A DNA stretch of 64,000 nucleotides from assembly GCA_976226885.1 (NCBI GenBank), contig OZ320320.1:74028001-74092000 (forward strand), read 5' to 3'. The notes under the pieces were generated by a model. That model did not search any database and had not been told where the DNA came from. It was given only the letters and a program-made list of their open reading frames with translations. This DNA is from Iphione sp. A-MEVVRFRX5 (taxonomy: Eukaryota). Both the position numbers and the translations under genes were made by a program. Positions 1 to 64,000 of this stretch are shown one piece after another (positions within the stretch are counted from its first letter, which is position 1; each line of letters opens with the position of its first letter).

Positions 1-87
1 TGTAGAGAGTCATAGAGTCATTATTTGCACACCATGCGGTCCGGACTGCCACGCATGTATGGAAAGTGGGCCTAAGACAGGATTTAT

Positions 88-335
88 CATATGTGTTTAC
101 AATGAAAGGTTTACGCAAAGTTTCTGTAAGAAAGGTTTTATGTGATGTTTTTACAATTAAACGTTTTACATAGGTTTCGGTAAGAAAGTTTTATGTCGTG
201 TGTCTACAATGAAAGGCATACAAGGTTTCTATAAGAAAGGGTATAGGTCATGTGCTTACAATGAAGGGTTTATATACAGCTTCTGTAAGAAAGGGTTTAT
301 GTCATGTAGCCTACAATGAAGGGTTTATAAAAGGT
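88..335. repeat. Degenerate ~53-bp tandem repeat, ~5 copies
   Basis: TACAAT(G/T)AA..GGTTT..TAAGAAAG recurs at about 98, 152, 205, 257 and 312 (spacing 52-55 bp). Confidence 0.75.
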
Positions 336-904
336 GTCCTAAATGGAGGGTCTCTACTACATCGCGGCGCACGTCTTCATCAGAACTAAACGAGCACCCA
401 GTCTGACTCCAACCTTGCTGAGCACAGACACCAGAGTCAGCTCACCTAGAGTTGCGCCCAGGTATTCCCCGGATAAACTACTGCCTTGGATTGTTGTCAG
501 CTTCGCATGTTGACTCGGCGACCTCAAGTTACCGATTACGTTCCCAACGTGGAAATTACTTCTGCAGGAGATAAGATGAGCCCACATTAAGTCACCAGGG
601 GGCGTGCGCGTGGCGCTGACCTGAAATGTGGATTATTTTGACGGTAACGACGAGTGCATTACGACGACTGCGACGGGCGTACTCTCATGACAGGCATGAC
701 TCTTCTAGCATGAACAGCATTTGGTTTCTCCCGCCAGTCATGTGCCCATCCCCCCTGTCTCCCCCCCCCCGCTCCTCCCCCTTCCTCCCGCCTTTACGTT
801 CGCACGTTAATCAGTTAGCTGCCTAATTTGAGATTAATTTGCCTCTGGTATCTCGGTCACCTTGCCTGCGGGAGAGGCAGCATGCAAGCACCGCACACAC
901 GCTG

Positions 905-918
905 CCACCAGGGGGCAG
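905..918 (+). promoter_or_regulatory. CTCF-like motif (CCACCAGGGGGCAG)
   Basis: Close match to the CTCF core CCASYAGRKGGCR; a second one, TCACCAGGGGGCGT, lies at 592-605. Motif match only. Confidence 0.35.
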
Positions 919-2928
919 GGCGGCGGTGGCGGCTACTCCTACGCATTGCGAGAAGGGGATGAAATAAAATCAACAACAAACAAATCCTTAAAATGAACTA
1001 CACAGCAATAATGAGCAATCACTATTTTATATGGTCAAAACTTGCGTAGGAGACCAGCCTTGCGATTGGAGGATTTGGGGCTCTCTCCATGGCTGGTCTT
1101 TCCTAGAATCAATTACAAAAATAAACAGAAATTCGCGACTGGAGCATTCTGGTCTCTATTCCTGGTCGGCTTTTCCTATGAGTTGGTCTTAAAAAGAGGG
1201 TGTTGACTGTATATATTTAGCATATATAGACAAATCTGCCATTTCTCTTCTATTTCACATTCCGTAGGTTGTTGACCGTCTGTGTCAACACCCCACTCCC
1301 CCACCCCACCCTACCACACCACAGCACACAACATCCCATCCCACTGCACCCCCCCCAACATCCTTCTCCCTCCTCGGCTTACTACGTCTTGCGATGTTTA
1401 TCTGTTTCTCTCTGTCATGGAATCTTTCTTTTTTCTCCTTTTGCACGGTGATGAGAGTTAAAGTGGGACAAGCCCGTTAAGTTCCTTCACGAGTGACTAT
1501 ACGCCGTGGAGTTTAATATCAACCCCACGAAAGAATCTGCAGGTTGTTCGCTTCCTTAGCTATCCTCATAGGACATCTTCCTAAAGATAAGTAGAAGAAA
1601 AGGACGGTTTTTTCCATGTTGTTATTTCGGATGGTCGCATACCACAGGTCTGGGTGGGATTGCCATGAACTGTGCTCGAGTCTGGGCTTGTGGGGAGGAG
1701 GGCTGAGGGTTCGGAGGACGATATAACAGGGGTGGCTGCAGTAGGGAGGGAGAAAGGAGGTGAAGGGAGTAGGGCGGGGGTAGGTGGTTGAGTGAATAGC
1801 TGCGAGGAGTGGTGCTACCAGGAAACGTCGCTGGGAAGTGGACCCCCTGTGAAATAATACAGGTGTAGAGTAAGATGATACAGATGCAGTACAGGGCGGC
1901 AGACAACTTATGATGAACTTATATCCAGCCTACCAACAACTCAGCCCCACCCCCTGGAATGCTTACCGTGCCGAAATAATGTAATTCATCCTATAATGTG
2001 TGAGTCTTTAACATGACCTTATCCACAACCAGGAAGATAAAGGACGAAGGCGATGTGTATAGATGAAACAAACAGAACAATAGAAGGAGTGGGTTGTCTT
2101 AACAGGGCAAGCCTTCATACTGTAAGCTTAAACCTCTTCCAGGAACACGTCAGGTATGGCTGACAGACAGGACAGGACCTGTGCCTGGGAGAACACGGTA
2201 CGGGGGGGGGGGTATTCATTGAGGAATGGAGTAATGGAAGCGGGCTTGAGGATTTGGGAGTGGCGCTCAATTCGAGAAGAGGGCGGGCTCCGGGTGAGGA
2301 GGTCTGGAAATATAAGAGGATGATTGGAAATCAAGGAATGGGAACGTGTGGGGAGTGGGGCTAGAGTTAGGTATGCGCCGAGCATGGCTGGGGGAGGGTG
2401 GCAGGTGGAGGGTGGGTGGGTGGGCGTACATTGCAAAGGTCATCTGACACAGGAGGTAAACAGCATGGGAGCGTGCTGGGGGTGCGGAGCTACAGCGTTA
2501 TAGGCTGTTCCTTCCTATCACCACACACTGAATTTGATCATACTTGTATGTGTTTATGCATGTGCATGCACATGTATTCATATATGCTCACAATTCACTT
2601 AATTCCTATTGGGAATCAAAATTAATAACAAAAAAAACACATGAGAGTACACAGGCAGACTGCTCTCTAGACTCATCCTGTTCCTCTATTTCTGTCTGTG
2701 TGGATCTCTCTTTCTTTCTTTTTGGCTGTATTTTTTCTCCCTCTCTCTTTGCCTTTCGGTCTGTTTATCTATTCTCAGGCCTCTGACTCCCCTTTTCGCT
2801 CTCGCTGTTTGAGTCTCCATCCACTACTCCATCTCATTTGCCCATGTCCATGTCTTTTCTCGCACTCTCCCTCTCCCTCCCTTTTCGCAACAAACAAGAT
2901 GCCACTCCCCTCCATGCAGACACTCTCG

Positions 2929-2959
<31 letters not shown>

Positions 2960-3228
2960 CGTCTCCCTCCATCACTAACAGGGTGGCCCCCGGCTGATAT
3001 CTCCTTAGCATTCGCGGTGGCGCGGAGAACTGCGCAGACTAGAAACCAGCTAGCACTGTCTGGAATGGTGGACAGGCGCATTTTCGTCGTCGTTGTATCG
3101 TCGTCGTCGCCACCGCCGCCGCCACCGCCGCTGCCGCGACTCGAGGAAAGACCTAAATGCTCGCTTGTGTTGGTCCATAAAACAAGCCTTGGCTCGAGGA
3201 AGCCCCACCCTATTGCCTGGGGGAACGT

Positions 3229-3512
3229 CTGAGAGGGAGAGACAGACAGAGAGAGACACACAGAGAGAGGGAGAGAGAGGGAGACGGCAAGTGAGAGAGC
3301 AAGAGACTAGCAGAGAGAAGAGAGAGAGAGAGCAAAAGAAAGGGAGGAAAAAAAGAGGAAAGAGAGGGAGAGAGGGGAAACGGGAGAGACCGAGAGAGTA
3401 AGAGGGGAGAAAGAGGGAAAGGGGGTGATGGAGAGAAAAGAGAGATACATAGATAAAGAGGAAGAGAGAGGGGGTTAGAGACAGAGAGAAAGAGAGAGGG
3501 GAAGAGAGAGAT
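3229..3512. repeat. GA-rich low-complexity/microsatellite tract
   Basis: Near-continuous GAGA/GAAA purine tract. Confidence 0.9.
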
Positions 3513-5752
3513 TCTGATATGGAGGACAGGCTGTGTATGTTTAGGCTGCCAGCAGGCCGACTGGAGGGTAAACACCTGCTGTTATTTCCATGACGTAAAA
3601 TGCAAAGGTGGGGAATGGGGGATGGAGATGCGGTCGGTCCAGGTACATGTTGATATGAACATGTTGAAGCATTCATACACATCCATACAGATACATGCAC
3701 ACACACACACACACACACACGCACTAAAGGGGTAAGATACAGAGGGAAACCGAACATACGTATAGTACCATAAAGTCAGATGCACAGACAACGGTGATCT
3801 TTCTTAATACAAACTGATACGACGTTGAGTAATTGCCACTGCACTACCGCATGGACCAATGTTCCATAGCTCCAATGCAGAGAGGTTGTATTCCTTTCAA
3901 AACTAAGATAAACAGATATTTTCATTGGTTCAGGGGCCCACCTGTGGTAACATAATATGCACTGCCCGTTGTTATGAGGTGAGTTGAAAGACTATTTGTT
4001 AGTCAATGAATTTCATAGAATTCTACCTTTTGAATGAGAAATATAGTTTGTGAAAAATTTGGTCCAGGTTTACGTCTCACACTAGTGGGTCTGTGAGGCC
4101 CATGGAATTCAGTAGTGGTTTAGACTCTAGTGTCTTGTCAGATGCTAGCATTGATGAATGTGGCTTGAATTACCGTCAGTGGTAGCCTCTGGGACTGAGT
4201 GTCTGCAATAATTTGTGAATGAGGTGCAATGGAGTTTGGCAGGACCAAATTATCTTGAGGGGATAGGTGTTTCCTAGATATTACAGGTTCCTTTAGCTAT
4301 TCAGGATAGTAATGCAAATAATCATGATGACTATTATAGGTCCTGCAGTATAGCATCCCTCGCTTAGTCCGCTAAGTTCAGGCCACTTGGGATTTTCACT
4401 TTTAGGTGATGTATCCACCACCTACGTTCCACTTCCTTCCAGCCTCTCCTGAAGGCTGTAGAAAGCCAGGGTTATGAAGAATTCCTGAACTGAAATTGAA
4501 CTCCCATGCCAGCCAGGTGGCTTATACCATAGGTTTAGGTATTCAAATGGGATCCCATCGGGGTATTGTTGTCATGTTTGATGTTACGGTGGTGGCCTGA
4601 GAAATACTCTAAGATCGAGTTTGGGGTTTTAGCCTACTTATTGGTTCTCTGAAGAGTCTGATGGATATATCACCTCCAAAAAAAGATAATCACAGGTGGG
4701 CTGAACTTAACGGGCTAAACGAGGAATGTTACCAGGACATACTGTCGTCACAAACAAATATACAGACGCACGTCAATACACGGTGATGTGCAAAGAAGGC
4801 GATGAGGATAAGGACCTGACTAGGTGTACACACACCAACACACACACACACACATCCTCACAGATATAGAGGGATTCGCCTCACGCCTATACACGCATAT
4901 AAACCTTTTTGACATTATTTTTTCTTTAATGTCGAGGAACATTTTTAGGGGTGATCTGGTTATTTAGCAAGTATTTACCATTGGAAATGAGACATCTGTC
5001 CAGTGTTAGGGCCCATATAGAGAAAAAATGTACACATGTAGGTATGCATCTGTGCCGCGTTCCAGTATGCTGCTCAATCAAAATATCGCACTCTTTTCAG
5101 TCGATTATAAACCAAACAGCAGTTGTGGGTGTAAATTATCTTGTATATAGTAAGTATGTCGCAGATACGGCACGAGGAATTCTATTATGCAACATAGAAA
5201 AATGATCCCCGGGAGATACTGTCCAGGAAATTTCACTTCTTAGTCAACGTCCGTCACCTATGTAGCTACAGCAATAACGTTCGGTTACAAGTAAATAGCC
5301 GTTCACATTTCACGTAGTTTAACCGTTGGTCCTGTAAATAATGCTGACCAGACTTCAATATTAATGCATTCATTATATACTTGAGGTACTCTTCCACACT
5401 TGAGGTCTATATATATATATATGCATATACATGTACATTTACATATAGTGGAATAACCTTGCTATTGCACCACCTCTAGATATGGAAATTGCAGACATAA
5501 CGATTTTGGCACCAAGCAGTGTTGTAATAGCGAGATACGTTTCCCTCTACCTGTACAGTAAAAAGCCCTCCACAGCGGTCACCGTTGGGTCTAGTTAATT
5601 TAAATAATCATTTAGCAAGGTGACGCCTAGAGAGAGAGAGAAAGGTGTTGTTTATTGTGTATAAAATAGCAGTCTGTCCCAAAGTCATTTGACCACAGTA
5701 AGGGGTCACCGCTGGGGCGGGGTGAACATTATGAAGAATCCTGCTGTACATA

Positions 5753-6114
5753 CAGTGGAAAGTCTCTAATCAGGACACCCTTGGTTCTTGCCCAAACTGT
5801 CCCTAATTGAGACATGTCCCTGTTAGAGACTTTGTTTAATATGTACCAAATAGAAACTTCTTCCCAAAAGTGTCCCTAATAGATACTTGTCCTTATTGGA
5901 GACATGTCCCTCAGGTGGCTTTCTACTGTAAACAACGGACCCCTCCCCCCAGGGACATGTCTCCAGTAGAAAGAAATGCTGCTAATACAGATACTTTGGG
6001 AAAGAACCGATTGTATTGGCCTCATACTAAAAAGAAGTTTATACTGAGAACATGTCTCAATTAGGGACTGTTTGGGAAAGAACAGAGCGTGTCCTGATGG
6101 GAGACTTTCTATTG
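5753..6114. mobile_element. TA-flanked MITE (Tc1/mariner-pogo type ends)
   Basis: ~65-bp imperfect TIRs: left CAGTGGAAAGTCTCTAATCAGGACAC..GTCCCTAATTGAGACATGT, right reverse complement CAATAGAAAGTCTCCCATCAGGACAC..GTCCCTAATTGAGACATGT. TA on both flanks (5751-52, 6115-16). No ORF. Confidence 0.8.
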
Positions 6115-6460
6115 TACATGAATATATATACACTTGTACATATACATAATTATATACTACGAATGTCATTATGAATGTCACTACGTGTGTTACAGCTGCC
6201 CCGTACAGCTGTGTCTCTCCGAGGCTAACTTTTCCTTGTGCATCTCATAGGCACATGGGCCTCCAAACAGACAGGTCTCTTAAAAGGGAGCCAGCTAATG
6301 GGTCTCTCTCTCTCCCCTAATCTACTTTCGATTGCACCTGATGTTTGGTGTAAACAATTCTCCAGGTGTTTTGTCTATAGCCAAGGCTCGCCAGTCCCTG
6401 GTCCCCTCCCCTACTCCCCACCCCCCCCTCCAGCCTCCAGCAGGCCGCCCTTGTACTTAC

Positions 6461-6988
6461 CTCTGTCGAGGGGAGGTGTACCACACCCGTACTCCTACGC
6501 TTCTCTCTCAGTTTCCTCTTGTCCTTGGCCGTCTTGCCTTTGTGAAGGTGGTTAGGCCTGGCCCTCTTGTCTCGGTCTTTAGCCCTGGAGGAGGCGGAAG
6601 TACCGCCGACGACCCCGCCGCCGCCGCCGCCGCCGCCCGCTGCCGACGACGACCGCGTCGGCGAGTCGTGGTCGGCGGCCGTGGCGCCGGTCAGTCCGGC
6701 TAGGCCTGCCGCTGGGGGGCCTCCAGCACCCCCTCCGACGGGGGCTCCTCCACTGCTGTCCTTGTACGAATCACCCCCTCCTCCTCCTCCGCTTCCCCCG
6801 CCGCCGCCGCCGCTCATGTCGTATCCGTTCTGATCACCGCTGTCCAGAGACTCACTCTTGTGGACGGCCGCCGCCGACGAACCGCGCGAGCGGAGCGGGC
6901 GGGAGATGCGCGAGCGACGCGCCGCCGCCGGGAACTCGTAGGCGTCGTCTCGGTCGAGACTCTCCTGACTCACAGAACTCGACGCCAT
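6461..6988 (-). CDS. PAWR: PRKC apoptosis WT1 regulator (Par-4)-like, first coding exon (176 codons); remainder not found in window
   Basis: ATG in AGCATGG context at 6988. Exon ends HKGKTAKDKRKLREKRRSTGVVHLPSTE, matching the Par-4 NLS/phosphosite segment KRKLREKRRSTGVV. It is followed directly by a consensus GTAAGT donor (6460-6455), phase 0. Confidence 0.85.
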
Positions 6989-7437
6989 GCTTATAGGCCG
7001 TACCGTATAGTGCTGTTTTAAGCTCGTCCGGGTGTTAAAAAAACCCACACCAGACCTGTTGTACACCTCTTCAGACCACTCTTGATGGGGCGTCTTCTCG
7101 CCCTCCTAGGCTGAGTGGTGCCGGTGAGGGTGGGTGGGTGGGTGGGAGGGGGGCTTGAAGCAAGTTACCGAGGTACCTCTGTATATATATAAATGTACAC
7201 AATCGCACAGCCTCCTCCTCTCCAGTAGCCTCCCTCTCTCTCTGTCTGTCTGTGAGCAGGTATTTTATACCTGTCCCTGCCTCTCTCTCTCGCGCTTCTC
7301 AGCAGTGGTAGAGCACGTGAGGAGGAGGAGGACGACGACCGTCTGTGGTCGACTGCCGGCGGAGTGTATATACTCAACCAGGCGCCGGTGTCACCACGTC
7401 AACAGTCACCTGTGGCAGGCGCCCTCCAACACACGCC

Positions 7438-7468
<31 letters not shown>

Positions 7469-7700
7469 CTACCACCGGCGGACCACCACACCGGTGGGCG
7501 ATATTGACAGTAAACACCAAAATGTAGGAGGCCAATCCCGCCGGGACTTGTGTCCGGTCGTCGTCGGTTTAGCGGGTTACTTCTCTACGAGAGAGCAGTC
7601 AACCTGTAGTCTATAGTTGTCGTATATATTGTTATATACAGGTGCGTATGCCACCCCCGGCCAGGAATCCCGGCTGGTGTTACAGCGGGGCGGTGGGGGG
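6989..7700 (-). promoter_or_regulatory. CpG/GC-rich 5' UTR and promoter region of the PAWR-like gene
   Basis: CpG-rich sequence upstream of the ATG, with (GGC)n tracts and a TATATAA candidate on the minus strand at 7632-7638. The TSS cannot be determined. Confidence 0.35.
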
Positions 7701-8689
7701 GGGGGGGGGGTGATCCGCAGCTCCCGCTACTTGCTGTTTAACACAATACGTACGCTGGAGGACGGTTCCTCTGTCGTCGGCGGCACAGTTATTACCTGCC
7801 TCTTCTTGTTGTTATTGTGGTGGGTTTGGGCAGCTCAGGTGAACCTCCTTCCTACTTGTCTGTCTGCCTGTCTGTCACTCTCCTCCTGCTCGTCCTCTCA
7901 CTACGGTCCTCCAATAGCTCTCCTCTGGAATCACGGCACAGGCCAGCAGGTAACAAAACCTATTCACTGGAGTCCCTCTCCTTTGATATCCGTGCCGTGC
8001 GTGCGTGCGTACGTGCGTGTGTCTGTCTGTCTGTCTGTGTGGTGACGGGCGTGCGGTTTGAAATGGGAAGTGAGTCTAGCGTCAGAGACGGAAGAGGAGA
8101 GAGACTGAGAAAAGAGTCAGAGTGTAAAAGGGTGGGTGGGGGGCTGGTAAACGGGGGGAAATTTTCCACCCTCCCACTGACGACCCCTCAGTGCACCAAG
8201 CACGACTTCTCTCCCCCTCCCCCACCTCTTTTCTGTTTCTCTCACTTAAGCAATACAGCTTCAAAGCTCCGGCCACCGCCAGCCAGCCCGTACTACGTCC
8301 GATGATGACTCAATGGCGGTGAATGAGGTTGGCAGGCAGAGAGTGCGCAGGAGAGTTGGTTGTTTGGGTGGGTTGGGGTTGGTGGTGGTGGGAGGGGGGG
8401 TGATGTTAGTTTGATATGTCGGGACGGTCGTATCGTGACCAATGATGATGGTAGTCTGTGTGATGTGTGTGTGTATTGGGGGGAGGGGGAGGAAGGGGGG
8501 CCTTTCAGTTTGCTGTTAAATAGTAGTGAAAGTCGTTGTCGTGCGTGGTCGTCGTCGTCGGTGGTGTAGTGTGGTGTGGGCTGAGCATTGGTCGTAATCC
8601 CTGCGTGGTATTAGCGCTGGTGGTAATGGTGGCGGTGGTAGTAGTAAATGTAGTGGTGTTGGTGGTAGTGGTGGGCGGGGATCCTGAAC

Positions 8690-10270
8690 TGAGATCCTAA
8701 GCTTCGTCAAAGCCTTCCGTCAAATATACCCCCCAGCACGCCGCGGTGGCGCTCGGGTCGTCTCAGGGCCTGGGCAATGACCTCCCACGACCTCCGGCTG
8801 ACAAAGCCCCCCCTGCGCAGGACTTCCTCTTCCCTCACCTCCTCCTCACCTCGCCCCCGAGTCGGGCCCGGTGGCCGTTAAATCCGCCAAATCTGCTAGA
8901 AGAAGAAGAATCGTTACCCCCGCCGTTTCTTCACGGATGACCGGAGAATGCCTGTGTGTGGTTGGTACCTCTGGCCTCGTCAGATCACTGCCCTGTCAGT
9001 CTCGGTCGAAGAAAGAAAGACAAAAACCGTGGGCGCATCCACAAGAGTCCGTGTTGTTTCCTCCTTTTCACGTACAACAGTGTCCCTCATACAGGTATGG
9101 GTGGGGCTAGTTTGTTCATCCGAGAGTGGTCTTTTCTTGCCGCCCCTGAAGTCTCTCAGGTGGTCAGAACAAGAGGTTGATCCGGTTACCTCCCGGCAGG
9201 ATGCTTGACTGTGGATGGAGGTTCCGGTAGCGATGTAAGTTATCTCCGTAAATACGGTCCGTAAAACCCGTCCGTTGGTGCTACGTCCGTCAGGTCGTAA
9301 ATGCGGCCCGTAAGGGAGGTGGGGTCGGGGGGCGGGGGGCGGTTGATCATCAAAGGCGACCTTGGCCTTGAGGTCAACAGCAGCCAGTCCTAAGCGGTTG
9401 ACCCGGTGTCTGGAGCCAATGCAACAGTTATAAGCGTCAGGTGCCAAGCGTCAGGTGCCAAGCGTAGTCTGAGTAGGTAGGGAAAGCCCAGGTAGGAAGC
9501 AGAGTCCAGGGTACCACGATGTGCGGAGGTAGGCGGAAGGGTGGTGTAGCAGTTGAACTGGTCCTGGGGCAAGATGATGACCTCCCCTGGCCCGGATACC
9601 ATCAGCGCCCTCCAACGGTCATCGATCCTAACTGCTGTCGGGGTGAAGGCGCCAATAGAATCATGACGCTATCAGCAGAAGCGTCAACTCAGGCCCGCCA
9701 GCGGCCAGCGGCCCGGTCAGGATGCAGGTAAACCCTCTGTGTGCTCTTCTGATACTCCTGCTCCTTCTTTCTGCTGTTCTCGCCCTTGAACGGCAGGCGG
9801 CCCTACGTCGTCGTCGTCGTGGTGTGGGCAGCCACCCCAGCGTTTGAGCTACCATCTGGTTATCGGTACTCGGCCTGGCGCGTCGACCAGAGGTGATGCA
9901 TTGGGAGCTCCAATCTGATGAGCAGCATCCCAGGACGGCCGAGGCACCAGATGCTGAGCGGGAGAAGGAGGAGGAGGCCGGCCCAGAGACCAGGAGACGT
10001 AGTATAGTCGTCGGTAGGGGTGGGTGGGGGAGTCTTGGCGCCAGTCAGTGGACGCTGGTTTCTCTGGACTGTCAGCGACAGACCCCCAGCAACTATTATT
10101 CACAGTGCTGATATTGGAGGAAACCAGCCCCAACACAAACACCACCATGTGCTCACTGCTGGCACCGTTTACAGCCTCGTTCTCGCCTTCCATTCATCCC
10201 CCTCCTCCCCACCCCTTCTCCTCCTCCTCTTAAACGCCAAACCACCCTCCCACTTTAGCCAAAGGAGGAT
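8690..10270 (-). other. GC-rich island with a disrupted reading frame (possible mobile or viral relic)
   Basis: Complex CpG-rich sequence. ORFs 9390-9602 and 8980-9447 join in frame if one copy of a 14-bp tandem duplication (9432-9459) is removed. No family recognised. Confidence 0.3.
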
Positions 10271-10708
10271 CGAGAAAGCACTACCAGGTACTGCGTAGTG
10301 TGTTAGGTTGTTTGTCTTTGGGTATGAACGTGAGTGTGTGGGAGAGGTTGTGTGCCAGTAGTTCGCCTTATTACCACTAGATGGCACGAGGCCATGGGCA
10401 TTATGCGCCCATTGTGGTGCATGCCCGAAGCCCGGGCAGCGTCACTGGAGAAAGAAGCAATGGGAGACCACAAGATCTCCAAGGGTGCAATTTATCCAAT
10501 TAACCATTTCTTATGCTGATAACATAACAGTGCACCGCAGACAGAAGTTGGCACAATAAACTTGGCAATTTGCTTTTGGGACAAAAGCTTTATTCATAAT
10601 CCTCCAACAATCTGGAGAAAAACAAAAGACCAGAACCTTGGCGACCAATAGAGATAGAGCGAGAGAGACAGGGAGGCAGCGGAAGGAGAGAGGGAGAGAC
10701 GGGGAAGA

Positions 10709-10712
<4 letters not shown>

Positions 10713-10770
<58 letters not shown>
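10713..10770. repeat. (GA)n microsatellite
   Basis: Perfect GA run of about 25 units. Confidence 0.95.
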
Positions 10771-11689
10771 TAACCAAGACACATCCATTGTAATAGTTGT
10801 GTCAATAAAAGGCACTTTAAAAGAGCTAATAATAAACATGCTCAGAGTGTGATTCTTGTGTCATATGATCATATAATGGTCAAATTCAACTTTAAATACT
10901 AAAACTCAACAGGTAAAGTGAAGGTATAAGCACAAAACAGACAAAAGGACTGATGCCACAACAATACAAATAACAAAAGAAAACAGGGAGGGGCTCTCTT
11001 TTCCTTTAAAGAGATACAGAAGGACATTGCTTCGATGCCAATTCCTCTCCGAGGATTCTACAACTATTCCACTGAAACGAGAAAAAGTGACCTTTTGGCT
11101 TCGGAATGTGAGGGCACGATGCCAACTGGCTACAGCTAAAGACAAAGAATGTTTGTACATTGTATATGAGTATTGTATAAATGAAATTATATGTTGAAAA
11201 CGAAGTATGTGATACAAATGCCAGTCATATGTCACATTATAAATGCATCCATCCAAGGTACATCGGTTTTTATTATAAGGTACTACATCATATTTCATGA
11301 ATTTATTTCTCCATTATGTATGCTTCTGGGTGAACTTATATCGTAAACATAGCAATTACATGAAGAGTCACCTCAATGTCTCGTTATAGATGTACATTGT
11401 ACAGTTGGGGAGACACAGTTAGGATTTGAATGAATCTGGTTTCTCCCATCGTTTAGTCTCAATAACGAAATGCATTCGGACTCCTAAACCCATACACCTT
11501 CCAATCAAGAAATTTCACATGATGGACAGTCAAGAGACAAAACCAAATCTGTGAATTTATGTTGAAATACTCCTGCTATTCCAGACACTTTTCTTCATAT
11601 ACAATATTTACCAGTCCCTTTGCAGCCCATAGTTTCCCACCGTTTTGAGTGTTTTTACACACTATTTAAGGCCAAAAAGAGGCAGACTT

Positions 11690-11945
11690 CATGTAAATTC
11701 ATCCAAAAATTAGCAAAACTCATGCCAATTCAGCTGAAAACAGTTAAATTCATTGAAACTCATGCAAATTCGGCTGAAAACAGTGAATTACATGTTAATT
11801 TGGTGTAAATCAGAAAATCAAATTCAGCACAAAACAGTGTTTTCTGCCTTGTACCCATGCTCAAACCAGCATGTGCCCATACCCGCTAATGGGACCACTT
11901 GAGCTCAGAATGGAGAGGCGGTCACAAAGTGGTATTCAATTGTTT
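11690..11945 (+). repeat. Dispersed repeat module B (CATGCAAATTCGGCTGAAAACAG subrepeats)
   Basis: Same orientation as 53085-53260; both share CATGCAAATTCGGCTGAAAACAG and CTAATG.GACCACTTGA...GAATGGAG. Confidence 0.65.
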
Positions 11946-12547
11946 TGTTGCAACTTCTACCACTACATAGTCTCATGACACAGTGATACCAAGTGAAATG
12001 TTTAACAGGTCTTTATTCCACAATGTCAATTAGGCAACTGGTCCTCCCCCTTACATCAATGCCTTATATAATGTCTGGTGTGGGAGACATGCACTCACTC
12101 ATGCACACACTCACACAATGCCCGCATGTCTCACTTACCTGCACTGCCACTCCCCACACGCACACACCCCGCACTAATGCCACAATATATACATTTTATG
12201 GGGTTGTAGCACGTTTTTTTCTTAAGGAAGAATGGTCGCATTCACACCTCTGCCCATAAAGTGATATTCAAATCCAATAGAAATGACCCTCAGGCCCGGT
12301 TTCCATGCATCTAGATTTTTGTTTCCAGAAAAGAACAGTTTTAATAGAGGGTGTTCCATGTGTATGGGTGCGTGGTACATAGTGTGGAGATGGAAAATGG
12401 ACAATGTTCATTTATGTCCACACCATGCATGCACACGAATGAGTAGGATAGAGAGATGGACATTTTTAGCAGGATAGACACTGTCTATCATATGAGAGAT
12501 GTGAATTATTTTCTAATTTGCATATCATTTGCATTAAAGAACTCACC

Positions 12548-12685
12548 ATTTACACATAATCTGGCAGAATTCCTTCTGATCAGCACAAAACACTTAACAT
12601 TTACACAGATTCGGGTAGAATTCCTCCAGATCAGCACAAAAAAACTCAACATTTACACAGATTCAGGCAGAGTTCCCTCCAATCA
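12548..12685. repeat. ~51-bp tandem repeat, ~2.6 copies
   Basis: ATTTACACA..GAATTCC..GATCAGCAC at 12548, 12599 and 12651. Confidence 0.75.
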
Positions 12686-12869
12686 GCAGAGAGAGAGAGA
12701 GAGATTCTCCTCCTCCTCCTCCTCCTGAAAAACCCAGATGCCTGGAAATCAAGCATCCATGGCAGTCTGGAAATTAGCTCATTTTCTGTACCTGACACAC
12801 ACTACAGAAAAATGCCCATGCACATGGAAACTGGGCCTAAGACATGTGAATTCAGGTTGGTTTGGCCAC

Positions 12870-13015
12870 AAATTGATGTGACTTGAAAGTGATATTTGGA
12901 TATATAGTTTAACGCTGGCAAATATTTCTGTTCCAAGCTCACAATATGGTCGTATTTAAGGTTTTGGTCACTAAACGATACAGTCAGAAACTGATATTCA
13001 GCTGTAGATACGTAT
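12870..13015 (-). repeat. Dispersed repeat module A
   Basis: Reverse complement shares TTTAGTGACCAAAACCT..TGAGCTTGGAACA with 52835-52880; both translate as FSDQNL..SLEQ in the ORF track. Confidence 0.65.
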
Positions 13016-13372
13016 TGCAGATATATAACCACAAACATCAAAAAAGTACTTTTTTATGTTCTAAAATGACACTATTAATGATAATACATCAAAAGTACCC
13101 GTGATGTCTGTACACAGGGAGGATTACTTAGAATCAACAAGACGGCTTAACCAAACTGACCTTGGCGGCCAAAACGGACACAGCAAGTTTTGCCTTCTGC
13201 TTTCTGCTTTCTGCTTTTATACCTGACAATTCCCATATAATTTATGAAAGAATTCGGCACCACATACATCCGTTATAGAGGGACCACTGTATTGTGATGC
13301 ATTTTTTTTATGAAGGTAACACGTTTTAATTATGAGCTCGTGATGTGAATACTAGTCATTTAACACATAATA

Positions 13373-13705
13373 TTTACCCTACCTATTAAAAACGTTGCCT
13401 GAAAGTAGTCCGTCCCCATCAAATTCTCATCTCGTACTGATGTTGCTTCAGGAGTACATATTTTTTACTGAAGACATCTTATTAAAAAAGGGGAATTCTA
13501 TCTATATTTTCAGCATGGAGAGTTATAAAAAAGAATTGTTGTCAATGGTTGGAAGTGCACTACTTTTTCAGTTTGCGTAGGGATACTGCTCTACTTTGCT
13601 TATCTCCTGCACTGCTGTCATAGGGATAGTGTCCCACTTACAGCAGTGACCTTGACCTTAAAAAATAAACAGAAAGAGAACGCTGGCTGATTGACCAATC
13701 GAGGG

Positions 13706-13736
<31 letters not shown>

Positions 13737-15592
13737 GACTGACAAATTTTCCCTCCACTACAGAGAGGGGGAAGGGACAGAGAGAGGAAGAGACAGAGAA
13801 TGAAGGATGAGGGAGAGGGAGAGAGTGGGGGAGGGACAAGAAGTGAGAGAGATTTCTTCCCTCTATACTGTTTACAACCAGTGCAAGTGCCGAAGGCGCT
13901 TGTTCTATCTTAAAACATACATCCACACTAATATTGTGGCTGTTCCTTTTGCATTTCTATGCCCTGTTCATTTGCTCCTGCCATAATCATTATTGTGATG
14001 CCATTCAGCTAAATGAGTTACTTTACTACCAGTGTGTTTGCTATCTGTGTATTGAAGTTCTGTCCAAAAGGGGTAACTTAACTATTCTTTTTACATCCCC
14101 ATATCATACAATAACATAATTCAAACTATTCAAGTGAACTATTCAAGTGAACTTGCAAACCGTCAGCTCCATGGAACATGTAATCTCGGAATGGAAAAAT
14201 TGCTTCGCAATTATCTCTTGAATGCTGCGGATCAAACTGCAATCCTCTAAATGAGGTATCCCTTCGATAGTGTGTCAATACAAAAAATCCAGTCCCCTAT
14301 AGGTATTCCAGACCAAAACTACCTGGAACAGAATGAGTTTCTCTATAATCTATTATGAGGGGCGCAGCATTGTTTCAGGCATTGAATTAGAGGAAAAAGA
14401 AAGCCCCTGACCTTGTGCCACCTCTCCAGACCTCTTCCTAGACCATCAAATCTTGTTCTCACCTTATCTAGATGTGACCCTATAGAGCTGACCCCTTGTC
14501 CTCTGAGATCTCTTCCCCAGCTTCTCTAGGTGCGATTCCACACCTCACACCTTCTCTTGTCCTCTCGGGTGTCTTACCTGCCTGGTATTACTTGTAGTAA
14601 CATCCTGTATAGGCATACTGACTGTTGATCTGGATATGAAGTCTGATTTATATAAGAGACAAGCGCCTTTGGCACACCTCTTTCTGTTGTTTCCAAGAGG
14701 TGGTGCTGGGCAGTGGTACTCTTGGAGTGGAAATGATGTCACAGTGGCTGATAAGCCTGGCACCCCGACCCATATTCAGGGCAGGGTGCCAGGTGTGGAG
14801 GTGAAAGACAGTGGACTTCTCTCTTTTAGCTTTTGTACTTTTTAATTACATTATAATCATTTGGCAATGTTTTCAATGATAGTTCTGACATTATCATGAG
14901 CACACAATGTAGATCTACCTTTAGATGAAGTGTTTGTGTCAAAATTATCATTTGTTTTCACCAGGCATTAAAGCTCACATTAGAATATGCAGAAACTCCC
15001 TGATTATCACCCACTCTTCACCTCTGTAGTATTTTTGCTAGAATAAAACCTTTACACAAGAGTTTGAATTTATATTATAATATGATCATTTAGACTAAGG
15101 TTAAACCTATGTATTTTCAACAAAAGACCCATATGATGCCATTTAAATCTTAAAGAAATCAGCTCTGACAGCTGATTGCTTACTTGGTACTCGCCTCAAG
15201 TGCCCAGATTGCCCACTCAAAGAATAAACTCCAGTAAATGAAAAGGAGGGTAGGTGGGGCGAGGGGGGTTCGAGGTGGGCCTGTTAGAGGTGTGACTGAC
15301 TGAAGTCCTTCCAGTTTACAACCCTTGGTTCTGCTTGACTGAACACACAAAAATGTAGAATATCTCACCCACAGCACCCCTGAAAAGTAGTGCCAAAATA
15401 TTGTTTTACTTTCGTTTATATTCTGTTTGTTTTCTACCTCAGAACATAACAGTATATATTATTCTAACAACACATTAACAGAACATATGTAAAAAAAACA
15501 AATCATGAATATTAGAAAAAGTCTGATGAACATGAGAACTCACCCCCATGGTTAGACTACTTTCAGGCAACGTTTTATATAGGTAGTGTAAA
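13373..15592. mobile_element. Putative ~2.2-kb non-autonomous DNA transposon bounded by ~38-bp inverted repeats
   Basis: TTTACCCTACCTATTAAAAACGTTGCCTGAAAGTAGTC (13373-13410) versus the reverse complement of 15555-15592, TTTACACTACCTATATAAAACGTTGCCTGAAAGTAGTC. No clear TSD or transposase. Confidence 0.45.
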
Positions 15593-16117
15593 AATAATCC
15601 ATTGGTGATATAGAAAATAATTAGGAAATAGCTTATTTTCAGACTCAGTGTTCAAAAATCGAATCCAAACTTTATGTGACTGTGGAGAGAACCCTCCCAT
15701 TGGGGGTCTAGGACTGTTGATGTGTGCTAAGAGATGATTCTGTTCATAAGCCATCTTGAAGAACATGTGTCTTCCAGCAACAGGCAAAGTTATCCAACTA
15801 ACCCCCTGCATATGGATAAACGTTTCGCGGCGATTACAGTGTAAACCTTTCTATCGAGAGCCACAGTTTCATATGTTGAACAGTAGGTGGCAGCACGACT
15901 AGAATGTCCCATCAGTAACCACATGAACCGTAGTCTCGGAAAACACAAAGCTAACAGAACAAAAACCTACTAAAACCCCATATCTGGACTTTTCCATTTG
16001 AACTGGCTGTTCGTATTGCAATCATTATGCACATAATTAAAGAGGTCCGGATGGTGAAATTAGATACCACGGGCTTAATATTCTAAAGCAAATAACCTGA
16101 TATGTGTTGACAAACGA

Positions 16118-16153
16118 AGGCTCAATAAAAGAATTCAATTCAATTCAATTCAA
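16118..16153 (+). mobile_element. Possible retroposon 3' tail (AATAAA followed by (AATTC)n)
   Basis: AATAAA immediately followed by about 4 AATTC units, resembling the tandem-repeat tails of CR1/L2-group LINEs and SINEs. Confidence 0.35.
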
Positions 16154-17540
16154 TAAGTCGGGATTTGCGAAGGAAAGAATATACAACCATATTTTTCTGC
16201 AGTTGAAGGATTATTGAAATTCCTTCACATGAAAGCTTAAACAGATGTCTGTTTCTTTCTTTATGTAACAGGGAGTGCCTTTACATACTGTTTATTTTTT
16301 CAAGAATAATGCCTTTTTCTTATATATATTATACTAATGCTGCTGGAAATGCGTTTTTCCAAGTTTCCCTCTTCATTTTGTCATTTTGTCTGTTCTTCAG
16401 TAATGAATTCTCTGGAATGAAACACCCACACGTTAAGTCAATACCATGATTTATTTACAAGCAAACGATCACACCTATATACGTCCTGTACATACAAAAA
16501 TGGTTTCATGGCAAATTGGGAACAGTCCCCGTTTGAAAATCACTATCTCTCCGACGACTCGTTCATCTACGTGGGACCCGAAGGAGATCAGAACGCACTT
16601 GGATAAAACAGGGATCCCCATGATGACACAAAGAAAACAATGATCACAGTATGATTCAGTTGTTTCGATGTGATGCACATGAACAAGACGTTTGGGTGTG
16701 TCGGCCAGTACAGTAGATTTACTCTGTCTTGTTTTCTTTTTTTTCGTTCTGTGTAAACAAAAACACACACACACACAAAAGGGGGTAAATGACACAGTTT
16801 CTCTGACAAGTCTCTCATGCATGGAGTGGCTGCGCTGTGTTGTGCAGATGTAGCCCAAATGCAGCCTATCAAACGAGTATGGGCAGCTATTGGACCAAAC
16901 ATGTCTCATATAATATTAGCATGTCAGATGCGTGCATGTCAGAACCATGTTCTTAAGGTATAAGTCTCAAGGGGTTTGTGTACAAAGGAGATTGCGTGAC
17001 CGTCTCTCATGCTCGCCAAAGCCGGGCGCACGCGAGGAGAAAGGGATCATACAAAATTATCTTTCATCAAAGCAAATTGCCAGAAAATTTACCCCCCCCC
17101 CCCGCCCTCAACTCTCCCCGTTCTTACACACAGCAAGATGGTCGCACATCAGCTTGTGTCTCAACTTGAGAGAGGGCCTCATATTTAAAGCATGTCACGC
17201 AAATTACCTTTTGCATAGCTTAACTACTATCATATTTCAGCCTTTTTGAGAAACTGGTGGCGACCAAGACAGAACATAAACCTCGATGCGCGGCAAACAG
17301 AGAAAGAATTCGCCTGGTAATGGGCAATATTCAATGTCAAAGCTTGGGTACAGTATGTCAACAAACAGGGGAAAGTATGCCATGTTCTTGACTGATCCGT
17401 GGGCTAAAACAGATTTATACCTATCAGTCGACTTTCTCTACAAATGTACCACGTCCTGAAAATAACCTCATCCGACGGGTTTATCAAGCGATATGTGATT
17501 TAATATCGTAATAATATAACGTTAATTTTACTAGAAAAAC

Positions 17541-17771
17541 GACGCACTGGCTTTAAAAAGATGCCGATTCCCAACTAACCTATTACCGACGCCCCGGTCT
17601 TAAAAGAAGCCGATTGTTGAGGACGTTATTAACGACGCTCTGGTTTGAAAAGACGTCGATTGTTGAGGACGTTATTAACGACGCTCTGGTTTGAAAAGAC
17701 GTCGATTGTTGAGGACGTTATTAACGACGCTCTGGTTTGAAAAGACGTCGATTGTTGAGGACGTTATTAAC
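17541..17771. repeat. 46-bp minisatellite (3 identical and 2 degenerate units)
   Basis: GACGCTCTGGTTTGAAAAGACGTCGATTGTTGAGGACGTTATTAAC at 17634, 17680 and 17726, with diverged copies upstream. Confidence 0.95.
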
Positions 17772-19980
17772 TGATGAACAACTGGAGAACATCACGGCTT
17801 TGACTGAGGAAAAGCCAGACAGCGTCATACGTGAGCTTGTACGTCATGATAAGAGAGCGGGAAGATAACTGGAACATACAAGGGTTATATTAACCCTCAC
17901 CATTAGTAGAAAGCCCCAGGAAAAAACGTCCGTTAGTATGCAAACTCTTCCCAACCATTCCAAGTAACAACCTGTCAGAGCACTTCTATGACGACCTCAA
18001 AATCATTGAAATATGTCCGTAGTTATTCGGCAAAACTGTGGACAATAAAAACATTCTTAAATAGAGCTTTTAAATAGAGCGTTTAAACGAAGTTGAAGCT
18101 GAATACAATGGACCGTTGCCTGGATTTGAAATGCATAAATGACCGATCATTGGGAGCCGTGGACATTGTCCGGCTTTTACTTTTTCTAATTAATTTTTAC
18201 TGAATAATACTCTTTTTTAACCAAGGTAACACGTCTTGACGTGATTCTGTATTTTTGTTCTAGGAAAAACGTACTTTTGATGTCACTTGACCACATGTGT
18301 ATTTTCCTAGCTGTATACGATGTTTAGGTGTCGAGTGATGGACCATTTTATTTGTGAACATCAGTTTTTCAGTTTTACTTGGATACACTGTATGTTATTA
18401 TTTTTTGTCATAACACTTAAACAATCAAAATAAGACTTGACAAAGATTTTTTTCTGAGACAACCACAATAGAATCCTTTATGTCCAATTATACAATACCT
18501 ATATACATTTATTATATATACATGCAAATGCAACCCTAGACTTTCTCCATAACCAACACGCTCTCTCTTCACCATCATATATGTACATCAACCGAAGGAA
18601 CAGAGAGAGATATAGAAGTACAGTTGAAACTTACGCTATTTAATCATGTCTCCATTTAATGTAATTATCATGAGAATCATGTATTATTTAGACAGGAACA
18701 CTCATAAAAAATCTGGGTGGCAACAACTAAAAAAAAGCAAGTGTAACTAACAAACCACACAATGACCCTGGGGTAGATCTACTCTTCATTTCGGCCAATG
18801 ATGATCCATTTTTTCGACAACAAATTGGCTGTATTGATTAGAGAAACGATTCTGCTTCTTGAGGAGCTGAACTTACGTCAACAACACGGCGCTTCAAGTG
18901 ACATTCAAATTTGCCTGATAGCAATAACATTTTGATGGACTTGTGTTGGCCCTGGTAAGATTGACACACTGGAAATAGCTCCCAATAGTTTTGCATAAAA
19001 TCATTCGACAGTGTAGTCCATGACAACTCTAGAGGTGGTGGGATGCGAGGGGGTGGGAGGAGTGGTATGGGTGGTGAGAATTCTACTTTTGAGACGACAA
19101 GACCTTCGTTTCTGTGTATTGAGCGTCTTGGTATACACACCACTAACAGAATACTCGACTAGTTTTTCCTCACCCTTCGACTGTTTCACCACACAGTTTT
19201 TGTCAGACATGATGCTGAATGTTATGATGTCAACTAAATGTATAAATCATTCATAAGAAAAATGCAGCCGAAAAGAATAAAATAAACAATAATATATAAC
19301 AACCCAGCGTTCCTCTATAATATGTTTTTATGTACAGTTAATGGCTTCTTACCGTATTCTATATCTTATGAAGCGCCATCGAGTTATCCGAGACTTAAAG
19401 CCAAATGTATTTACTATTTTATTCAGATTTCCCCTACGTTATGAGTACTTAATTGTTTGAACAGAATTCACCATACTAAACCAACGGACCATTGGGCAAG
19501 GAGTCAACTGCCAAGCTACAATATAGTGTTGTTTTTTTCCTGATATTACAATCGGTACTACAGCAATGAAAATGCATTATTTTTGTCATGGATGTTCGCC
19601 ATATGACCTGAAACTGTGTAAACAATCGCAGTTTAAAACATTATTATTCAACCACAAGGCAATGGATAAATTCAGAAAAAAAACAAAGACCGTATTACCA
19701 ACATTAAAAGTTTAGCCACAACAACCACACTTCAAGCTATTATGCAAATACAGGATTGCTTTTCTGTGTAGGTTCTCTTGTGATGGGGAGGAGGACTCAT
19801 TATGACATTCCTTTCTATATTAGAACCAACTGAGGAAAAATAAATGTAAATTAACAAATTGAGAGAAGCAAATGATACACATTTTTTTCAACAAAATATA
19901 TTGTACATAAAATGTACAGCTTAGTGCGTGAGCTGCACCCTTTTAGTTGGCTTGTTCCTTTTTTCTCACACTTATACTTA

Positions 19981-20154
19981 CAGTGAAACCTGGCTATTGC
20001 AACATTGCTTGGTACAAAATATGCCGGGAATGGGAAGGGTACTGGAATAGCCAGGGCTTTTCACATTAAACTTTCTCAATCTATACCGACTGAATGTATG
20101 TGAAAGAGCGAGGGTGCTGGAACAGTGAGGTGTTGCAATAGCAAGGTTTCAATG
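19981..20154. mobile_element. MITE with CAGTGAAACC termini
   Basis: Left CAGTGAAACCTGGCTATTGCAACA versus right reverse complement CATTGAAACCTTGCTATTGCAACA; TA on the left flank. Related fragments near 5445-5549, 43430-43590 and 48475-48520. Confidence 0.7.
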
Positions 20155-22221
20155 GATATGAGTCGCTTTGCCTGTCAACATGTTGAGTAGTTTGTGCATA
20201 TCCTAGCCATGCATAGCACACATACATTTACTTTGTCTTGATTACATTACACATGCTTACAATAAAACCTTCTTAGGGAGTCCAGGGGGCGGGATGATTG
20301 CAAGGAAACAACTACAAGTCATGTGAGAGTCTTCAGGAAATCATTCGCAACCAACCAATGGACCATCTGCTGCTTCGAAGTGAGAGAGAGCTTGGGAAAA
20401 CATTAAAAAATGAACATATTGGCTCTAATTTTGACAGCGAGAGATGCTGGGGCAGATGTGGCTTCAGATGTGGCTTCTGGAAAGAGTTGATTGCAGGACC
20501 CATCTCCCTTAGAACTTCGGCCAACAAACACTGGTCATTCTACCTGCCAGGTAGGAAGCCAAAGCAGGGTGTGTTAAAAAAACAAACAAACAAACTCTCC
20601 ATAAAACCCTGTGGATCCTATGCTGGTGATATCTCCGCTGACACATCTCTATACGTTCTCATACATCCAGTAGTCTACAAGAGATACAAAAAAGATGGAT
20701 ACAAAGTTTTACAGGGCTGGATACAACCAATTATTTCAGAGAACGCTCATCCTCCCTAAACAATCAAGGGGGGGGGGCATTCAAAAAGAGGAGTGGGGCG
20801 ACGCTGTCATTTTTCCCTATAGTCTGCTGCCCTGGAAAAATGCCTCGTTCTAGAAGGAGTGGCGCGAGAGAGGAGCTTCAACGCATGGTAGTAGAAGTAG
20901 TTATCGAGTAATAGTCATGAATCTTGGCGGTCTGTGGGGGCAGGGGGAACCTTATTCGCAATACGCGGTACACACCAGGGGGCGTGCTTGGCGTATCCAG
21001 GTTGAGGTCCCAGCAGCTGCTGTGCTGTTCCTAGAGATGGCCCACCTCCCTCCTCCTCCTCCGTGTTGTTTATGTGTGCGTGAGTGAGTGAGTGAGTGTG
21101 TCAGGATGTGTAATTATATTAGGTGAGCACTGCATATGTGGCGCCAAGGAAGCAGCTGGAGGGAGGCCGTGATATTGATGCTTGCCGCAAGGTGGCAGCA
21201 GCAGCAGCGGCGGCGGTTGTGGCGGCGGCAGCAGAAGCAGCTTTTTCGGCTCCAAGCAATGGTCCACGGTCGGTCAGCAGTAGCAAGGCTTGGTATGGAA
21301 GATGGTCGAGCGTTTTCACAAATGCCTCGGCACAGGATCCTGCTACTTTAAATCATGACAAACGTCGCCGTATTCATATATATATATATAACTCACAGAG
21401 CACCTATGGCTCCTAAAAATGAACCCCCAACAAAACATCAAAAATAACCCCCTTCCCTTTGAGAGAGATGAAATATCCGGAAAAGAGCAGATCTCTCTCC
21501 TGTTCCCTCCCCCACCCCACAAAAAACCGCCCCAAATTCTTGTATTAGTATATAAACAGTTCATGTCTGTGCGTCCTCATGTTTTTAGTCTCGCTGACCT
21601 TTGAACTGTGGCTCCTCTGTCTCTGTCTCTCTCACTCCCCCAAGCGATGAGTTGGGCTTGGGGAGGAGGAGGGCAGGTTACCACGGCTGCCATGTGCCTT
21701 ATATGTACTGGAGGAAAGGCTTGAAAGATCCGTCCCCTTGTCGTCATCTTCTCCTCCAGTGAGTGGATATACCCTGTAGCATACAACACCTCAGCCTCCT
21801 GCTCCCTGTGGGTGGCTCTTATAGTCTCCTGAGCTGCTCTATAGGCCCAGGGGCTCCAACTCCACCGAGCCTGAGGTGAATTGTCAGCGCTGGGAGGCAC
21901 GTCGTCAGGCGGAAAGAGCAACTCCCTCGCCTTGACCAGATATATACTCACACGAGTGCGCAGTGGCTGCAAAAAAACACGCATACACACTCCGTATTTA
22001 TTTATATATATATAATTATGTATAATGATTATAATCGTAGATCACACATACATATATGCAACTTCTTTTTCTCCTGGGTTTAGAAATTTCCCTCTCGCGG
22101 CCACATGTAAATCCTCAGATGCTCGTACATGTATATATATATATATATGACGTTCCAGACTCCAGATGGGCGCTCCGTTTCTCCGCGACTACTACACATA
22201 ACGGGGGAGGGGGGCACATCA

Positions 22222-22478
22222 TCATACGATGGACACCTTCTCTGTCCGCTCCTTCAGCAGGAGCTGGTCAGTCCGGGGTCCCCCGTCCAGGGGCTCCCTG
22301 TCCCTGGCGATGGCCGCCCCTCGCGTGACGTAGCGCACCTCGATCTCCTGCTTGTATTTCTTCTTGCGTACTTTCCTCCGCCGATGCAGCACGCAGACGA
22401 GGATGAAGACGAGCAGGACGAGCGTGATCACCACCCCGAGGCTGATGTGCAGAACGCCGTGGTCCGAGTAGCTGGGAT
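22222..22478 (-). CDS. CUB-LDLa membrane protein (Neto/SOL-1-like), terminal coding exon: TM helix and cytoplasmic tail
   Basis: Pyrimidine tract plus TAG acceptor at 22480-22479. Reads PSYSDHGVLHISLGVVITLVLLVFILVCVL-HRRRKVRKKKYKQ...EKVSIV*: hydrophobic helix, basic stop-transfer segment, TGA at 22224-22222. Confidence 0.9.
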
Positions 22479-22549
22479 CTACTTAGAAGGGGAGGAGAAG
22501 CGGGGAAGAGCAGCTCGTTACACAGTATAGCGACGGAGAGAAGATTAAA

Positions 22550-22743
22550 CAGTGAAAACCCCTCATTACGGACACCCCCCCCCTCCCGCTCTATTCAGGA
22601 CACCCTCTCCTCGTTATTAACAGGCAGAGAAACAGAACCAAATCGATATATCCAGGTTAAAATACTCCTGCTATTAAAGATATCACATACTAGGGACAGT
22701 TTCAACCAGTCTCTTTACTGACCGTTGTAGAGAGGTTCCACTG
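22550..22743. mobile_element. MITE with CAGTG termini
   Basis: Left CAGTGAAAACCCCTC versus right reverse complement CAGTGGAACCTCTC; TA on the right flank. Confidence 0.6.
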
Positions 22744-23819
22744 TATTTATAAATGCACATGTGGCTGAGTCATTAATCTAATATATAACAGACTCATCAA
22801 AAGGGAAAACACCCTTGGTTATTACACTACCTCATTTAATACGGCTCCTTATACTAGTTGGGAGCTGGCTGTAAACAAGTCCTTCGGAATCTAGTTTTTG
22901 TCGCTGTAATTCCCCCTCTCTCCGGCATCTTTTTGCGCCCTGGAAAACTACTGGGCCAATATCCGCTGCCAACGCCATCTGGTAATACATTAACCACTAC
23001 CCCGTTGTCTTTATTTATAAGAAAATACGTCTTTTTATTAAAATAATTTTTAAAAATCAAACTCTTTTACATACAAGTACATGTATCATGATTTCAGCCT
23101 GCCATTAGTCTAGCTTTGGCACACTGATTATCAGCAGCAGTTTGGGTCTGATCATCGTCAGCAGCGGATGGTACACCGAAGTCTAACGGGATTTCTTACA
23201 CTAATGTGATTCAAGATAGGTCAGTGATTGATTATATCTAGTCATATAATAGACAGCAATATCTAGTTAAAAAGAAAGCTCTATTCTTTGTATTAACACT
23301 GATCTAAATAGAGGAAAGCATTGCGCTGCTTGTCTACTTTGCATAATGATATAGAAACTAACGACATTCCTCGTTAATGACAGCATTGGAAGTTTGCCTT
23401 CTCCGTCAAAATTAGACTGTCCAAGCTCCAGTGGTGCTTGGTCTGATAAAACTTTGCTAAATAAAAATACCATCTTTCCTATTATTTTTTACTTGTATCA
23501 TCGGAACTTTGCTATCATCATCAAGGTCTGTGCGTTAATTATCACTAGGACCTCAGAACGCTCTACAATGGCGGGGCAATGTTTGCCCGATCCGTGAAAA
23601 GACTTTTGTTCTCTTGAGATTCTGTTTCTATGAACTACATGTTTGTCCCTCTCTTTCGTAAACTACGATTTCTCGAGTAGTATATAAAGTGATGCATTTA
23701 GGATGCATCTGTAAAGATATAAACTGTGACCAAACAATAAGGTGATGGTGGGCTGTGAGACTCAGGTTCGCTTCGCGACGAAGCAGGAGAAAAAGGCACG
23801 AAGACCCGTTTCAACATAC

Positions 23820-23822
23820 CGC
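23820..23822 (-). CDS. Candidate 3-nt microexon (GCG) of the CUB-LDLa gene
   Basis: Minus strand reads TGCTGTTTCCTGTTTCTCTTGCAG|GCG|GTATGT. Inclusion changes the junction codon T|AT (Tyr) to TGC GAT (Cys-Asp) and restores LDLa Cys6. Confidence 0.55.
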
Positions 23823-24038
23823 CTGCAAGAGAAACAGGAAACAGCATATTATATTACTGTACGTGAAAGGCTAATGGTAATATTCAATTTACTTATTAGT
23901 GTTACTTTGTGTGAATGTAGAACATTTGGATTTCTGTGGAAGGCCGTGTGAGTAATAACATGGAATTCTTTTGATTACCGAGCAAACGTCGGTGAAAGGA
24001 AGTAGGTTGACCGAAGGCACTATTAAGGTGGAACTCAC

Positions 24039-24155
24039 ATTTCATGTTCTCATCTGAAGTGTCATCTCTACCACAATTTGGATTATTGTTACATTTGAGT
24101 GAGCTGGATATACAGTAGCCCGACTTCTTACAGACGAAACCAGGACACGCTTCAC
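24039..24155 (-). CDS. CUB-LDLa gene exon: LDL-receptor class A module
   Basis: TTTTTTGCAG acceptor and GTGAGT donor; EACPGFVCKKSGYCISSSLKCNNNPNCGRDDTSDENMK has LDLa cysteine spacing and the acidic D-x-S-D-E motif; 117 bp, phase 1/1. Confidence 0.92.
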
Positions 24156-24635
24156 CTGCAAAAAATATAAAAAAAACAGTCAAGTACACTTTTGTCAAAC
24201 AAAAAACCTGGTTGACCGCCCATGTGTGTCAAAATATAAAACCAGTTGGGCACACTTGTATATCAATACATAAAACCAGTCAGGCACACGTATCTGTCAA
24301 AAATTAAAACCGATTAAGCACACAATCATGTATGTCAAATGATTACACCAGTCCAGCACAAATACACATTTTAATGTAGATAATCTTCAAATTACAATAT
24401 TATGAAATTAATACAAAGGTTGATAGAAATGAGTCCAAATTGCTACATGCGGTTGAATAAGCTGGATTTATTGCTGATATTCACCTGATTAAAATTAATG
24501 TTCCTCCTTCTTTGGCAGGATCTATGAGACCAGCAAAGAAACGAAACGCATGGCAAGGTAGAACCTTTGCGTATAAATTTATTCTACCTTATTTGCAGAA
24601 TCTAGTTCACACGTTTTTTTATGTGTGAGACTTAC

Positions 24636-24709
24636 CTGACATTGGCAGGATTTCTGTCCAAGCTATTTCGAATCCCTTGGCTCCAACGCTACGGGCGGAC
24701 GTAATGAAT
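24636..24709 (-). CDS. CUB-LDLa gene exon: end of last CUB domain
   Basis: TTTTCTGGTAG acceptor and GTAAGT donor; FITSARSVGAKGFEIAWTEILPMS (CUB-terminal GF motif); 74 bp, phase 2/1, fits both neighbours. Confidence 0.9.
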
Positions 24710-25008
24710 CTACCAGAAAATAAGAGTCGTGTAGTCAATACAAAATCTTATCCTGAGGGAGATCATGATATTTACTTTCAGAGAAGGAAATCGTATCTTG
24801 TACCGGTTTAATCAAAGAACCCCTTCAGGTATAAGGTGTTCATTGAAAGAATCGCGGCAAATGGATTTTCTTATGATAGAGGTGAAGGTATAATTACCTA
24901 AAAGTGGAGCAAAACGGCAAGGCGAGGAGAAACAGGGACAGAAACACATGTAGAACACAGGGAGAGACAGAGGCAGGAAAATTGATACTAATGAAGAGGC
25001 ACACTAAG

Positions 25009-25045
<37 letters not shown>

Positions 25046-25386
25046 GAAAGGGGGTAGAGGGAGAGAGAAATCGGGTTGAGGGACACCGAATTACACAGAA
25101 ATAAAGAAAATATAACAGATACAAGGCCAAATTGGAAAAAAGGGAGAAAAGAAGCTATAGAATTAATTCCTAATGTACTTTCTTTCTTCGACCTTACTTA
25201 ATATTTTTAAGTGATAATGACATAACTGGACATTCTGATCAAAGCGTATGTGAAAGCAGTTGAATAAAATCTTGAAAAATTACATATAACGTGTATTAAC
25301 GGTGAGTGTGGTTCAAGACTAGACTAGAATGATGAGTGAAGCTAAGGAGAACATGGAATGATCTCTACTGGAAGCTGTTCCGTTAC

Positions 25387-51196: not shown

Positions 51197-52110
51197 ACAT
51201 GTACGTGCTTTACGAAAGGAGCATTGTTTTTAACCTTTTGATGTTCCAAACTAAACCTGGGAGGACATGTATTGAATGTGCACAGATGTACATCTATTAT
51301 CAACAGAGAGGGAAGTCCGTAAGTCCCTTTATAATGACACCGGCTTTCCATATAGTGGCCCCCCTTACTGCATTTCTGACATATTTTCCAGGAACGAAAT
51401 GTGAAAATTCAATTGAAAGTGTTTCCAAAGCTGACAAATCTCATATATCTGACAAAACCTTAAGAAACTAAAAATGTCACATAAAGGGGAACCACTGTAT
51501 TGACCACTTTCTGGCATACCATCTAAAAAGGTAATCGCCTAAAAGTGAACAGGACAGGTTCAGACATACAGAATCATAATCATACATGATCAATTTTCAG
51601 AAATATAATGCCACAACTTACGAAAAGTATTGTAGCGAAAGCAGCTTTGCCCCCCTGCCTGGAATAGAGTTCACGCTAGGTCATGACCCTGATGACCGCT
51701 GAAATGTTCGGTGGCATGGCAGACATAGTTTCCCGTAAAGGTATATTCCAAGAAATGGAACAATAGATTGTATTGTGAATTTTCCAGTGATTCGCAGTCT
51801 ATCTTGCCAGAAGCAAGTTTTCAATTTGAGGTCTTCAAAGTTGTAGCTAACAGTACAACGTTTCTTATCTGGCCACGCTTGGTTCTCTGCCAGCTTGTTC
51901 CTGTCAAAAAAGCAGTAGTGTCAGTTATGAGGCCGTCGGATAAGGGGGACCACTATATGGAAAGCCGGTGTCATTATAAAGGGACTTCCCTCTCTCTTGA
52001 TAAAAGATGTACATCTTTACACATACAATACATGTCTTCCCGGGTTTAGTTATTAGTGTGGAACATCAAAAGATTAAAAACAATGCTCCTTTCGTAAAGC
52101 ATGTACATGT
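51197..52110. repeat. ~170-bp inverted repeat pair with ~570-bp spacer
   Basis: 51197-51367 is the near-identical reverse complement of 51941-52110; both translate as MESRCHYKGT in the ORF track. Confidence 0.9.
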
Positions 52111-52814
52111 TTATTTAAATGTATATCAAATATAATCTGTTCTGCCCTACAATGTTCTCATTGAAGGCATATTCCTATTGGGGGCATATCCTTGATGCGC
52201 TATTCAGCTGAAAGCATGCCCTACGTGTTCCAGCTGTGACGGGGAGGCGAGGGGTGTCTCGCTGGTGTTGATAGTCTTTCTAGGCACCCTTAAGAGTTTC
52301 TTCTTTTTCAAAGTCCGTAATTGTCTGCTACGGGCGTCACTGTATACGTGTATGAAATGCATAGGACGGTGTCTGGAGTCTTGAATGTCTAGGTGTGTGG
52401 TTTCTTCCATCTTTATTTGTAAATGTCACAGAGCACCGAGCATTGAACACGACCTCCCACGGAACGAGGTCGAGTCTATCGCTTGCTGCATGAAAGGGTT
52501 GGAAGGTTCTTATCAACCTGGCTGTGAAGTTTAACTATCACTTGCTAGTTATTCTCATACTAGGCCAGAGAATTCTGTCAACGCGTTATCAAGAGGTCTG
52601 ATGACCTGATTACATACCTTATGTAAAAAGGCATCGTTTCGGAAGTTCTGGTTTGGTTTCAGTGAATTCTGGGAGATGTTCACATCATGGGAGGTTGGGT
52701 TTTTTTTGCCATTTCACTAATTCTCCAATTTTGATTAGAGAAGGTTCCAATAAATGTCAAAGTATAAAAAATCGAAAATCATGCGAAGCACACTGGTGAT
52801 GATATACAGTCGAA

Positions 52815-53260
52815 TGCTGCTTTGGTACCACAGTGTTTAGTGACCAAAACCTGATATACAACAATATGAGCTTGGAACAAGAATACTCGCCTTTACATAT
52901 GGATCGAAATTCCAAGTATTTTCAGGCGGACCGATCCGTGACCATACCAGCCTGTGAGAACACGTCTTATGGCTGTTTCTATTGGATTTCAGTATCACTT
53001 CACGGGCAGAGGTTTTAGTGTCCAAGCTGAAGGCAATAAAGGGGTATTTGTTGTCTTTGTGTGAACGGAGATGTCCGAGCGACAATGAACTTCATGCAAA
53101 TTCGGCTGAAAACAGCCAAATATGCAAATTTGGCAAAGAATGATTAGAATACATGCAAATTCAGCTGAAAAGTGGCAAAAGACCTGTATGCTGCTCAAAC
53201 CACTAATGTGACCACTTGACCTTGGAATGGAGGGATGGTTCCAAAACAAGATTCAACTGT
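52815..53260 (+). repeat. Dispersed repeat, modules A and B adjacent
   Basis: Homologous to 12870-13015 (inverted) and 11690-11945 (direct). Confidence 0.65.
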
Positions 53261-55149
53261 AAAAGTTGTTGTTCAGTGGCAAATCAAAATGAATTCCATT
53301 AGGCTACTATGTGTCTCAATTATCTCTGAAGGGTCAACCACCCTGCTACAACGCAGTGCCTTTTGCCCTTTGTGACGTCATAATGGGTCCCCTAGCATAA
53401 TAATACGCACTTATTGACATTTTTTATGCCACTGTCAAACCCCTGTCAATCCTAGGCAATTCCCTTTATTAAACAATAATTTTTGATTACGTATCCCTCG
53501 GTAAATTGTATTTATAATGCCAAAAGGATGTGCGACCATCCTCTTTTTTAAATCCCTTTTTAGCAAAATATATGTATGACTTACAACATCTGCTTCAGGG
53601 GATATAGTGTATAGCAAACTCTCGCGAAGAAGACAACCTGTGTCTAATGAAATCTGGTGTATGTTGCAGTCTAAGATGCTTTATGGTACTTTTCCACGCG
53701 TTAATTTATGTCGTTGGCTCTCTACAAATTGGATTTCTCATCCAGTCTGGTTTGGTCTTTCCAATATAATTATGGTGCTGCCCTCCCCTATCCCTGCTCC
53801 TGTCTCGCCATGTACGCCGCAGTGATTTTCCATACAATATGAAAATATTAAACAGCTTTAACGGGGTATCAAAACTGACGCATCGCTGGAACTTAAATTT
53901 TCTGCCCTTTTGAGTAAGACTCCAAACGTCCGACTCGCCCGACTATATTATTGATTTAATTATATATAAACAAACCGGAAAGAAGCTCTGAGATTGTATT
54001 CTTCATGACTAAATAATTTATAAATTAGACACTCCAGGGTCAAATCTCTGCTTTCAAAATGAGTCTGGCGATAGGTCATTTGGAAATGGGTTAAGGCGAC
54101 ACATTTCTTATACATGGCTAAGGTCTGGCAGAATGTCACAACACATAGCTGAAAGCGAACGATCATATGAACGAATAACAAGCAGACCACTGTCATGACA
54201 CGGCTCCTCTCCCGCGGCTCCTCTTATAGCCATTGTCTATCAATTCAGACAGACACCGACCCCCCAACACACACAACGGGGGCATCTCTTTCTTATGCTT
54301 TAAAGGATGACCAGCAGCACGTGAGGAGTGTCCGAGCCCATAGAGGGCAGCACAAGTGGCGGTCCAGCGCCGTCTAGTGGTGACCGGGCGAAGTGGGCTG
54401 ACAGATGGGCGTTTATCTAAGATAAGAGCCTTAATCTCATCTCATTCCGTCCCCCAGGGCCGGTCCTGCCGCCGACCATCGATCCAGCCGCGTCTAAAGC
54501 TATCTCGCCGCCGATATGTACACGCAAACCAGTCACGTGTCTGCGGTAAACCCACGAGAACCGTGACGTCACTCGGGGTTTGCGTCTCGAAGGCCGCCGG
54601 ATTATCCCTGGCCTTGTGTCCGCGAAGGAATGGTTGAATCGGTGCTGTTTTGTTCGTGTTGAACTGGCTTTCGTCCTACCTTTATTGATTACACGCACGC
54701 ACATGTGTGTGGGCGAGTATGTATGTAAGTATGTATGTATGTATGTATGTATGTATGTGTGTATGTTTGAACGTGTATAGCAGGTTCACTTTGAAAAGGT
54801 TGAGTTGCCCTCGTTTTTTGAAGGTTGAGTTGCCCTCGTTTTTTGGAAGGAAGCCCCACTTTAACCTCGTAGATCCGTGTGCTTTTGGTTGGACGCTTTA
54901 TTGGAACATGAAAACGGGTCTTTAAGAAACATCGACATGTCTTTTCTTGCTGACTCGTGCTCCGTGTCTCTTCGTCTGTCTGCTTTTCTCTTTCCCAACC
55001 CCCTTTCTCTCCATGCAGGTATCTTTCAAGCTTGTTGTCCCCGTCTCTGTATTTCATCTCCTCTTTCTCTCCTTCCTTATCCCCTTTCTTCTTGTCAATC
55101 ATGTTCTCTTTTTTGTCTCGCTGTCTCCTTCCCTAAATGTGTTTGTCTA

Positions 55150-55199
<50 letters not shown>

Positions 55200-58100
55200 C
55201 TTCTCATATGGATTGCTTTCTCTCTCGTCCTCTTTCTGTCTTGAAATATCTATCTGTTTGGTCTGTCTTTCTAAGACTCTGTCCGTCCCCTTTCTACAGT
55301 TCACACGATCAGTACGATATCGTTAACGAAGAAGCCACTCTTACCACCTGGGTGAAGCTACGGATTCCTTTTGTAACGAATATAGTGGGCAGCACAGGGA
55401 CTCTCAATCAGTTCAGCTCAGTCGCGGACCCCTCCCTTCCCCGCCCGCCCCCGCACGACCCGCCCCCGGCCCGCCACCCCAACACTGAGCAACTCAGCAA
55501 ACATCCCAGATCTACTCCCAAGACACTCATCTAAGCTGCTCTTTCATTGAGGGCCTCCCCCCGCGAATCCCCCAAACGCCATCCCTTCCTACCCCCCTCC
55601 CTCCCCACACCTCCCCCGTCCTTGACCCTTGACCTCTGACGTGCGCACTTCTCTCACCCATTATAATCTCCTCCCTATTTCCGTCGCTTCGTCGACTCGG
55701 CATTTCCGCTCTAATGGTTGCCGAATCTCACCGGAAGAAATGCCCCGGCCTTCCCATTGTCCTGATAGGGGGGAAGTTTCGACGTCCACTCGCCGCCGAA
55801 AAGCTACGTCTGCCTGCGCAGGTAATTCACTCGGCCTTTTTGAGGACTATCATGGCGAGCGAAATGTGACCTTAACGTAGGAGAGAGCTGCTCGAACCTG
55901 GGTCACATGCTACTCCAACTGACACTCACTCCTCATCACTCTCTCTCCTTAATAATCGCATTTCATTGTCAGTAGTGTCATGGGTTTCGTCCTACTAGTT
56001 TTCCTGCACGACATAATTCTGTCTACTTCTTCAAATAACGTAAACTGTGCAATAGTTTTGACAAATATGGTGCTCAAACTGACACGTAATCCCCATTGCT
56101 TTCTCTTTAAAATTCACATTTCAATTCTCAATGATATATGTTAGTATGCCACCCCAGGAGGATGTGGAAGAACAACAAAAAAGAATATCTAGAATATCCT
56201 GAATATCTAGTTCCTGGTTAAAGATACAATGAGAATAGAACCAAAACTAGTGTGGGCTAAGATCATGTGACCATCAATGAGACTAGAGTACTGACAATGG
56301 TGTCTGCCTTATCCCTCTTCTTTTTTGTGTTTTACCACTTGGTCTTGTTTGATTTGTCAATTTATTCAAGGAAAGAGGAAGAGGAGGTTGCTTTGTGGCC
56401 ATATTTTCCTTTCGTTTTCATCTTCGACTGCTGTTTTGTGAGCAAGTGTATACCGTTATACTTCTTGATAACGAATATGAAGATACTAGGGATTAACTCA
56501 TTTTGATAGCACTTTAAACAAACTGGTATGTCGACAGAAAATGCTTGTGTCAGTCTTCATACCAGCTCAATAAATTCAATGAAATCTGAAAGCCATTCAG
56601 TATTCTAGCCCTTTCAGCTAAATGGGAACCAATCATAGTAGAAATACAGATGAGTGTTACCAAACATGAATGGTTTTTAAAAAGGTATCAATTTCAAAAC
56701 AGATCTTTCAAACAATGTAACATTCATCGAATTTCAGTAACATCCAAATTACCTTTCCATAATTGGCGTTTCTCTTGTTACGAAAGGAAAACAGATCTTC
56801 AGCCAGGGAAGAATTGGACAACATTTCTTTGCAATTCCCAGTATCAGCTCAATAAGTCAAGAGAATTCTCTGGTACTAGAATCACAGTATGGTCTGTACT
56901 TTTCATACCACGATGTTTCGTTTTTATTCATCTCTGACCACGAAAATAATAAAACGAACGATTCATAAAAACCGGGATTGAAATATCTAATGAATTAGAA
57001 GAACCATGACAATCAGATCTTCTCGTCGTCTTTCTGTTCAAATGTCGTCTGCTCAACTGGAACCAAGGCGCACTCCCCAAAGCCAAAAATCAAGAGGACC
57101 ACAATTATAGGAGCTTATTCCAGCGAACATTTGTATTCACTGTTGCAAGAAAATCTATTTTAAAATCTGAAAGCGGGGAGGATAGAATAAGAAAAAGACC
57201 CTCTATCTATTAATACCATTGGCTGGCGAAAGTCTCGCGAGAACGACTAGAGTGACGTGAGTAATGATTAAATCGATTGGTCATGTACAGTTCCCGCCAT
57301 TGGAGAGAATATCGTGGGCGGGTTCGTGTGTGGGTTCGTGGGTGCGTTCGTGGGGAAGAAGGATCGGATGAATGGCATGATTCGTCATAAATATTGTTCG
57401 GCCTCAGCTGAACAGAATCTGGCCAGATCCGCCTGCCGCCCGCCTGGCGGCGCCAGTGCTTAAACCTCTCAGCACGCTGATTGATTGGGAGCGTGCTATT
57501 GACGGACATTACGGTTTTCTTTCACCACCACAGCACGCTGCTGGTTAGAGAGATGTATGTAGACTAATCGTCCCAGCATCGTCTGGTGAAAACTTTCCCC
57601 CGACGTCGGGGAAACTGTCCCGAGAAAAAAAAACTCACACTTGCACCATGTGTTCTCTGGGTGCAAGTAATCGCAAAGTAGCTAAGCTCCTATTACCATA
57701 TATATAAACTGAATATATAACTATCATTAACTCTTTTTCACCGTGCTACTGACAAGCAAATAGTGCAAACAGGAGGTTGGCCCTGTGACCATTCTAAAGT
57801 TTTATGGTTGTGATACCTTGAATGTGAGATTATACTTCATAAATACTAATTATAATATGCACATGGACGAGGTCATATTTATATAAAGTAACCAGTGATA
57901 GCCTTTACAACAGATTTCAAGTCACTTATTAACAGGTACTCTAGGTTATACTGATAATCACCTAATGTTTGTATAACCTCTCTTGTCTGGTGGGGATTTC
58001 ATCTGTAGATCCTGTCTAAGTAGTAAAAGTATAGGAGGTAGTTATCCTCAATAATCTACCTTCAACAAGCGTGTTTTGTTTAAATGGCAGACAAATGGCA

Positions 58101-58302
58101 AGAAATGGCAGAAAAAAACAAATGGGGTGATACAGCTTCATTCCTCAAATAAGAATACATAGATAACAGATTAATATTCGGCTTAAAACCTTGACAATTA
58201 CTGCTCAAATGGTATGCTTCCCAGAGAAGAAAAAAAGTTTCCCATGACGAAGTGAATTCACGAGAGCACATCTACTCCGTTAACAGGCAACACTAGAATA
58301 TA

Positions 58303-58466
58303 NNNNNNNNNNNNNNNNNNNNNNNNNNNNNNNNNNNNNNNNNNNNNNNNNNNNNNNNNNNNNNNNNNNNNNNNNNNNNNNNNNNNNNNNNNNNNNNNNN
58401 NNNNNNNNNNNNNNNNNNNNNNNNNNNNNNNNNNNNNNNNNNNNNNNNNNNNNNNNNNNNNNNNNN
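58303..58466. other. Assembly gap (N run)
   Basis: Run of N ending 14 bp from the CUB exon boundary at 58481. Confidence 1.
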
Positions 58467-58480
58467 AATTTGAAACCTAC

Positions 58481-58671
58481 CTGTGACAAATTTGTAGTGC
58501 GCCCTGAAGCCCTTGCCTGTACAGGTGCCGGTGGCGTTGAAGACGAGGAAGAGGCGGGGATCGGTTGTCACCAGCATGTCTGGTGTCTGATTGCCACAGA
58601 AGACCTTATCCGGCCTCTCGGACGTAACATCCTGACCGTCAAGGTAAGCTTTCATATAGCCGCTAATACAC
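58481..58671 (-). CDS. CUB-LDLa gene exon: second half of a CUB domain (most 5' exon found)
   Basis: Long pyrimidine tract plus CACAG acceptor and GTAGGT donor; CISGYMKAYLDGQ..KVFCGNQTPDMLVTTDPRLFLVFNATGTCTGKGFRAHYKFVT; 191 bp, phase 2/1. It joins the 40238 exon as FVT-D-YAIPG. Confidence 0.92.
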
Positions 58672-61436
58672 CTGTGCCAGGTAAGTAGAGAAAGAGGGAG
58701 AGAGGGGGAGAGGGAGAAGAACAAGTTAATGAACTGATAGCACAGCAGTTTAAATACCTTAAATACACACTATGTATACTTCTACGCCTTCCTCGTATGG
58801 CAATGAGTGTTGTTGTCAGAGCGTAGTTTGAAAAAGTGCCCTCTATAATTATTTCCATGTAATGAGCCGATCCTAGCAGTAAAAAATACGGGTACTACCG
58901 ATGCATTTTTTTATCATTTTTGACATCATAATAGGAACTGTCTTATCAAATTGCTTAAACTTGTGACAATTTTGTGACAAGTTAAAGTTATGTCAGTAAT
59001 ACCCATTTATTCAACTGTCAGCGATAGGTCCATTACGATCATTGTAGAACATACAACCACTCAGCTTAACCTCAAATCATTGATTTCAGCGGTCAACTGC
59101 CTACCTGTCTGTGCTGAAGGAGACAGCTGTCAAGTCTAAGAACTACAGGTTTTCCCTGTAGCTCTATCATCTGACCAAACTCCCGTTCAGAGCTGAACGG
59201 GAGACATACCACTCATAGTTTTTAGTATGACAGCTCTTCACTTGGCCCAAGTCTTGGCAGTGCCAAGGAAGTTCAGGTGATGAATCGTTCGCGAATGGCT
59301 TCTCACTGTACCTGTATATTGCCAAGACGTTGAGGTTTCTACATTAATTCTATGAATCTCATCCCTAAACCTACCCTATTTCAGCTGTCATACATATATA
59401 TGCACAAACACACATATACACATACATACACATACACGTTATATATGAACAAAATGGCCGGACGGAGACTACCGGAAATGAAAACGCCATAGCAACGTTG
59501 GGTGCACAATGAAAAAGAAAAAAAAACACTACATCAGTGCTGAGGGAAGTCGGTCGGTCAAGTATACTTGTCTTTAAAGGAAAACCCGCTGGATGTCAGG
59601 AGTTAGCTGTACATAGTCAACATACATACACTGGCAACTGGGAATTGTGACAACAAAAAGGACCAGACAATATGCCCTTTACTGTGCGTTGCTGTCCTTG
59701 TGGTGTTGGTTATCTTATGTAAACTAAACCATTTGGACAAAATGTGCCCTTAATTTTGGAATTGCCCTCTAGTTGAGTTGTGCACACGGTGAGTTGCTTC
59801 GTTATATTAAGACAGGCAGTTATAATAATGCTGCAGTATATGAGATTTTGGCTTGACATTCTGTAACATTGTAGGTGTTTCACCAAATGCCGACGTGTAT
59901 CTGAAAGCTGAATCATGAAGGAAGAAAATAAAAGAAAGAAAAACACTGACAGCACTGAGGTGAGGAACGCTTGGCAAACTGTCTACTTGACCTTCATTCG
60001 ACCTTCTTTGAAAAGCAGACGACAACCACGAACCTAAAGAGCTATCACGTGACGCTCATAGGAATGCCTACCCGTCTATGTACTTGTACAATATACGGAA
60101 ACATTTTGTGGGAACCAGATGCCATTTTTCTGTGCGTTTATGTATTTTTTATCAATATTTTTCATAATCGTGATATAATTTGTAGAAACAAACGTGATCC
60201 GCTCGAGAAACATAACTGTATACCAAAGTTACTTAACTGATAATTGTATTTATACACATGTTTACAACGATATCGATCAGGAAAACATCTATGCTACGTT
60301 TTGCATGTACAGCTATTCGATATCTCATATTTACTCATTATTTATACATTATATATACACACGTAAAAGGTATATTTGGATGGCAAACAACCTTGGTATT
60401 TCTTTTTAAAAACGTACTATTTATTTGTATTATGTGTGGAGAAAGACCACCCCCCCGGACATTCCTTTCAGTGCGCTCGAGTGCCCTGCAGGACCAGGCG
60501 AACAGGCCTTGACGTGTAGAGAGAGTGTAAGATATATTTAGCTGTCACTTAATGTTCTGCGCTTAAGGACACGTATACCCTTAAGAATCGATATAAAAAG
60601 AGCTCTTTTTATCTACTAAGGAGAGGGTACGTCAATATGAAGGCATTCTTCAGTAAAATGTGTGTAGACCGACGTTAATGTGATGTATGCGACGCCGCAA
60701 GCCTCTCACTTTTTGTTGTGAAATAGAATATTTATTTCGGTATTTAATTTTAGGGTCATACATCACTTTCTGCATCAGGCTTATGTGCCTTTGGACCTTT
60801 CACTTGGCAGTTAAAATCACTATTGCAATGTAATAGTTTACGTTTTTTTCTGACTTTGTGGAAAAAATATGCCTTTTCATTAGTTCAGACTCCATTATGA
60901 TGTCACAAACAGTAAAACAATTGTCTATCCTATAGGGATGGTGGATACTCTGGAGAGTTCAAACCATAAGAAAAGAGAATACAGTGATCATGTCCATCAT
61001 ATGCCTAAGTGTTAATATATAAATGTGTAATGTTAAAGCTAGCTTCCCCCAAATAATAATTATTCCAGGGTGGTCAATGAGTTGTGAGGATGTAGACGTT
61101 CTAATTTTTGCAGATTATGTTCATCATTTTCATGTAAAACAGACGCTGAAATATTGTTAGACCCGTATTTAACCATGTTTTGGGGTGTGTTACTTGATCG
61201 CTCGATCGCATACCTAGAATAATGTCTTATGAAGGATTCACAGGTTCTTCATTCGCAAGCATCAGAGTTTTGTCTCCCGTAGATAAAAACCTCGGGATAT
61301 ACATCTACATGACAAAGCTGGTTTATCGAGACTTCCATCAGCATCTGGAATTCCTTATTATCCAATGCTCTTTTTAGGAGACAAACCCTCATTTTCCCTC
61401 CTTTCATGTTTGTCTGTATGACCGTCTGTAGCTTTC

Positions 61437-61555
61437 AGCCTACACCTTAATTTCCTTTGTCGAATAATCTGTATCCTAGCATATAATTGTTTCCTAGCCT
61501 ACACCTTAATTTCCTTTGTCGAATAATCTGTATCCTAGGATATAACTGTTTTCCT
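61437..61555. repeat. 59-bp tandem duplication
   Basis: AGCCTACACCTTAATTTCCTTTGTCGAATAATCTGTATCCTAG at 61437 and 61496. Confidence 0.9.
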
Positions 61556-61599
61556 CCACCCTGCCCTCCACCAAACCCCTCACCCAGCCCTCCATCCGG

Positions 61600-62175
61600 T
61601 TCCTCACCAAGCCCCCAAACCTGGCCTTCCACCTGCCCTTCACCTGGTCCTCCACCTAGTCTCCCACCTGGCTCTCGACCCAATGCCCCACCCAGACTTA
61701 ACAACTGGCCTTCTACCTGGCCCCCACCTGGCCCTCCACCTGGCTGTCTACCTACCCTTCACCTGGTCCCCCACCTAGTCTCCCACCTGGCCCTCCACCC
61801 GATGCCCCACCCAGCCTTAACACCTGGCCTTCTACCTGGCCCAACCTGGCCCAACCTGGCCCTCCACCTGGCTGTCCACCTGCCCTTCACCTGATCCCCC
61901 ACCTAGTCCCCCACCTGGCTCTCGACCCGATGCCCCCATCCAACCTTAACACCTGGCTTTCTACCTGGCCCCGCACCTGGCCCTCCACCTGGCCTTCCAC
62001 CTGCCCTTCACCTGGTCCTCCACCCAGTCTCCCACCTGGCTCTTGCCCCAATGCCCCCACCCAACCTTGACAACTGGCCTTCTACCTGGCTCCCACCTGG
62101 CCCTCCACCTGGCTTTCCACCTGCCCTTCACCTGATCCCCCAACCTGCAGTCAACCAGGCACTCCACCTGGTTTC
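61600..62175. repeat. C-rich minisatellite: ~12-bp monomer in a ~120-bp higher-order repeat
   Basis: CCACCTGGCCCT-like monomers; the marker CCCTTCACCTG recurs at 61636, 61755, 61883, 62004 and 62124. Confidence 0.9.
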
Positions 62176-64000
62176 TCAAACGGCTGTAGCTACCGACATG
62201 TATCTATCACCCGAGTCGTGAGTTACCACTGTTTCTTCTATTATCTCTTCTTTTGTTAGATTCTCTCGTTCTCTGTCTCTCTATCACTATATCTGTCTGC
62301 TTTTGTCTCCCTCTTTATATATGTCTGTTCTCTCTCTCCTTGTCTCTCTCTCTCTCTCTCTGTCTCTCTGTTCCACTCTCTATGGTCTAGGATTTCTTCC
62401 CTCTAACTAACATTGAGTACTGAATATTTTATTCACATTCTCGAAGGATCGATGTAACCTGAGGTTTTCAGCGGTTCCATCATGAAACTAGCTTTGTTAC
62501 CAAGAGATGTTTAAATATATCAAAAAGATATCTTCCCGCGAACGAAGTTTACGTACGTATGACTACCTAGCCCTCTTTGCTGGAAAAAGGAAGACTCTAT
62601 TGTAGCAATTCCAATGGGGCATTCCAAGTTATTATGTGCTTGAATGGCACGGTACCCTTTCTCCTTGATGTTGCCCCCTGTGCCTTCTACTGAAGTGTGG
62701 TCTCCCAACTACTTGGACGTTGTTGACTTTGCCACCGGTCAGTAGGCAAAGGTTTGTTTGAACCCGGTTACCAGAGCCCAATGGGCGGTAATTAAGGAGA
62801 TTTATGGAACCAAAGCGCCGCCACAGCTTTCTCTTTTCTGTCAGTGATACATAACACTGAGTGTTTCTACCTAATTACGGGGAGACATAAAGACTCATAC
62901 ACTTCGCTATCTAGTCCCGGAAAATATGATGTATAGGACGGTCTGGGGCACGATCATACTTCTTTCAATTCTACATCTTCTCGGAGAATGTTAGCGAGCG
63001 GTGTACCTCGGAACAAAGACGCCAGTAGCATTGATAGATGTACCGTATGGACCCAAGGCCCCCCTTCTCCTTAGGAGAGATATAATGGGCATATTATACA
63101 CGTTTTTATTTCATTTATCATTCAATGTATCACGTCTACTCCGGTGGGCCTTACGGACTTGGTTACATTCTCTGTAGACTAGCATGCTACCCAAAGCTAT
63201 ACATCAGAAATGAAAACAGAATCGGTAATAGAAACTTCAAAGTTCTTCCTACTTACACGTCTACTAAAGTCATTCACTTCCTTACCATACATACAAGTAC
63301 CTAGCAGGCTGGGTTTTAGAGATATAATGTACTGAAAATGTCTGCTCATAAATCGACATAAAATACTTACTTATCTAAATACATGTACCAACAAGATTAC
63401 ATAGAAAACACAGTTCTTTTGGGACAGAGATCTTATGAGATCCTTTGAGATATGTAGTCCAGTAAAAGTCACTCTATCCAGTTGATGGATCAATGGACGT
63501 TGAAGTAATGGGTAGTGCTGACATCATTTTTACTGAATTATAACATCATTATGGGAATCGACCAATCAAATTGCTTAGAATTGCAATGATGTCCCAATTT
63601 GGTAAGAATGATGTCGACACTAGCTGTAACTTCAACCTTCAGCCATCGTCTCATTGGTCTACTCCCTTGTCTTTAGAAAGATTCTCTCTTTAAATCATTG
63701 TGTAGACTATCTTGAACAAGATTTGGAGAAAATTAGTAAAATGTTGTGTGTAAACAAAAAATTCTGCACTTGCAATAGGGATTGCCAGCAAACTTAAAGG
63801 GAGGGGCTCTAGAAGCAACCGAAATCAACATAGGTGAGAGAACATAAGGGTAACAGAAAAGGGGAGATTTTTGGCCTTAAGCTGGTCTGAATCCAGTCGT
63901 CCTTAATTCCCTTTAATTCTGCTTCTTGTTTTTAAAAGCGTTTTTAAACTCTTTTTTTCCAAGAGTCCTTTTTCTCTGCATTCTCCCTTGTAATCCTTCA

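What the first reader, a model, noticed from the sequence alone, without database searches (positions are those of the whole stretch)
23814..23850. Candidate 3-nt microexon that supplies the sixth cysteine of the LDLa module
Seen: the LDLa exon (24039-24155) encodes only 5 cysteines and ends on a split codon T|. Direct splicing to the TM exon (|AT) gives Tyr where Cys6 belongs, and no acceptor near the TM exon gives Cys. In the intervening intron the minus strand has a strong acceptor (TGCTGTTTCCTGTTTCTCTTGCAG), three bases (GCG), then a strong donor (GTATGT). Inclusion yields ...DENMK-C-D-PSYS..., in frame. Established: LDLa modules need three disulfides (C1-C3, C2-C5, C4-C6). Bilaterian neural microexons of 3-27 nt are promoted by the Srrm2/3/4 eMIC domain through UGC motifs near the 3' splice site; a TGC sits about 24 nt upstream here. 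Inference: a minimal splicing switch could toggle folding of the juxtamembrane LDLa domain of a Neto/SOL-1-like protein. Automated annotation would very likely miss it.
Basis: partly seen in the sequence, partly recalled or inferred. Interest (0 to 1): 0.8.

Follow-up and report, generated by a model that had tools for sequence, protein, structure and literature searches.

The report
Conserved 3-base exon completing LDLa cysteine
A three-base exon hidden in an intron of an annelid multi-CUB/LDLa synaptic-type receptor gene very probably exists, because related worms keep the same three bases either as a free mini-exon or fused to a neighbouring exon; no RNA data could be obtained to show it in a transcript.

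Summary
The LDLa exon (24155-24039, minus strand) ends AAAT|GTGAGT. The TM/tail exon starts ctaagtag|ATCCCAGC at 22478. Direct splicing therefore gives TAT (Tyr) where Cys6 belongs. GCG at 23822-23820 has a strong acceptor (UCUCU-UGC-AG) and a strong donor (GTATGT).

No RNA run was listed for this genome, so I tested the idea by comparison with relatives.
- Five other annelid-type loci carry YAG|GTG|GTAyGT in the same intron. One of them (L027) has a TM exon starting AC, so it also needs the three bases to make Cys.
- In other relatives the same three bases are fused to the TM exon (cag|GTGGTCC, cag|GCGGTCC) or to the LDLa exon (TGTA|GTATGT).
- Inclusion restores the spacing Cys-x-x-x-Tyr seen where no splice choice is open.
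- The annotated Paralvinella palmiformis protein reads ...KC-D-PSYT..., as predicted here.

The microexon is therefore very probably real. The proposed on/off "folding switch" is untested. Because the first two bases of the TM exon have drifted away from GY in several lineages, constitutive inclusion is more likely.

The gene has at least three CUB domains in the window. Full-length relatives are about 840 aa, LEV-10-like rather than Neto.

The scan's earlier notes held only this same record, and no copy on other DNA.

The parts
24039..24155 (-). LDLa exon, phase 1-1, five complete Cys codons; its last base T is the first base of the Cys6 codon
   Evidence: (PF00057, E 7.7e-5; the profile end aligns to the read-through Cys)
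24033..24038 (-). 5' splice site GTGAGT of intron 1, at the same position (inside the Cys6 codon) as in relatives L002, L010, L012, L013, L027, L028 and L033
23823..24038 (-). intron 1 (216 nt), between the LDLa exon and the microexon
   Evidence: inferred from splice sites
23823..23847 (-). 3' splice region of the microexon: UGC, pyrimidine tract UUUCCUGUUUCUCU, UGC, AG
   Evidence: motif architecture as described
23820..23822 (-). 3-nt microexon GCG: GC completes the Cys6 codon (T|GC); G starts the next codon (G|AT = Asp)
23814..23819 (-). 5' splice site GTATGT of intron 2 (G at -1 is the last microexon base)
22479..23819 (-). intron 2 (1341 nt), between the microexon and the TM exon; no other in-frame GY-starting exon candidate with usable sites
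22222..22478 (-). last coding exon: AT + PSYSDHG, TM helix, HRRRK, EIEVRYVTR, ...KERTEKVSIV, stop (22224-22222)
24649..24711 (-). end of the last CUB domain (FITSARSVGAKGFEIAWTEI); a separate exon here, fused with the LDLa exon in L002
25386..25508 (-). middle exon of the last CUB domain
30664..30831 (-). first exon of the last CUB domain
32158..32367 (-). C-terminal half of the preceding CUB domain
40039..40242 (-). N-terminal half of the preceding CUB domain
58488..58604 (-). C-terminal part of a further upstream CUB domain (weak match); the gene probably continues beyond the window

Best explanation
GCG at 23822-23820 (minus strand) is a real 3-nt exon of a multi-CUB/LDLa/single-pass membrane protein gene. 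The mRNA is spliced ...AAAT | GCG | ATCCCAGC..., giving ...DENMK-C-D-PSYSDHG.... The two bases GC complete the codon of the sixth LDLa cysteine (partner of Cys4). The third base G opens the next codon and also serves as the -1 G of the next 5' splice site. The exon is old within annelids. Both introns that flank it exist separately in relatives, and precise loss of one or the other has fused the three bases to the LDLa exon or to the TM exon in different lineages. In this genome, inclusion is most likely constitutive for the membrane-anchored isoform. The first two bases of the TM exon have drifted from GY to AT, so skipping would replace Cys6 by Tyr. Shown here: the sequence anatomy, conservation in other loci, fused forms, conserved peptide spacing. 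Inferred: actual inclusion in mRNA, constitutive rather than regulated use.
For: (1) Anatomy and rarity of the site in the window.
(2) The TM-exon start differs among relatives. It is GT or GC in many. It is AT in the window and in L011/L015, AC in L008 and in L009/L025/L027, CT in L004, CC in L005/6, and GG in L007. With a preceding T these would give Tyr, Ser or Trp instead of Cys6.
(3) L027 spans the whole region: the LDLa exon ends GGCT|GTAAGT, the TM exon starts cag|ACGCT, and the intron holds cgtgcag|GTG|gtacgt. That gives T|GTG|AC = Cys-Asp, the same design as here.
(4) The same element, TG-Y-AG|G-Y-G|GTA-N-GT, lies in the corresponding intron of L023, L024, L032 and L033. The intron sequence around it is barely or not alignable.
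(5) Enrichment: 5 strict-pattern hits in 20.4 kb of target introns against 9 in 343 kb of other sequence on both strands. One of those 9 is L024's own site. Expected 0.54, Poisson P about 2e-4. All six intron sites are GYG.
(6) Fused forms. The TM exon starts cag|GTGGTCC in L002, L010 and L012, and cag|GCGGTCC in L013. The LDLa exon ends AAATGTA|GTATGT in L034, whose TM exon starts AT. It ends TGTG|GTAATA in L016. L003, P0013, P0028 and P0031 have no intron here.
(7) Spacing. All forms with no open splice choice read Cys6-x-x-x-Tyr. Inclusion gives that spacing in the window, L027, L033, L032, L023 and L024; skipping gives one residue fewer.
(8) Paralvinella palmiformis KAK2162714.1 (P0056) has a tail identical to that of locus L011, whose TM exon starts AT. 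It is annotated ...DTSDEPPKC-D-PSYTNHG. That annotation used MAKER2 with transcriptomes.
(9) Cys6 is present in every full-length relative found, across annelids, molluscs and insects.
Against: There is no RNA evidence. A junction pattern allowing 0-3 inserted bases found nothing in the metagenome contigs. L028/L030/L031 have no candidate in a complete 1.8-kb intron and would splice T|GT directly. The transcript-derived Dimorphilus-like protein P0040 has the short spacing C-P-E-Y. The family therefore tolerates the form without the three bases where the TM exon starts GY. L011 shows no candidate in the 1.69 kb upstream of its AT-starting TM exon; its LDLa exon is off the contig, so it may be a fused type like L034. 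Recognition of a 3-nt exon by the spliceosome is demanding.
Confidence: 0.85

Rival explanations
1. There is no microexon. The LDLa exon splices directly to the TM exon and this species has Tyr in place of Cys6, giving a degenerate LDLa module with an unpaired Cys4.
For: It is the simplest splice between two strong sites. LEV-10's LDLa domain is reported dispensable for AChR clustering in C. elegans (review PMC9083331).
Against: Cys6 is kept in all relatives where it can be read. The rest of the module, including the D-x-S-D-E acidic cluster, is intact. A conserved AG|GYG|GT element sits in this very intron in six loci. Several lineages would have to have lost Cys6 independently to Tyr, Ser or Trp.
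Confidence: 0.07
2. Cys6 comes from reading through the GTGAGT donor. The LDLa exon extends to a downstream donor CTCG|GTAATC (exon end 23979), giving ...KCEFHLNSAFGQPTSFHRRLL-D-PSYS..., also in frame.
For: The frame stays open for 45 codons past the donor (ORF 23902-24198). G|AT keeps the frame.
Against: It needs a consensus GTGAGT to be ignored, and that donor's position inside the Cys6 codon is shared with L002, L010, L012, L013, L027, L028 and L033. The 22 added residues have no counterpart in any relative and would break the conserved Cys-x-x-x-Tyr spacing. An open frame of about 23 codons is expected by chance about one time in three.
Confidence: 0.04
3. The acceptor at 23823 opens a longer alternative terminal exon (C-G-MLKRVFVPFSPASSRSEPESHSPPSPYCLVTVYIFTDAS-stop) instead of a 3-nt exon. 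This would resemble the alternative last exons that start C-G... in mollusc and beetle isoforms.
For: The frame is open for 41 codons from 23822. NCBI isoforms of Gigantopelta, Patella, Cylas and Atheta have alternative C-terminal exons that begin right after Cys6, often C-G-, with Ser/Pro-rich then hydrophobic ends.
Against: The tail here is only weakly hydrophobic (0.35). The equivalent read-through in L027 and L033 stops after about 12-15 codons (read from the sequences shown). It would leave the TM isoform without Cys6. It could coexist with the microexon as a minor isoform.
Confidence: 0.04

Closest known systems
3-nt microexon of cytohesin-1 (diglycine/triglycine variants; PMC6314551, listed)
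   Same: A three-base cassette exon that changes the protein by a single residue in a functional domain.
   Different: The cytohesin exon adds one whole Gly codon and is alternatively spliced with a known lipid-binding consequence. Here the exon is phase 1-1, completes a split Cys codon and opens the next codon. In this genome skipping would remove a disulfide cysteine, and regulation is unknown.
Conserved 3-bp micro-exon of Drosophila homothorax (PMC7392893, listed)
   Same: An evolutionarily conserved 3-bp exon.
   Different: A different gene family and an alternative exon with isoform-specific functions. No split structural codon is involved.
SRRM3/4 (eMIC)-dependent neural microexons (bioRxiv 10.1101/2024.09.17.613571)
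   Same: UCUC-type pyrimidine element followed by UGC just before the AG, a strong 5' splice site, and a synaptic-type membrane protein gene.
   Different: Dependence on Srrm and neural restriction were not tested. Two of the six conserved copies (L023, L024) have UGU instead of UGC before the AG, and all five relatives' copies have UG-rich tracts. Comparative data suggest constitutive use.
Misannotated very small microexons in plants (PMC8831610, listed)
   Same: Tiny constitutive coding exons that annotation pipelines miss, recognisable because skipping damages a conserved domain.
   Different: This is an animal gene. The present case has natural left-fused, right-fused and free variants among relatives.
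LEV-10 / Neto / SOL-2 CUB-LDLa auxiliary proteins of neurotransmitter receptors (PMC9083331)
   Same: Type I membrane protein with CUB domains, a juxtamembrane LDLa, a short tail ending in a PDZ-ligand-like S-I-V. The last CUB-CUB-LDLa-TM part is collinear with Neto2 (7f56_E).
   Different: About five CUBs, as in LEV-10, versus two in Neto/SOL-2. Orthology to LEV-10 was not established, and I found no microexon described for these genes.

Membership tests
Microexon (cassette exon of 3-27/30 nt) | Very short sequence inside an intron of a coding gene, bounded by a 3' splice site (Py tract, YAG) and a 5' splice site (GTRNGT) on the coding strand | tested here: met
   82% pyrimidine at -20..-4, CAG, GCG, GTATGT
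Microexon (cassette exon of 3-27/30 nt) | Keeps the reading frame between the neighbouring exons | tested here: met
   T|GCG|AT = TGC GAT
Microexon (cassette exon of 3-27/30 nt) | Conserved, with its splice sites, in orthologous introns | tested here: met
   L023, L024, L025/L027, L032, L033; fused equivalents in L002, L010, L012, L013, L016, L034
Microexon (cassette exon of 3-27/30 nt) | Present in mature mRNA | not testable with these tools
   No RNA run listed, so read laying was unusable. Junction pattern absent from metagenome contigs. No transcript-derived protein of a free-microexon species found.
SRRM3/4 (eMIC)-dependent neural microexon | UGC motif between the pyrimidine tract / branch point and the AG | tested here: inconclusive
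   UGC at -5..-3 in the window, L027 and L033; at -11..-9 in L032; absent near the AG in L023 and L024. Criterion.
SRRM3/4 (eMIC)-dependent neural microexon | Inclusion restricted to neurons and dependent on Srrm234 eMIC | not testable with these tools
   No expression data.
LDL-receptor class A module (PF00057) | Six cysteines forming three disulfides, and an acidic D-x-S-D-E calcium cluster | tested here: met
   Five Cys plus the split sixth. DTSDE present. Pfam E 7.7e-5, 23.3 bits against a cut-off of 24.1, on the read-through ORF. Disulfide pairing is established knowledge and was not tested.
Neto / SOL-2 | Exactly two CUB domains, one LDLa, one TM | tested here: not met
   At least three CUBs in the window. 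Relatives are about 840 aa, with four CUB matches in a 599-aa partial protein.
LEV-10 | Five CUB domains, one LDLa, type I TM (PMC9083331) | tested here: inconclusive
   The architecture is compatible. The family search hit an 859-aa Caenorhabditis bovis protein (E 1.7e-73), but its identity as LEV-10 was not checked.
SOL-1 | Four CUB domains and TM, no LDLa (PMC9083331) | tested here: not met
   LDLa present.

The most novel reading that the evidence does not exclude
An ancient 3-nt exon, shared by distant annelid lineages and possibly related to the 21-nt insertion at the same junction in a gastropod, has become irreversibly obligatory in some lineages. Once it was always included, the GY that begins the TM exon was freed to drift (to AT, AC and others), so that skipping now destroys a disulfide cysteine. 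This would be a natural ratchet of constructive neutral evolution. Free, left-fused, right-fused and intron-less states are all preserved among living relatives.
Probability: 0.45. Interest if true: 0.7.

Novelty: new member of a known kind. Interest (0 to 1): 0.6.

Why it matters
Three-base exons are the lower limit of what the spliceosome handles, and few are documented. This one carries two bases of a structurally essential cysteine codon, so its omission from gene models yields a wrong protein (Tyr for Cys6). Related species offer a ready-made series: free, fused to the upstream exon, fused to the downstream exon, lost, or no introns. That series is useful for studying how microexons arise, persist and disappear, and how neighbouring exon ends co-evolve with them. 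It also marks the Cys6 codon of this protostome CUB/LDLa receptor family as a conserved phase-1 splice junction. In mollusc and insect annotations, alternative C-terminal exons are attached at this point.

Tried and rejected
RNA evidence:
A single-exon query might have done better. Read laying was therefore impossible.
- An exact search for the skipping or inclusion junction in the metagenome contigs found nothing.

Annotation of the window:
- Rfam scan of the window: nothing.
- The intron is not a repeat within the window.

Looking for transcripts or more complete loci:
- Word search with a 172-aa profile found only genomic ORF fragments, no transcripts.
- The library-wide HMM search (search of protein representatives) with the tail exon gave few, mostly fragmentary representatives.
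- Short contigs upstream of class-II TM exons (L004, L005/6, L007, L008, L011) hold no candidate. They do not reach the LDLa exon, so they are uninformative.
- Aligning the L028 intron to the L032 intron failed apart from the acceptor region. L028 truly lacks an AG|GYN|GT or AG|GYN|GC site.

Other readings and analyses:
- Search for a GPI-like alternative last exon in the intron: nothing convincing.
- The tree of the tail peptides is mostly unresolved. It shows only that the window lies outside the well-supported clade that holds L023, L027, L032 and L033, and that L028 (no microexon) pairs with L032.
- Rejected readings: an alternative acceptor at the TM exon (gives Leu); an alternative donor one codon later at the LDLa exon (the intron would begin AG).

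Full report
OBSERVATION

On the minus strand the LDLa exon runs 24155..24039. It encodes five cysteines and ends on a T followed by the consensus donor GTGAGT. Pfam's LDLa profile aligns through to a read-through TGT, which shows that this T is the first base of the Cys6 codon. The last coding exon starts at 22478 after ...ccccttctaagtAG with ATCCCAGC. Direct splicing therefore gives TAT, Tyr. The only other AG nearby would give Leu.

In the 1560-nt intron the sequence reads tgctgtttcctgtttctcttgcAG | GCG | GTATGT, with the three bases at 23822-23820. Inclusion gives TGC GAT, Cys-Asp, in frame.

Of 475 AG-NNN-GT sites on both strands of the window, only two combine a pyrimidine tract of at least 80%, Y at -3 and a near-consensus donor. 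One is this site, and it is the only one beginning GY. The thresholds were set after the fact, so this is indicative only.

RNA EVIDENCE

None could be had. A pattern search for either junction form in the metagenome contigs was blank. Everything below is therefore comparative.

RELATIVES

The tail exon (PSYSDHG, TM helix, HRRRK, EIEVRYVTR, KERTEKVSIV) found ORF fragments of relatives. A profile of them (A1) fetched 22 further loci from metagenome contigs. Other loci were fetched by exact protein look-up.

I call a locus class I if its TM exon starts with GY, and class II if it does not. The first two bases of the TM exon are:
- GT or GC in many loci: L001, L002, L010, L012-L014, L016-L023, L026, L028-L033.
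- AT in the window and in L011/L015.
- AC in L008 and in L009/L025/L027.
- CT in L004, CC in L005/L006, GG in L007.

If a T preceded them, the second group would encode Tyr, Ser or Trp where every readable relative has Cys6. Something must therefore supply G-Y-N in these species.

THE SAME ELEMENT ELSEWHERE

L027 contains the whole region. Its LDLa exon ends GGCT|GTAAGT and its TM exon starts cccgcag|ACGCT. About 1 kb into the intron lies cgtgcag|GTG|gtacgt, giving T|GTG|AC = Cys-Asp. This is the window's design in a distant lineage.

The same element occurs in the corresponding intron of L033, L032, L023 and L024. It sits 0.57-1.5 kb upstream of TM exons that start GT. There, inclusion gives Cys-Gly and skipping gives Cys.

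Aligned, the six copies share an invariant TG-Y-AG | G-Y-G | GTA-N-GT core. The surrounding intron is at most weakly alignable: L033 matches L025 and L032 only around the element, and L032 against L028 aligns only at the acceptor.

A strict pattern, YAG|GYN|GTRNG, hits 5 times in 20.4 kb of target introns. It hits 9 times in 343 kb of all other fetched sequence on both strands, and one of those 9 is L024's own site. The expectation is 0.54, with Poisson P about 2e-4. All six intron copies are GYG, unlike the background hits.

FUSED FORMS

In L002, L010 and L012 the LDLa exon ends ...T|GTRAGT and the TM exon starts cag|GTGGTCC. In L013 the TM exon starts cag|GCGGTCC. That is GYG followed by the usual GT-CCx start, as expected from precise loss of intron 2.

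In L034 the LDLa exon ends AAATGTA|GTATGT and the TM exon starts cag|ATCCCTCG, giving Cys-Asn-Pro-Ser-Tyr. L016 ends TGTG|GTAATA. These are as expected from loss of intron 1.

L003, P0013, P0028 and P0031 have LDLa and TM in one exon. Both intron positions, three bases apart, are thus independently attested. A gene holding both has a 3-nt exon.

SPACING

Every form in which no splice choice is open reads Cys6-x-x-x-Tyr:
- C-G-P-A-Y in L002, L010, L012 and L013.
- C-N-P-S-Y in L034.
- C-A-H-D-Y, C-K-N-D-Y and C-T-S-E-Y in the intron-less forms.

Inclusion gives the same spacing in the window (C-D-P-S-Y), in L027 (C-D-A-S-Y) and in L033, L032 and L023 (C-G-A-S-Y). Skipping gives one residue fewer.

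The third word search found named proteins. Paralvinella palmiformis KAK2162714.1 has a tail identical to that of L011, whose TM exon starts AT. It is annotated ...DTSDEPPKC-D-PSYTNHG. This is exactly the junction predicted for the window. That annotation used MAKER2 with Augustus and Trinity transcriptomes (PMC10414810). I could not fetch its genomic locus, because the look-ups were exhausted. It may therefore be of the fused type.

EXCEPTIONS

L028/L030/L031 have a complete 1.8-kb intron with no candidate and a GT-starting TM exon. Their nearest relative in the tail tree, L032, has the element, which suggests secondary loss.

The Dimorphilus-type protein P0040 is encoded without interruption on Logan contigs, which are presumably transcripts, and it reads C-P-E-Y.

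The form without the three bases is therefore tolerated where the TM exon supplies GY. This fits the idea that the constraint lies on Cys6 and not on the extra residue.

HOW IT MOST LIKELY WORKS

The exon's bases are all over-determined. G and Y are codon positions 2-3 of Cys. The first G is also the preferred first exon base after a 3' splice site. The last G is the -1 base of the next donor and the first base of the following codon, which is Gly, Asp or Ala in different species.

The window's upstream flank, UUUCCUGUUUCUCU-UGC-AG, together with a strong donor, matches the bipartite UCUC...UGC enhancer architecture described for SRRM3/4-dependent microexons. However, two of the six copies have UGU instead, and the relatives' copies have UG-rich tracts. 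Srrm dependence therefore remains open.

The TM-exon start has drifted off GY in several lineages. I therefore judge inclusion to be constitutive in those lineages (about two chances in three), not a regulated folding switch. In GT-starting species it could be alternative without harm.

THE GENE

Guided by P0040, the window holds, on the minus strand:
- CUB exons at about 58.6 kb, 40.2 kb, 32.3 kb, 30.8 kb, 25.5 kb and 24.7 kb.
- The LDLa exon, the microexon and the TM/tail exon.

Full-length relatives are about 830-870 aa in annelids, molluscs, insects and nematodes, with four CUB matches in a 599-aa partial protein. That is the LEV-10 architecture, five CUBs plus LDLa (PMC9083331). It is not Neto's two CUBs, although the C-terminal CUB-CUB-LDLa-TM part aligns collinearly with Neto2 (7f56_E). 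Orthology to LEV-10 was not tested.

WIDER CONTEXT

In NCBI isoform sets the proteins diverge exactly after Cys6. Gigantopelta aegis X1 and X2 differ only by seven residues, SSDHHNG, inserted after Cys6. Gigantopelta, Patella, Cylas and Atheta have alternative C-terminal exons that start there. The phase-1 intron inside the Cys6 codon is therefore probably old in protostomes and a preferred point of alternative splicing.

Three-base microexons as such are known, for example in cytohesin-1 and Drosophila homothorax. I found none described for Neto/LEV-10-type genes.

VERDICT

The microexon is very probably real (0.85) and is a new, well-supported member of a known kind. The switch hypothesis is unproven and less likely than constitutive use.

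Noticed in passing
window 22222-22400 (-) and all related loci: The cytoplasmic tail has invariant motifs across relatives (H-RRK after the TM helix, VRYVTR, E-TEKVS-V) and ends in S-I-V, which looks like a class I PDZ ligand. Molluscs end QKVSMV and insects ASVDSV.
   Followed up: partly
proteins P0055/P0075/P0076, P0057/P0080, P0066/P0092/P0093, P0067/P0096-P0100: NCBI isoforms of the mollusc and beetle orthologues branch exactly after Cys6 into a TM form, short secreted-like forms (C-E-stop, C-V-R-stop), and forms with Ser/Pro-rich then hydrophobic ends (GPI-signal-like). Two Atheta isoforms (P0096, P0097) replace Cys6 by Leu (DD-LPMC).
   Followed up: partly
window 23698-23822 (-): If the GTATGT donor is not used, the frame stays open from the microexon acceptor for 41 codons (CGMLKRVFVPFSPASS...). 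This could be an alternative terminal exon, but its end is only weakly hydrophobic.
   Followed up: partly
window 24156-24648 (-) versus L002:782-986: This genome has an extra intron between the end of the last CUB domain and the LDLa module. In L002 the two are one exon.
   Followed up: no
L011 / L015 (ENA ERZ27262661 and a JGI metagenome): These 'metagenome' contigs encode a tail identical to the Paralvinella palmiformis protein KAK2162714.1, so they are animal host DNA. Likewise, the clade L017-L033 from JGI metagenomes appears to be worm host DNA.
   Followed up: partly
L023:1405-1452, L032:1123-1170, L033:1228-1275, L027:2604-2651: The microexon copies of the L017-L033 clade are preceded by UG/GU-rich tracts (for example gtgtgtgtgtatgtgtgtgtag) rather than a classical pyrimidine tract.
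   Followed up: no
window 31258-32162: Another first-stage note (s1-325208) flags a minisatellite at an exon/intron junction next to the CUB exon at about 32.2 kb of this same gene. I did not examine it.
   Followed up: no
window about 35.3-35.5 kb, 34.3-34.9 kb, 3.0-3.8 kb, 45.5-46.7 kb: There is an N run at about 35.3-35.5 kb, and long CT/GA-rich low-complexity tracts that give spurious Ser/Leu/Pro-rich ORFs on both strands.
   Followed up: no
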